The notes under the pieces: generated by a model
The model's input: only the letters and a program-made list of their open reading frames with translations
What the model was told of the DNA's origin: nothing
The model's database searches: none
From: an uncultured Acidimicrobiaceae bacterium
Lineage (GTDB): Bacteria; Actinomycetota; Acidimicrobiia; Acidimicrobiales; RAAP-2
NCBI GenBank assembly: GCA_963808355.1
Contig: CAWEFL010000003.1
Location: 112,153 to 176,152 of the forward strand
Reading direction: 5' to 3'
Length of the DNA: 64,000 nucleotides
Program-made: the position numbers and the translations under genes
Shown here: positions 1 to 64,000 of the stretch, in pieces
Numbering within the stretch: the first letter of the stretch is position 1
Layout: every line of letters starts with the position of its first letter

Positions 1-190
1 CCCACGGGCCGATGTCGTCGAAGAAGTCGAGCGGCGGATAGAGCCCGTCGTCCTCGCCCTCCTCCGGCCCCGGTTCGACCGGCGGCCGGTCGCCCAGGGG
101 CCTCGGCTCCCGTGTGGCCAGGTACCCGACGTACGGCGCGAGCCCCAGTGGGAAGTGCGGTTGGGGCGGTCCGGGCGGGTGGCCCTGCAT
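1..190 (-). CDS. N-terminal part of a hypothetical Pro/Gly-rich protein (continues past left edge)
   Basis: ATG at 190-188 on the minus strand. The frame is open to the window edge (MQGHPPGPPQPHFPLGLAPYVGYLATREPRPLGDRPPVEPGPEEGEDDGLYPPLDFFDDIGPW). Third codon positions are almost all G/C. No family recognised. Confidence 0.35.
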   Translation of the reverse strand, partial: MQGHPPGPPQPHFPLGLAPYVGYLATREPRPLGDRPPVEPGPEEGEDDGLYPPLDFFDDIGPW

Positions 191-246
191 GGACCCACGT
201 TAGCCGTGGGCAATCGCCGCGAGCCGAGCCGTTATGGTCACGTGCC

Positions 247-2553
247 ATGACCGAACATCAAGAGATCGGCTTCACGGCGGCGGAGTCGACACCACGCTTC
301 CCCCACGACCCCAAGCCGCAAGCCGGCGCCCCGAACGTCGTGGTCGTCGTCCTCGACGACACCGGCTTCGCGCACCTGGGCTCGTTCGGCTCTGACATCG
401 CCACGCCGCACATGGACCGCCTGGCCACCGAGGGCGCGCCGTTCAACCGCTTCCACGTCACCGCGCTGTGCTCGCCGACCGCGGGCCTGCCTCCTGACCG
501 GGCGGAACCATCACGCGGTCGGGCTGGGCTTCCTCACCGACATCCCACTCGGCTTCCCCGGCTACCACGGGCGGCTGGCCAAGACCGCGGCGACCCTGCC
601 CCGTCTCCTGCGGGACGCCGGCTACTCGACGCTGGCGGTCGGCAAGTGGCATCTGACCCCGCGCTGGCAGCGCTCGGCCGCCGGCCCGTTCGACACCTGG
701 CCCCTCGGCCTCGGGTTCGAGCGCTACTACGGCTTCCTCCAGGGCGACACCAACCACTGGACGCCCAACCTGCTGTGCGACAACCACTACATCGATCCGC
801 CGCGGCGGCCCGAGGAGGGCTACCACCTGAGCGAGGACCTGGCCGACCAGGCGATCCGCATGGTGCAGGACCAGCAGCAGGCGGCGCCGGGCAAGCCGTT
901 CTTCCTGTACCTCGCGTTCGGCGCCATGCACGCGCCCCATCACGTGGCGCCCGAGTGGGTGGAGCCCTACCGCGGGCTCTTCGACAAGGGCTGGGACGCG
1001 TGGCGGGACGAGGTGTTCGCGCGCCAGCTCGCCGCGGGCGTGGTGCCCGAGGGCACCGACGCTCACCGAGCGGCCCCCGTGGGTCAGCGCTTGGGGCGAC
1101 CTCTCGGCGGACGAGCGGCGCATGTTCGCGCGCGCAACAGGAGGTCTTCGCCGGCTTCCTCACCCACACCGACGCGCAGATCGGCCGAGTCCTCGACACG
1201 CTCGGGGCGGCTCGGGCACCTCGACAACACGCTGGTGATGGTGTTCTCCGACAACGGCGCCAGCGCCGAGGGCGGCACGCCAGGGCACCTTCAACGAGCA
1301 CCGATTCACCGCGCACAGCCGAGAGTCGTTGGCGGAGCAACCTGGCCCGCTACGACGACTGGGGCGGCTTCACGACCTACAACCACTACTCGTGGGGGTG
1401 GGCCTGGGCGGGCAACACGCCGTACCGCCTCTGGAAGCGCTACACCTGGCTGGGCGGGACCCGGACGCCGCTCATCGTGCACTGGCCCGGGCACGGATCG
1501 CCCGCCCCGGGGCGGTCCGGCCCCAGTTCGCCCACGCGATCGACCTGATGCCCACCGTGCTCGAGCGCGGCCGGGCTGGAGGCGCCCGAGCAGGTCGACG
1601 GCGTGGCCCAGCAGCCGGTCGAGGGCCGCAGCCTGCATGCCCGCCCTGGGCGACCCGGGCGTGGCCGAGAGGCCGCGCACACCAGTACTTCGAGATGCTC
1701 GGCTCGCGCTCCATCTACCACGACGGGTGGAAGGCGACGACGGACCACATCAGCACCGGCGTGCTCGACGAGGAGGAGCTGGCCGTCGGGAGCCGACGAC
1801 TTCGACGAGGACCGCTGGGAGCTCTTCGACCTGGAAACGGACTTCTCGGAGGCGCACGACCGCGCCGGTGGCGAGCCCGAACGGCTGCGGCACCTCACCG
1901 ACCTATGGACGGCCGAGGCCGCCCGCAACAACGTGCTCCCCATCTCCGACGGGCTGGTCGACCGCCTGGCCGGCTTCATCCCGGCCGCGTGGCCGGCGGG
2001 GCAGGACCGCGTCTTCCGCCCTGGCGGCGGCCCGGTGTGCGACGAGTCGGTCCCGCTTGCTGTGGGGCGGCTTCCACATGACGGCGGACGTCGACGTCCA
2101 CGCGGACGCCGGGGCGAACGGCGTGGTCTTCGCGCTGGGCGACTGGTTCGGTGGCTATGCCCTCTACGCGGTGGACGGCCGCATGCACTTCAGCTTCGCC
2201 CGCTCCATCGACACCCTGGAGTTGGCAAGCCCCCGAGCCGCTGGCCGCCGGGCGCCACGAAATCGCCGTCTTCTACGGCCTGGGCGAGGGCCCGCACGCC
2301 CCCGGGCGGATGGTGCTCCTGGTGGACGGCGCCGCGGTCGGCGAGATCCCCGTCGAAGGGACACTCCCCCTCGCGCTGCAGCACGGTGGCGCGGGGCTTC
2401 GCCTCGGCTACGACGGCGGGTTCCCGGTGTCGCCGCGCTACGCAGCCGCCGGCGCCGTTCGCGGGGGTGGTGCACCAGCTGCGGGTGGAGGCGCCGGGGG
2501 CGCTGCAAGCCGACCCGGACGACGAGGTGCGGGCCGCGCTGCACGCGGACTGA
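247..2553 (+). pseudogene. arylsulfatase (formylglycine-type sulfatase family), about 14 frame changes
   Basis: ATG 247. The N-terminus NVVVVVLDDTGFAHLGSFGSDIATPHMDRLA...TALCSPT is the sulfatase metal-binding and C-x-P-x-R region. Family-typical sequence then continues in alternating frames (CLLTGRNHHAVGLGF..., KPFFLYLAFGAMHAPHH, DNTLVMVFSDNGASAEGG, YNHYSWGWAWAGNTPYRLWKRYTWLGGTRTPLIVHWPG, RPQFAHAIDLMPTVLE, RWELFDLETDFSEAHD). It ends at TGA 2551-2553. The first break, near 485, falls inside the Cys-x-Pro-x-Arg motif. Confidence 0.85.
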
Positions 2554-2585
2554 CTGGGCGCCGAACGCGGCCGGCGGGAGAGACT

Positions 2586-3101
2586 TCAGGAGGGCAGAGC
2601 GTCGCGGGCGTGCCCGAGATGCTCACGGGTGTGTCGTGCTCCGACGGCCGCCAACGCCACGACCGGGAAGGGGCGTCCGCCGGCGGGCCCGAACGGTGCG
2701 CTGCGGTCGAGCTCGTCGTCGCGCAGGGCCCGGAGGAGGGACTGGAGCTGCGCGCCGTTCTGCTCGAGGAGGGCGAGCGTCTCGTCCCGGCCGACCGCCT
2801 CCATGCGCTCGGCGTGCGCCGCGTTGTCGCGGTCGATGTCCTCCGCCGTCTCGGCCACTCCCTCGCCGCTGGTCATGTCCTGGAGCCAGCGCACGCCGTG
2901 GCCGTGGCCTACCGCGATGTGGTGCAGCACCACGCCCACCGACCAGCCCTCTCCGGGCACGGGCGCCTTCCACTCCGAATCGGTGCACCCACGCACGAAC
3001 GCCATCGCCTCCGCATTGGCCGCTGCGAAGTCGTCGGCCAGCGCGAGGGCCCGTCCACTCGCCGCACTCGCCTCACTCGCCTCGCTCGCCTCACTCGCCA
3101 T
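2586..3101 (-). CDS. DinB-family (DinB_2 / mycothiol-transferase-like) protein
   Basis: Intact 171-aa ORF. His-rich four-helix-bundle signature (VVLHHIAVGHGHGVRWL ... ARHTREHLGHA). The N-terminal (EAS)n comes from a 9-nt repeat. Confidence 0.7.
   Translation of the reverse strand: MASEASEASEASAASGRALALADDFAAANAEAMAFVRGCTDSEWKAPVPGEGWSVGVVLHHIAVGHGHGVRWLQDMTSGEGVAETAEDIDRDNAAHAERMEAVGRDETLALLEQNGAQLQSLLRALRDDELDRSAPFGPAGGRPFPVVALAAVGARHTREHLGHARDALPS
3064..3099. repeat. 9-nt tandem repeat, 4 units (GCACTCGCC TCACTCGCC TCGCTCGCC TCACTCGCC)
   Basis: Read directly. It spans the DinB start region and the restored panE stop codon (3091-3093). Confidence 0.8.
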
Positions 3102-4069
3102 GGGGCACCCCCGCCAGCGCGCTCAGCTCCTCGATCCGCCACGAACCGGGCGCCGCCCCTTCGGCCGCAGCCCGTAGGGCCAGGTGCTCGAGTAGTGCGT
3201 TCACCGGCGTCGCCACGCCGTGCAGCGCGCCCAGCAGGACAATCTCGCCGTTGAGGAACGTCCGCCTCAATCGACCCGGCGCCGCGGGCCAGGCTCTGCC
3301 AGCTCGACCCGCCCCGCCACTGGCCGGACGGCGTGGTCGCCAGCTGCAGGTGGTCGCCGCGCCGCTCCCGGTCCTCCTCGGCGCTGGCGACCTCGATGCC
3401 GGCGGCGGCCAACGCCTCCTTCCCCTCGCGTTGCGCCTCCTTGGCCAGCGGGCTGAAGCGGCCCTCGGGCCCGCACAGCGCCTCGACGGCGTTGGCCAGG
3501 TTCATGAGCAGCTTGCGGTACTTCCAGCGCATGATGTCGGCCCGGGCGACGGACTGGAACGTCGTGGCGTCGATGGCGTCGGCGATCGACTGCCCGGCCT
3601 CGTCCACCCCCTCGGGGTAGCGGCCGAGGTCCATGAGGCCGGTGACGGGCGCCGAGTGCACCTGCACCACGCCCGGCCGCAGCTGGGTGGCGGGGCACAT
3701 GACGCACATGCCGTAGGTGTTGTCGAAGCGGCGCCGCACACGCCGCTCGTTCTCGACGCCGTTCTGCATGCAGACCACGGATGTCCCGGGCGGCGCCACC
3801 GCCAGCTGCGTCAGCGCTTCCTCGGTGTGCTGCCCCTTGACGGCGAGCAGCACGACGGTGTCGTCGCTCCAGTCCAGGCGGGCCACGTCCGCGGCGGCGG
3901 GGATCCGCAGGGTGACGCTCTCGTCCGGCGCCTCGAGCTTCAGGCCGTGCGTCCGCAGGGCTTTCCCGTGGGCCCCGCGGGCGACGAGCGTGACGTCGTG
4001 CCCCTTCTGGAACAGCCGGGCGCCCACGGCGCCGCCGATGGCGCCGGCACCGAAGACGACGAATCGCAT
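3091..4069 (-). pseudogene. panE: 2-dehydropantoate 2-reductase (ketopantoate reductase), one frameshift
   Basis: MRFVVFGAGAIGGAVGARL Rossmann start and ApbA/PanE-like body. After ...GGSSWQSLARGAGSIEAD the family-typical LNGEIVLLGALHGVATPVNALLEHL... continues in the next frame. One extra base near 3262 accounts for the shift. The restored stop is at 3091-3093. Confidence 0.7.
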
Positions 4070-4148
4070 GGCGGCACTCTGCCACGTCGCCGGGCCGCGC
4101 CGGGCGGCCAGGGAAACGGGACGGGGACGGGGGTCCTCGACCGGGTGC

Positions 4149-4887
4149 CTACGTGGTGAGGGTCATCCCGCCGTCGACCACGACGACCTGTCCGGTGACG
4201 TAGTCGGCGCGCGTCAGGGACAGCACGACCTCGGCCACGTCCGCGGGCCGCCCGGAGCGCCGCAGCGGCGCCATCTGCTGCACCGCGGCGCGGATGACGT
4301 CCCAGTCCGCCGTCCAGGGCGTGTCGACCAGGCCCGGCGCCACCGCGTTCACGCGCACCTCGGGGCCGACCACCTTGGCCAGAAGCACGGTCTGGTGGTG
4401 CAGCGCCGCCTTGCTCGATGCGTACGGGATGGACGAACCGGTGGGCCGCACGCCGGCGATCGACCCGACGTTGACCACCGAGCCCCGGCTCTCGCGCAAC
4501 GCCGGCATGGCCGCGACGCTCATGGCCCACGACCCGAACACGTTGAGCTCGAAGATGCGTCGCCACACGTCGACGGATGCCGCCGCGATGTCGTGGTGTG
4601 GGATCACGGCGGTGGTCCCGGCGTTGTTCACGAGGGTGTCGAGGCGCCCCCAGCGGCCGAGGGCCGCCGCCACGAGGCGCTCGGGCGTGCCCGCCTCGGT
4701 GATGTCACCCTGCACGTAGAGGGCGTCGCGGCAGCGAGGCCGCCACCGCCTCCCCCTCCGAGACCGAGCGCGCCGAATTGACGAGAACGGCGGCGCCCGC
4801 GTCGGCGAAGGCGCGGGCCGTCGCCTCCCCGATGCCGCTCGACGAGCCGGTGACCAATGCAACGTGCCCGTCGAGGGGGGCGCTCAC
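4149..4887 (-). pseudogene. SDR family oxidoreductase, one frameshift
   Basis: The N-terminal piece (4887-4705) has VALVTGSSSGIGEATARAF. The body (from about 4735) has NNAG, S...YxxxK (YASSKAAL) and VNAVAPGLVDT. The frame change is near 4735. Confidence 0.8.
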
Positions 4888-4894
4888 CGTGCCC

Positions 4895-5840
4895 TCACCG
4901 CGGCGTGATGCCCCAACGGGCCGCCCACTCCTGCCCCGGCTGCAGCGCGATCACGTCCTTGCCGCTGCGCAGCGCGTTCGGGGGGCACGTCATCGGCTCT
5001 ATCGCGATCGCCCGTCGGCGGCGCGGGACGTCGGTGAGCGTGTCGCCCGTGTACACCATGACATAGGGGAAGCCGCGGTCGGCCCACAGCTCGGCCCCGG
5101 TGGCGCCGCCGGGCGCATCGAGGCCGGCGCGGGCGATGCCAGCCGCGTCACGGTCCAACGTGGTGTAGGCCGTATCGAGGACGGCGGGACCCACGAAGCG
5201 CGCCGTCGTGAAGTCGCGCTCGGTGCCCTCGACGGGCGTGCGCGCGCCGGTGGGCAGGCCGCGGTCGTCGAGGTCGAGGGTGTGGCGCGCCGGCACCTGC
5301 AGTATGGCCCCGTCGACGGTCTCGGGCCCCGCCGTGAGGTAGGGGTGGAAGCCCAGGCCGAAGGGGACCGGGCCGTCCTCCATCGACTGGGCCTTGGTGG
5401 TGACGGTCAGGCCGTCGCGGCCGACGTGGTACTCGATCTCGAGCAGAAGCGAGAACGGGTAGCCGGGCGAGGGATGGAGCTGGAGCCGCAGCGAGACCTG
5501 GTTCTGGTGGCGCGGTCTGGAGCGTCCACGGCAGCCAGCGCACGAGGCCGTGGATGGCGTTGCGCCGCTCGGGCTCGTCGAGGGCCGCCTGCGCCCGCAC
5601 GCCGTTGAACTCGTAGCGCCCGTCGGCCAGGCGGTTCGGCCAGGGGGCCAGGACCTGGCCCCGTCCCGAATGGGACCACTCGTGCGGGCCGAAACCATCG
5701 AGCACGGGCGTGTCCCCCACGGTGTACGAGCGCAGCGTGGCGCCCACCTCGCAGACGACGAGGTCCTGGCGCCCGTGCCCGATGCGCCATTGCTGCCCGG
5801 TCGGCGAGGCGACCGAGATCCTGGGGGTGCGGGGGTTCAT
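4895..5840 (-). pseudogene. aldose 1-epimerase (galactose mutarotase-like) family protein, one frameshift
   Basis: ATG 5840. ...GQVLAPWPNRLADGRYEFNG...NAIHGLVRWLPWTL, then HQNQVSLRLQLHPSPGYPF...GFHPYL...IAIEPMTCPPNALRSG in another frame. The switch is near 5513. Confidence 0.8.
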
Positions 5841-5978
5841 GGCGTGTGAATTGAACCACCCCGGCTCGCGGCGAGGGGGAGGGTCGGCCGAGTGCCCGCG
5901 ACAGGAGCGTGACCGGGTCGGGAAGGCACGGTGACCGCCCCGGGGCGCGACGGGGTGGGCCGGTAGCGTGCAGCCTGC

Positions 5979-6905
5979 GTGAGGATTCTCGTCACCAACG
6001 ACGACGGAGTGGGGGCGCCGGGGCTGGCGGCCCTGACCCGGGCCGTGCTGGGGTGGGCGGAGTCCCAGCACGAGGTCGTCGTGGTGGCGCCGAGCTCGAA
6101 CTACAGCGGAGGCGCCGCGGCCGTCGGGTCGGTGACGGACCGGACCACGATCACCTACCAGCGCGCCTTCGTCGAGGGGGCCGAGCAGGTGGAGGCCTAC
6201 GGGCTCGATGCGTCGCCGGCGTTGTCCGTGATCGCCGGCGCCCTCGGCGCGGTCGGCCCGAAGCCGGATCTCGTGCTCTCGGGCATCAACCACGGGGTCA
6301 ACGTGGGACGGTCGGTGCTGCACTCGGGCACGGTGGGCGCCGCGCTGACGGCCAGCCAGCTCGGGATCAGCGCGTTGGCCGTATCGCTGCGCGCGGGTGC
6401 CGACCCGGACCCGTGGGACTCCGCAGCCGCGCTGGCCGTCGCGCTCCTCCCGGTCCTCGTGGGGGCGCCCGCGCGCACCGTCCTCAACCTGAACGTGCCG
6501 GCCCTCCCGCTTCAAGAGATCCGCGGCGTGCGCTGGGCCCGCGTGAGCGGCGCGGGTCTCATCAAGTCGGCCCGCGGTGGCGGAGCCGTGGTCGGGGACG
6601 GGACCTGGGTGGCGCCCAACCGCCAGGAGATGGAGGGCCCCGCCGCGGCCGAGGCGGCCCGCTCGGTCATGGAGGGCGAGCCCGAGGAGAAGGGCGAGAT
6701 CGTGCTGACGGTGGGCTCGCCCTTCCCCCATTCGGGCGACCTGGGGCTGGCCGACGCCGGCACCGAGGACGCGACCCTGGTGGCGCAGGGCTACGCCGCG
6801 CTGACGGCCCTGCGCGGCCCCCGAGCCGAGGACGACCCCGAGCTCCTGTCGCAGCTCGACGGCGGGCTGGGCCCGGCGCTCGGAGGGTTCGAGTTCGCCG
6901 GCTGA
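5979..6905 (+). CDS. surE: 5'/3'-nucleotidase SurE
   Basis: Intact 308 aa with MRILVTNDDGVGAPGL and SGINHGVNVG motifs. Confidence 0.9.
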   Translation: MRILVTNDDGVGAPGLAALTRAVLGWAESQHEVVVVAPSSNYSGGAAAVGSVTDRTTITYQRAFVEGAEQVEAYGLDASPALSVIAGALGAVGPKPDLVLSGINHGVNVGRSVLHSGTVGAALTASQLGISALAVSLRAGADPDPWDSAAALAVALLPVLVGAPARTVLNLNVPALPLQEIRGVRWARVSGAGLIKSARGGGAVVGDGTWVAPNRQEMEGPAAAEAARSVMEGEPEEKGEIVLTVGSPFPHSGDLGLADAGTEDATLVAQGYAALTALRGPRAEDDPELLSQLDGGLGPALGGFEFAG

Positions 6906-6969
6906 CGCCACGCCGCGGCGGCGGCCCACCGGTCGGCGCGGCGGGCTTGCATGCTTCGTGACCCGCCGT

Positions 6970-7416
6970 CTACTCGTCGTCGACGCGGGGCCCCCGGCGC
7001 CCACGTTTGACCTCTCCGTGTCGGCGCTTCGTCTGCACCCGGCGCTCCTGTGAGGTCTTGGTCGGACGAGTCGGGCGGCGGACGGGCTCGGCCCTCAGCG
7101 CGTCGTCGAGCTTGGCGGCCAGGCGCTGCAGCGCACGCGCTCGGTTGCGCGCCTGCGAGCGTGACTCGGTCGCGCTCGCCCGCACGACGGGACCGAGCCG
7201 CTGGAGCAGGCGGGCGCGCTGGCGCGGCCCCAGGCTGGGCGAGGCGGTCACGTCGAACTGCACCTCGACCCGGCTGAGGGTGCGGTTGGCGTGCTGGCCA
7301 CCCGGGCCGCCCGACGTGGTGGCGCGCCACGCGACCTCCGACAGCGGGAGGTCGAGTCCCCGGCGGACGTGCAGGACGTCGCCTTCGCCGTCGCCGGACC
7401 GGGAGGAGGTGGGCAC
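6970..7416 (-). CDS. arfB: peptidyl-tRNA hydrolase ArfB (ribosome rescue factor, RF-1 domain)
   Basis: GGQ motif (TSGGPGGQHANRT) and a basic C-terminal tail (RRPTRPTKTSQERRVQTKRRHGEVKRGRR). The GTG start at 7416 is chosen by size (148 aa). The upstream part of the 422-aa track ORF is antisense to the AKR gene. Confidence 0.8.
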   Translation of the reverse strand: MPTSSRSGDGEGDVLHVRRGLDLPLSEVAWRATTSGGPGGQHANRTLSRVEVQFDVTASPSLGPRQRARLLQRLGPVVRASATESRSQARNRARALQRLAAKLDDALRAEPVRRPTRPTKTSQERRVQTKRRHGEVKRGRRGPRVDDE

Positions 7417-7455
7417 CGGGACGAGCGTAGGAGCACACGGATACGCTCCGGGGCC

Positions 7456-8469
7456 ATGGACTATCGGCATCTCGGGAACTCGGGCCTCGAAGTCTCGGCC
7501 CTGGCGTACGGCAACTGGATCACGCACGGCAGCCAGATAGAAGAGGAGGCCGCCAAGGCCTGCGTCCGGGCCTCCCTGGACGAAGGGATCACCACCTTCG
7601 ACACGGCCGACGTCTACGCGCTCGGGCAGGCGGAGACCGTCCTGGGACGGGCGCTCAAGAGCGCGGGCGTGGCACGCGACTCCGTCGAGATCTTCACCAA
7701 GGTGTACTGGCCCACCGGTCCCAACCCCAACAACCGCGGTCTCTCGCGCAAGCACATCTTGGAGTCGTTGCACGCGTCGCTGGCTCGGCTGCAGACGGAC
7801 CACGTCGACCTGCTCCAGGCCCACCGCTACGACTACGAGGCCCCGCTGGAGGAGACGCTGCGCGCCTTCGACGACCTGGTACGCCAGGGCAAGGTGCACT
7901 ACGTGGGGGTGTCGGAGTGGACGGCCGAACAGATCGCGGATGCGCTGCGCCTGGCCGACGACATGGGGTTCGACCGGCTCGTGTCGAACCAGCCCCAGTA
8001 CTCGCTCATCTGGCGGGTGATAGAGGCCGAGGTCGTCCCGCTGTGCGAGAACGAGGGGATCGGGCAGGTCGTGTGGTCCCCGCTGGCCCAGGGGATCCTG
8101 ACCGGCAAGTACCCGCCGGGCGCGGGGGCGGCGCCTCCCGCGGGCACGCGGGCGACCGGCCCCGAGGGCGGCGAGATGGGCTGGCTCCTGCGCGACGAGG
8201 TGCTCGAACCGGTGCAGGCCTACGCCGCACTGTGCCACGAGGCGGGCTACACCCCGGCGGCGGTCGCGCTCAGGTGGGTCCTGCGCAACCAGAACGTCAG
8301 CGCGGCCATCGTGGGGGCCAGCCGGCCCGAGCAGATAAAGGAGAACGTCAAGGCGCTCGACGTCGTGCTCGAGCCCGACTTCGTGGAGGCGATTGAGCAG
8401 GCGCTCGAGCCGACGACGCTGTTCGACCCGGCCTTCACCTTCAGCCCGGCGAACCGAAGCGAGATGTGA
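7456..8469 (+). CDS. aldo/keto reductase
   Basis: ATG 7456. MDYRHLGNSGLEVSALAYGNW..., FDTADVY, HRYD, SNQPQYSL. Intact. Confidence 0.9.
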   Translation: MDYRHLGNSGLEVSALAYGNWITHGSQIEEEAAKACVRASLDEGITTFDTADVYALGQAETVLGRALKSAGVARDSVEIFTKVYWPTGPNPNNRGLSRKHILESLHASLARLQTDHVDLLQAHRYDYEAPLEETLRAFDDLVRQGKVHYVGVSEWTAEQIADALRLADDMGFDRLVSNQPQYSLIWRVIEAEVVPLCENEGIGQVVWSPLAQGILTGKYPPGAGAAPPAGTRATGPEGGEMGWLLRDEVLEPVQAYAALCHEAGYTPAAVALRWVLRNQNVSAAIVGASRPEQIKENVKALDVVLEPDFVEAIEQALEPTTLFDPAFTFSPANRSEM

Positions 8470-8926
8470 ACGACCTCACCGCCAGGGTGGAGTGCGTCCG
8501 CCGCTCCTCGAAGACCCGCACGTACCCGGTGTGCGCGATGCGCCAGCCGTCGGACGTCTTGACGTAGCGGTCGGTGTAGAACGCGGTCCCGCCGATCTGG
8601 AGGTCGGCGGCCGGCACGATGACGAGGTCCTGCAGGTACCACGTGCCCTCGGCGGTGGTGTCCGACGTGAGGGTGATCTCGGGGTGGTGGCCGTGGTGCT
8701 CGGTCACGATGCCAGGATCGCCCAGTGCCTGCGCCAGCCACTCGACGACGGCGCGGCGCCCCTCGAGCTTGGACCGTCCGTCCTCGTAGGAGGTGGTGCA
8801 GTCCTCCGTCAGCAGGGCGCCGAGGGCTTCGAACTGCTTGAGGTCGAGCGTGCGGAAGTAGGCGTACTTCAGCTGGCGGATGGCCTCGAGCTCGGTGGCC
8901 TCTTCCCCGTGCACCCCGTCGCTCAC
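8441..8926 (-). CDS. SnoaL-like / NTF2-fold protein
   Basis: ELEAIRQLKYAYFRTLDLKQFEALGALLTEDC... is typical of the SnoaL_4 type. The GTG start at 8926 is inferred. It overlaps the AKR 3-prime end by 29 nt. Confidence 0.6.
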   Translation of the reverse strand: MSDGVHGEEATELEAIRQLKYAYFRTLDLKQFEALGALLTEDCTTSYEDGRSKLEGRRAVVEWLAQALGDPGIVTEHHGHHPEITLTSDTTAEGTWYLQDLVIVPAADLQIGGTAFYTDRYVKTSDGWRIAHTGYVRVFEERRTHSTLAVRSFTSRFGSPG

Positions 8927-9026
8927 GTCGCACCCCCGTTCGGGCCAGGCGGTCCCCGGCGCGGCGGCCAGGGTAGTTGGGCGACGGGAGCCCCGGAGTT
9001 GGCGGGGGCGGGTGCGGGCGAGCACC

Positions 9027-9458
9027 ATGCACGGTGTGGCGACGATGATCAAGCGGCAGCGCATCGCGACCTACGGCGTCTGCCGCGACGGCGAGGGGCG
9101 CCTGCTGCTGGCCCGGGCCTCCCCCTCCCTCACACTGCAGGGGCGCTGGTTCCTGCCGGGCGGCGGGGTGCAGCACGGCGAGGACCCGCCCGAGTCGCTC
9201 CGTCGCGAGATAGAGGAGGAATCGGGCCTCACGGTCGAGGTCGGCCCGCTGCTCGACGTCCTCTCGGACGTGCGGACGCTTCCCGACGGCGGCAGCCTGC
9301 ACACGGTGCGCCTCGTCTACCGGATTGCGTCGTGGTCAGGCACGTTGCGGCCCGAGTCCGACGGGACCACGGACGCCGTCGGGTGGTTCAGCCCCGAAGA
9401 GGTGACGGAGATGCCCCTGGCCCGCTACGCCCGTGACGTCGTGGAGCGGCTCTTGTGA
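9027..9458 (+). CDS. NUDIX hydrolase
   Basis: Complete Nudix box GGGVQHGEDPPESLRREIEEESGL (Gx5Ex7REUxEExGU). The start at 9027 or 9045 is uncertain. Confidence 0.85.
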   Translation: MHGVATMIKRQRIATYGVCRDGEGRLLLARASPSLTLQGRWFLPGGGVQHGEDPPESLRREIEEESGLTVEVGPLLDVLSDVRTLPDGGSLHTVRLVYRIASWSGTLRPESDGTTDAVGWFSPEEVTEMPLARYARDVVERLL

Positions 9459-10801
9459 GCGGCGCTGCCGCGGGCGACAGGGGCGACGCGGGCGACGGGC
9501 GGCACCACGTCGTCATCATCGGCTGCGGGTTCGGCGGCCTTTTCGCAGCGAAGGCCCTCAAGCGCGAAGCCGTGCGGGTGACCCTCATCGACCGCACGAA
9601 CCACCATCTCTTCCAGCCCCTGCTGTACCAGGTGGCCACGGGCATCCTGTCGGAGGGCCAGATCGCTCCGGCCATCCGCGAGGTGCTGCGCAACCACCGC
9701 TCGGTCAACACCGTCCTGGCCGAGGTGGTGCGCATCGACACCGAGGCCCACGTCGTCCACGCCGACGAGTTCGGGCGCCCGCTGGCCGTCGACTACGACA
9801 GCCTGATCGTGGCCGGCGGGTCCACCACGTCCTACTTCGGGCACGACGAGTTCCGCTCCTACGCCAAGGGAATGAAGTCCCTCGACGACGCGCTCGCGCT
9901 GCGAGGCCAGATCTTCGGTGCGTTCGAGTGCGCCGAGGCGGAGGGCGACGCAGAGACACGGCGGAGCCTGATGACCTTCGTCGTGATCGGCGGTGGTCCC
10001 ACGGGCGTCGAGATGGCGGGTCAGCTGGTGGAGCTGTCGCGCCGGGCGCTGCGGCGGAACTACCGCCGCATCGACCCCGGGGCCGCCCGCGTCGTGTTGG
10101 TCGAAGGGGGCGACGAGCTGGTGGTGCAAATGGGCGGGCGGCTGTCTCGCATGGCGGCGCGCGACCTCGGTCGGCTCGGGGTGGAGATCCACCTCGGCGC
10201 AATGGTCACCGGCATGGACGAGCGCCTCGTGGAGATCACCAAGAAGGACGGCGCCATCGAGCGCATCGCCGCCGCCACCCGCATCTGGGCGGCAGGCACT
10301 CGGGCCTCGGGGCTGGGTGGGCTCCTTGCCGGGGCGGACGGAGTGGAGCTGGACAAGGCGGGCCGGGTCGTGGTGGCACCGGACTGCTCGGTCCCCGGGC
10401 ACCCCGAGGTCTTCGTCGTCGGGGACCTGATGGCCCTCGACGACCTGCCAGGCGTGGCCGAGGTGGCCATGCAGTCGGGTAGGCACGCCGCGCGCACCAT
10501 CGTGCGGCGCCTGGAGGGGAAGCCGGCGAAGCGCTTCCGCTACCGCGACCTGGGCACGCTCGCGGTGATCTCGCGGTTCCGAGCCCTGGCCAAGGTCGGG
10601 CCGGTGCGCGTGGGTGGCCTGATCGGGTGGCTGCTGTGGCTGGTGGTCCACATCACGTTCCTCACCGGCTTCAAGAACCGCTTCGGGGCGCTGGCCCGGT
10701 GGGCCGTCAGCTTCATCGGGCGAGGTCGCTACGAGCGGGCGCTGACCGGGCGCTGGGTGGCCCGGGCTGCCGGGGCCGACCGGGCGAGCGGTTCTGCCTA
10801 A
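9455..10801 (+). CDS. ndh: type II NADH:quinone oxidoreductase (NDH-2)
   Basis: VVIIGCGFGGLFAAKAL dinucleotide fold, HLFQPLLYQVATG, second GxGxxG (VIGGGPTGVEMAG). The GTG start overlaps the NUDIX stop (GTGA). Confidence 0.85.
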   Translation: MSGAAAGDRGDAGDGRHHVVIIGCGFGGLFAAKALKREAVRVTLIDRTNHHLFQPLLYQVATGILSEGQIAPAIREVLRNHRSVNTVLAEVVRIDTEAHVVHADEFGRPLAVDYDSLIVAGGSTTSYFGHDEFRSYAKGMKSLDDALALRGQIFGAFECAEAEGDAETRRSLMTFVVIGGGPTGVEMAGQLVELSRRALRRNYRRIDPGAARVVLVEGGDELVVQMGGRLSRMAARDLGRLGVEIHLGAMVTGMDERLVEITKKDGAIERIAAATRIWAAGTRASGLGGLLAGADGVELDKAGRVVVAPDCSVPGHPEVFVVGDLMALDDLPGVAEVAMQSGRHAARTIVRRLEGKPAKRFRYRDLGTLAVISRFRALAKVGPVRVGGLIGWLLWLVVHITFLTGFKNRFGALARWAVSFIGRGRYERALTGRWVARAAGADRASGSA

Positions 10802-10845
10802 GGTTCGCCCGTACCACACGCATCGATCCTCGGGGGGACCGACCC

Positions 10846-12096
10846 ATGCCCATCAACGTGACGCCCACTCCGGGGCTGAGTGACCACATCAACGACATCC
10901 GGCTCCGCACCGCCCGCATCGTCAACGAGAAGATCCTCCCCAACGAGGGGGTCCTCTGGCACGGCCGCCGACGCGGGGCGGGCGACGCAGCGCGGGACGA
11001 GGCACGCGCCATCCGGCACGAGATAGAGGACGAGGTCAAGGCCCAGGGCCTCTGGGCGCCGCACCTGCCGCCCGAATACGGCGGCATGGGCCTCGACTTC
11101 ATGGCCCATGCCTACATGAACGAGATCCTCGCCTACGCCGTCGGCGCGGCCGCACTCTTCGGTGTCGTGGCGCCGAACTCGGGCAACCAGACGATCCTGG
11201 CGAAGTACGGCACCGATGAGCAGAAGAAGAAGTGGCTGCTGCCCCTCGTCGAGGGCTCCATGCAGTCGGGCTTCTCCATGACCGAGCCCGAGAACGCCGG
11301 TTCCGACCCGCGCTCCATTCAGACGACGGCCGTCCGTGAGGGCGACGAGTGGGTGATCGACGGCCACAAGTGGTTCACCTCGAACGGGCTGGCCGCCGAC
11401 TTCTTCATCGTCATGTGCCGGGCCAAGGAGTCCAAGGACGAGGCAGGCCCCGGGCGCATGGTCCAGATCATCGTGCCGACGTCCACACCGGGCGTGATCA
11501 TTGAGCGCGGCATCGGGATCTGGGGCGGCACGTCGTCGGACCACTGCGAAGTCCGCTACGACCACGTCCGTGTCCCGCTGGACAACGCGCTCGGACAGGT
11601 TGGCCAGGGTCACCAGGCCGCCCAGGACCGGCTCGGGGCGGGCCGGATCTTCCACTGCATGAACTCGGTGGGGCAGATGTGGCGCGCCTTCGACCTGATG
11701 GTGGAGCGGCTGCTCACCCGCGAGGTGCACGGCGGGCTGCTGAAGGACAAGCAGTTCATGCAGGGCTTCGTCGCCGACAGCTACATGGACCTTCAGGCCG
11801 CCCGCCTGATGACCATCCACGCCGCCGAGAAGGTAGACGCCGGCGACCCGCAGGCCCGGACCGAGATCAGCGCCATCAAGGTCTTCGTCCCGGCCGCCTA
11901 CACCCGCGTGGTGGACCGGGCCATTCAGGTCTGGGGCGCGGCGGGTGTCACCAGCGACCTGCCGTTGGCGGGGATGTACCTGGGCGCCCGCACGCTTCGC
12001 CTCGCCGACGGCCCGGACGAAGTCCACCGCATCCTCATCGCCAAGAACGTGCTGCACCACTACGAGAAGGGCGAGAGCTGGGACTTCGCCGGATGA
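10846..12096 (+). CDS. acyl-CoA dehydrogenase family protein
   Basis: ATG 10846. ...GFSMTEPENAGSDP..., WFTSNG, and a C-terminal RLADGPDEVHR-type ending. Intact. Confidence 0.85.
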   Translation: MPINVTPTPGLSDHINDIRLRTARIVNEKILPNEGVLWHGRRRGAGDAARDEARAIRHEIEDEVKAQGLWAPHLPPEYGGMGLDFMAHAYMNEILAYAVGAAALFGVVAPNSGNQTILAKYGTDEQKKKWLLPLVEGSMQSGFSMTEPENAGSDPRSIQTTAVREGDEWVIDGHKWFTSNGLAADFFIVMCRAKESKDEAGPGRMVQIIVPTSTPGVIIERGIGIWGGTSSDHCEVRYDHVRVPLDNALGQVGQGHQAAQDRLGAGRIFHCMNSVGQMWRAFDLMVERLLTREVHGGLLKDKQFMQGFVADSYMDLQAARLMTIHAAEKVDAGDPQARTEISAIKVFVPAAYTRVVDRAIQVWGAAGVTSDLPLAGMYLGARTLRLADGPDEVHRILIAKNVLHHYEKGESWDFAG

Positions 12097-12129
12097 CCCG
12101 GGAACGCCGGATGAGCCGGGCGTGACGGC

Positions 12130-12975
12130 ATGACCTGGCGGGCGGGACCCGGGGTGTCCGTCTTCGCCGAGGGGCTGTTCGAGGAGAAGGTCGCGGTCGT
12201 CACCGGCGGGGGCACCGGTCTGGGCCGCGAGGTGGCCCACGCGTTCGCCCGGCTCGGCGCGCAGGTCGTGGTGGCCGGGCGGACGGTCGAGACCCTGGAG
12301 CAGACCGCGACGTCCATCGCGTCGGCTGGCGGACACTCCGCGGCCGTGCCCACCAACATCCGCGAGCCAGAGCAGGTGGAGGCGTTGCGCGACACGGTGT
12401 ATGCACGTTTCGGCCGGGTCGACTTCCTCGTCAACAACGCCGGCGGGCAGTTTCCGAGCCTGCCCAGTGGGGTGAGCGACAACGGCTGGCGGGCGGTGGT
12501 CGACTTGAACCTCAACGGCACATGGAATATGACGAGCCGCTTCATGGGACCGATGGCGGAGGCCAGCGCGGGTGCCATCGTCAACGTGGTCCACACCTTC
12601 TCGTTCGATCGGGGCGCACCGATGTTCGTGCACTCCGGCGCGGCGCGGGCCGGCGTGGTGAGCATGGTCAAGACGCTGGCGCCCTATCTCATGAAGCGCG
12701 GCGTCACCATCAACGCCTTCGCCCCGGGGCCGTTCTCGACGCCCGGACTCGTGGCCTCCGAGCTCGCCCCTGTCGGGCGCACGGAGGAGGGGTTCACCGA
12801 CGAGCTGGTGGCGGAGGGGACGACGGTGCGCCTCGGTACCGTCGACGAAATGGCGGCGCTGGTGCTGTTCCTCTGCTCGCCCGCCGCCCGCTACGTCTGC
12901 GGCGCCACGATCGTGGCGGACGGTGCGTCCATGCAGACCAACTGGGTCTCTTTCTTCCCCGAGGACGCGCTGTAG
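12130..12975 (+). CDS. SDR family oxidoreductase (enoyl/dienoyl-CoA reductase-like)
   Basis: VAVVTGGGTGLGREVA, NNAGGQF. Intact 281 aa, downstream of the acyl-CoA dehydrogenase. Confidence 0.8.
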   Translation: MTWRAGPGVSVFAEGLFEEKVAVVTGGGTGLGREVAHAFARLGAQVVVAGRTVETLEQTATSIASAGGHSAAVPTNIREPEQVEALRDTVYARFGRVDFLVNNAGGQFPSLPSGVSDNGWRAVVDLNLNGTWNMTSRFMGPMAEASAGAIVNVVHTFSFDRGAPMFVHSGAARAGVVSMVKTLAPYLMKRGVTINAFAPGPFSTPGLVASELAPVGRTEEGFTDELVAEGTTVRLGTVDEMAALVLFLCSPAARYVCGATIVADGASMQTNWVSFFPEDAL

Positions 12976-12997
12976 GTCGGGCGGGCCTGTGCCGGTT

Positions 12998-13869
12998 CTA
13001 GGGAGAAGCGGCCGCCGTCACCCCACTGTCCATCGTCGCCGGCGCGGTCCGGGCCAGCACAGTCGCCGCCACGCACATGCCTGCGAAGCTGAGCGCCCCG
13101 ACGAACAGCCGAGGCATGTCGGCCGTGAACGTCTCCCCGTAGACCCAGACGCTGAGGGCGATGCTGACGATCGGGTCGACGATCACGATGAGGGGCTGCG
13201 ACACGCTCAGCGGCCCGACGTGCAACGCGGCCTGGTTGAGCAGTTCGGCCGTGAGCCCGGTGGCAGCCAGCGCGTAGACCGGCCAGTGCGTGAACATGCC
13301 GCCCAAGCCGAACTGGGTCAGGGAGTCCGTCGTCGCCTTGATGAAGGTCGCGACCAGCGCCCACAGCACCGACGTCGCCGCACCGAGGCAGGCCGCCCGC
13401 CGGGCCGGCGAGCCCCGAGCGCCCAGCAGGGCCAGACGCCGCCGCCGCGGCGGCGGTCGCGACGACGGCCGACACCCAGGTGGCCGCCGGTGGGAGCGGC
13501 CGTGCCGCCGGTGGGCTCCGACATCGCGACGAAGAGGGCGAGGGTGACGCAGGTCGAGCGCGGCCGCCCACCAGGTCACGGCGCGGATGCCCTGGTGGAT
13601 CCACAACCACCGGAGCACGAGCGCGAACACGAGCTCGGTCACCAAGAGGGGCTGGACCACGGACATGTTGCCGTTGTGGAGGGCCAGGGCCTGGAACACG
13701 AACGCCGCCGCCAGGGCGACCCAGCCGAACAGCCAAAGCGGGTTGGTCACCAGGTAGCGCACGAAGCGCCACCCAGCGCGGTGACCGGGTCGCCGATGCT
13801 CGCCCGGTGCTGCGTCACGACGTTGAGCGCGTTGGAGAACGCGGCGAGCAGGGCGAAGAGGGTCGGCAC
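12998..13869 (-). pseudogene. DMT/EamA-like multi-pass membrane transporter, at least 3 frameshifts
   Basis: GTG 13869. Hydrophobic VPTLFALLAAFSNALNVVTQHRASIGDP..., NPLWLFGWVALAAAFVFQALALHNGNMSVVQPLLVTELVFAL..., VLWALVATFIKATTDSL..., PLSVSQPLIVIVDPIVSIALSVWVYGE. The central part is readable only in other frames. Confidence 0.55.
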
Positions 13870-13894
13870 TACTGGTCGGGCGCGGACGGTCCGG

Positions 13895-14459
13895 TCAGCG
13901 GGCGCGGGCGGTGCACATCCACACCAGGTCGAAGGTGCGCACCTCTACGTCGCCGAACCCGGCGCGGCCGAGCCGGCGCTCCAAGTCGCCGGGATCGATG
14001 GGGTTGTAGGTGTCGCCCTCGTGGAACGCGGCGGTGCCCTCGTGGTACGTGCCGTCGGCCGCCACGAGGACGCCGCCCGGCTTGAGCACCCGGGCCAGCT
14101 CGGTGAACACCTGGTCCTGCGCCTCGGCCGGGGCGATGTGGTGCAGCATGTTGAACGAGGCCGCGCCGGTGAAGTGGTCCGGGCCGTATTCGAGCTCAGT
14201 CGCGTCGCCCACGACGACGTCGACGTTGCCCACCGGCCAGCCGCTCCGTCAGGCTCGCCGCCAGCCCTTCGTCGATCTCGACGGCCGTCAGGCGCGCCGT
14301 CATGGTCCGGAGCACCTCCGTGGTGAACCCCGGGCCGGGGCCGATCTCGATCGCTGCGTCACCCAATTCGACGCCCCGCAAAGCCTGCGGGAGGATCTCG
14401 TCCTGCACCATGCGGCGCCAATCCTCGCTGGCGCAGAACTCCATGTGGCCGGCGTTCAC
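13895..14459 (-). pseudogene. class I SAM-dependent methyltransferase, one frameshift
   Basis: Motif I is AIEIGPGPGFTT in the 5-prime piece (14459-14235). The 3-prime piece has GNVDVVVGDATEL...LKPGGVLV. The switch is near 14232. Confidence 0.75.
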
Positions 14460-14471
14460 GGCGATCCTCTC

Positions 14472-15742
14472 TCAGCCCGGCGCCTGCACCTGGTACTCGT
14501 CCTTCCACCATCGGGCCGCGCGCACGCTCCTCGGGGTCGGTGCGGAGCGTCGGGTCCTGGCCGAGGTCGGCCGGCGTGGGGCCGATCTGCTCGGCGATCG
14601 GCCGGAGTGCCTCGAGGTCGAAGCCGTAGCAGCGAGCCGCCGTCTCTCCGAGCAGCTGACGGGCGTCCTCCACCGGGATGGTCGCCGAAGTCGCCCTTCA
14701 GACGCTCCATGGTGTGGGGCCAGGTGCCTTCGGGGTGGGGGTAGTCGGTGCCCCACATGACGACATCACAGCCGAGCACGTGGCGGCGGCGGATCTCCTC
14801 CTTGGACATGGTCGAGGCCCCGATGAAGATGTTCTCGCCGAAGTAGTCCGAGGGCAGCTTCGAGATCTTCCCCTTTAACAGCGCGGCCATCTTCTTGGTC
14901 GTGTGCCCGCCTCCCATGTACTGGTCCCACTTCCACATCATGTCGGCGGCCCAGTAGGCGGCCGCCTCGGTGACGACGAACTTGAGCCGCGGGAAGCGCT
15001 CGAAGGCGCCCGAGAAGAGGAGGTGCCACATCGGGCGGGCGGCCCACCAGACCACCTCGGCCAGGTAGATGCCGATGTTGGCGTTGTACTCGTCCTGTGG
15101 CGCCTCGCCCGAGTGGGTGTGCACGGGGAAGCCGGCGGCCTGACAAGCCGCCCAGACCGGGTCGTAGTCGGGGTGGTTGTAGGGCACGTGGTCGTGCCAC
15201 ATGGTCGGGACCATGACCCCCCGGATGCCCGGTTGCTCGGCCAGCCATTCGATCTCCGCCACGGAGCGCTCGACGCCGTGGGTGATCGGCACCAGCGCGA
15301 TGCCGCCGTGGCGCTCGGGGCTGCGGGCGCACATCTCCGCCAGAAAGCGGTTGTGGGCCCGGGCGCCGGCGAACGCGAGCTCGGGGTCCGCGATCTCGCC
15401 GGCGTTGAGGCCGGCGCCGAAGGGCGGAGAGGCCATGCCCGTGATGGCGTCGGCGTCGGCGAACATCACCTCGGCGGCAACTCCGTCGGCGTCCAGCTCC
15501 TTGTCGCGCTGCTCGATGTCCCAGGCGCCGCGCAGGCCCTCCTCGTTCTCCGTTTCCCACCCCATGATGTAGTCGTAATTCATCTTGAGGGCCTCGTCGC
15601 GGTTGGCCTGGCGCTCGGCCAGGTAGTCGTCGAACTGCGGGTGGTACGCCGCGTCGAGGTAGGGGCGGTACTCCTCGGCGGGGAGACCGGCGTGGGCGTC
15701 GGCCGAGATGATGGTGTAGCGGTCGCTCACGGTGTCACTCAC
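14472..15742 (-). pseudogene. amidohydrolase-2 (PF04909, ACMSD/LigW-like) family protein, two C-terminal frameshifts
   Basis: The GTG at 15742 overlaps the ADC stop (GTGA). VSDRYTIISADAHAG..., FPVHTHSGE, VMWGTDYPHPEG. The tail ...VEDARQLLGETAARCYGFDLE... and then ...RAARWWKDEYQVQAPG are in other frames (switches near 14690 and 14520). Confidence 0.75.
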
Positions 15743-16515
15743 CGCTTCGCCCCCAGCACCGAGAGGTCGTCGTAGCGCTGGTGGAGGTAGGGCTCGAGTG
15801 CGGCCCGGGGCACGGGGCCGATGATCCGTCCCACCTGCGTGGAGGCCCGTTCTGTCCAGTTGAGATCCACCGTGCGCCGGATGACGAGGTCGGCCACGGG
15901 GTCGAGTGGGGCCTCCTTCAGCAAGAGCTCGCCCTCGATCGACTCGTGCACGCGCGTGCGCTCGGTTTTCTCGCCGTAGACCAGGAGGGGGTCTTGGTCG
16001 AGCCCGCCCGGTGTCTCTGGGGAGGGCGAGACCTTGAACCAGAAGTCCGTCTTGGCGACCTCGTAATTCTCCCGTGTCCCGCTGATGCGGCCGACGATCT
16101 CGCAGACCACCGATCCCATGCGCGCGATACGGGCGGCGACGCGGTCGCCGTCGCGCTGCACCTCCACTTCGGCCAATTTCTTGGGCTCCCCGTTGACCTC
16201 CCGCCCGCCGATGAGGGACTGTTCGGTTGTCATCGGCATGAAAATGGGGTACTCGCCGAGCCGGTCGTCGTGGCGGGCCTGGACGCCGATCCAGCCGGCG
16301 CCGAAGACCGGGAGCCCCGGCATCTCCACCCGGGTGATGGTGACGCGCACGAGTGGTTCGGAACCTGGCTCGAGCGGCGGCGGCAGCACCGCCGCCACGA
16401 TGTCGGGCTCGGTCTCGTACACCGCGGTGACCGCCTGGGACCAGATGTCCCCGGCGCGAGTCGCCTCTCTCTCCCGGTTCATCTGCTGTCGCCGGGCGCC
16501 GTACCTCACCGTCAT
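15739..16515 (-). CDS. acetoacetate decarboxylase (ADC)-family protein
   Basis: Intact. ...GEYPIFMPMTTEQSLIGGREVNGEPKKLAEV... resembles the ADC-family core. ATG 16515 is chosen over the upstream GTG. Confidence 0.65.
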   Translation of the reverse strand: MTVRYGARRQQMNREREATRAGDIWSQAVTAVYETEPDIVAAVLPPPLEPGSEPLVRVTITRVEMPGLPVFGAGWIGVQARHDDRLGEYPIFMPMTTEQSLIGGREVNGEPKKLAEVEVQRDGDRVAARIARMGSVVCEIVGRISGTRENYEVAKTDFWFKVSPSPETPGGLDQDPLLVYGEKTERTRVHESIEGELLLKEAPLDPVADLVIRRTVDLNWTERASTQVGRIIGPVPRAALEPYLHQRYDDLSVLGAKR

Positions 16516-16562
16516 GTGCCGTGTCCTCCCCTGTCCGGTGGCATGCAGTGTGACACCACGTG

Positions 16563-17796
16563 TCACCAAGCCCGCAGGATCTGCGTGCGGTCGAATGCGT
16601 TGCAGGTCGTCCGGATCGGCCAGTCCTCCGGCGTGAGCGGCGTCGCCACCTCCGCGACGGTCGGGCCGATCCGCTCGCCGATCCGGCGCAGCCCCTCGAG
16701 GTCGAATCCGTAGAAGGCCGCCGCCGTCGACTCGACCATGGTGCGTACGTCGGCCTCCTGGTACTCAGCGAAGGCCACCCGCAGCGCTTCGGTCGTAAAG
16801 GGGTAGCTGCCCTCCGAGTGCGGGTAGTCGGCCCCCCACATGACACGGTCGATGCCGAGCTCGCGGCAGAGCGGTGCCTCGCTGGGCCGCAGGAAGCTGG
16901 CGCCGATCCAGAAATTGCGGGCGAAGTACTCCGTGGGCGTCATGGTCATTTTGGCCGCGGCGGCGCCGAAGAAGTTCGACTCGGCCGCGTCGGCCAGCGT
17001 CATGCGCCCGTAGAACCAATCGAGCGTCTGGAGCCCTCTGGGCAGCCACGCCACGCCCTGCTCGGTGACGGCGAAGCGGAGGCGTCGGATGGCGTTCGAG
17101 CACGCCGGAGAAGATGAGGTGCCAGACGGAGCGGTGGCTGAACCAGGGGATCTCTATGAGCATCATGGCGCGCGCCGACTCGTGCTCCCCGTATTCGGGG
17201 AGCGCGCTCCCGCCGTGGATGTTGATGGGGACATCGAGCTCGGCGCAGAGGCGCCACAGCGGCTCGTAATGGTCCTCCCACAACGGAGGTAGGTGCGAAT
17301 TGGGCGGGATGGACGGCAGCAGGATGCCGCCGAAGGGCTGGCCGAACGCATCCGCCGCCCACCGGACTTCGCCGAGTGCGTCGTCGATGTCGTTGGCGAA
17401 GACCTGCACGATGCCGGCCCGCCGGCCCGGCGCCGCGCGCAGAAGTCGGCCAGCCACCGGTTGTGAGCCTGCACGCCCGCCCAGCGGCGCTCGTAGTCCT
17501 CGGGCGTCGGCGGCAACGCGACGAGGTTCGACTCGCTCGAAGAAGGGCGGCACCGTGTTGGGGAACAGCACCTCGGCGGCGATGCCGTCGGACTCGGTCT
17601 CGGCGAGCCGGCGGTCGCTGTCCCAGCTGCGATAGGCGATCGGCTCGATCAGGTCGCGGAAAGGGTTGACGTAGCCGGCAGCCCAGGCGTCGAACTCATG
17701 GTGCCAGCGGCTGGCCAGAAACGCCCTGTAGTCCTGAAGGTCCCCGCCCGCGTGACCGTCGGCCGAGACGACGGTGTAGCGGTCTGTGGCGGACAT
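16563..17796 (-). pseudogene. amidohydrolase-2 (PF04909) family protein, paralogue, three frameshifts
   Basis: ATG 17796. MSATDRYTVVSADGHAG..., then PPTPEDYERRWAGVQAHNRWLADFCA, then GIVQVFANDIDDALGEVRWAA...INIHGGS...WFSHRSVWHLIFSGVLERHP, then VAWLPRGLQTLDW...VMWGADYPHSEGSYP... in alternating frames (switches near 17525, 17440, 17085). Confidence 0.75.
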
Positions 17797-18669
17797 CAGC
17801 TCAGCGCCGCCGGCGGCAGGCGGCCTTCCCCGATGGCGTCGGCGCGCCGGTGCAGCATGGCGGCACACTCGTCGAGCCCGTGGCCGATCACGAAGTCGCC
17901 CCGCTTGACCCCCTCAATACAGAAGCGACCCAGCTCGCGCAGGTCCATCAACTCGGCCGGCCGTCCGGCGGATTCCAGCTGGGCCTTGAACTCGGCGAAG
18001 GTCGTGCCCGGCGCCGGGGGCCGTGGCCTCGACGCGGGCGAGGGCGGCCGGCCGGTTGCGCTGCGCCGTCCACAGTCCTGTGTCGAGGAGGCCGCCCGAG
18101 GGGTAGAAGAGGACGGCGCGCACGTCGGTGCCGGCGGCGGCGAGCTGATGGGCCAGGGCCTCGGTCAGGCAGGAGATGGCGGCCTTGCTCGAGGCGTACA
18201 CCGACGCGTAGGGCACCGGGGCGATGCCGCCGTCCATGCTCGAGGTGTTGACCACCACGCCGGGGTCGCCCGACGCGATCATCCGGGGCACGAAGGACAG
18301 CATCCCGTTGGCCACACCGAAGACGTTCACCGAGAAGCACCAGACCCAGTCGTTCGCCTCTTGCTCCCACGGGCGCCCCCCGCCACCCGACGTCACGCCG
18401 GCGTTGTTGAAGAGGAGGTGGCAGGTGCCCTCCCGGCCGTAGACGTCCGTCGCCAACGCCTCGACCGACTCGGGCGACGAGACATCGGTCACGACACCGC
18501 GCACGTCGCCGTGGTCGCCGAGCTCCTTGACGGCGTGCTGGAGCACGGGCTCCTCGACATCCGCGATCACGACCCGGGCGCCCTCCTCCAGGAGCGCCTG
18601 GGTGATGCCGCGTCCGATGCCGGCTGCGCCCCCAGTCACCACCGCCACCCGGCCTCTCAGGTCTTGCAA
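17796..18669 (-). pseudogene. SDR family oxidoreductase, one frameshift
   Basis: VAVVTGGAAGIGRGI, NNAG, YASSKAAI. The C-terminus (...FAEFKAQLESAGRPAELMDLRELGRFCIEGVKRGDF...) is in another frame (switch near 18030). The stop TGA shares one base with the next ATG (TGATG). Confidence 0.8.
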
Positions 18670-18998
18670 CGCGTCGCCCCTGTCGTTCCGCTGTGGGCAG
18701 CCACCCTAACGCCCGACGCGGCCGGGCCGAGGTGGGCCGCCGGGGCCCGAGTAATCGCCGGCTGTAGCCTCCAACCGGCTATCGCTTGCAGGCGCACGCA
18801 TTGGCCGGCACCGGGAGGAGGTCAGGTGGGGCACCGTCGGGCACGGCAGGGCATGGCCGTCTGCGTCCGCGGGGTGGGATTGGCACTGACTCCCCTGACG
18901 GTCGCCTCGGCCAGGCGGCACGGGCCACTCCGTCGGCACCACCTCGTCGTCGAGTAACCCGTAGCTCGCCCGTGCCCGAGACGCCACCGCAACTGAGC

Positions 18999-19479
18999 GT
19001 GCCGCGACCCCCCGAGGCGCAACCGCTCGACGAGGTGCCGATGGCGCACGCATGGCTCCAGCACCTGCCGCGACAGCGCCCTGTTCAAGCTGGAGGGGCT
19101 CTCCCCCGAGCAGCTGCGCTGGCGCCCGGCGCCGACCGCCAACTCGTTGGGCGTGATCGTCGTCCACCTCGGGTACGCCGAGCGACTCTGGCTCCGGGCC
19201 ATCTGGGCGGGCGAGCCCATGGACATGGGCTGGCGCGCTCACATGTTCGAGCTCCCCGACGGCTGGACCGTTGAGGAGGTGACCGCCTTCTACCGCGGCG
19301 AGACCGCGGCGGCCGACGCCGTGCTCGACCAGGCCAGCACATTCGACCTCCCGTCGGCCGGCGCCCTGCGGACGACCACGCTGCGCTGGGCGGTCTCCCA
19401 CCTCATTGAGGAGACGGCCCGCCATGTTGGGCACATGGACATCACCCGCGAGCTCCTCGACGGGAAGGTGGGGCGCTGA
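18999..19479 (+). pseudogene. DinB-like DUF664 family protein, one frameshift
   Basis: ...AHAWLQHL then, after a switch near 19072, RDSALFKLEGLSPEQLRWRPAPTANSLGVIVVHLGYAERLW...HLIEETARHVGHMDITRELLDG. The GTG start at 18999 is inferred. Confidence 0.55.
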
Positions 19480-19669
19480 CGACGCGGTGCGGGCCGGGCC
19501 GGTACCCCACCGAGGGCGGTCCGCTCCGTGCCTGTCCCGTCAGTGCCCCTGCCTGAAGCTGCGCGCGCGGCTCCCCCCGCCGGAGGGGTAATTTGAGAAC
19601 GGCCCGTCGGACCGCGAGCTCCGACGGGGCGGTTCGGGCGCAGGCGAGTCGGGGCATGGGAGTACCGAG

Positions 19670-20353
19670 ATGGACGTCCAGGCTGACGAAACGGGTGTGC
19701 TGGCCGACCCCTCGCCGACACTCGCCACCGGCAAGCCCGCCACGCCGGCACCGGGCGCTTCCCGGCCGGTCCACCCCCAGCAGGGCAGCTTCTTCCAGGA
19801 CGATCCCTACCCCACCTTCGCGGACACCAATCCGACCCCGATGGTGCCACGAGAGCCGACGCATCGGCGCCCCGCCGGCTCTCGTGGGCTCCGCATCGCC
19901 GTGGTCGTTGCGGCACTCGCAGTGGCCGCGGCCGGGGCCGCGCTGGCTCTCGTCGAGACCGGCGTCATCAGCACGATCGGGAGCACCAAAGGGCAGACCA
20001 CGGCACCGCGGGTGCCGCCCAGCACCCACCGCACCGCGTCACCCAAGACGTCGCTCCTGACGCCGGCCGGCATTGGGGCGACGAGCGCGACCTACACGGT
20101 GGACGCCCCGGCGTACGGCCTGACGATCGTCACGTCCACCGGCCGCTCCTGGGTCAGCGTCGGAATCGTGGGACAGAAGCCGATCTTCGCCGGCATCTTG
20201 CAGCCGAACTCTTCGCAGAAGGTAACCCTTCCGGGGCCGGCGCAGCTCGATATCGGAGCGGGCGGCACCAGCGTGATCGTCAGCTCGAACCGGCGGACCC
20301 AGACCCTCAAACCGCCGGTCGCGCCGTTCAGCTATCAGTTCACTCCGCGCTGA
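19670..20353 (+). CDS. membrane-anchored protein with RodZ-type C-terminal domain (DUF4115-like)
   Basis: Pro-rich N-terminus, one TM span (LRIAVVVAALAVAAAGAALALV), then the pattern ...GRSWVSVGIVGQKPIFAGILQPNSSQKVTLPGPAQLDIGAGGTSVIVSSN. Confidence 0.6.
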   Translation: MDVQADETGVLADPSPTLATGKPATPAPGASRPVHPQQGSFFQDDPYPTFADTNPTPMVPREPTHRRPAGSRGLRIAVVVAALAVAAAGAALALVETGVISTIGSTKGQTTAPRVPPSTHRTASPKTSLLTPAGIGATSATYTVDAPAYGLTIVTSTGRSWVSVGIVGQKPIFAGILQPNSSQKVTLPGPAQLDIGAGGTSVIVSSNRRTQTLKPPVAPFSYQFTPR

Positions 20354-20377
20354 ACCGGACTGACCGACCGACGGGAC

Positions 20378-20738
20378 CTACCCTGCAGCATCCTCCGCCC
20401 GGAGGATGCAGAACTCGTTGCCCTCGGGGTCGGCAAGCACGACCCACTGACGCCCGGCTTCCCCTGCTGTCCGACGTCGACCTCGTCGCCCCGACGCTCG
20501 CATCGGGCGACCTCGGGCCTGGTCGTCCGGCCGCAGATCGAGGATCCGGTTCTTCACCGCCTTGGCTTCGGGGACCCGCGGGAACAACAGCCCGGTCGCG
20601 CCGCCACCACCGGGTGGTGAGACCGAGAAGTCACCATCCTCGTCGACGCGTCCTCCACCCGAGGACGTCGGCCCACCACCGGCCGATGCGTTCGGGATCC
20701 GCGGCGTCGATGGCGATCCACTGGAGTCTGACGCTCAT
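20378..20738 (-). pseudogene. VOC/glyoxalase-fold protein, 1-3 frameshifts
   Basis: MSVRLQWIAIDAADPERIGRWWADVLGW, then VDEDGDFSVSPPGGG...RILDLRPDD ... WVVLADPEGNEFCILR in another frame (switch near 20640). A probable compensating pair lies near 20510 and 20445. Confidence 0.65.
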
Positions 20739-20806
20739 GCCGACCAGCCTGCTCCGCTCGGCGCCTGCGTGGGACATTCCCCCCTCAGCCGGCTCCGTGA
20801 TCCTGC

Positions 20807-21674
20807 TCACACGGGAGCGCGCGACGGATCGGCCAGGCCGGCACTGGGGGCCGGAGCCGTCTGCTCTGGCAAGAGGAGCACGCCCCCGACCAGGAAACAC
20901 ACGGCACCCACGAACGTTCCCAAGTTCGTCAGACGCGAGGCTCACGAGCTGTCCGTTTGGCTCGACATAGGACGCGACGGCCGAGACTCCGAAGGCAACG
21001 GAGCCGACCAGGTTGAGGAACGTGATCCACCACGACAGACGACTCGGACGCCAGGCGAAGGCACCGTGGCATTCTTCGGCCCACGCCAACCAGCTCGAGA
21101 CGAGAAAGCAGACCGACCCCAGGGCGTCGGGTCTCCATACGGGGTGACGTGCGGACGAGGCGCCGAGCCCGACGACCAGCGCGCTCAGCGTCGTCCGATT
21201 GAACCAGAGGGTGCCGACGAACTGGATCAGACACGCCCACCAGTCGATCCGATGATGCTGCACGACCAACAACCGCCCCAGGCCGGACTGGCGGGCACCA
21301 CCGAGCGAGGTGGGGGCCCGTGTGGCCTCGTCGTATTGGAGAAGCGCGGCCAGCGTGAAGAAGATGGAGCCAATGAAGTAGGTCAGATTGTCCGGCGTCA
21401 CGCCCACCGCGGTGGCATACGACGGGAACGAGCCCGTTGCGAAGCAGGCCGACCCCACGGCGAACAGCACACCGATCCACCACGCGAGTCGACGCGGCGC
21501 CCACCAGGGCGAACGTGCTGGAACACCCGCGGCGTGCTTGCGGTGCCACCTTGATTCCCACGCGGCGTGAACGCCCCCAGGTCGCGAGAACACCTCACAT
21601 GTGACGAAGGGCCCCAGTCCGTGTTCGTCAGACCGCGTCCAGGAGTCGGGGATGCGCAGGTAGCCAGTGCCCAT
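20807..21674 (-). pseudogene. hypothetical polytopic membrane protein, one frameshift near C-terminus
   Basis: Several hydrophobic spans (WWIGVLFAVGSACFATG, YFIGSIFFTLAALLQY, WWACLIQFVGTLWF, WWITFLNLVGSVAFGV). The last span NLGTFVGAVCFLVGGVLLLPE is in another frame (switch near 20930). Family not recognised. Confidence 0.45.
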
Positions 21675-21778
21675 CGCTGGTCAGGTTACGGACCCCAACA
21701 CTTCAAGCAATGTTTCTCCCGTCTCAGTTGGGAAACCGCGGCGAATGCACTGCCGCTGGGGGATATGGTCTTCTTCTC

Positions 21779-22244
21779 ATGACCATCCTGATCGTGGCCA
21801 CCGACGGTTCGGACTTGGCAATCCACGCCGCCTCAGTCGGCCTTTCGTTGACGAAGCGAGCGGACAAGCTGCTCGTTGTCTGCGCCGTGGACCTCGTTGA
21901 GCCTTTCGAGGACGCCACGGGTCATGCCGCACCTACCATTACCGTCGAACAAGCCGAAGCAAGCAATCGCGAACGCGAAGGCCGAGGGCGACGCCGCTGT
22001 CGCGGCAACTGCCGAGGCGTTGCTGGATATGGATTACGCGCCTGGGCAGGTCGAAACGCTCGTGGTCGGGGGGCATGGTGGTCCCGCGCTTTGTCGATTG
22101 GCGGCCGAGGTCGGCGCGGCGGCGGTCATCGTCGGATCACGCGGCCGAGGCGGCCTCAAGCGCGCACTCCTGGGCTCAGTGTCGGACTACATCGTCCGCA
22201 ATGCACCCTGCTCAGTCATCGTGTCGAGAGAGTGGGAATCATGA
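21779..22244 (+). pseudogene. universal stress protein (UspA family), one frameshift
   Basis: MTILIVATDGSDLA..., then after a switch near 21935 ...GGPALCRLAAEVGAAAVIVGSRGRGGLKRALLGSVSDYIVRNAPCSVIVS (the G-2x-G-9x-G(S/T) ATP motif). Confidence 0.75.
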
Positions 22245-22498
22245 CGGTCTGGGGGTCGAGGGTCGCCACAGGCCGACCGTGGTCGAGCTGTTGACTCTTA
22301 CCGTCCCTGGCGCGGGCATGACCCCCGGGATACGGGCGGGCGTCAGAATCCAAGATCAGCGCGTGCAGACGGTTCCGAAATCGTCACTGCCCATCTGGGG
22401 CGAGAACAGCCGGGTCACTTGCCGCCTGCGATGACGCGACGCCCGGCCGAGGTGCGTGACAACAACGCTCGGGTGGAAGGTCGCGTGGCGAGTTCGAA

Positions 22499-24836
22499 TT
22501 GTTGATCGACGACCAGACGGCGCCCGTCGCGCGCCTCCAAGCCTCGGGTGACGAGGCGGGCACCGCGCCCGAGGACCGACGGTTCCGCCCCGACGTCCAG
22601 GGCTTGCGGGCCGTCGCCGTCACGCTCGTCTTGTTGTTCCACGCCCACGTCCCGGGCATGGGCGGGGGCTACGTGGGGGTGGACGTCTTCTTCGTGATCT
22701 CGGGCTTCGTGATCACCGGCGTCCTGCTCCGAGAGCGGACCTCGACGGCCAAGACGTCGATTGCGGGCTTCTACGCCCGGCGGGTCCGGCGCATCATCCC
22801 CGCCGCCACCTTGGTCATCGTCGTCGCCGTCGTGGCCTCCTATGTCGTGCTCGGCCCCTTGGGGGGCGCGCAGAGCGCGGGCGATGCCCGGTGGGCCTCG
22901 TTCTTCTTGATCAACGTGCATTTCGCCAGCACGGGCACGAACTACCTGGCGTCCCTCCTGCCGCCCTCGGTCCTGCAGAACTACTGGTCGCTCGCCGTCG
23001 AAGAACAGTTCTACCTGGTCTATCCCACCATCTTCCTCGTCGTGGCGGGTTTGTCGTTGCGGGTGTCTTTGCGCCGGCGCCTCGCCATCGTGCTCGGCGC
23101 CGCGGTGGTGGCCTCGTTCGCCCTCTCGGTCGTCGAGACCTCTTCGAACCAGACGGCGGCGTACTTTTCGACCTTCCCGCGGGTGTGGGAACTCGCCCTC
23201 GGCGGCCTCGTCGCCCTCGCGACCACCAGCCTGCGGCGCCTGCCCGCTTCGCTCGCGGCGGCGATGTCGTGGGGCGGACTCGGCCTCGTCGTCGTCGCCG
23301 CCGTCACCTTTTCGTCGTCGACGCCGTACCCCGGCTCGGCGGTCGCCCTGCCCGTCGTGGGCGCCGCCCTGGTCATCGCCGGTGGCGTCGCTCACGCCGC
23401 GCTACGGGGCCGAGTGCGTCCTGCGTCTGCGGCCGTGCCAATGGGTCGGGCTCATTTCGTACTCTTTGTACCTTTGGCACTGGCCCGTGCTCACCATCGC
23501 CGCCGAGCACAGCGCCAGCGGCTCGCTCTCGGTCTGGGACGCCCTGGGCTGGGAGCTCGTCTCGGCGGTGCTGGCGGTGCTCACCTACCGCTTGCTCGAG
23601 AACCCGATCCGCCACAATCGCTTCCTCATCTCGAGGCGCTGGGCGAGTCTGGCGCTCGGTGGGTGCCTCATCGTCTCGAGCTTCACGCTGGCCACGGTCG
23701 AACTCCACGCACACGGAACGGGAACGATCGCGACGCCTGGCCTCGCCGGTCGCGGGACAGGCGCTGCGTGTCCGCCGGTTCCGCACCAGGAATTGCAGTC
23801 GTTGGAAGGAGTCGGTCCCCGCACCAGCCACCGGATCGTCGCCCGGATCCTGGTCGTGGGCGACTCAACCGCGTGCACCATGCTGCCCGGGCTCGAAGCC
23901 GTCGCAGCCCCGGCCGGCGTGGCCATTGAAGATGGAACGGTGCTCGGCTGCGGCGTCGTGAGCGGCGAGATCGCCCCCGCGTTCACCGATGGCCGGAACG
24001 TCAACGCCTCCACACGAACGTGCCGGCAACGCGCCATAGCCGCAGAAGATCGAGCTCTGCGTTCTGGACCTCCAAATGTCGTGCTGTGGGCGAGCACATG
24101 GGAACGTGATGCGCTCGCAGTGGGGTCCGGCAACCAAACGGCCGTCGTCCAAGGGTCCGCTCAGTGGTACGCAGTCCTGACGCAACGGATGGATGCCCGC
24201 GTGCGACAGTTCACGGGAACGGGTGCAACTGTGGTGATGCTGACCCAACCCCCCTTCTACGACGGGGGCAACCCATCGAGCCCGACTCCGGGCGACTTCG
24301 ACTTCGAACGTTTGAACTCCCTGATCAATCAGTTTGCGTCGCACACTCCCGACGTGAGAGTGGTCAATCTCGCCGCACGGGTGTGTCCCTCCGGGCCTCC
24401 ATGCCCTCTCGGTGTGGGCAACGTCTGGGTCCGGGGAGACGGCGCGCACTACACGAGCCAGGGCTCGCTCTGGGTGGCGCGATGGCTCATGCCACAACTC
24501 GGCATCAAAGCCCTCCAGAGACCGCTGACTCCGTTGCCACTGATTACGATGGTCGAGCCCAAGGACGGCGTGACCGTCACCGGTTCTACACCGCTTGTTG
24601 CGACCTCACCGTTCGGTTTTGGCGTCGCCAAGGTCGAGTTCCAAGCCACTGGAACGGCGATCGGCAAGGTGGTCATCGGACGCGCGGCCTTGCAGGATGG
24701 CCAGGATGGCCTTTGGGCCCTGTACTGGAACACGACCGACGTACCCCCGGGCACCTACGAGGTGCGAGCGATTGCCTATGACTCAGCCGGCGACCGCAGC
24801 GTGAGTAAAGAGGCGGCGGTACGGGTGAGGCACTGA
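22499..24836 (+). pseudogene. OafA/YrhL-type acyltransferase-3 + SGNH hydrolase + C-terminal Ig-like domain, one frameshift
   Basis: AT3 core (FRPDVQGLRAVAV, VDVFFVISGFVITG, NYWSLAVEEQFY, LISYSLYLWHWP). SGNH block I is VVGDSTACTM and block V is GDGAHYT. The C-terminal approx. 95 aa are Ig-like (GVAKVEFQATG...WNTTDVPPGTYEVRAIAYDSAGD). The switch is near 23395. Alignment to the paralogue fixes the junction. Confidence 0.8.
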
Positions 24837-24874
24837 AAGGCTCCAGCGGCGGGTCCTGACGTTCTCCCATACCG

Positions 24875-24950
24875 CGCCCCGAGAGAGATTCGAACCACGA
24901 CCCTCTTGCGAACATGGCGACGCGCCACGGTCGGATCCTTGGTTCGGGGC
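24875..24950 (-). other. tRNA-like relic (76 nt), not a functional cloverleaf
   Basis: Minus-strand sequence GCCCCGA...GGTTCGAATC...TCGGGGC-G. It has a perfect 7-bp acceptor-type complementarity and a canonical T-loop motif at tRNA spacing, but the D, anticodon and T stems do not pair. Confidence 0.4.
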
Positions 24951-25133
24951 TCGGCCCGTTTGATGACGTGCAACAGATCCTTGGGGATTTTGCTCGGGAA
25001 CCTGTCAACGGCCATGGTCCCCCCGCACCCGACCGGCCGACGCTGCGGAGACAACGTAGAGTCCGGTTCGTGAGCAACCGTCTCCGGACCTCACGGCCAT
25101 GCAACCGCTGACTCGAGGCAGTGAGACCCGGGC

Positions 25134-27237
25134 GTGACGGTCATCACAACCGATCGCTACACGGCTTCGGGAGACGAAGCCGGCACCGCACCAGGCGACC
25201 GTGCGTTCCGGCCGGACGTCCAAGGACTCCGCGCTATCGCAATCCTTCTGGTGGTTCTGTATCACGCTGACGTGCCGGGCATCACGGGGGGATTCGTGGG
25301 CGTCGACGTCTTTTTCGTGATCTCGGGGTTCGTGATCACAGGCCTCCTCCTAAGGCAACGTGCGACGACCGGACGGACGTCGGTGGTGCGGTTCTACGGC
25401 CGCCGTGCCCGACGGATCATCCCTGCGGCGAGCTTGGTCATCGTCGTCACTGTCGTCGCCGCCTATCACTTCTTGGGCCCACTCACCGGGCAAGGGACCG
25501 CGGTCGACGGCAAATGGGCCGCGCTGTTCCTCGCGAATTTCCATTTCGCAGCATCCTCGACCAATTACCTCGCCTCCCAGCAACCACCTTCTGCCTTGCA
25601 GAACTATTGGTCGTTGGCCGTCGAGGAACAGTTCTACATCATCTATCCGACGCTGTTCCTGGTCACCGCCCATGTGGCTCGCCGGATGTCGTTGCGAACC
25701 CGCCTCACCGTCGTGCTGATGGTCGTCATCGCCGCTTCGTATGCGTACTCGATCATATTGACCCCAACGAATGCGCCCCTTGCCTTCTTCTCGCCGTTCA
25801 CCCACGCGTGGGAACTCGCTCTCGGTGGACTCATCGCGGTGTCTAGCCCCAGCCTGCAACGCCTCCCTCAGTGGGTGGCCGCGATGTCATCATGGGTGGG
25901 GATCGCAGCGATCGTCCTCGCGAGCGTGACGCTGACGTCTGCAACCGTCTATCCGGGGACGCTGGTCATTTTGCCGGTCGTTGGCGCCGGCCTGATCATC
26001 GCTGGGGGTGTGGCCCAGCCGGCATGGGGCGCTGAGCAGCTGCTCCGCCTGAAGCCATTTCAACTGCTCGGTCTCATCTCGTACTCGTTGTACCTGTGGC
26101 ATTGGCCAATCCTGATCATCGCGACGCAACGGCGCGGGGTTGCCAGCCTGCCTGTCTGGGACAACGTGGGCCTGCTTGTGGTTGCGACGGCAGCGGCCTC
26201 GGTGACCTACCTCGCCCTCGAGAACCCCGTGCGCCACTCTCGGTCCCTACGCGGGCGGCGGTGGGCGAGCATTGCCCTCGGCTTGTGCCTCATCGCCGGG
26301 ACCGTCGTGGTCACCACCTACGAGCAGCACAGGACGACCGTCGATCTCGGCCCCCTCGGAGCTGCCCAGACTGGTTCGGCCTGCCCCGTGATGCCATCGA
26401 CCGTCGCCCATCTGAAGACTGGGTACCTCAAGGGCCACGGGCGTGCGGTGCAGTCGTCGAGCAGCCAGGACATATCGGTGGTTGCGATCGGTGATTCAAC
26501 CACGTGCACGCTGCTGCAAGGTCTTGAGACAGTAGGACCCTTTTATGGCCTTCAATTTCACAGCGGCAGCGTGATCGGGTGTGGCATTGTCAGTGGTCAG
26601 GCACCCCCTGCTTACTATTACGGACAGAACCTCGCTGCGGGCTCGAGAAACTGCCAAGGCGAAGCCGATCGTGTCGAGGAATACGCCCTCGACAAATATG
26701 CCCCACGCCTTATCGTATGGGGAAGCACAGATGAGCGGGAATTCGATCGAGGTCAGCACCGCGAATGGAAGCAAGGCCCTGGTGTCGGGAACAGCTCAGT
26801 GGGCGTCAACAATGGAGGCGCGCATCAATACGAGGATCGACAGCCTTCTCGCAGCCGGCACCAAGATCATTCTTCTTTTGGAACCACCTGCAGTTCATTT
26901 TGATCACGGCATCGACTCGGGTGACCTGGCGTACGAGCGAATGAACGCGTTGCTCCGACAGGCTGCAGCCAGGCATCCGGGTAACGTCGGCATCGTGGAT
27001 CTCGATGTTCGGGTCTGCCCATCGGGACCTCCTTGTCCGTACCAGGTGCCGGGCTTCAACCCGTTGACGCCACATTCCCCCAGATACGACTGCGGAGGCA
27101 TCACCACGTCCGTCCCTTGTACCGCGACCCTTCGAACTGACGGACTCCACTACCGCCCCGTGGGATCGGTCTGGGTCGCCGAGTGGCTAGTACCGAGACT
27201 CGCTGCGGAAGCAAAGGTGCTCTTAGACGGAAAGTGA
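25134..27237 (+). pseudogene. second OafA-type acyltransferase-3 + SGNH protein (no Ig-like tail), one frameshift
   Basis: Same AT3 motifs as 22499-24836. SGNH has AIGDSTTCTL and TDGLHYR. The switch is near 26745 (...LIVWGSTDER then NSIEVSTANGSKALVSGTAQW...). G+C and third-position G+C are visibly lower than in copy 1. Confidence 0.8.
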
Positions 27238-27424
27238 CGACTTGCCGAGCGGGAGCTCTGCTAACCACGGCCGGCGGCCGCTCTTTCGTTTGCCAAATCT
27301 CGGACCGGCGCGAGGCCACATTCCTGCTGCGTTCTGGCCAAGAAAAGGCCAGCCCTGGGGCTGAGGATCCTCCGCCCGCTCCGAAACGACGGTCGACGAG
27401 ACCTGCGGATCCAGGTTTGGGGTG

Positions 27425-28228
27425 CTACCAGTCGAGCTGAAGAACCCCACGCATCGCCGACTCGAAATCATCGTAACTCGCACCTTGACGGCTCGCTGCG
27501 ATCAGCTCGGCGTCGGCACCGACGGGCAGACGAAGCGGACGGTGCTCTTCTTCCATCGCATCGCAGATCTTCGTCGCCACGAGCTCGGGACCCGGTGCCG
27601 GACCTTCGCCGCCAAGAACAGCGATGGCGCCCTCCCACAACTTGGCCAGCTCTGCGTAGGGTCCTGGTCGGCCACGCAGGTCGACCATGTTGTCCCCGAA
27701 GCGCGTCGCAATCGCGCCCGGCTCGACCACGAGCACCCGGACGCCGAAATGGCCGACCTCTAGGTGCAGGGATTCCGACAGCGCCTCGAGCGCGAACTTG
27801 GTCGCCGAGTAGAACCCGGCCAAAGGAGCGCCTGCGATTCCCGAAACGGAGCTGACATTCACGATCGTGCCCGAACCCCGCTCCCGCATGGCAGGGACGA
27901 ATGCCTGGATCATGCGCGCCGCGCCGAAGAAGTTCGTCTCGAAGGCCCGGCGGACCTCGACGAGGGGGACTTCCTCTACTGGTCCGTCGATCCCGAAGCC
28001 CGCGTTGTTCACCAGGATGTCGACCGGGCCGACCGTGGCGCGAGCATCGGCCACGGACTCATCGGAATCGACGTCGAGGGTCAAGGTACGCGCGACGGCC
28101 AGATCCGCGATCGACTGGTGCCGTCGTGCGGTGGCGACGACCTCGTAGCCGCGTGCGGTCAGCTCCAGGGCGGTTGCCCTCCCAATACCACTTGAACATC
28201 CGGTCACGATTGCGCTCTTGTTTGCCAT
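27425..28228 (-). CDS. SDR family oxidoreductase
   Basis: Intact 267 aa with AIVTGCSSGIGRATA, NNAG, YSATKFAL. Confidence 0.85.
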   Translation of the reverse strand: MANKSAIVTGCSSGIGRATALELTARGYEVVATARRHQSIADLAVARTLTLDVDSDESVADARATVGPVDILVNNAGFGIDGPVEEVPLVEVRRAFETNFFGAARMIQAFVPAMRERGSGTIVNVSSVSGIAGAPLAGFYSATKFALEALSESLHLEVGHFGVRVLVVEPGAIATRFGDNMVDLRGRPGPYAELAKLWEGAIAVLGGEGPAPGPELVATKICDAMEEEHRPLRLPVGADAELIAASRQGASYDDFESAMRGVLQLDW

Positions 28229-28433
28229 GCGGCTCGTCTAGCCCCAGAGGGCGAGCGCTGTCAACGCGCATTCCCATATGGTCCTGGCCTGGTGGCATCG
28301 ACCACTGTGTTGCCCAGCAGCAGACGAGGACCGCCTGAACCGCCTGATCCACAGCTATCTGGATATCTCTCGAGCGAGCGGCGCCTTTGATCCTCGATTG
28401 GCGCTCCGACAGGCTGAAGGCGGCGACGGGGCC

Positions 28434-31301
28434 CTAGGAGCACCCGCTCGTCGTCCCGCAACTGCCGCACACGTAGCAGGACCCGGCTCGCTGCATGTGG
28501 TTGCCACAGTTGTAACAGAACGGCGCGTCACGCTGTTCGGCCCGGGCCAGGGGCCGGGGCGCCGATGCCGACGGCACGGCCGGTGACGCCCCCGCCGAGC
28601 CCGCGGCCCCGGGCGCGTCGTCCACCACGCCGACCGACGGCGTCGCCATCTCCTCCACGCCGGGCAGCGTCGGCTGCGTCCGCTCCTGGGTCGAGAGGAT
28701 GCCGAGTTCCAGACGCTCCGTGACCGAGAGGTAGTCGAGCGCCAGGCGGCGGAAGATGTAGTCCAGCAGGCTCGAGGCGATGCGCAACTCGGGGTCGTCG
28801 GTGATGCCGGCGGGCTCGAACTTCATGTTGGCGTACTTGGTCACGAACGTGGCCAGGGGCACTTGGTGCTGGAGGCCAAGGCTTATCGCAATGGAGAACG
28901 CGTCCATGATCCCGGCCAGCGTCGAGCCCTGCTTCGAGACCTTTATGAAGACCTCGCCGGGCCGGCCGTCCTCGTACTCGCCGACGGTCACATAGCCCTC
29001 GCAGTCGGCCACCCGTAACGAGAAGGTCTTGGAGTTGCGCTTGCGGGGCAGGCGCTCGCGCACCGCACCGACCACGACGGGATCGGCCCCCGGCCGGCTC
29101 CGCTCGTGCACCAGTGCCGCTTCGAGCTCCGCGATCCGCTCCGAGGCCACGCGGTCGCGTGCTTCGGCGTCCGAACCCGCGGGAGCTGCGTCGCCACCTT
29201 CGACCGCCGCCCCCTCCTTCTTGGTGGTCGAGAGGGGCTGGGCCACCTTGCAGTTGTCGCGGTAGATCGCGACCGCCTTCAAGCCGAGGCGCCAGGCGTC
29301 GACGTGCAGCTGCTCGACGTCCTCGACGGTCACCTCCTCCGGCATGTTGACGGTTTTCGAGATGGCCCCGCTGATGAACGGCTGCACCGCCCCCATCATC
29401 CGGATGTGGCCCGAGTAGTGGATGGTGTTGTCGCCCATGGAGCAGGCGAACACGGCCAGATGTTCGGGTGCCAGGTGCGGCGCCCCGACGATGGACATGT
29501 GCTCGTTGACGTAGGAAAGGATGTCCTCGGTCTGCTCGGGCCCGTAACCCAGCTTGGCCAGCGCACGCGGCACCGTCTGGTTGACGATCGACATCGTGCC
29601 GCCGCCCACGAGCTTCTTGGTCTTCACAAGTCCGAGGTCGGGCTCGACCCCGGTCGTGTCGCAGTCCATCAGCAAGCCGATGGTTCCGGTCGGCGCCAGC
29701 ACCGAGGCTTGTGAATTGCGCACCCCGAACATCTCGGCCATCTCGACGGCCGTGTCCCACGCCTCCTGGGCCGCCGACAGCAGCTCGGGCGGGACAACAT
29801 CCTCGTCAATGCGGGCCGCCTCCGCTTGGTGCATGCGCAACACGTTCAGCGTCGGCTCGCGGTTTTCGTGATAGCCGGCGAACGGTCCCATGCGCGCCAC
29901 GGTGCGCGCCGAGGTCGCGTACGCGTGACCCGTCAGCAGCGCAGTGATGGCGGCGGCCCAGGCCCGGCCGGCGTCGGAGTCGTAGGGCAGGCCCTCCGCC
30001 ATCAACAACGCACCGAGGTTGGCGTAGCCGATCCCGAGCTGACGGAAGGCCCGCGTCGTCTCCCCGATCTTCTCCGTCGGGTAGTCGGCGTTGCCGACGA
30101 TGATCTCCATCCCGGTGAAGACGACGGACACGGCCGCCTTGAACCCGTCCACATCGAACTCGTCGTTGCGGTCGAGGAACGTGAGCAGGTTCATCGACGC
30201 CAGGTTGCAGGCGCTGTTGTCGAGGTGCATGTACTCGGAGCACGGGTTGCTCCCGTTGATCCGCCCCGTTACCGGCGCCGTGTGCCAACGGTTGATGGTC
30301 GAGTCGTACTGCATGCCCGGGTCCGCGCACTCCCAGGCCGAGTGGGCGATCTGGCGGAAGAGGTCACGCGCCGGCACCGTCCGCACGACCGAGCGGTCGG
30401 TCCTCGCCACGAGGTCCCAGTCCCGCCCATCTATCACCGCCTCCATGAATTCGTCGGTCACCCGCACGGAGTTGTTGGCGTTCTGGTACTGGGTCGAGTG
30501 GCTGTCCGCTCCGTCAAGGTCCATGTCGAAGCCGGCGTCACGCAGCACCCGCGCCTTGCGCTCCTCGATCGCCTTGCACCAGATGAAGTCCTCCACGTCA
30601 GGGTGGTCGGCGTCGAGCATGACCATCTTGGCGGCGCGCCGGGTCTTCCCACCCGATTTGATCGTCCCCGCCGACGCGTCGGCGCCGCGCATGAAACTGA
30701 CCGGGCCAGACGCAGTGCCGCCGCCCTTCAACAGCTCCTGCGACGAGCGGATGCGCGACAGGTTGACACCGGCGCCCGAGCCACCCTTGAAGATGATGCC
30801 TTCCTCGACGTACCAGTTGAGGATGGAGTCCATGGTGTCCTCGACCGCGAGGATGAAGCATGCCGATCCCTGCTGCGGCACACCCTTCACGCCGATGTTG
30901 AACCACACCGGCGAGTTGAACGCCGCCTTCTGGTGGATGATGAGGTGCTTCAGCTCGTGGTTGAAGACGTGCGCCTCCTCGCCGTCGACGAAGTAGCCGT
31001 CCCGTATGCCCCACTCGGTCAGCGTGTCGGCGACCCGGTCGGCCACCTGCTTGAGCGACCATTCACGCTCGGGGGTGCCGAGTGGCCCGCGAAAGTACTT
31101 CTGCGCCAGGATGTTGGTGGCGTTGACGCTCCAGGACTGGGGCACCTCGACGCCGAGCTGCTCGAAGGCGACCGACCCGTCGCGGAAGTTGGTGATGCGA
31201 GCGTCTCGTCGATCCCAGCGCACCTCGTCGTAGGGGTGCACGCCTTCGGTCGTGAAGTGCCGACGGATGCCGATCTCGGATCGCTGGGGGGCGATGGCCA
31301 T
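28434..31301 (-). CDS. nrdJ: vitamin B12-dependent (class II) ribonucleotide reductase
   Basis: Intact. ATG 31301 (MAIAPQRSEIGIRRHFT...), long RNR barrel, and a C-terminal Cys-rich tail CYNCGNHMQRAGSCYVCGSCG. NrdR boxes lie upstream. Confidence 0.9.
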   Translation of the reverse strand: MAIAPQRSEIGIRRHFTTEGVHPYDEVRWDRRDARITNFRDGSVAFEQLGVEVPQSWSVNATNILAQKYFRGPLGTPEREWSLKQVADRVADTLTEWGIRDGYFVDGEEAHVFNHELKHLIIHQKAAFNSPVWFNIGVKGVPQQGSACFILAVEDTMDSILNWYVEEGIIFKGGSGAGVNLSRIRSSQELLKGGGTASGPVSFMRGADASAGTIKSGGKTRRAAKMVMLDADHPDVEDFIWCKAIEERKARVLRDAGFDMDLDGADSHSTQYQNANNSVRVTDEFMEAVIDGRDWDLVARTDRSVVRTVPARDLFRQIAHSAWECADPGMQYDSTINRWHTAPVTGRINGSNPCSEYMHLDNSACNLASMNLLTFLDRNDEFDVDGFKAAVSVVFTGMEIIVGNADYPTEKIGETTRAFRQLGIGYANLGALLMAEGLPYDSDAGRAWAAAITALLTGHAYATSARTVARMGPFAGYHENREPTLNVLRMHQAEAARIDEDVVPPELLSAAQEAWDTAVEMAEMFGVRNSQASVLAPTGTIGLLMDCDTTGVEPDLGLVKTKKLVGGGTMSIVNQTVPRALAKLGYGPEQTEDILSYVNEHMSIVGAPHLAPEHLAVFACSMGDNTIHYSGHIRMMGAVQPFISGAISKTVNMPEEVTVEDVEQLHVDAWRLGLKAVAIYRDNCKVAQPLSTTKKEGAAVEGGDAAPAGSDAEARDRVASERIAELEAALVHERSRPGADPVVVGAVRERLPRKRNSKTFSLRVADCEGYVTVGEYEDGRPGEVFIKVSKQGSTLAGIMDAFSIAISLGLQHQVPLATFVTKYANMKFEPAGITDDPELRIASSLLDYIFRRLALDYLSVTERLELGILSTQERTQPTLPGVEEMATPSVGVVDDAPGAAGSAGASPAVPSASAPRPLARAEQRDAPFCYNCGNHMQRAGSCYVCGSCGTTSGCS

Positions 31302-31470
31302 GACGCTGGGGTCCTCCTCGTGTCTCTGTTGCTGGGTCGCTGACGCTCTGCCTGACTGCACTGCCTCGACTGCCGGCGCCGACGGCGACGCCTCCCCCTG
31401 GTCCTAGCGGAGCGGTGTGTCCCCGGCACGATGAAACTCCGCGACCCGGGGCAAGGCAACGCTCGCCAAA

Positions 31471-31517
31471 CCACAATATATAGTGGTTTACCTTCCCTGA
31501 GACACGAGATGCTGTGG
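31471..31517 (-). promoter_or_regulatory. two tandem NrdR boxes upstream of nrdJ
   Basis: 16-bp near-palindromes CCACAATATATAGTGG (31471-31486) and ACACGAGATGCTGTGG (31502-31517) fit the NrdR-box pattern acaCwAtATaTwGtgt. Centres are 31 bp apart, about 3 helical turns. They lie 170-215 nt upstream of the nrdJ ATG. Confidence 0.6.
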
Positions 31518-31519
31518 TC

Positions 31520-31549
31520 ATTACAGCACTGTAGTTACGCCCTTGTCAA
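31520..31549 (-). promoter_or_regulatory. candidate sigma-70-type promoter for nrdJ (TTGACA-18-TGTAAT)
   Basis: On the minus strand, TTGACA is at 31549-31544 and TGTAAT at 31525-31520 with an 18-nt spacer. It sits immediately upstream of the NrdR boxes. Confidence 0.4.
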
Positions 31550-31661
31550 CGAAAAGGGCCTTCCGTCTTCGCAGGTCACGGGCCGTTCGCGATGGTTTGC
31601 GCGCCGGGGCCGGCGTTAGCGTCGGCCCCGGCGTGACCCTCACACCCCAGCCGCACCGCCC

Positions 31662-33242
31662 GTGACGGCCGACTCCCCCGTCGTCGTCGCCATCGATGCC
31701 GGCACCACCGGCGTCAGGGCCCTCGCCGTCGATGCCGGCGCCCGGGTCACCGACGTCGTGTACCGCGAGCTGACCCAGCACTTCCCCCGCCCGGGCTGGG
31801 TGGAGCACGACCCCGACGAGATCTGGGACGCCGTCCGATCCACCCTGGCCGAGCTGGCCGGCCGCCTCGCCGAGAAGAGCCCCGGCGCCACCGTCGCCGC
31901 CATCGGCATCACCAACCAGCGGGAGACCCTCGTGGCCTTCGACCGCTCCACCGGCCGCCCGCTCCACCGGGCCATCGTGTGGCAGGACCGCCGCACCGCC
32001 GACCTCTGCGCCGAGCTACGCAACGCCGGCCATCTTCCTCTCGTCCGTGCGCGCACCGGCCTCGTTCTCGATCCCTATTTCAGCGCCACCAAGGCGGCCT
32101 GGCTGCTCCGACACGGCGACCTCGCCCTCGCCCCCGACGACCCGAACCTCTCGTTCAGCACGGTCGACACCTGGGTGTTGCGGAACCTCACCGGGGGCGC
32201 CGTCTACGCCACCGAGCCCTCCAACGCCAGCCGCACTCTGCTCTTCGACACCGAAACGCTGGCTTGGGACCCCGAGCTGTGCGACCTCTTCGGCGTGCCG
32301 CTCCACTCCCTGCCCGAGGTGCGACCCTCCGCCGGCCGCTTCGGCACTGCTCACCTGCCCGAAGTCGGCCTCCTGCACGGCGTGCCCGTCTCGGCCATCC
32401 TCGGCGATCAGCAGGCCGCGCTCTTCGGCCAGGCCTGTTTCGACCCCGGCCTCGTGAAGGTCACCTACGGCACGGGCAGCTTCGCGCTGGCCAACGCCGG
32501 GGCCGACCGCCCGCCGGCGCCCGAGGGCCTGGTCGTCAGCTGCGCGTGGGACCTCGGCGTGCACGCCGACCCCGCCCGCGGCCGCGTCGCCTACGCGCTC
32601 GAGGGATCGACGTTCGTCTCCGGCGCGGCCATCCAGTGGTTACGCGACGGGCTGGGCATCATTCATGCGGCGAGCGACGTCGGTCCGCTCGCGTCCTCCG
32701 TGCCCGACAGCGGCGGCGTCACCTTCGTCCCCGCGCTGACCGGCCTCGGCAGCCCGTGGTGGGACCCTGCCGCGCGCGGCATCATCACGGGCCTTACGCG
32801 CGGCGCCGGTCGCGCCCAGCTCGCGCGCGCCTGCGTCGAGGCGATGGCGTTCCAGGTGCGAGACATGACCGACGCCATGTCCGCCGCCATGTCCCCAGCC
32901 GCCTCCGGACCTACGCCCCAGCCTTTGGAGACCACCGCCCCGCGACCACGCGTCTCCGCGCTGCGGGCCGACGGGGGTGCGGCTGCCATGGACCTCCTCC
33001 TCGAGTTGCAGGCCGAACAGAGCCGCCTGCCCGTGGCCCGCCCGCGCTCGCTGGAGTCGACCGCGCTCGGGGCGGCCACCATGGCCGGCCTCGCCGAGGG
33101 AGTCTGGTCCTCCCTCCCCCAGCTGGCCGCGCTCTGGCAGGCCGAGACCGTCTTCCAGCCTCAGCTCCCGGCCGAGCGGGCCGACGCCTCCTACGCCCTC
33201 TGGCGCCGGACGGCCGAAAAGTCCAGGAAATGGGCCACCTAG
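31662..33242 (+). CDS. glpK: glycerol kinase (FGGY family)
   Basis: Intact 526 aa with VVAIDAGTTGVRA, GWVEHDPDEIW, ITNQRETLV, YGTGSF. Confidence 0.9.
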   Translation: MTADSPVVVAIDAGTTGVRALAVDAGARVTDVVYRELTQHFPRPGWVEHDPDEIWDAVRSTLAELAGRLAEKSPGATVAAIGITNQRETLVAFDRSTGRPLHRAIVWQDRRTADLCAELRNAGHLPLVRARTGLVLDPYFSATKAAWLLRHGDLALAPDDPNLSFSTVDTWVLRNLTGGAVYATEPSNASRTLLFDTETLAWDPELCDLFGVPLHSLPEVRPSAGRFGTAHLPEVGLLHGVPVSAILGDQQAALFGQACFDPGLVKVTYGTGSFALANAGADRPPAPEGLVVSCAWDLGVHADPARGRVAYALEGSTFVSGAAIQWLRDGLGIIHAASDVGPLASSVPDSGGVTFVPALTGLGSPWWDPAARGIITGLTRGAGRAQLARACVEAMAFQVRDMTDAMSAAMSPAASGPTPQPLETTAPRPRVSALRADGGAAAMDLLLELQAEQSRLPVARPRSLESTALGAATMAGLAEGVWSSLPQLAALWQAETVFQPQLPAERADASYALWRRTAEKSRKWAT

Positions 33243-33332
33243 GGGGATTCTCCCCGGAGCCAGAAATAAAGCAAGTAAATCCTTGTTATATTGACGCGAG
33301 GGCGAACCCGTCGTCCGGAAAGGGTGGGCGCC

Positions 33333-34070
33333 ATGAGCGTGGCAATCGTGACTGGGGCATCCCGGGGACTCGGGGAGGCACTGGCGACCGGGTTGGCCCG
33401 AGCCGGCTGGTCGGTCGTGACGGACGGACGCGACGGCCACGCACTGGAGCAAGCTGCCGCCCGCATACGACGCGTCGCCGCTGACAGCGCCCGCATCACG
33501 GCCGTGCCGGGCGACGTGACCGATCCCGACCACCGGCACGATCTGACCGGGGCGGCGCTCGAACTGGGCGGGCTCGATCTGCTGGTGAACAACGCCGGCA
33601 CGCTCGGGGCCGCACCCCTGCCCCCACTGGGTGACTACCCGCTGCAGGACCTGCGCGTCGCCTTCGAGGTGAACGTCGTCGCCCCGCTCGGTCTCATTCA
33701 AGACGCGTTGCCTCTGCTGTTGGAGTCGCCACACCCCCGCGTGATCGACGTCACGTCGGACGCCGGAGTCGAGGCGTACGAGGGCTGGGGCGGGTACGGC
33801 GCCGGAAAGGCCGCCCTCGAGCGCTTGGGTGCCGTCCTCGCGGTCGAGCAGCCGGATCTGACAGTCTGGTCGGTCGACCCGGGTGACCTGCGCACGGCCA
33901 TGCACCAGGCTGCGTTCCCGGGTGAGGACATCTCCGACCGGCCCGAGCCGGACACCGTGGTGCCTGCCTTCCTCGAGCTGATCGGCAGCACGCGTCCCAG
34001 CGGCCGCTACCGCGCCGCCGACCTCACGCCGGCGGAAAGGGCCGCGAGCACGGCGGGAGCGGTGGCGTGA
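33333..34070 (+). CDS. SDR family oxidoreductase
   Basis: MSVAIVTGASRGLGEALA, NNAG, YGAGKAAL. ATG 33333 is preferred over the upstream alternative start. Confidence 0.8.
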   Translation: MSVAIVTGASRGLGEALATGLARAGWSVVTDGRDGHALEQAAARIRRVAADSARITAVPGDVTDPDHRHDLTGAALELGGLDLLVNNAGTLGAAPLPPLGDYPLQDLRVAFEVNVVAPLGLIQDALPLLLESPHPRVIDVTSDAGVEAYEGWGGYGAGKAALERLGAVLAVEQPDLTVWSVDPGDLRTAMHQAAFPGEDISDRPEPDTVVPAFLELIGSTRPSGRYRAADLTPAERAASTAGAVA

Positions 34071-35211
34071 CCCCGCCGGCCGCCACCGCCACCGTCCCGG
34101 CGACCGTGCCCGGTCCCGCGCCGGCCAGGGCCCACCTGCTCGGGCTGGACACGAAACGCCAACTGCCGGAGCTGCAGCCGCTCTCCTTCACGCTGCCGCC
34201 GGAGCTCGAAGCGCCGTCGCCACCCGAGGCCCGCGGCATGACCCGCGACGCCGTTCGCATGATGGTGGCCTTCCGGCACGACGGTTCCATCGTCCACTCG
34301 CACTTCTCCGAGCTGCCGCGTTTCCTCGACGAAGGCGACCTCGTCGTCCTGAATACGTCCGGCACGTTGGCCGCCGAACTGGACGGCCAGGGCCCCGACG
34401 GCGCCGCGCTCCAGGTCCACCTCTCCACGCAACTGCCCGCCGGCCTCTGGACCGTCGAGGTGCGGCGGGACGGCCAGGCCGACCTGACGCAGACGGCGGG
34501 GACACCCATCGGCCTCGCCGGCGGAGGCACCGTCTGCTCTGTTGGCGCCCTACTCCCCCGGTCCCGGTGACGCCGGCGTCCGCCTGTGGGTCAGCCGCAT
34601 CGACACGCCCGAACCGCTGCTCAGGTACCTCACCCGCTACGGGCGGCCGATCCGTTACGGACTACGTGCGCGGCAGCTATCCGATCTCGGCCTACCAGAA
34701 CGTCTACGTCACCGAGCCCGGGTCGGCGGAGATGCCCAGCGCCGGCCGACCCTTCACGCCCGAGGTCCTCACCCGACTGGTCGCCAAGGGCGTCGGCGTC
34801 GCGCCCCTGCTGTTGCACACCGGCGTGGCGTCCCTCGAGGCGAGCGAGCCACCCTACGCCGAGTACTTCCGTGTCTCACTGCCCACCGCGCACCGGATCA
34901 ACGACACCCGGCGCTCCGGGGGGAGGGTGATCGCCATCGGGACCACGGTGGTGCGGGCGCTGGAGTCCGTCGTGGACGAGCACGGGCACGTGCACCCGAG
35001 CGAGGGTTGGACCGAGACGGTCGTCTCACCGGAGCGTCCCGTCCGGTCCATCGACGGCTTCCTCACCGGCTGGCACGAACCGGAGGCCTCCCACCTCGCC
35101 ATGCTCGAGGCCATCGCCGGCCGCCCGCTGCTCGAGGCCTCGTACGCCGAAGCCCTCGCCGAGGGCTACCTGTGGCACGAGTTCGGCGACGTTCATCTGA
35201 TCCTCCCGTGA
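34067..35211 (+). pseudogene. queA: S-adenosylmethionine:tRNA ribosyltransferase-isomerase, two frameshifts
   Basis: The GTG overlaps the SDR stop (GTGA). ...FSELPRFLDEGDLVVLNTS..., then RLWVSRIDTPEPLLRYLTRYGRPIRY, then YVRGSYPISAYQNVYVTEPGSAEMPSAGRPFT...LLLHTGV...GGRVIAIGTTVVRALES. Switches are near 34535 and 34655. Confidence 0.75.
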
Positions 35212-35225
35212 GCCGAGGTGTTGCC

Positions 35226-35897
35226 GTGACGCCCGAACCCTCGGGGGCCGAGTCGCCGGTCGAGCAGCTGCCGACGACGCGGCGCGCCATCATGAATCTG
35301 CTCAAGCGCCAGGGCCCGCTCGACACCTCCGACGTCGCCCGGGCGCTCTCACTGACCCCGGCCGCCGTACGCCAACAGTTGTCGCGGCTGGAGGAGGACG
35401 GACTGCTCACACACGAGGACGCCGTACGCGAGGGTCCCCGGCGGGGCCGGCCCCGGCACGTGTACTCCCTGACTCCCGCCGCCGAAGCGCTCTACCCCAA
35501 GCGCTACGGCGACCTCACGACCGAACTCCTCGGGTACCTGGGCGGGCCCGGGGGGGCCCAGGTCGACGACCTCTTCGAGCAGCGGCGGCGGCGGAGGGTG
35601 GCCGACGCACTCCCCCGCACCGAAGGGCTGCCCTTCGACGAACAGGTCGCCGCACTGACAGCGATCCTCGACGAGGACGGCTACCTGGCCGACGCAGAGC
35701 GCCTGCCCGACGGCAGCTGGCGCATCACCGAGCACAACTGCGCGATCCTCACGGTCGCCCACGGGTTCTCACAGGCCTGCACGAGCGAGCTCTCCTTCAT
35801 CCGCGAGGCGCTCCCCGGCGCGAGGGTGCGCCGGGTGGCGCACATCATGGACGGCGCACACGTGTGCGCCTACGTCGTCAGCCCGCCGTCTTCGTAG
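35226..35897 (+). CDS. winged-helix transcriptional regulator (SufR/ArsR-like) with C-terminal Cys residues
   Basis: HTH region TRRAIMNLLKRQGPLDTSDVARALSLTPAAVRQQLSRLEEDGLL. C-terminal EHNCAILTVAHGFSQAC...HVCAY. Intact. Confidence 0.6.
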   Translation: MTPEPSGAESPVEQLPTTRRAIMNLLKRQGPLDTSDVARALSLTPAAVRQQLSRLEEDGLLTHEDAVREGPRRGRPRHVYSLTPAAEALYPKRYGDLTTELLGYLGGPGGAQVDDLFEQRRRRRVADALPRTEGLPFDEQVAALTAILDEDGYLADAERLPDGSWRITEHNCAILTVAHGFSQACTSELSFIREALPGARVRRVAHIMDGAHVCAYVVSPPSS

Positions 35898-36138
35898 AGT
35901 CCACGGCGCGGATCTCCAGGACGGAGACACCGTCGACCTCGTGGATCTCGTTGCGCAGCAACTCGATCAGATGGTCGCCGCCGATCTCAATGACGAATTC
36001 GTCGATCGCCTGGCCCCCGTCACGATCGAGGATGTTGATGGCCACGATGTCGCCGCCCACGGCGCCGATGCGACTCGCCACCAGCCCGAGGGCTCCGGGC
36101 CGGTCCGGCAGCTCGATCCTCACGACGTAGCCGGCCAT
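35878..36138 (-). CDS. ACT-domain protein
   Basis: 86 aa. YVVRIELPDRPGALGLVASRIGAVGGDIVAINIL is a typical ACT beta-alpha-beta start. Confidence 0.7.
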   Translation of the reverse strand: MAGYVVRIELPDRPGALGLVASRIGAVGGDIVAINILDRDGGQAIDEFVIEIGGDHLIELLRNEIHEVDGVSVLEIRAVDSTKTAG

Positions 36139-36268
36139 CAGGCTGCACGTTAGGTGGTCAATGTGAACAGCCTGTTTCGAAACGGCCTGGACTGCGGTTT
36201 TTTCTCTTTCCGCTCCAGGTCTCTGAGACGCACGTCGACGGCTCAGATCGAGGGCTCGGAGGACGGGC

Positions 36269-37041
36269 TCAGGCTGCGGCCTTCGAGCGTGACGGCACGT
36301 ACTCGTCGACGTACTCGCGTTCGGACAGCCGCGCGATCTCGTGCATCAGACGGTCGGTGAAAGCTCGGCACTGGGTATGGTCATGGTTCTCCAGCGGGTG
36401 GACGGGATCCTCTGGGGGGTCCATCCGCATGGGCTTGCCGAAGCGGATCGTGACGGTCTTGAACGGCCGCATCATGGTGGAGTTGACGGGCTGCACGTCG
36501 ACGGTACCGACGACGCCGACCGGGATGACGGGCACGCCGCACTCCCGGGACAGACGGGTGACGCCTGTCCGCCCCTTGTGCACGTACTCGTCGAGCGTCC
36601 GGGTGCCCTCGGGGTAGAGGCCCAGCAACTTCCCTCGGCCCAACACGTCGTTGCGGGCTGTCTCGAGGGCGCGTTCGGATGCGCTTCCACCCGTGCGCCG
36701 GATGGGGATCTGGCCAGCGGCCCGGAAGAACCAGGCCGTCTTCCAGGAGTCGAAGTACTCCGCCTTGGCCAGGAACGTGACCTTGCGGGTCACGACGAGC
36801 GGGATGAAGAAGGAGTCGCAGAAGGACTGGTGGTTGGCCGCCAGGACGGCGGGGCCGCTTTGGGGATGTTCTCCCGCCCTTCGACCTTCACCCGCCAGAG
36901 CAAGAAGAAGATCGGCGTCAAGATCGCCTTCAGCACCCAGTACGCCACGGGCCCAAGGTACCCCGCCCCGTCGGCCCCCGCGCCCGTCGGCGGGCTGTGC
37001 TCAACTGCGGATCCACCGCCATCGCTCTTCGAGAGGAGCAC
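36269..37041 (-). pseudogene. 1-acyl-sn-glycerol-3-phosphate acyltransferase (PlsC family), one frameshift
   Basis: ...WRVKVEGRENIPK, then after a switch near 36865, SGPAVLAANHQSFCDSFF (HX4D) ...LYPEGTRT...PVIPVGV. The start is uncertain. Confidence 0.75.
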
Positions 37042-37042
37042 C

Positions 37043-37922
37043 GTGACCGAGACCCTGACCGCCGAGCCCTTCGTCTCCGGCCTCTACTTCGGGGAGTGCC
37101 CGCGCTGGCACGATGGGCGCCTGTGGTACTCGGACTTCTTCGACCACGGCGTGTTCTCGGTCTCGCCCGATGGCGCAGCGGCGGACCGAGGTCGCGTTCG
37201 AGTGGGAGTCGGCCGGGATCGGATGGCTGCCCGACGGCCGTCTCCTGATCGTGAACCGGCTCGAGCGGACGATCGTGCGCAGAGAGCCCGACGGTGCGCT
37301 GGTCCACCACGGTGATCTCCGACCGTGGGCGACCTGGCACGCCAACGACATGGTGGTGGCGTCGGACGGACAGGCCTATGTGGGCAACTTCGGGTTCGAC
37401 CTCGACGGGCTCTACGACGGGACCACGCCGGCCAGCGCGATCGCCCCGGCCTCCGTCATCCGGGTCGACCCTGACGGCACGAGCAGCGAGGCCGCGGTCG
37501 GGGTCAACTTCCCCAACGGCATGGTGGTGACCGAGGACGGCGGCACCCTCATCGTCGCCGAGAGCCTGGGCGGCAGCCTCAAGGCTTTCGACCGCGCGTC
37601 CGACGGCACGCTGTCGAACGAACGGCGAGTGGGCGGCGACCCCGGGGTCGCGCCGGACGGCATCTGCCTCTGCGCGGACAACACGGTCTGGGTGGCCAAC
37701 GCGCTCGGCGCCGGAGTGCGTCCGGGTGGGCGAGGGCGGCGAGATCCTCGAGCGCGTGGCGACGTCGATCGAACTGCTACGCCTGCATGCTGGGTGATGA
37801 CGACCGCCGCACCCTCTACCTCGTCACCGCGCCCACGAGCGACGCGGCCAAGGCCCGTCTCGCCCGCGACGGCAGCGCTCGAGAAGGTGCGCACCACCGT
37901 GCCGGGAGCCGGCCTCCCCTGA
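37043..37922 (+). pseudogene. SMP-30/gluconolactonase/LRE-like family protein, about four frameshifts
   Basis: The GTG 37043 start is inferred. VTETLTAEPFVSGLYFGECPRWHDGRLWYSDF..., GIGWLPDGRLLIV, NDMVVASDGQAYVGNFGFD, FPNGMVVTEDGGTLIVAES, APDGICLCADNTVWVANALG, RTLYLVTAP are read in alternating frames. Confidence 0.7.
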
Positions 37923-37966
37923 ACCCCCGGCGTGGCACGCCGCACGACGCCGGGCGGCCTCCCTCC

Positions 37967-39181
37967 CTATCCGAGCTTGGTCAGCGCGCTCCGGAGATGG
38001 CGCACCGCCTGGCCGATGCGCTGCTCGTTCTCGATGAGGGCGAACCGCACATGGCCGTCGCCGCCGGGGCCGAAGCCGACACCGGGCGATGTGGCGACGT
38101 CGCCCTCGCTGACGAGGTACTTGGCGAACTCCAAGGAGCCCATCTCGCGGTACGGCTCGGGGATCGGGGCCCAGACGAACATCGTGCCCTGCGGGCGGGG
38201 CCAGGTGCCACCCGATGCGGTTCAGGCCGTCGCACAGCGGTGTCGCGCCGCGACCGGTAGATCTGGTTGATCTCCTTCGGGTAGTCGGGCGCCTCGTTCA
38301 TGGCCACGATGGCCGCGATCTGAATCGGCTGGAAGGTGCCGTAGTCGAGGTAGGTCTTGAGCTTGGTGAGGGCCTGGACGATCTCTGCGTTCCCGACGAC
38401 GAAGCCGACGCGCCAGCCGGCCATGGAGAACGACTTGGTCATCGTGTAGATCTCGACGGCGACCTCCTTGGCCCCGGGCACCTGGAGGATCGACGGGGGC
38501 TCGTAGCCGTCGAACCCGAGGTCCGCGTAGGCGAAGTCGTGGACGAGCACGACTTCGTGCTCGCGTGCGAATGCGACGAGGCGTTCCATGAACGAGAGGT
38601 CGACACAGGCTGTCGTCGGGTTGTGCGGGAACGAGAGCACGATCACTCGGGGCTTGGGCCAGGACTCCTCCCACGCGTGCATCAGTCCCTCGAAGAACGT
38701 GTCGCCGGGGTCGGGCGCGCCGTCGCCCGTGTCCACGAGCGGTCCGTTCAGGGGCACCTGGCGCACGTCGGCGCCGGCGAAGAGAGGCCCCCAGATGTGG
38801 ATCGGGATAGGAGGGCGAGGGTACGAGCGCGGTGTCGCCGGGACCGACCAGCACCCACATCAGGTGCGAGAAGCCCTCTTTGGCGCCGATGGTCGTGACC
38901 ACCTCGGATTCGGGGTCGAGCTCAATGCCGAACTTGCGCTGGTAGAGGTTGGCGACGGCGCTGCGCAGCTTCGGGATGCCTCGCGAGGCCGAGTAGCGGT
39001 GGTTGCGCGGGTTGTGGGCCGCCTCGGCCAGCTTGTTCACGGCGACGTCGGGCGACGGTAGGTCCGGGTTGCCGAAGCCGAGGTCGATCACGTCCCGCCC
39101 GGCTCGCCGCGACGACAGCTTGAGGTCGTTGATCGTGGCGAAGACGTAGGGCGGCAGCCCGTTGATCCGGCGGAACTCCAT
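37967..39181 (-). pseudogene. class I/II pyridoxal-phosphate aminotransferase, at least two frameshifts
   Basis: ATG 39181. [21 protein letters not shown]...GFGNPDLP...[11 protein letters not shown]..., then ...SFPHNPTT...[15 protein letters not shown] (PLP Lys)..., then [10 protein letters not shown]...ATSPGVGFG. Switches are near 38800 and 38215. Confidence 0.8.
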
Positions 39182-39189
39182 CGGGAAGT

Positions 39190-39959
39190 CTACGACGGTC
39201 TCGGCTCCCGGTCGATGGCGCCGCCCCCTCCCGGCCCGACCGCGCCGCCGCGGCCACCAGCTCGTCCACGTCGACCGGCCAGCCGAACACGGCCCAGGTG
39301 GCGCCCGCACGGGCGAGTGCGGCCAACGTGCGGCGGCGAGCGGAGCACTCGGCGGCGGCCCGGCCCACGTCACTTCCAGCCCCTCCGGGCCGCCCGCGCG
39401 CTCGGCCACGAGCGGACGGAGCCACGTCCCACAGGGTGAGCGCCGCGCCCGCGGCGTTCGGTTCCTGCGTGCGGGCGCGCCGCCCGCCGGCGAGCCACAC
39501 CGTCAGCCCCTGCCGCCGCAGCCGGCGGCCCAACGCCACCATCGTCGGTGCGGCGCTCCGACGCCGGCGGATACGGGATGCCATAGGCGCGGTTCTCCGC
39601 GGCGCTCAGGTGGTCGCCCGTCCCGAGGCCGGCGATCGACGCGGCCGGGGGCCAGACGATCGAGCGCGACGAACTGTTCGAACAGCACGTCGTCGGGCAC
39701 CAGGCCGACCCGCGCCACCAGGGTGCCCACGAAGGGCCCGCGCCACGCCGTCGCGTGGAGCGAAGCGGGTGGCCGAGCGCGGCCGCAGTATCGGGAACGG
39801 CGCCAACGCCGGCCGGTCCGGCTGGCCCATCGGCCAGATGTGGTCGTAACAGAACAGCCCGTCGACCCCGACGGCCACGGCGTCGTCCGCGGCACGCAAC
39901 GCGTCGTCGGGCGTGTCCCGGAACGTCGGCAGCACGACGCCGGTACGGAGCACTCCCAT
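39190..39959 (-). pseudogene. LLM-class (luciferase-like, probably F420-dependent) oxidoreductase, several frameshifts
   Basis: ATG 39959. MGVLRTGVVLPTFRDTPDDALRAADDAVAVGVDGLFCYDHIWPMG, then fragments ([69 protein letters not shown]) in changing frames. The 3-prime end is approximate. Confidence 0.45.
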
Positions 39960-39966
39960 CACCGCC

Positions 39967-41009
39967 TCACGCCAGGCCGCCCTGACGCGCCGCCAGCGCC
40001 GCACCCACGGCGCCGGCCCGCTCGTCGAATGCGGCAGGCACGATGACGGCGAGCGGGCGGCGGCGCCCGCCCTCGACCAGCTCGGCGAAGGCCGCCCGCG
40101 CCGAGTCGAGCAGGAGGTCGCCCGCGTCGCGACGAGCCCGCCCCCGAGCACGAAGCATTCCGGGTCGAGCACGCAGGCCAGATTGGCCAGCCCGAAGCCC
40201 AGCCACCACCCGACCTCTTCGATCACCCGCCGGGCGTCCGGGTCACCTGCCGTGGCTGCGGCAGAGACGTCCTCGCCCCGCACGCTCTCGGGATCGCCGC
40301 CCGCGAGCTTCACCACCCGGCCGAGCCGTCCCGCCAACGCGGCCTCCCGGGCCACGCAGGCCCAGCCCGGCGCCCGACGCGAAGCGCTCCCAGCACCCGC
40401 GCCGGCCACACGGGCACGGCGGCCCCGCAGGGTCGACCACCATGTGGCCGATCTCGCCGGCGAAGCCGGCCGCGCCGACCTCCACCCTTCCGTCGACCAC
40501 CAGGCCGCCGCCGATGCCGGTCCCGAGCGTGACCATCAGGACGTGGCGGTAGAGGCGGGCGGCGCCGAGCCGGTGCTCGGCCAGGACGGCGAAGTTGGCG
40601 TCGTTCTCGATCAGCGACGCGGTGCCCGCGCAGGCGGGCGCCGATGCAGCGCGGCCCAGTCGACGCCGTGCGCCTCGGGCAGGTTGGGAGCGAAGCGCAG
40701 ACGGCCGTGGCGGTCGACCATCCCCGGCGCGCCGACGGCGACGGGGGGCGGATCCGAGCGGGAGGACGCCGGGCCGGAGGGCACCGCGGCCGACGTTCGG
40801 ACGCCCGCGGTCAACTCACCGACCACCGCGGAAACGGCGTCCGCCACGTCGCCGGCGTCGATACGGCCGGTCCCCCGTGGCGTGGCGACCCGAGCCTCGG
40901 CGGCGATACGGTCGTCCTGGTCGAGGGCCACCCCGAGGACCTTGGTCCCACCGATGTCGATCCCGAAGGAGACGCCGCTCCCACCGTGTGGGCCGGCGCC
41001 GGGGGTCAC
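39967..41009 (-). pseudogene. ROK-family glucokinase, several frameshifts
   Basis: The GTG 41009 overlaps the SRPBCC stop (GTGA). FGIDIGGTKVLGVALD, LGTGIGGGLVVDG, GHMVVDPAGPPCPCGRRGCWE (ROK Zn motif), LANLACVLDPECFVLGGG, and the tail ...AVGAALAARQGGLA are read in alternating frames. Confidence 0.75.
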
Positions 41010-41449
41010 GAGGAAGACTCGATCTGCGCTTTCAGCTCCCGGAGGCCGTCGACATGATCCGGCTCTGGTCGCCCGCATCTTGATGAAGCCCGGAATGGGC
41101 ACGCGCAACTCGGCCTCGAGGTGGTAGGTGACGTCGGTGCCGCCGCCCTCGCCCGGATCGAAGACATAGCTGCCGTCGAGCTTGGTCGTGATGTCGCCCT
41201 TGTCAGCTTCCAGGCCAGCGTGTGGGGGGCGTCCGAGAAGTCATAGGCGAGGGTGTAGCTGGTGCTGCGACCGAAGGCGGCGGCGCGGAACGTGACCAGG
41301 AGCGGACGGCCCAGGTCGTCGCGCTCCTTGACCTCGACCTCCTTGATGTCGTTGCAGAACTCGGGGTAGCGCTCCAGGTCGGCCGCCACCGCAAAGCACC
41401 GCTCGGGCGGTGCCGCTACCGACATCTGCTGTGTGGCTTGATCGGCCAC
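41006..41449 (-). pseudogene. SRPBCC (START/cyclase-dehydrase fold) protein, two frameshifts
   Basis: MADQATQQMSVAAPPERCFAVAADLERYPEFCNDIKEVEV...SYTLAYDFSDAPHTLAWKL, then ...DITTKLDGSYVFDPGEGGGTDVTYHLEAELRVPIPGFIKMR, then ...DHVDGLRELKAQIE. Confidence 0.6.
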
Positions 41450-41529
41450 GGGCGGTGCTTCCTCCTGTCTTCCCGGCTGCGAGCGGGCGGTGCGTCAGCA
41501 TTGCCACTCCGGCCAGCGCCTCGGCCAGC

Positions 41530-42650
41530 CTAGAAGCGAGAACGTCGTTGTCGAAGGATTCCCTGCACCCTGGCCCGGGCCGCCCGCCCCATCCGCCGCC
41601 GCCGCATGGGATCGGCCAGCAGGCTGCGCAGCGCCTCGGCCACGGCGCCCGGGTCGCCCGGGTTCTCGACGACCAGGCCGGTCACCCCGTCGACCACCGC
41701 CTCGGACGCGCCGCCGCTGTCCCCGGCGATCTGCGGCACGCCCGCCGCGGCCGCTTCCAGGAAGACGATGCCGAACCCCTCCTGCTCAAGCCCGCCCACC
41801 GGTTGCGGCAGGCCATCACGAAGACGTCGGCCGCACCGAGCAGCGCGGTGCGGTCCTCGTCGCTCACCCGGCCCAGGAGCCGCACGGCCGGGCCACTGGC
41901 CGCGGCCAGCCGCTCGCAGCCGCGCCCAGCTCCGCGGCCGTCGCCCCCGATGGCGACGACCAGGTCCGGGTAGGAAGGCGCCAGCCGGTTGGCCGCTTCG
42001 ATCAGGACGTCCATGCCCTTGCGCGGCACCAGGCGGCTGATGCTCACCACCAACGGGCCCATGGGCCGGCAGGCCCAGGCGCGCCCGGGCGGCGCGTCGC
42101 TGCGGGGGCGGCGAGCGGGCTGACGGCCGCGGTCGTCGACGCCGGGCGGGATCTCGATCACGGGGGCGGTGAGCCCGGCGAGCGGCACGGTGCCCCTCCG
42201 CCGCCGGGTAGCTGCCGGCGGACACGATGACCCGCGCGCCGCCGAGCACGTGGGCCAGCGCGGCGCGTGCGCCGGGCAGGCGGCCCGGGATCGCGACCTC
42301 GGCCCCGTGGAGGACGACGCCGTAGGGGACATCCAGGCGCGGCCCGAGGAGCCCGAGCGGGAGCGCCGGATCGAGCAGGACGAGGTCGATGCCGTGCTCC
42401 TCCACGCAGCGGCGCACGGCGGCCAGGGCGCTGGCCGTCGGGAAGAACAGGATCGACCCGGGGACGCGCTCGATGCGGACGCCCCGCTCGGCCTGTGCCG
42501 CGTCGAACGCGGCCGCCTCGGGGTCCGAGGACGCGGTCAGCACCACGAAGGACGACGGAGGTCGAGGCGGCTCCACAGGTCCCAGAGGTAGTTCTGGATC
42601 CCGCCCACCTTGGGTGGGAAGTCGTTGGTGACGAGCAGGTGGCGGGTCAC
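41530..42650 (-). pseudogene. glycosyltransferase family 4 (GT-B; PimB-like N-terminus), at least three frameshifts
   Basis: GTG 42650. VTRHLLVTNDFPPKVGGIQNYLWDLW, ...VVLHGAEV..., SISRLVPRKGMDVLIEA, EGFGIVFLEAAAAGVPQIAGDSGGASEAVVDGVTG (EX7E) are read in alternating frames. Confidence 0.8.
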
Positions 42651-42695
42651 GGCCGACGCACCGTCACCGCGACGCCCGCCGGAGGACGCTGCGGC

Positions 42696-42931
42696 TCAGC
42701 CCGCCTTGGGGCTGAAGCGCAGCGTCGGCACGAGGCCGGCGCGCTCGAGCATGCGCATGGCGCGCGCCTCGTCGGCGTCGATGACCACCGCGTCGTCGGG
42801 CTCACGTCCAGCAAGAAGCTGACGACGCAGTCGTCGCATGCGTCCGTGGCCTGCAGCGCGCAGCACTCGCAGTCGATGGCGAGCCGCTCCTGCGTGTTCG
42901 TCCGGTGTCGACTGTCCCTGGGCGTCGGCAT
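42696..42931 (-). pseudogene. small Cys-rich conserved hypothetical protein, one frameshift
   Basis: MPTPRDSRHRTNTQERLAIDCECCALQATDACDDCVVSFLL, then GREPDDAVVIDADEARAMRMLERAGLVPTLRFSPKAG. One G appears to be missing from a G run near 42808. Confidence 0.5.
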
Positions 42932-43008
42932 GGTCGGTGTCCCTCTCTGTTCGCGCACAGCATGTCCGCGAGGGTGTGACAGCGCCGCGCACGAGCGGCG
43001 ACGCACCA

Positions 43009-43500
43009 TCACGAGGCTCCGCCCAGGGCGCCGCGGGCGGCCCGCAGCGTCTCGCCGATCCCCCAGGCCACACCCTCGGTCCGCACCTCGCGGCGCGTCG
43101 GTGACCACGAGGAACGGCGGGCCGCCGACCCGGTAGTCGCGATAGGCGGCCGTGCTCATGACGACCCGATCCCGGTCGCTCCGGCGCGGCGCCGGCCAGG
43201 GCCGCGATGGCGCCGGGATCCTCGTCGCCGGGGCCCTTCGTCACGACGGCCAGCCGACAGCGCTCGGCCAGGCCCCGCCTGCAGCTGCGTCGAGGCCGTC
43301 CCACAGGTCGTGGCAGCCGAGGCAGCCCGCCGAGAGGAAGAGGAGAAGAACCGGGGTCGGCGGACCCGCAGGACGTCGACCGGACGGCCGCACCGGCGGG
43401 GTCGATCCCCGCGACATCGTGCGGCGTGGTGGTCGGGTGGTCCGCGGTAGGTCGGGATGGGGCGGAGCCGGCGCAGGATCTCGGCCGGCGGCTCGGTCAC
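43009..43500 (-). pseudogene. thioredoxin-fold-like protein with CxxC motif, several frameshifts
   Basis: The GTG 43500 overlaps the upstream stop (GTGA). Fragments VLLLFLSAGCLGCHDLWDGL, RLAVVTKGPGDEDPGAIAALAG, VVMSTAAYRDYRVGGPPFLVVTDA and EVRTEGVAWGIGETLRAA are in changing frames. Confidence 0.4.
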
Positions 43501-43769
43501 GGGACGCCTGACGACTGGCGCCGGGTCCGGCGAGCTCGTCGTCGCTCGATCTCGACCACGCTGCGGCCGTGGCCGCACCAGCGGCAGACCACGCTGTCGA
43601 CGTGGCGGGAGAGCACCTCCTCTCTTCCACCTCGAGCTCGCCGCCGACCGTGTAGTGGTGGAAGGACGTGCGTCTGCTGCGAGATCGTGACGTCGAAGCG
43701 GGTGAGGTTGCCGCAACCGTCGCAGCGGTATCGAGTGGGTCGCCCACGCGGTTCCACGGTAGTCGCCAC
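43497..43769 (-). pseudogene. small zinc-ribbon-like protein (CxxC...CxxC), two compensating frameshifts
   Basis: RYRCDGCGNLTRFDVTISQQT ... SFHHYTVGGELEVEE (other frame) ... VLSRHVDSVVCRWCGHGRSV. Confidence 0.45.
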
Positions 43770-43803
43770 CAGCGGGCAGCGTGCCCTCCCGGCTTTGGCG
43801 TCC

Positions 43804-44606
43804 TCAGATGCGATTGAGCAGCTCCGCTCTTCTTGGCCGCGAACTCCTCCTCGGAAATGATGCCGCGGCGACGCAGGTCGTCGAGCTCGATGAGGCGGTC
43901 CCGGATGTTCGAAGGGGGCGTTGGGCGGCGCCCGCGGCGGTGGATCCGGGCGGCGGTGTGGTGCTCGCTCCGAGCGGCGGCTGTCGTGGTGGTCGTCGGC
44001 TCGTCGACCGACTCGGGTGATCGCTCGGTCTCGTGGTCGGCTCCGACGTCTGTGCGCTTCGTGGCGCGGCGTCGCCGGCGGGCGTCGAAGGGCGCATGTC
44101 GGCCGGGATCGGCTCGCGGCTTCCGCCGCCGACGATCTCGTTGATCTGCCCGTTGATCACCCGCTGCACGACGACGGGCTTGCGCACGAACTCGAGCGTC
44201 AGGAGTCGTCCTCGCCCTGGACGTCGATGATCACCCGGCCGGTGCCGAGGAAGCGCTCCCACAGCGTCTGCGCGAGGTTGATTTCGGTGATGCGCTGCAG
44301 GCGCAGTTGCACGGTGTCACGGCCGAGGATGCCCTGCCGCACCAGGATCCGGGTGGAGGTCAGGGCGATGGTGTACGAGCGCCAGCGCACGAAGCGGCCC
44401 AGCAGCCACAGGCCCGGGATGAGGGCCAGGAACAGGAACGGGTAGTTGGTCCAGCCGGGCGGGTTCCGCACAGACGACACGACGATGACGATCGCAGCCC
44501 AGACGCCGATGGAGGTGAAGAGGGGCCCGAAGAGGAAGACCCAGTGGGGGCGCAGCTCGGCCAGGAGCTCCTCGTCCTCGTTGAGGAACTTCCGAGGCAG
44601 GGCCAT
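43804..44606 (-). pseudogene. membrane bPH_2 (YdbS/YdbT-like PH) domain protein with C-terminal SHOCT motif, about three frameshifts
   Basis: ATG 44606. MALPRKFLNEDEELLAELRPHWVFLFGPLF..(2 TM)..YTIALTSTRILVRQGILGRDTVQLRLQRITEINLAQTLWERFLGTGRVIIDVQGEDDS, then LTLEFVRKPVVVQRVI..., then IRDRLIELDDLRRRGIISEEEFAAKK + AELLNRI. Confidence 0.6.
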
Positions 44607-44666
44607 TCGGAAAGCGTACCGGCGGCACCTAACCCGGGGCTGGGCCGCCGGTCCTAGCGTGGAGCC

Positions 44667-44980
44667 ATGCCGTACGCGGAGGTGACGCCCGAGGAGGTCT
44701 TGGCCCGGCTCGCCCGGGGCGAGGACGTGTACCTGCTCGACGTGCGGGAGCCCGACGAGGTGGCGGAGTGGGCCTACCCGATCGGCGTGCACATCCCGAT
44801 GGGCCAGCTGGGCGAGCGGCTCGACGAGCTCCCGACGGACCGCACCATCGTCGTGGCCTGCCACGCCGGCGACCGTTCGGCGACGGCGGCCCGCGCTCAG
44901 CGAACGCCGGGTGGACGGCGGAGAACCTCGCCGGCGGCGCCATCGCCTGGGCGGCCATGGAGCCCGACGCGCCCAAATAG
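44667..44980 (+). pseudogene. rhodanese-domain sulfurtransferase, one frameshift
   Basis: ...VYLLDVREPDEVAEW...IVVACHAGDRSA (the CxxxxR(S/T) loop), then ...SANAGWTAENLAGGAIAWA in another frame (switch near 44900). Confidence 0.7.
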
Positions 44981-45032
44981 GGCGGGCTGGGAACGACTCG
45001 ATTGTGGAACGAGTCGAGTAGGGCTTGTCGAG

Positions 45033-45105
45033 TAGGGCTGGTGGGGATCGAACCCACGACCCAAGGATTATGAGTCCTCTGCTCTGACCACTGAGCTACA
45101 GCCCC
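45033..45105 (-). tRNA. tRNA with CAT anticodon (Met elongator type, or possibly Ile2/lysidine type)
   Basis: Hand-folded cloverleaf: GGGGCTG TA GCTC AGTGGTCA GAGC A GAGGA CTCATAA TCCTT GGGTC GTGGG TTCGATC CCCAC CAGCCCT A. There is a G1-U72 wobble. It lacks the initiator features (no C1-A72 mismatch, no GGG/CCC anticodon stem). CCA is not encoded. Confidence 0.9.
45070..45105. repeat. left copy of 36-nt direct repeat (5-prime half of the tRNA, G1 to anticodon)
   Basis: ATGAGTCCTCTGCTCTGACCACTGAGCTACAGCCCC on the plus strand. It recurs at 51411-51446 with 34/36 identity. Confidence 0.85.
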
Positions 45106-45113
45106 AAGCTGCG

Positions 45114-45119
45114 ATTATA
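45114..45119 (-). promoter_or_regulatory. perfect TATAAT 8 nt upstream of the tRNA 5-prime end (island-side DNA)
   Basis: Plus-strand ATTATA at 45114-45119 lies within the AT-rich stretch GCGATTATATTTTTAGACG. No convincing -35 at 16-18 nt. Confidence 0.35.
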
Positions 45120-45136
45120 TTTTTAGACGCGTTGCT

Positions 45137-46390
45137 ATGACCCAACAGGTGACCCAACACCCAAAACGCCGGGCCCGACACGCCGCCGATCTCCGGTATC
45201 TCAACGAAAAACGACCCGGCGTGTGGCAGGTGACCGTGTACATCAGGCGCAATCCTGACACGGGCAAACAAGAGTTCAAATACGAGACGGTTTACGGCAC
45301 CCTCGCCCACGCTCAGGCTCGACGTGATGCACTGAGGCTCGCTGTAACGCGAGGGAAATACGATCGGGGTTCCCGTCTCTTCGGCGCCGTGCTCGACGAG
45401 TGGTTGACGCACCTTCGGAAGCAAGGTCGCGAAGAATCGACGCTTGCTGGGTACTCCACGCACGTCGAGCGCGACATTCGCCCCGCGCTCGGGCACCTGC
45501 CCGTAGACAAGCTCACCGCCCGTGACCTCGACCGCTTCTTCGGCGGCATGGGCGACCATCCCGGCGCCCGCAAACCACTGCTGGCGCATCGCAAGCGCCA
45601 CACTGAACACTGCCGTCCGATGGGACTACATCGACGTCAACCCGATCACCAAAGCGACGCGACCGGAGTGGACGACGTTCGAACATCGCGTCCCCACTCC
45701 CGACGAGGTTGAACGTCTACTCGCCGAGGCTGCGCAGGAACCTCGCCGCTCCCTCGTCATGGACGACCCGACACAGATTCCCGACCTGCTCCTCACGGCC
45801 GTGCTGACGGGAATGCGAGACGGTGAACTGTGCGGGCTGAGATTCTCCCAGATCCGCTCTGGCGCTCACGAGAATGATTTCGGCGAGTTAACGGTGAACC
45901 GCACCATCCGGGAAACCGGATCGAGGAGAGCGGGAACGTACAAGTGGGGTCACAAGGACCGAACTAAATCGAAGAAGTACCGCACCATCCCCGTCGACCC
46001 CCGCGTCATCCGAATAGCGCAAAATCGAGCTATAAAAATGGCCGCCGACGCCCGCACGTTGAGCGTCCGCATGCCCGATGATCCCTACGTTTTTCCGAGG
46101 ACCTGGCCGGGTCGGAACCGCTCAAACCGTCATTCGTCTCGGGCACGTTCCGTCGCATCAAGACCCGAGCAGGCGTCGATTGCCGACTCCACGATCTGCG
46201 GGGGTACTCAATCACCGAGATGCTGGGCGCCGGGTACGACGCTCGCACTGTTGCCGACCTCCACGGGCGTGCCGATCCCTCCCTCACCTTGCGTCGCTAC
46301 GCCGTTCTCGCAAAGACACCGGCCGCGAAGCCGCCGCAGCCGTCGGGCGAACGATTCGTACGAACCCGGACGCCCGACCCCCCGCCCTGA
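45137..46390 (+). pseudogene. tyrosine recombinase / phage-type integrase, two frameshifts
   Basis: SAM-like N-domain (WLTHLRKQGREESTLAGYSTHVERDIRPALG). Box I is LLLTAVLTGMRDGELCGLR. Then, after switches near 45560 and 46105, HDLRGYSITEML and LHGRADPSLTLRRYA (catalytic Tyr). Stop at 46388-46390. Confidence 0.85.
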
Positions 46391-46618
46391 ACTCCTGACG
46401 CTCCAGGGCCTGGGCCAGCTCGTAGGGCCGGCTAGCGGGGCCTCCTCCTCTCTCGAGGTTTCTTTTCCAAGACCGAGCATGCTCGGATCTCACAAGGGGC
46501 GGAGGCCCCGCCCCTTCTTCGCATCAGATGAGTGGCGCCTATCGGTTCGCCCGGTCGGGTATGTAAACCCGCTGGCGACCATCCCAAGTTGGACCGAGGA
46601 TCAGGCGCTCAGCTGGAG

Positions 46619-48442
46619 TCAATTGTCGATCTCTACCGCCACCCATGGGCTCGTTTCGTGAAGCCCACCCGGGGCGAAGGCGACGCTGCGAAGGAAGTAC
46701 TCCCCGTTTGGCACCGAATGAGTGTTCCAGCCACCGAGCCAGCCGAAGTCGAATCTGAACCCTTGGCTGATCACTTGGGATCCTCCTTGGCCCCCGCGCC
46801 GTTCGAACTGCACGTTGGTGACCCCGTACTCATCGGAAGCTTCGGCAATCAGAGGCTCCACGCCGCGCAAGACCTGACCGCTTGTCGGTTTTGCCACAAC
46901 GGTCGTCGGCGGAGTGTGATTGATCGGTATCTGCTGGCGGGCGTACTCGGCGGCCTCGCCGGTCGAAAACATGGCGAGATGGTGGGAACGGATGAAGCCC
47001 ACCAGCGCGCGGACGAACCCCGCCGTTTGATATTGCGGACCCAGCTGGCTCGTAACGAGTTCGTCAGGAGCTTGGTCCACATGAACCGTAATGACCACAT
47101 TCGCCGCTTCGTAGCTCCGATCGCCCTCGGCGCCCGAGATGCCATTTACAGTGCCGAAGATGGCGAGAACGCCGATGACCAGAACGACCACCACGGAGGG
47201 CACGGCAGCGACGGGCCTTGATCTCTGCGCACCCTCCGTGGCGCCTCGGTGTGCGAACCGGTCCATCGCGACCAGGTAGGAGCCGGCGACGACGAGTAGA
47301 TCGAATGTGACGTAGCGCGAAGTGCCCGCGCCGCTGAGTCCACCAACGGCTCGGCCGCCGGCGATGGCTGCGGCGAAGAGCAACCCTGTCCAAACCAGCG
47401 CTACCCCGACGGGCCGGCCGGTCGACACATCCACACGAAGGCCCGATGACACGATCGCCCAGATCCCGGCGGCCAAGGTCACGAGCCCCAAGACGAAGAT
47501 GGCGTACTGTCCACCGCTCGGGGAGTTCGAGATGTTGGCGCCGACGATGTCGCCCAGGGCGAAGACGTAGAACCTGAGGAACTCAGCGGGGTGATGGAGG
47601 GCAAAGCTTATGCTTTCACCCGACCCCTGGGATCTCCAGTTGTAGAAGTACAGGGCCGTCGCCAGCACGCCGGCGGTGATCCAAGCGAACACGAAAGGCT
47701 TCGGACGGGTTCTTTGGAGCAAGAGGGCGAGGCCGACGGGCCACACGAAGAGCCCCTGGAGTGACGAGTAGCTGGCGACGACACCGGCGGCTATTGCCCC
47801 AGCGAGCACGACCCAGGTGAGGACGGGGCGATCCACCAGGAAGAGGACGAGCGCGAGCATGATCAAGACGAGATACCAGCCAACCTGGAAGCCGTAGAGG
47901 GTGTCTCCCCACTGCGCCAACGAGAACATGACGATGGCCACCGGGCAGTACCAGATCCACGCCGTCGACGGAGAACGGCGCCGATGTGCCACCACGATGA
48001 GCGCCGTGGCTCCGATCAGGAGCACGACGTCGAGGTACACCTGAACGAGCACGTTGAAGTGGGCCAGGTGCGCAACCAGGAGAGTGATCAGGTTCTGAAA
48101 AAAGATGCGGTTGTCACTGTGCTGATTCCACAACATGCTGAGGCTCAGGGTCCCGTTGAACGAGTGCTGGATCAATTGGACGTCGTACCACTGGTCCGCC
48201 CGGAGCACGTCGAGCGAGTCCCTTGCCGTCAGCCACACATAGAGCCCGATCGGGATCGAAAACCCGAGAACGCCTAGGACCGTGAGGAGTGGACGACTCG
48301 CAACTGCGGCGTCATCGCCAGCTTCGAGCGGGGTGGACTCCGAGACGCCTCGCTCGCCGAGTTTGGCCTCCATTTCCCTGAGCCTCGCCCTCCGGCACCG
48401 ACAACCACGGGATTTCGTCCCCCAGACCGCAGAGTATGGCAT
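46619..48442 (-). CDS. polytopic membrane protein (putative GT-C-fold glycosyltransferase) with C-terminal Ig-like domain
   Basis: Intact 607-aa ORF with many hydrophobic spans by eye. The first loop after TM1 is acidic (ARDSLDVLRADQWYD). The C-terminal soluble domain GVTNVQFERRGG...WLGGWNTHSVPNGEYFLRSVAFAPGG is homologous to the tail of 22499-24836. The start (48442 or 48373) is uncertain. Confidence 0.6.
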   Translation of the reverse strand: MPYSAVWGTKSRGCRCRRARLREMEAKLGERGVSESTPLEAGDDAAVASRPLLTVLGVLGFSIPIGLYVWLTARDSLDVLRADQWYDVQLIQHSFNGTLSLSMLWNQHSDNRIFFQNLITLLVAHLAHFNVLVQVYLDVVLLIGATALIVVAHRRRSPSTAWIWYCPVAIVMFSLAQWGDTLYGFQVGWYLVLIMLALVLFLVDRPVLTWVVLAGAIAAGVVASYSSLQGLFVWPVGLALLLQRTRPKPFVFAWITAGVLATALYFYNWRSQGSGESISFALHHPAEFLRFYVFALGDIVGANISNSPSGGQYAIFVLGLVTLAAGIWAIVSSGLRVDVSTGRPVGVALVWTGLLFAAAIAGGRAVGGLSGAGTSRYVTFDLLVVAGSYLVAMDRFAHRGATEGAQRSRPVAAVPSVVVVLVIGVLAIFGTVNGISGAEGDRSYEAANVVITVHVDQAPDELVTSQLGPQYQTAGFVRALVGFIRSHHLAMFSTGEAAEYARQQIPINHTPPTTVVAKPTSGQVLRGVEPLIAEASDEYGVTNVQFERRGGQGGSQVISQGFRFDFGWLGGWNTHSVPNGEYFLRSVAFAPGGLHETSPWVAVEIDN

Positions 48443-48599
48443 CGATTCCTCGCCGAGCGCCGTCCCGGGATGCAGGGCGCGCCTTCCTTGAACCTGCTGA
48501 TCCAGGTGTCCGCAGATGTCAGACTGCGAGGAACCTATGGGCGTAGGCGTGTCGGTGCCACAAGTCGAAACTCAAGCCCCGGCTTCAGGCGTTGGCCTC

Positions 48600-49260
48600 G
48601 GAGCTGATCCCCGACCATTTCGCCTGGCGGTGACACCTTCTGCCACATGGACGCCGGAGCAGACGCTTCACTACGTCGAGGCCCAGCAACGGGTGAGTGA
48701 CCTGACAGGCCATCCCCTCGCCGAAACGTGCAGCTGGGGTACACATTGCCCAGTTGGGCGCCCGCGGACCGGCTGTTCGTCGAGGGCTATTGCGACAGTG
48801 TCTATATCTCGGACGGCGAGGCAACGCCGACCAGTCACTATAATTCGTCTTCGGAGGCGGCGGCTGGCTGCTCGTCGAGAGCGGCCCTCATGGGTCTCTG
48901 TGCCCGTTGCTGGTCGACGAAGCAAGGCTGACGCCGGTACTCCGGACCTCCCTCGTCCGGGCCGATGCGGCGTTCTTGCACTGATGGGGATGTATGGCCA
49001 AGCCGTCTACGCCACCACCACCCAAAAAGGGCCATTCTGGCCGAGCCAAACTCTCAGGTGGTCGCCCTCAGGCAGTTCGACGTCTCCCTCGAGCACGTCG
49101 TGAACGTTGGACTGCCGGGCCCTCATGCCCGCACCCTTACCGCCAAGCTGCTGACTGACACCGGTTCGGTCTGGGCGCTCTCGCGAAGACCGCCAGCCAG
49201 AATCACCAGAGTGAGACGGCGGCCGGCTCGACCCGAGACGTGGTCTTGCGATGGGGCCGG
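48600..49260 (+). pseudogene. degraded ORF of unknown family inside the island
   Basis: Two same-frame stretches have strong G/C third-position bias (LGYTLPSWAPADRLFVEGYCDSVYISDGE...; AILAEPNSQVVALRQFDVSLEHVVNVGLPG...). They are separated by TGA at 48929-48931. No family recognised and the limits are approximate. Confidence 0.2.
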
Positions 49261-49456
49261 ATGACGTCCGACTACACGTCGCTGCTACACGAGCCTTGTC
49301 GCGCCCGCGACCGGTTGAGCCCGGGAACGGGAGGATCTGAGTCGCAGGGCTCAGCGGGCGGCACGGAGGGCGTCGACAGCCATGTGGTGATCCTGTTTAC
49401 CGGGCGGGCAACGGTGCTCCTGACCACATCGGCTCGGGGCCAGGCCACCGCTGCGA

Positions 49457-50759
49457 TCACGCAGTCCACATCCTGTGAAACCACTGGAATAGGGCCACTA
49501 GCCCGATCGCGGCGAGAACGGCGATGGACGGCTCCGCGGCTACCCGGAAGCGGGTGTCGCCGTAGGTGACAGCCACGGTGAGCGCGACAGCCACAATCGG
49601 CGCCAAGAGAATCAGCGGTTTTCGCCACGACCGGGTCACGAGTACGACGATGCCTCCAACAGCACAGGGCACGAGCACCCAGTACACGACACCAATCTTT
49701 CCCAGGCGGCGCTGCGCCCACCGTAGACGGCAGGTCCTGTTGAAAGCCCTGTCCGGTCAGGGCCCACGTCGAGACTTCCCGGGAGAGGACGACCCTTGGC
49801 AACTGCCCGAGGTGGGTGCGAGCGAAGTGCTCCGCATCGTGCGTGAGGTGGTGGTCGATCTGGACCTCGTTCCATCGTCGCGCTCCGTCGGGAGGCTTGA
49901 CATACTTGAAGTAGAACTCCTCTGCGGCGTCCGCATCCACACCGGCGAAGTTGCCGAAGTAGCCTGTATGAGGGTCGAAGCATTGCTGACAGTACGAGCC
50001 CGCAAGGGTGAGACCAGTCTGCGTCGAGAGCGAGGCGGTCCCGAGTTGGATCTCATTGCGGACGATCCAAGGCACCAGGAGGGTCGCTGCACCGATCAAC
50101 GTTGCAGCCGCGAGTCGCGCTCTTGCCTTCAGGCCGCTGTTGCTCATCAGCAGTACGGGGAGTCCAAGAAGGATTAACAAGATGACCGCCTCGCTCCTGA
50201 TCAGCGTCGCGATCCCGATCGTCAATCCCATTGTCACGAAGCGCCAGAACGTGGCTCGTTCCGTGGCCCGCATGGCGGCGAGTAATACAAGAGGTATGGC
50301 CACCAAGTAGATGGTCTCGCTCATGAGGCTCCCGATGGTTTGCAGCCACAAGGGATGAAGCGCTGCGATGGCGGCCGCCACGACTCCAACCATCGGGTCC
50401 AGAGCACGGCGGCCCACCAAACCCATAACGACGACAGCCGACGAAGTGACCACGGCAAGAGCGACACGTTGCGCAGCCACCGACTGGATCCCCCCGAGGT
50501 CCAACATTGCGAGAAGTAACGAAAAAAACGGTGGGTGCGCTGCTGTCGCAACTGCTTTCGTCGGGTCGGTGGGGAAAGGATAGGCATAGCCCCTTCCCGC
50601 AATCAGATTGCTCGCGGTCGACCGGAAAAACACAGCATCATTCGCGACGCGCTGGAAATGCGCCAGAGTGACGAAAAGGATACGAACGATCAATCCGATG
50701 ATTGTCAACGTGATCAGCAGTGGCCAGAACCAGGTTGACGAGCTCCGCGCGACTTCCAT
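49457..50759 (-). pseudogene. GT-C family glycosyltransferase (ArnT/PMT_2-like), one frameshift
   Basis: ATG 50759. MEVARSSSTWFWPLLITLTIIGLIVRILFV...DAVFFRSTASNLIAGRGYAY...HPPFFSLLLA... is typical of dolichyl/undecaprenyl-phosphate-sugar-dependent transferases. The last two TM spans (RRLGKIGVVYWVLVPCAVGGIVVLV...) are in another frame (switch near 49720). Confidence 0.7.
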
Positions 50760-51410
50760 CTCCCTCTGTCCCGTTTGGACTCTCGGCTCAACTGCCGTCG
50801 ACTTGTTGACGACCACGACCTGGACCTTTTCAACGCCCGCTTGCAAGGCGCACGCTACCGACCTAAGCGGCTACGGGCCAGCAAAACTTGGGGCTACGTG
50901 GCCGGCCTGAGCGTGCGACAGGACTACTCGCCCAAGATCGCGTTGGGGCGACCCCCCACCGGTAAGGGCCGGGCCACATCTGCTGAACCGAGGGCCCGGA
51001 CGTCGGGGCGATCATGCCGACCTTGAGGAATCGATCTGCGCTGCCAGCGCCCTGAGCTGCGCGCCAGCGGCTCGCAGTGCGCCCGCCACTCGGCCCAGTT
51101 CGGCTTTGCTCACACCATGCGCAGCAGTGCGAACGTCGGTCTGGGCGAACAATAGCGCGCGCAGCGGCGTTATTGATGGCGGCGACCTCGGCGGCGAGGT
51201 TGAACGGGTCGGTTCGGCCCTTCGCTTCTTCCGCCACTCGGCACTCTTTTCCGCGATTGGCGGCGGCGCTAGCCCGCGCCGAGCGTGGGGTAAGACGTTT
51301 GTCATCTGCGGCGCATCCCCGCTGATGTGCCCCGTTGGCGATTTCGGGGTCCGGTAAACTGTCATGTGACGTGCGAAAACGTTGCAGATTTCCCGACTCC
51401 ACATCGATCA

Positions 51411-51446
51411 ATGAGTCCTCTGCTCTGATCACTGAGCTGCAGCCCC
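51411..51446. repeat. right copy of 36-nt direct repeat (orphan 5-prime half of tRNA-Met)
   Basis: ATGAGTCCTCTGCTCTGATCACTGAGCTGCAGCCCC has two mismatches to 45070-45105. Beyond the anticodon there is no complementary anticodon-stem strand and no T arm. Confidence 0.85.
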
Positions 51447-51453
51447 GCACGCG

Positions 51454-51481
51454 ATCTTACCGAGGCCGGGTTTTGGGCCAA
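51454..51481 (-). promoter_or_regulatory. candidate original tRNA-Met promoter left upstream of the orphan 5-prime half
   Basis: Minus strand: TTGGCC (51481-51476), 16-nt spacer, TAAGAT (51459-51454), then 7 nt to G1 of the orphan half. Confidence 0.4.
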
Positions 51482-51661
51482 CGTGGCTCTGGACGTGGGC
51501 ATGCGGTCCCCGAGCAGGCCGGTTTTGGCAACATACCTGCGTGCCCGGGCTGACGACCGAGCCGTCCGACCGAGCCGGAGAACGAGCAGCTGACCGAGTC
51601 AACAGCGCCAAACGATCCACCCCGGCGTGACATCGCCTGGTACGGGCCGTGGCTCGTCGTC

Positions 51662-53884
51662 GTGCTGGCGGCCGCGTGGGGACTGTGGACGCTGCGCCCC
51701 GAGCTGCGGGCGGTGCCGTATCTCGATGACAGCTCCATCCACCAGCAGATGGTGCGCTTCGCGGCGACGCGCTGGTCGCAGGGGCACCTGCCGCTGACGA
51801 GCTGGTTCCCCTACCTCGGTCTCGGCTCGCCCCAATTCCTCCACTACCAGTCGCTGCCCTCTATGACCGCCGGCGTCTTCGGCACGTTCATCGACCCTGA
51901 CACGGTGTTCCGTTGGTCGCTGTACCTTCTGCTCGCGCTGTGGCCGCTCACCGTGTACTGGTGCGCCCGGCTCTTCGGGCTGTGCCGCTGGACGGCGGCG
52001 GCGGCTGCGGCCATCTCACCGTTCCTCGCTTCGGTGCCCGGCATCGGGTACGAGACCGAGGCGTACGTCTGGCGCGGCTACGGCGTGTGGACACAGCTCT
52101 GGGCATCGTGGACGCTGCCACTGGCGTGGGGCTTCTCCTACAGGGCCCTGACCTCGGTACGGCGGCGGGCGCTACTGGCGGCGGTCCTCTTCATCATGCT
52201 CACCGTCGGTCTGCACTTCGAGACGGGGTATCTCGCGTTCGTTCCTTTGGTGGTGTGGCCGTTCATGGTGCCGTCGGACCTGTGGCGCCGGCTCGGCCGC
52301 GCCGTGCTGGTCGGTGGCCTGGCGCTGCTCGCGTCGGCCTGGGTGATCGTGCCGTTGTTGGCGCAGTCGCACTGGGCGGCACGCAACCAGATCCTCCAAA
52401 GCACCGGCCTCGAGAACGGCTACGGCGCGCGCCAGGTCCTGATTTGGCTGTTCACCGGACGGCTCCTCGACAACGGCCACTCGTTCCTCTCCGTGCCGTT
52501 CCCCGTCATCACGATCCTGCTGGGCGTCGGGATCGTGGCGTGCATCGTATGGTGGCGGACGTTCGCCGCGGGACGTGCGCTTGTCGCCATCTTCGTCGTC
52601 ACGCTGCTCATGACGTTCGGGCGCACCACCTTCGGCGGCCTGTATTCCATCCTCCCGGGAAGCAGCGACGTCTTCATCCGGCGCTTCGAAATGGGCGTGC
52701 AGCTCTCGGGACTGCTGTTGGCGGGGATCGGGATCGTGGGGTTGGGCCGGCTGGCGCTCGGTGCGCTGCGGTCGGTCTTGTCCGAGCAGAGACGGCGAAG
52801 CCTCGGCAAGCCGGCCGGGCGGGTCCTGGTCGCTGCGCTCAGTGTCGTCGCGCTCATTGCGGTGCTGGCCCCCGCCTGGATCTTCCTGCGCGCCTACGAC
52901 TCGCAGAACGGCACCAACGTGTCGCTGCAGGCCCAGGCCGACAGCCAGGAGTCACCGCAACTCGACCGTCTGTTGGACTACGTCAAGGCGCACCCCAAAG
53001 GCCGCGTGTACGCGGGCTCTCCGACCAACTGGGGCACGGACTTCACCGTGGGCGACGTCCCGGTGTTCAAGTACCTCGAGAGCCAGGACATCGACGAGGT
53101 GGGCTACACGCTCCGGACCGCCTCGCTCATGACCGACCCCGAATACTTCTTCGACGAGTACAACCCGGGCGACTACCCGCTCTTCGGCATCGGCTACCTG
53201 ATCGTGCCGGAGGGCATGGCACCGCGGGTGCCGGCCGACCGGATCGAGTGCCAGGGGCAATACTGCCTGTACGCGCTCCCCGACCCCGGCTACGTCCACG
53301 TGTACGACACGGTGGGGACTCTGACCGCGACACGGGCCGACGTCGGCACGCAGAGCGAGACCCTATTGGCGTCACCGGAGCTGTCCGCCCACCGCGACGA
53401 GACGGTCGCTTTCAACGGAGGTGCGGCCGCACCTGGGACGGCGTCAGACGCGGCGTCACTCCGCGGACCACCGGGCCACGTCGTCGGCGAAGATGCCGAC
53501 CTCGCGTCCGGACAGGTTCACGCCGCCGTCAAGACGAACCGCACCGCGACGGTCGTCCTCAGCGCCTCCTACGACCCGGGCTGGACGGCGACCGTGGACG
53601 GGCAGCCCCGGCCCACCGTCATGGTCGCCCCGGCGCTGGTGGGCGTCGTCGTCGGTCCGGGCGTGCACGAGGTGTCATTCCAGTACGTCGGGTACAGCGG
53701 GTACCCGGCGCTGTTCGCGCTCGCCCTCCTGGTGTTCGTCGGGATCGCGGCGGGGCCGCCGTTGTGGCGGCGGGTGCGATCGGCGCGGCGGTGGCGGGTG
53801 CCGGGGAGCCGGGGCCGACCCGGCCCGCTCGGACATCCCACCGGACCCGAACTGGTTGAGGCAGGCGCCACCGGGGAAGAATGA
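51662..53884 (+). CDS. YfhO-like polytopic membrane glycosyltransferase (GT-C fold)
   Basis: Intact 740 aa with many TM spans. The first loop is VPYLDDSSIHQQM. The C-terminal pattern ...VVLSASYDPGWTATVDGQPRPTVMVAPALVGVVVGPGVHEVSFQY, followed by a final TM span, is typical of YfhO-family ends. GTG 51662 is the first canonical start. Confidence 0.65.
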   Translation: MLAAAWGLWTLRPELRAVPYLDDSSIHQQMVRFAATRWSQGHLPLTSWFPYLGLGSPQFLHYQSLPSMTAGVFGTFIDPDTVFRWSLYLLLALWPLTVYWCARLFGLCRWTAAAAAAISPFLASVPGIGYETEAYVWRGYGVWTQLWASWTLPLAWGFSYRALTSVRRRALLAAVLFIMLTVGLHFETGYLAFVPLVVWPFMVPSDLWRRLGRAVLVGGLALLASAWVIVPLLAQSHWAARNQILQSTGLENGYGARQVLIWLFTGRLLDNGHSFLSVPFPVITILLGVGIVACIVWWRTFAAGRALVAIFVVTLLMTFGRTTFGGLYSILPGSSDVFIRRFEMGVQLSGLLLAGIGIVGLGRLALGALRSVLSEQRRRSLGKPAGRVLVAALSVVALIAVLAPAWIFLRAYDSQNGTNVSLQAQADSQESPQLDRLLDYVKAHPKGRVYAGSPTNWGTDFTVGDVPVFKYLESQDIDEVGYTLRTASLMTDPEYFFDEYNPGDYPLFGIGYLIVPEGMAPRVPADRIECQGQYCLYALPDPGYVHVYDTVGTLTATRADVGTQSETLLASPELSAHRDETVAFNGGAAAPGTASDAASLRGPPGHVVGEDADLASGQVHAAVKTNRTATVVLSASYDPGWTATVDGQPRPTVMVAPALVGVVVGPGVHEVSFQYVGYSGYPALFALALLVFVGIAAGPPLWRRVRSARRWRVPGSRGRPGPLGHPTGPELVEAGATGEE

Positions 53885-53920
53885 CGGCACCATGCCCGCG
53901 CCACCGTCCTCGCCGTCCTC

Positions 53921-53956
53921 GCAGCGGTGCGCAGCGGTGGCAGCGGTGGCAGCGGG
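53921..53956. repeat. 9-nt tandem repeat GCAGCGGTG, about 3.8 units with one inserted C
   Basis: Read directly. It encodes the (SGG)n N-terminus of the next ORF and contains its annotated GTG. Confidence 0.7.
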
Positions 53957-54388
53957 AAAGGCACTCCTGACCCGGCGGCCGTGGTCCTGGCGTTCCTGCG
54001 TGCGCTGACGGAGTTCGACCTCGATGAGGCACTCGACCTCGTGACCGAGGACCTCGAGTACGTCAACGTGTCCCTGCCGACCATCCGTGGCCGGCGCGGC
54101 CTCGACCGAGCGTTCCGTCCCTTGCTGCGCCCGGACCGCTTCGGGTTCAACGTCCACCTGAATCACGTCGCCACAGAGGGCTCGGTCGTACTCACCGATC
54201 GCATCGACGAGATCAACTTCCGCCGCTTCGCCAGCCGGTTCTGGGTCTACGGGCGCTGGGTGGTGCGTGACGGCCAGATCGCGGTCTGGCGGGACTCCTT
54301 CGATTGGCTCGACGTCACCGTGGCGAACGTCCGGGGGGTCCTCGGGCTGCTGTCGCCGAGCTTGAACCGAACCATGCCAGACGGCTGA
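53927..54388 (+). CDS. limonene-1,2-epoxide hydrolase-like / SnoaL-fold protein
   Basis: ...AAVVLAFLRALTEFDLDEALDLVTEDLEYVNVSLPTIRGRRGLDRAF...VWRDSFDW. The true start may be downstream of the repeat. Confidence 0.65.
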   Translation: MRSGGSGGSGKGTPDPAAVVLAFLRALTEFDLDEALDLVTEDLEYVNVSLPTIRGRRGLDRAFRPLLRPDRFGFNVHLNHVATEGSVVLTDRIDEINFRRFASRFWVYGRWVVRDGQIAVWRDSFDWLDVTVANVRGVLGLLSPSLNRTMPDG

Positions 54389-54420
54389 GGCATGGGCCTG
54401 GTACTGGTGCGTGACCCCGC

Positions 54421-54663
54421 CTACTGCAGGTACTTCTCCACCGTGTCGGCTGAACGGATCTCCGCCGAGTCTGGGTCCTGGCCGGCGTTGCGCTTTGCCC
54501 GGCGCTGGCGGAGCATGTCCCACAGCTGGTCGAGCATCACCTCGAGCTCGTACTTGCGCGCCCGCTCAACATCGCTCAGGCCCTCGCCGACATGCGCCTC
54601 CTCCAGGCGCTGCTCCTCCACGGCCAGCGCATCGATCCGAGCCACGATCTCCTTGTCGTCCAT
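54421..54663 (-). CDS. DUF2630 family protein
   Basis: 80 aa. IVARIDALAVEEQRLEE...LDQLWDMLRQRRAKRNAGQDPDSAEIRSADTVEKYLQ matches the family pattern. Confidence 0.75.
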   Translation of the reverse strand: MDDKEIVARIDALAVEEQRLEEAHVGEGLSDVERARKYELEVMLDQLWDMLRQRRAKRNAGQDPDSAEIRSADTVEKYLQ

Positions 54664-54681
54664 GGGGCCAGTCTTGCCCGC

Positions 54682-57117
54682 TCAGGCGGCGGTGACCAAC
54701 GGCTCGCCGAGCGTCTCCCCCACCGCCTCGGCGCCCGCCCCGCTCAGAGCTGGGGCGAGCACGTCGGCGATGGTGGCGGCCAGGTGGAACGTCATCACGT
54801 CACGGACCTCCGCAGGCACGTCCTCCAAATCGGGACCGTTGCGCTCCGGCAGGACGACCTCGGTCAATCCCGCCCGGTGGGCGGCCAGCACCTTCTGCTT
54901 CACGCCGCCGATCGGCAGCACCCGGCCCTGCAGGGTGACCTCACCGGTCATCCCCACCACCGGGCGCACCGGCACTCCCCGCAACAGGCTGACCAGCGCC
55001 GTGGTCATGGTCACGCCGGCCGACGGGCCGTCCTTTGGCACGGCCCCCGCAGGGACGTGGACGTGGAAGCGCTTCCCGGCGAAGGCATCCGGCGCAATCC
55101 CGAGCTCGTCCGCGTGCGAGCGCACATAGGACAGCGCGATCTCCGCGGACTCCTTCATGACGTCGCCCAGCTGGCCGGTCAAGGTCAGGCCCTCGGGCCC
55201 GTCCGACACCGAGGCCTCGACGAAGAGGACGTCTCCGCCCGCACCGGTCACGGCCAGCCCCGTGACGACGCCGGGTACGGACACACGGTCGGCTGCCTCG
55301 AAGAAGAAGTGCGGCCGGCCCAGCCAACCACGCACGTCATCCTGCTCGACGACGACAGGAGCGACCGCCTCACCGGAGGCGAGCTTCGTCGCCACCTTGC
55401 GCAAGAGCTTGCCGAGCTCCCGCTCCAGGTTCCGGACCCCGGCCTCCCGGGTGTAGTCGGCCACGATCGCCCGCAAGGCCTCGTCGGACACCGTCACCTC
55501 GTCCTCCCGCAGCGCCGCGCGCCCAAGCTGGCGCCGCACCAGGTGGTGCCGAGCAATGGCCACCTTCTCCGACTCGGTGTAGCCGTCAATGCGGATGACT
55601 TCCATCCTGTCCAATAGCGGCCCGGGAATCGTCTCACTCACGTTCGCCGTCGCGATGAACAACACACGCGACAGGTCGAGGTCCACCTCCAGATAGTGGT
55701 CACGGAATGTGTGGTTCTGCGCCGGGTCGAGCACCTCGAGCAACGCCGAAGACGGGTCGCCGCGGTAGTCGGCGCCGATCTTGTCGACCTCGTCGAGCAC
55801 GATGACCGGGTTCATCGTCCCGGCCTCCCGCAGCGCGCGCACCAACCGACCGGGCTGGGCGCCGACGTATGTCCGGCGGTGCCCACGGATCTCGGCCTCG
55901 TCGCGCACGCCACCCAACGACACCCGGACGAATTTCCGGCCCAACGCACGGGCCACGGACTCGCCGAGCGACGTCTTCCCGACACCCGGAGGCCCCACCA
56001 ACGCGAGGATCGCCCCGGAGCCGCGCCCGTCGACCGGCGCAAGTCCGCGCTCGGCCTGCAGCTTGCGCACGGCCAGGTGCTCGAGGATGCGCTCCTTCAC
56101 GTCCTCCAACCCGTCGTGGTCGGCCTCCAGGATCGAAGAGGCCTCGGCGATGTCGAGCCGGTCCTCAGACTCGACGCCCCACGGGACGTCGAGCACCGTG
56201 TCGAGCCACGTGCGGATCCACCCCTGCTCGGGGTTCTGCTCGCTCGTTCGCTCGAGCTTGTCGACCTCGCGTTCGACCGACTTGCGGACGTCGTCGGGCA
56301 GGTCGAGCTTCTCGACCTTGGCTCTGTAGTCGTCGGGGTCCCCCTCGCCGTCTTCGCCCTCTCCGCCGAGCTGGCGCAACTCCTTGCGGATGGCATCGAG
56401 CTGGCGCCGCAGCAGGAACTCGCGCTGGGTCTTCTCCATGCCCTCTTCGACGTCGGTCTTGATGCGCTCGCGCAGAGTCACGTCGGCCAGCGTGTCGCGG
56501 GCCCACCCCAACACGAGGCGCAGGCGCTGCTCGACGTCGAGCGTCTCGAGCACCTGGACCTTCTGCTCCAGAGAGAGGTCGGGCGAGTAGCCCGACACGT
56601 CGGCCAGGCGACTCGGGTCGGTGATCTGGCGCAACTCGGACGCGATCCGACCTGCGCCGCGGCTGTGCAGGATGTTTTCGAGCACCGCCCGGTACTCGCG
56701 TGCGACTTCGGAGGCGGCCGGGGTCGGCTCCTCTTCGGCGATGGGCTCCGCCTCCACCCACAGCGCGTCTCCCGTGCCGGGCACGCCCGTGCCGATGACG
56801 GCGCGCTGGTCGCCCCGGATGGCCACGGCGGACAGGCCGCCGGGCAGGTCGCCCTCCTCCATCACCTCGGCCACCACGCCCACGGTGGCAAAGCGCCCCT
56901 CGATGTGGGGCACGAGCAACAGCCGGCCCCCGGCCGAGCGAGCCGCCTCGACCGCGGCCCGGGCCTCGTCGGACTCGAGGGCCATGGTGAAGACCATCCC
57001 GGGCAGCACCACTCCGGACTTGAGGGGGAGCAATGGGAGTGTCAAGTTCTCGTTCGTCATCGGGTGTCCTCTTGTCAGTGCCGCATGTAATTCCGTAAGC
57101 GACAGATCCTCTGACAC
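54682..57117 (-). CDS. lon: ATP-dependent Lon protease (endopeptidase La)
   Basis: Intact. LON N-domain ([16 protein letters not shown]), Walker [12 protein letters not shown], catalytic [11 protein letters not shown]. The start could be the internal ATG at 57060. Confidence 0.92.
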
Positions 57118-57169
57118 GTCAAACGTTCTGGGGGCGGGGCTGATTCCCGGGTGGGCCTACGCTGGCGCT

Positions 57170-57496
57170 ATGGCATCGGCCGACGAACGGGGCGGCCCCG
57201 CGCAGGCGGGCTCGACGACCCTGGCCCCGGCCCGGCCGGCCCCCGACCTCGACGACGGGGACCACGACCGGATGGCCCACATTGTGTTGGAGGGGTTCGC
57301 CCCGAAGGAGGGCGAGCACGCCGGCGAGTACGTGAGCGCCGGCCCCAGCGTGGTCGAGGGCATCGTGAACCGGACGGCGGTGCGGGCGCTGTGCGGCAAG
57401 GAGTGGGTGCCGGGCCGGGACCCTTCCCGCTACGGCCTGTGCCCGACCTGCAAAGAGATCGCCGAGTCCCTGGGCTGGAAGATCCCGGCCCGCTGA
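57170..57496 (+). CDS. DUF3039 family protein
   Basis: ...RMAHIVLEG...[33 protein letters not shown] matches the actinobacterial DUF3039 pattern. Confidence 0.75.
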
Positions 57497-57521
57497 GCGT
57501 CGGCCCGAGTACGGTGCGGCG

Positions 57522-58651
<1,130 letters not shown>

Positions 58652-58658
<7 letters not shown>

Positions 58659-58693
58659 GCGCCGACGTCCTGAGCGCCGACGTCGTGAGCGCC
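58652..58693. repeat. 15-nt tandem repeat, 2.8 units (GTCGTGAGCGCCGAC / GTCCTGAGCGCCGAC / GTCGTGAGCGCC)
   Basis: Read directly at the ATPase/permease junction. It encodes [13 protein letters not shown]. Confidence 0.75.
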
Positions 58694-59593
58694 GGGGCCC
58701 GCGCCGGCCTAAAAGCACGGCGCCGCAAGGAGGCGCTCTTGGCCTACGGGCTGCTCGGGCCGGCGCTCGTGCTCTTCGGTGCCTTCGCGTTCTATCCCTT
58801 CTTACGCAACTTCAAGCTGATGCTGTACGAAACGCCGCCGGTGCCAGGCGTGCCGGCGCGCTACGTCGGGCTGAGCCAGATCTGGCCCACCATCTCGTCG
58901 ACCCAATTCACCCAGAGCCTCGTCACCACGTTCCTCTTCGTCCTGATGGTGGTGCCGATCAGCCTGCTGTTGGGCCTGGTACTGGCGGTGGCCGCCCACC
59001 GCCGTCTCAAGGGCATGGGCATCTACCGGATGATCTTCTCGTCCACCGTCGTGAGCTCTGTCGCAGTGGCGTCGGTGGTCTTCGGTACCCTGCTCAACCC
59101 GGTGGTGGGCCTGCTCCCCTGGCTCGGCATCAACCCGAGCCCGCCCGCTCTCGAGAGCACGACGTGGGCCCTGCCCTCGGTAGCCCTCATCACGATCTGG
59201 CAATTCCTCGGGCTGTCCTTCATCATCATGTCGGCGGGCCTGTCGTCGGTGCCCGACGAACTGCTCGAGGCGGCGCAAATCGACGGTGCGGGTGCCTGGA
59301 CACGCTTCTGGCGCATGACGGTGCCGTTGCTGTCGCCGACGATCTTCTTCGCGTTCATCGTGGCCACCATCTACGCCTTCCAGGCCTTCGGCGCAGTCGA
59401 TATCCTCATCGGGCCGAGCAACACGGTACGGCTGCACACCAACGTACTGATCTACAACATCGTCAACACGCTGCAGGTCGAGAACAACCCAGGCGCGGCG
59501 GCGATCATCGCCACCGTCCTGTTCTTGATCATGCTGGGGCTGACCCTGTTGCAGATGCGGCTGCTCGAAAGGCGGGTGAGCTATGCCCGCTGA
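58655..59593 (+). CDS. carbohydrate ABC transporter permease (MalF/UgpA type)
   Basis: ...[28 protein letters not shown]... and an EAA-type loop ([23 protein letters not shown]). The GTG 58655 start is inferred (58685 also possible). Confidence 0.75.
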
Positions 59594-60434
59594 GGAGACG
59601 GCGCCGGTGCGCCGACACAAGCTCTTGCGGACCGTCGGCAGCTACGTCGCGCTCACCGCCGGGGCCATCGTGGTCTTGTTCCCGATCTACGTCACCGTCG
59701 TCAACTCGTTGCTCAAGCCGGACCAGCTGGTGGAGCAGCCGCCGCCGCTGATCCCGACGAGTCCCCAGTGGCACAACTACACCCAGGCCTGGACCACCGG
59801 GCAGATGTCCAAGTACATCGCGACGTCGGCCATCATGACCGTCATCATCGTGGCCGGACAGATGCTCACCTCTATCCTCGCTGCCTACGCGTTCGCGTTC
59901 CTGCGCTTCCCTTTCAAGCGGACGCTCTTCGTCATCTGCCTGGCCACCTTGATGATCCCGCTGGAGGTCACGTTCATCACCAACCTCGACACCATCACGT
60001 CGCTGGGGTGGTTCAACTCCTACGAGGGCCTGGCCATCCCGTTCCTGGCGACGGGGTTCGGCATCTTCCTCCTCAGACAGGCCTTCTTGCAGATCCCGCG
60101 CGACCTACAGGAAGCGGCACAGCTCGACGGCTACGGGCACCTGCGCTTCATGACCCGCGTGGCCGTGCCGCTGGCCCGCCCGTCGCTTGCCGCTCTCGGC
60201 GTCTTCTCGTTCCTGGCCGCCTGGAACCAGTATCTGTGGCCTCTGGTGTCGACCGGTGGGACGGTCCCGCTCGACACGGTCCAGATCGGACTCAAGCAGC
60301 TGCTGGGCACCCAGGTCTCGCAGATCCCCGTCTCGCTCGCCGGCGCGGTCATCGCCTTCGTCCCATTGGTGATCCTGCTGCTCGTGTTCCAGAAGCAGCT
60401 GGTGCGCAGCCTGACGGCCGGGGCGGTGAAATAG
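59583..60434 (+). CDS. carbohydrate ABC transporter permease (MalG/UgpE type)
   Basis: Intact 283 aa. [14 protein letters not shown] and the EAA loop [23 protein letters not shown]. It overlaps the upstream stop by 11 nt. Confidence 0.85.
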
Positions 60435-60518
60435 ATCGGCTCCATGGCCCGGTGGGGCCCTGCGACCGCCCCACCTCGTGCTGCCCGCGCCATGGCCCGT
60501 AGTGCTAGCAAATAGGGC

Positions 60519-61937
60519 ATGCGGACCTCCTGTTTCCCCCGATCCTTCGCCGCGGCCCTCTTCGCGGTAACCGGGCTCACCGCCACCGTGACCGCGACGG
60601 CCCTCGGCGCGGCAACGGCACCGGCCGCCGGCGCCGCCTCGCTGCCGTCGTGCAACCTGAACGCGTTGGCGCAGCACAAGGGCGTCGTCACCATCACCTT
60701 CTGGGAGTCGGCCTCGTCGGCCAACCTCACGGTGCTCCAGGGGATCACCAACGCCTTCAACTCGTCACAGTCCAAGGTGCATGTCACGCTCGTGACCCAG
60801 GCCGGCTACGACGACACCTGGACGAAGTATCAGGCCGGGCTGTCCAACGGGCAGCTGCCCGACGCGGTCCAGCTGGAGGACCAGCGCACCCAGGAGGCCA
60901 TCGACACCCAGTCCTTCCTGCCGGTGCAGTCCTGCATGAACGCCGCCCACTACTCGACGAGCGACTACCTGCCCCGGCCGCTCGCCTATTGGAAGGTGAA
61001 CGGCGTGCAGTGGGCGCTCCCCTTCGCCGTCTCGGCTCCGATCCTGTACTACAACCAGAACTCGTTCACGAAAGCCGGCCTCAACCCGGCCAGCCCGCCG
61101 CTCACGCTCTCGGCGATGCTGACCGACGCCCAGAAGCTCAAGGCGTCGGGTAGCGGCATGGGACTCGTGCTCGACCCCTGGCACCTCGAGACCTGGTTGT
61201 CCTCGGCCAACCAGCTCTTCGTCAACAACAAGAACGGCCGGAGCGCCCGGGCGACCGCGGGTGTGTTCAACAACTCGGTCGGGGTCTCCATCTTCAGCCA
61301 GCTCAAGCAGCTGGTGAGGTCCGGCGACGCGACCACTAACCCGTCGACGGGCCCGGACCAGTACGACAACCTGCTCGGCATCGGCAGCGGCAAGTACGGT
61401 ATGACGCTGGAGACATCGGCGGCCCTCGGCACGGTGACACAACTGCTGTCCGGCGGTCAGTACTCCAACGTCAAGCTCGGCGTCGGCCCCTTCCCCATCT
61501 ACAGCTCGTCCGTGCAGGGTGGGATCGAGCCCGGCGGCTCGGGCGTCTATATACCGGACAAGGTGCCGCCGATCGACCAGGCGGCGGCGTGGACCTACCT
61601 CTCGTACCTCCTCAACACGCAGAGCGTGGCCACCTGGGCTGCCGGTACCGGTTACATCCCGGTGCGCAAGTCCTCCACCCAGACGGCGACGATTCAGCAC
61701 CTGTGGGCCACCGCGCCGGGCTACAAAGTCGCCTACAACGAGATCAACAACGGCGCCAACACCCCGGCCACGTCGGGCTCGGTCATCGGCCCGTACGCGG
61801 ACGTGCGCACGGACGTGCTCAACGCAGAGATCTCCATGTTCACTGGCGGCGTCTCGCCGGCGAACGCGGTGAAGACGGCCCAGTCGAACGTCAACAACAC
61901 GATCTCGAGCTACAACAGCCGGCTCGGGGTGGGGTAG
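60519..61937 (+). CDS. ABC transporter extracellular solute-binding protein (family 1, sugar type)
   Basis: Intact 472 aa. It has an N-terminal signal-like segment with Cys (AASLPSC), ITFWES..., and WALPFAVSAPILYYN. Confidence 0.85.
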   Translation: MRTSCFPRSFAAALFAVTGLTATVTATALGAATAPAAGAASLPSCNLNALAQHKGVVTITFWESASSANLTVLQGITNAFNSSQSKVHVTLVTQAGYDDTWTKYQAGLSNGQLPDAVQLEDQRTQEAIDTQSFLPVQSCMNAAHYSTSDYLPRPLAYWKVNGVQWALPFAVSAPILYYNQNSFTKAGLNPASPPLTLSAMLTDAQKLKASGSGMGLVLDPWHLETWLSSANQLFVNNKNGRSARATAGVFNNSVGVSIFSQLKQLVRSGDATTNPSTGPDQYDNLLGIGSGKYGMTLETSAALGTVTQLLSGGQYSNVKLGVGPFPIYSSSVQGGIEPGGSGVYIPDKVPPIDQAAAWTYLSYLLNTQSVATWAAGTGYIPVRKSSTQTATIQHLWATAPGYKVAYNEINNGANTPATSGSVIGPYADVRTDVLNAEISMFTGGVSPANAVKTAQSNVNNTISSYNSRLGVG

Positions 61938-62199
61938 GGCAGGCTCAGCCACCAGGCTCCGGAGGGCGCAGCTCCTTACGAGAGCGAAACGCAGGACGGC
62001 GAGCACCGTTGTCCGGTGCCGAGGCCGTTCACGTACAGGATCGCCCGTGCGTAACGTCGACCTCTCCTTGCCGTGACCTGCAACGAACGTGAGGGAGCGG
62101 TCTGCGGTCGTCCGCGGACCGTCGAGCGGTCAGGCCAGGGCGGCTTACCCGCAGGCAGGCCGTAGGCTCGCGCGGCACCGGAAGAACGGGAGCCCAGAC

Positions 62200-63210
62200 G
62201 TGGCCATCGAGGTAGCGCAGCGCTACACCCAGATCAGCCCCAAGGCCTACGAGCACCCGGCGGACAAAGCCGCCACCTCGGCGCTGCACTCGGTCCCGAT
62301 GCTCGACACCGTCATCAAACGGCTGACCGACCTCGGCCACGAGCGCCGTTTGCGCCAGATCGTCATGGGCAACGCCGTGCGGCTGGGGCCGAAGCAGGTC
62401 CCCGACGTGTGGGGCACGTACACGCGCTGTGCGACCATCCTCGACATCGAGGGGCCGCCGGACCTCTACGTCGTCAACAACACCGACATCAACGCCATGA
62501 CGATCGGCGCCAAGACCCCGATCGTCATCGTCAACTCCTCCATGATCCGCTCGTTCGACAACCTTGAGGTGGAGACGGTCCTCGGGCACGAGGTCTCGCA
62601 CGTGCTCTCGCAGCACTACTACTACACGACCGCGCTCGTCCTGCTGTCTCAGTTCCTCCAGGGTGCATTACCGCGCTCGCTCCTGCTCGGGCTGCCCGTG
62701 CGCACCATGTACCTCGCGCTGCTCGAGTGGGCCCGGGCCGCCGAGTTGTCCGCCGACCGTGCCGCCGCGCTGATCATGGGCGACCCGCTCCAGCCCTGCC
62801 GCGTCCTGATGCAGCTGGCCGGCGGCTCGGTCCCGGGCATGGACTTCGACGAATTCCTGAAACAGGCGGGCGACTACCACAGCGAGGACGACCTGTTCTC
62901 ACGCCACACCCGCTTCTGGTCGGAGCTGAACCTCACGCACCCGGTTGCGGTCCGCCGCGTCAAGGAGCTGACCGGGTGGGTCGAGAGCGGCGCCTACGAC
63001 CGGATCCGAACAGGCGACTACCCACGCCGGGGCCAGGAGCCGCCGCCCTCGGCGGAGTTCGAGGACGCCGTCGCCCACTACCGCGAGCGCTTCTCCCGTG
63101 TCCTGGAGCGGGCGGCGGGGGGCGTGCAGGAACTGGGGAAACGCCTCGGGAGTTGGCTCGAGCGCTGGACGAGCACCGACGACGATGACGGGCTGCCGCC
63201 CGAGGAGTGA
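62200..63210 (+). CDS. M48-family zinc metallopeptidase
   Basis: HEVSH (HExxH) at LGHEVSHVLSQHYY, plus a downstream ELSADRAAAL. The GTG 62200 start is inferred. Confidence 0.8.
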   Translation: MAIEVAQRYTQISPKAYEHPADKAATSALHSVPMLDTVIKRLTDLGHERRLRQIVMGNAVRLGPKQVPDVWGTYTRCATILDIEGPPDLYVVNNTDINAMTIGAKTPIVIVNSSMIRSFDNLEVETVLGHEVSHVLSQHYYYTTALVLLSQFLQGALPRSLLLGLPVRTMYLALLEWARAAELSADRAAALIMGDPLQPCRVLMQLAGGSVPGMDFDEFLKQAGDYHSEDDLFSRHTRFWSELNLTHPVAVRRVKELTGWVESGAYDRIRTGDYPRRGQEPPPSAEFEDAVAHYRERFSRVLERAAGGVQELGKRLGSWLERWTSTDDDDGLPPEE

Positions 63211-63306
63211 CGGTGCACCTGGCGTCCCAAATCCCCGTTCCGGGCCCACCGCCTCGGTACCATCCGTGCTGGAGGGCGTGACCAGCTGTTTCGGAAAGGA
63301 ACGTAC

Positions 63307-64000
63307 ATGGTCGGGCAGCTGACGGAGCGGGCCGAGTCCGTGGGGCTCCATGCCCTCCGGGCGTTGTTCGAGCACCTCCCCGACGGGGTCGTGTTCTCGC
63401 GGCCCGACGAAGGGGTGATCGTGGCGGCCAACCCCGCCGCCTGCGCCATCCTCGGCCTGACCGAAGACGAGATCTGCGCCCGGGGTCGAGAGGGCCTGCT
63501 CGATCCGGACGACGCCCGCTGGCCGGTTGCCATCGAGCAGCTCAAGCGCACCGGACACGTCGCCGGGCCCGCCCGAGTCCGCCGCGGCGACGGCAAGATC
63601 TTCGAGGCCCACATGACGGAGAGCTGGTATCGCGCCGCCGACGGCTCCACCCACAGCTGCGCCGTCTTCCGGGACGCCTCGGCCAACGCGGACACCGAGC
63701 GACGCGTGGTCGAGCTCTCTGCCCGCCTGCAGGAGTTGTCCGTGCTCGATGAGCTCACCGGCCTGAGCAACCGTAAAGGCCTGGTCGTCGCGGGGACACA
63801 GCTGCTCCTGCTGGCGGACAGACGGCAGGCGGAGGTGGATGCGCTCTTCGTCGACGTCCGCGGCATCGAGAAGCTCAACGGCGAGGCCGGCCACCATGCG
63901 GGCGACGCCGCACTGCAGGCGGTGAGCCGGGCGCTCTCGGTGGCGTTCCGCAAGTCCGACGTCGTCTCGCGTATCGGTGGCACGCTCTTTTTTGTCCTGG
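63307..64000 (+). CDS. PAS-domain GGDEF-family protein, 3-prime truncated by window edge; active-site motif reads GGTLF
   Basis: ATG 63307. PAS-like LFEHLPDGVVFSRPDEGVIVAANPAACAILGLTEDEI. GGDEF domain start DELTGLSNRKG...FVDVRGIEKLNGEAGHHAGDAAL...RIGGTLFFVL. Confidence 0.8.
   Translation, partial: MVGQLTERAESVGLHALRALFEHLPDGVVFSRPDEGVIVAANPAACAILGLTEDEICARGREGLLDPDDARWPVAIEQLKRTGHVAGPARVRRGDGKIFEAHMTESWYRAADGSTHSCAVFRDASANADTERRVVELSARLQELSVLDELTGLSNRKGLVVAGTQLLLLADRRQAEVDALFVDVRGIEKLNGEAGHHAGDAALQAVSRALSVAFRKSDVVSRIGGTLFFVL

Follow-up and report, generated by a model that had tools for sequence, protein, structure and literature searches.

A tyrosine-integrase island of about 6.3 kb, very probably inserted with reversed polarity in a tRNA-Met gene of an uncultured Acidimicrobiaceae bacterium

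The window, i.e., the whole 64-kb stretch of genomic DNA analysed here, contains a single tRNA gene according to ARAGORN. It is an intact tRNA-Met(CAT) on the minus strand at 45032–45105, which the Rfam tRNA model detects with a score of 73.4 bits at 45033–45105 and which is also supported by its fold. The tRNA is of a non-initiator type (elongator Met or Ile2), with a G1–U72 pair and GAGGA/UCCUU as its anticodon stem. Positions 1–36 of the tRNA (45070–45105, minus strand) are found again on the same strand at 51411–51446, forming a direct repeat of 36 nt with 34/36 identity that was recovered by both repeat search and a scan for tRNA fragments. The second copy, referred to below as the orphan 5' half, lacks the 3' strand of the anticodon stem and the T arm, continues into unrelated sequence beyond the block, and receives no tRNA call from ARAGORN or Rfam. 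It differs from the intact tRNA by two substitutions, U8 to C and G19 (the second G of the D-loop) to A. Read in the orientation of the tRNA, the orphan half comes first, followed by the intervening DNA and then the full tRNA on the same strand, which places the fragment on the 5' side. The G+C content is ~0.58–0.67 between the two copies and 0.66–0.78 in the left flank. A preliminary description of this locus had reported the intact gene and its 36-nt copy, the missing 3' half, the positions of both mismatches and the lower G+C content between the copies, and our analysis bears it out on each of these points.

The DNA between the copies opens with a gene for a tyrosine integrase (45137–46390, plus strand), which is divergent from the tRNA and whose ATG at 45137 lies 31 nt from G1. 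The gene was delineated from three-frame translation, Pfam matches and homologues. The protein contains the Pfam domains Phage_int_SAM_3 and Phage_integrase, and in the frame-corrected sequence the R, K, HxxR and Y positions fall in columns that are invariant across 14 homologues, which confirms the earlier reading of an integrase with recognizable motifs next to the tRNA 5' end. There are 194 homologues at E ≤ 1e-10. The integrase has no close relative; the highest identity of a full-length match is 37%, and the nearest homologue (P0003, from a short-read Logan contig) has 54% identity. Three direct repeats of ACCCAA (TTGGGT on the tRNA strand), a hexamer whose density in the window is 0.16 per kb, are located on the plus strand at 45140, 45152 and 45159 (overall 45140–45164). 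Tandem repeats of 8–12 nt occupy the equivalent place in every reversed relative, and the ACCCAA repeats are candidate arm-type binding sites of the integrase.

Two large cargo genes are encoded on the tRNA strand. The first (46619–48442) specifies a polytopic membrane protein of 607 aa with an Ig-like C-terminal domain, for which no sequence match was found in Pfam, NCBIfam or PDB. The second (49457–50846), delineated by Pfam and frame analysis, is a membrane glycosyltransferase-like gene of the PMT_2 (GT-C) type, whose 524-aa ORF matches the Pfam family with 31.8 bits (cut-off 26.1, E = 2e-7). No similarity was detectable when the cargo proteins were compared with each other. The earlier description of both genes as GT-C-like has a family match behind it for the PMT_2 ORF only. 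Together, the PMT_2-type glycosyltransferase and the second membrane protein probably modify the cell envelope.

The flanks are recognizable in related genomes. On the left is a rhodanese gene (44667–44980, plus strand, with a frameshift near 44900) that is syntenic with its relatives, and on the right a gene for a YfhO-like membrane protein (51662–53884, plus strand; Pfam), which served as a synteny anchor across 31 related loci. As the preliminary description had anticipated, there are relatives in which the two flanks meet at an uninterrupted tRNA. At least 10 related Acidimicrobiaceae genomes (L001–L007, L011, L020 and L021) have such an empty site, where the tRNA adjoins the YfhO-like gene, lying 260–370 bp upstream of the YfhO homologue. 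The tRNA is identical to that of the window in L001, L003–L011, L020 and L021, and the rhodanese–tRNA–YfhO order is found in L008 and L010. Short tandem duplications of the tRNA 3' end also occur beside the tRNA-Met gene in several lineages.

Comparison with the empty sites distinguishes the two upstream regions. The orphan half is preceded, on the tRNA strand, by TTGGCC (51476–51481), 16 nt, TAAGAT (51454–51459) and 7 nt to the orphan G1. The TAAGAT is homologous to a conserved TAACAT upstream of the tRNA in the empty-site relatives; the host -10 element, cggTAACATc, is conserved in eight of them and also upstream of the orphan in L008, and in several relatives the box is 6–7 nt from G1. The ancestral upstream region, which aligns both at the TAACAT/TAAGAT box and at the GGTTTGGCAACAT motif downstream of it, has thus stayed with the orphan, and 51454–51481 (minus strand) represents the displaced promoter region of the host tRNA. 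In contrast, the intact tRNA adjoins island-side DNA (45106–45136, minus strand) which, on the basis of its sequence and the upstream comparison, is a putative island-supplied promoter. It contains a perfect TATAAT at 45114–45119, 8 nt before G1, and CAGCTT directly upstream of G1, the latter being common to other reversed elements. Both sets of boxes are located where they had been reported. Because the empty sites are intact and the host box lies with the orphan, it follows that the island supplied the 5' half together with the DNA adjoining G1, including TATAAT, as had been claimed. Given this arrangement, it is reasonable to suppose that expression of the tRNA may now depend on the island. 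A strict sigma-70 scan of 44900–51700 returned no promoter at either side.

Taken together, these observations make it very probable that a tyrosine integrase inserted a ~6.3-kb island (45106–51410 plus one 36-nt repeat copy) into the tRNA-Met gene with reversed polarity. The crossover would have taken place in or next to the anticodon loop. The block at 45070–45105 represents attL and the orphan 5' half attR; if the crossover occurred in the loop, the former is the island-derived 5' half. The attP of the element would have had the order integrase start, tandem short repeats, AT-rich segment with a -10 box, and tRNA positions 1 to ~36. Its 5' half would have been fused to the 3' half of the host, restoring the ancestral tRNA sequence without change, while the 5' half and promoter of the host would have been displaced by 6.3 kb to a place next to the YfhO-like gene. 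The TATAATcgcagctt of the island would now drive the tRNA, with a start probably at G1 or 1–2 nt before it, and transcription from the displaced host promoter may extend into the cargo genes, which have the same orientation. Neither an excised circle nor an attP of its own was found for the window island.

Similar arrangements are found elsewhere. Two related species (L008 and L031) carry other inserts at the same site, each with an orphan 5' half. In L008 the full tRNA and the orphan half (1 mismatch) are 3.4 kb apart, and the island edge, accagctt, resembles that of the window, cgcagctt; in L031 the orphan half adjoins YfhO. The reversed geometry was further found at tRNA-Met (L035, L045, L205), Arg-CCT (L033, L185, L203), Arg-TCT (L037), tRNA-Leu (L171, L177), tRNA-Lys (L182, L191, L199) and tRNA-Ser (L201, L202) genes, so that the layout spans five amino acids (Met, Arg, Leu, Lys, Ser) and seven anticodons. 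The integrases of the loci with this geometry are related to that of the window at 28–36% identity. Two of the metagenomic islands are complete, one in tRNA-Leu (L177) with an orphan copy of positions 1–40 (100% identical) and one in tRNA-Lys (L191) with positions 1–42 (97.6%). No orphan half was present within the 10 kb examined at L033, L035 and L037, whose islands are unbounded, or within the 10 kb examined at any locus of classical polarity. Two phage contigs, L153 and L155, contain a copy of only the 5' half of tRNA-Met (positions 1–41 and 1–38, respectively) located 85–110 nt before an integrase of the same clade, and in L153 the half copy is flanked opposite the integrase by tail genes. 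This layout is also seen in L113, a circular element whose integrase is unrelated. The identity block ends at position 36 in the window, 39–40 in L008, 40 in L177 and 42 in L191, and in the attP-like copies at position 41 (L153) or 38 (L155 and L113). The polarity had been called unusual in the preliminary description. It is rare in general, but it was described as early as 2002, going by the citation in PMC6563490, and in this integrase clade it is not rare, one metagenome scan giving 10 reversed versus 19 classical loci. More distant integrases from the same scans were classical, with the tRNA 3' end after the integrase stop (8 loci in each of two scans).

The integrase and the island could alternatively be a decaying, immobile remnant of an old insertion, with real frameshifts and real substitutions in the orphan. 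The integrase frame needs two changes, near 45577 and 46095, and the PMT_2 gene one near 49750; both orphan substitutions fall at near-invariant tRNA positions; the nearest homologue, P0003, appears frame-shifted as well; and the L008 insert at the same site is without any integrase. However, every catalytic position is present once the frame is restored, and three frame changes in 6.3 kb equal the background of the assembly, where highly conserved host genes across the window show frameshifts at roughly one per 2 kb (two in 37970–39184, with segments 88–94% identical, two in 57447–58630, and single ones near 36860, 42560, 44203, 44900 and 56110). Because the host genes have an equal indel density, the integrase frameshifts are not evidence of decay and a pseudogene call is unwarranted. 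The two frame changes that had been noted in the integrase may or may not be real, as they match the assembly-wide rate, and for the same reason the earlier statement that the orphan is drifting without selection is a weak claim. Since the assembly is rich in indels, fine points of the sequence such as the two substitutions in the orphan are somewhat uncertain. A decayed island is therefore a possibility that we consider doubtful, although it deserves some weight.

Insertion with reversed polarity also leaves room for a different account of tRNA expression. The tRNA might be fed mainly by the displaced host promoter, through a long transcript that starts at 51447–51453, runs through the orphan half and the cargo, and is trimmed by RNase P and 3' nucleases to free the tRNA, the island TATAAT being incidental or serving the integrase. 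The host promoter has the two large cargo ORFs and the tRNA downstream of it, all on the minus strand, and this co-orientation makes read-through possible. In addition, terminator-like sites are no commoner in the island than in shuffled sequence (6 found versus 4.7 expected), and in L008 the sole cargo gene (966 aa, same strand) ends 47 nt before the tRNA, where there is no clear -10 box before G1. On the other hand, the transcript would have to span 6.3 kb, of which ~1.25 kb is antisense to the integrase, and the TATAAT at 8 nt from G1 is spaced like the host -10 (6–7 nt). The nearest reversed relatives have similar boxes at 8–9 nt from G1 (TATAGT in L177, TAATGT in L032, TAGCAT in L035), while across the reversed elements a TANNNT box 3–14 nt before G1 is present in only 5 of 17. 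Read-through would be implausible over the lengths of other elements that share this polarity, since reversed elements reach 10 kb or more and the phages 42–58 kb. We consider it unlikely that the host promoter is the main source of the tRNA. Finally, the view that no integration took place and that the 36-nt copy arose by partial local duplication or was left behind by a rearrangement, with an integrase there by coincidence, has the tandem duplications of the tRNA 3' end beside this gene as its sole point and is scarcely credible, being contradicted by a copy that begins exactly at G1 and stops at the anticodon, by empty sites that join both flanks precisely, by the different composition of the integrase-led DNA between the copies, and by the reappearance of the architecture at four other types of tRNA gene, beside related integrases, and in the attP-like copies of phage contigs.

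With integration in reversed polarity as the preferred reading, we tentatively suggest that in this uncultured actinobacterial integrase clade the choice of the tRNA half carried by an element may itself evolve and may have switched repeatedly, the core site being a symmetric anticodon stem-loop. The reversal would be of advantage in that integration sets the strong tRNA promoter of the host before the distal arm of the element, so that cargo such as the envelope glycosyltransferase genes would be expressed only when integrated, and a compact promoter of the element would start the tRNA at or next to G1. This broader proposal is speculative, much more so than the insertion itself. The first ORF that follows the half copy, scored for orientation and GC3, is on the same strand in the window and L008 and probably in L191 and L153, on the opposite strand in L031 and L155, and ambiguous in L177. 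Reversed-polarity tRNA integration is usually regarded as a curiosity, whereas here one clade uses both polarities about equally often, which bears on the evolution of att-site specificity at symmetric sites. Elements of this kind would rewire how an essential tRNA is expressed and would acquire a promoter of the host for the cargo they carry. As a bacterial example the locus is clean and fully bounded, since it offers empty sites for comparison, the two junctions and the promoter that was displaced.

The island resembles classical tRNA and tmRNA islands and prophages in several ways: its tyrosine integrase sits beside the regenerated tDNA, the far end holds a displaced piece of the tDNA in direct orientation, and the identity block stops in the anticodon loop, one of the symmetric sublocations. 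Sublocation classes of tRNA att sites, including one for blocks that end in the anticodon loop or stem, were reportedly defined by Williams in 2002, and a block that ends at position 36 would put the window island in the anticodon-loop class. The difference is that classical elements carry the 3' part of the tRNA, so that the host keeps its promoter and 5' half in place, and the window island does the opposite. Temperate actinophages such as Rhodococcus phage REQ2 and mycobacteriophages have integrases of the same superfamily, placed beside attP between late and early genes, as is likewise the case in the metagenomic phage L153; among cultured phages there is no close relative of the window integrase, the best match being 29% identical or less. 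The configuration filter of Islander explicitly accepts a 5' fragment upstream of the tDNA (PMC4383910), and island-finding software must do so if elements of this kind are to be recognized. By Islander-type criteria the locus has an integrase inside, an intact tDNA with a fragment on the correct side, and an empty site in relatives. Archaeal elements with reversed polarity are described as "considerably less frequent" than those with 3'-distal recombination (PMC6563490); they have archaeal hosts and promoters and in some cases integrases of other types, and what they share with the window island is the polarity. The bacterial precedent for 5'-distal recombination is Zhao & Williams 2002, cited as such in PMC6563490, where a tyrosine-integrase element uses the 5' part of a tRNA gene for recombination, as here; as far as that citation describes it, such an element must substitute both the 5' part and the sequence upstream of it. 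Compared with what is cited of that element, the window case is set in Acidimicrobiia, in a tRNA-Met gene, and in a clade where both polarities are frequent. The window island is thus an example of a documented rare layout and not a new kind of system.

The only tRNA that ARAGORN identifies in the 64-kb window is a minus-strand tRNA-Met(CAT) at 45032–45105; it scores 73.4 bits in Rfam and has a predicted cloverleaf fold, which confirms the intact tRNA(CAT) of the preliminary description. The repeat of its first 36 nt also stands: a repeat finder pairs 45070–45105, which extends from the first tRNA nucleotide (G1) through the anticodon, with 51411–51446 at 94% identity. Past the anticodon the second copy, here called the orphan half, continues as unrelated sequence, and neither ARAGORN nor Rfam calls a tRNA there, in agreement with the claim that it lacks the rest of the gene; it departs from the first copy at two positions, by U8>C and by a G>A change at the second position of the D-loop GG, as claimed. 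The first nucleotide of the identity block is G1 and its last lies in the anticodon loop or stem, the integrase-side end of the element abuts G1, and comparison with relatives shows that the host promoter remains beside the orphan half. The integrase start codon (ATG 45137), the TATAAT box (45114–45119), TTGGCC-16-TAAGAT (51454–51481) and the lower G+C between the repeats were likewise as described.

As a synteny anchor we used the YfhO-like gene of the right flank (51662–53884, assigned by Pfam), which yielded 31 loci from Acidimicrobiales/Acidimicrobiaceae MAGs with protein identity of at most 74%. An uninterrupted tRNA-Met is present in 10 of the 31 (L001–L007, L011, L020 and L021), on the strand opposite to the YfhO homologue and 260–370 bp upstream of it; its sequence is identical to that of the window's tRNA in nine, and the tenth (L002) has one compensated pair change. 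A composite in which the island is removed by joining window 44881–45069 to 51411–51700 aligns collinearly with these empty-site loci. On the tRNA strand, most relatives have 'cggTAACATc' 6–33 nt before G1, the orphan half of the window has 'cggTAAGATc' 7 nt before its G1, and the motif GGTTTGGCAACAT is conserved after this −10-like box in the relatives and at the orphan half; the rhodanese gene on the 3' side of the tRNA is also syntenic. The collinear composite, the shared upstream box and the rhodanese synteny together establish rhodanese, tRNA-Met, promoter, YfhO as the ancestral order; 6.3 kb has been inserted inside the tRNA, so that its 3' half is now apart from the promoter and the 5' half it originally had. 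The resemblance of the orphan flank to the upstream region of the relatives' tRNA supports the earlier interpretation that the island supplies the 5' half and that the host promoter is displaced.

Several other features of this neighborhood were recorded. Directly downstream of the tRNA, window 45013–45039 holds tandem copies of its last ~8 nt (AGCCCTAC) with a few lineage-specific bases, the unit being GTCGAGTAGGGCT, present twice; such copies also lie just 3' of the tRNA in L003, L005 and L020, the last with 3–4 copies of its own unit. They are independent duplications in several lineages and could have been left behind by events that struck this tRNA-Met gene at its 3' end. The stretch separating the tRNA promoter from the YfhO-like gene contains a motif, GGTTT(T)GGCAACAT (window 51520–51549), that is kept at the equivalent place in L001–L007, L020, L021 and L031 and may be a promoter or regulatory site of the YfhO-like gene. 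At L010 (602–3013) the tRNA-Met lies 2.3 kb from the YfhO homologue, with two small ORFs and an amidase-like gene in between, and the locus has no orphan half; either the ancestral arrangement was different here, or an old insert has lost its repeat by decay.

Two further loci indicate that this tRNA-Met site is used repeatedly by inserts. The complete Acidimicrobiaceae MAG chromosome L008 carries a full tRNA at 6223–6296 and, at 9681–9720, an orphan 5' half with one mismatch, preceded by a host-type TAACAT box; the 3.4-kb insert consists of one 966-aa NHL/Vgb-lyase-like repeat protein, contains no integrase, and its edge next to G1 reads 'accagctt' (vs 'cgcagctt' in the window). At L031 an orphan half with two mismatches adjoins YfhO, the full tRNA falling outside the 10 kb covered, and the region codes for a GT4 glycosyltransferase, an NHL-repeat protein and a collagen-like ORF. 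A second CAT-anticodon tRNA, whose body resembles tRNA-Ile, is found on the plus strand of L031 (8275–8620), and behind it short repeats of its 3' end (CCTGCCGCAC...) form an array; gene and array lie inside or adjoining the insert.

The island itself encodes a tyrosine integrase that starts 31 nt from G1, is divergent from the tRNA and matches Pfam SAM-like and catalytic domains, and two large minus-strand ORFs, one a PMT_2 member (GT-C type glycosyltransferase family, above the Pfam cut-off) and the other a polytopic membrane protein whose C-terminus is Ig-like, for which no family or PDB match was found. Three ACCCAA repeats occupy 45140–45164. Surface-related cargo is also seen in L008 (6343–9243), L031 (6614–7834 and 2725–3870) and the phage contig L153 (3766–4869), comprising NHL-repeat proteins, a GT4 glycosyltransferase and a beta-1,4-glycosyltransferase moron, the last in the arm adjoining the attP of a related phage; this cargo echoes the PMT_2-type gene of the island.

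The integrase requires two frame changes, as the preliminary description noted, and the PMT_2 gene one; that description also took the two substitutions of the orphan half as drift without selection, a reading that is not supported. However, the host rhodanese gene has a frame change as well (near 44900), and tblastn of relatives' ORFs against the window shows others in highly conserved host genes: two at 37970–39184 (in segments 88–94% identical), two at 57447–58630 and single ones near 36860, 42560, 44203 and 56110. Over 22 kb of conserved coding sequence the density is ~1 per 2 kb, as in the island; highly conserved host genes across 36296–63189 require them relative to relatives' homologues, also near 62660. 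The frame changes are probably indel errors of the long-read assembly, which makes any pseudogene call within the window unsafe, and the integrase is therefore not called a pseudogene. Real decay of this gene is unlikely, given that the indel rate is assembly-wide; after frame correction, aligning it with 14 homologues places its R, K, HxxR and Y in columns that do not vary.

The closest full-length homologues of the integrase are 31–37% identical, and no cultured-phage match exceeds 29% identity. In four homologues the 5' end of a full tRNA lies 60–70 nt from the integrase start in divergent orientation. This reversed layout, in which the element brings the 5' half of the tRNA rather than the 3' part, occurs among the four at tRNA-Met (L035, a prophage), tRNA-Arg-CCT (L033/L034, and L032, whose contig ends inside the tRNA) and tRNA-Arg-TCT (L037), and also in L045, an IMG/VR prophage (tRNA-Met). 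A metagenome scan with the integrase alignment gave 80 loci, with the tRNA upstream of the integrase start in 10 reversed cases (5' end towards the start) and 19 classical ones (3' end towards it), and past the integrase stop in 8 classical and 2 reversed cases; the other 41, many on short contigs, have no tRNA within 600 nt of the integrase. Two complete reversed islands were found in the scan, L177 (tRNA-Leu, orphan positions 1–40, 100% identity, 3.7 kb) and L191 (tRNA-Lys, orphan positions 1–42, 97.6% identity, 9.6 kb). The tRNA-Leu(CAA) of L177 (7239–7322) has its 40-nt 5' half 3.7 kb off on the 5' side (10948–10987) and a 22-nt 3'-end fragment 5.7 kb off on the 3' side (1549–1570), so that a classical island flanks the same gene and both polarities occur at one gene.

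In a neighbor-joining tree (200 bootstraps) of 29 ingroup members, 16 reversed and 13 classical, tight subclades are uniform in polarity (91–100% support), and the integrase of the window belongs to a clade, with 72% support, of eight reversed members plus one classical pair (L173/L175, tRNA-Arg-CCT). Parsimony requires at least four polarity changes among the 29, a number that is indicative only since the tree is rough, with weak deep nodes. Two short-read contigs with integrases of this clade, L032 and L036, break off (each at its contig position 1) within the neighboring tRNA, at tRNA position ~42 and ~29, near where the identity block stops; such ends would arise if the assembly graph branched there, with the occupied form on one path and an empty or free form on the other.

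Searching IMG/VR with the tRNA-Met 5' half returned 84 contigs, most with complete phage tRNAs; three (L153, L155 and L113) carry a 5'-half-only copy. L153 is a phage contig of 42 kb that carries tail-fibre genes, a glycosyltransferase moron and an exonuclease; L155 is a viral contig of 58 kb. In both, the copy (positions 1–41 and 1–38, respectively) precedes a divergent integrase by 85–110 nt, and this integrase is 30–47% identical to members of the window's clade; in L153 the interval contains tandem CGCCACCAATCG repeats. An attP in an unintegrated element would be expected to look like this. The circular 10.6-kb element L113 (141-bp terminal overlap) has the same half-copy layout, but its tyrosine integrase is unrelated; it also carries a D5-type primase.

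What is established about tyrosine integrases and about tRNA att sites, the latter reportedly set out by Williams in 2002, suggests that strand exchange takes place in the anticodon loop, on either side of which the anticodon stem forms an inverted repeat. A core with this symmetry could be used in either orientation, which would explain both polarities in one clade. In every reversed element the interval from the integrase start to G1 holds tandem 8–12-nt direct repeats, which are taken to be candidate arm-type binding sites.

The island-side sequence up to the tRNA is ...aaaaaTATAATcgcagctt|G1; the nearest reversed relatives have TATAGT, TAATGT or TAGCAT 8–9 nt before G1, and several hosts TAACAT 6–7 nt before it. 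A −10 box at such a distance would start transcription at G1 or within a couple of nucleotides. The island may thus supply the promoter of the regenerated tRNA, which is an inference: a strict sigma-70 consensus scan of 44900–51700 returned no promoter, and a TANNNT box lies in the expected interval in only 5 of 17 reversed elements. Read-through from the displaced host promoter via the co-oriented cargo genes could contribute to expression, or even provide all of it, but as the main route it is quite improbable, considering the long distance to the tRNA, the integrase gene antisense to such a transcript and the fact that 42–58-kb phages share this polarity. A non-integrative origin of the 36-nt copy is effectively excluded.

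The preliminary description called the polarity unusual; the reversed kind is already known, if rare. The rules of Islander already admit a 5' fragment upstream of the tDNA (PMC4383910), and with this and published precedent (Krupovic et al.) the locus in the window is therefore a well-bounded example of a known, rare reversed-polarity integration. To the known cases our analysis adds an integrase clade from uncultured actinobacteria in which reversed polarity is common and apparently labile, together with phage contigs in which the attP-like form is visible.
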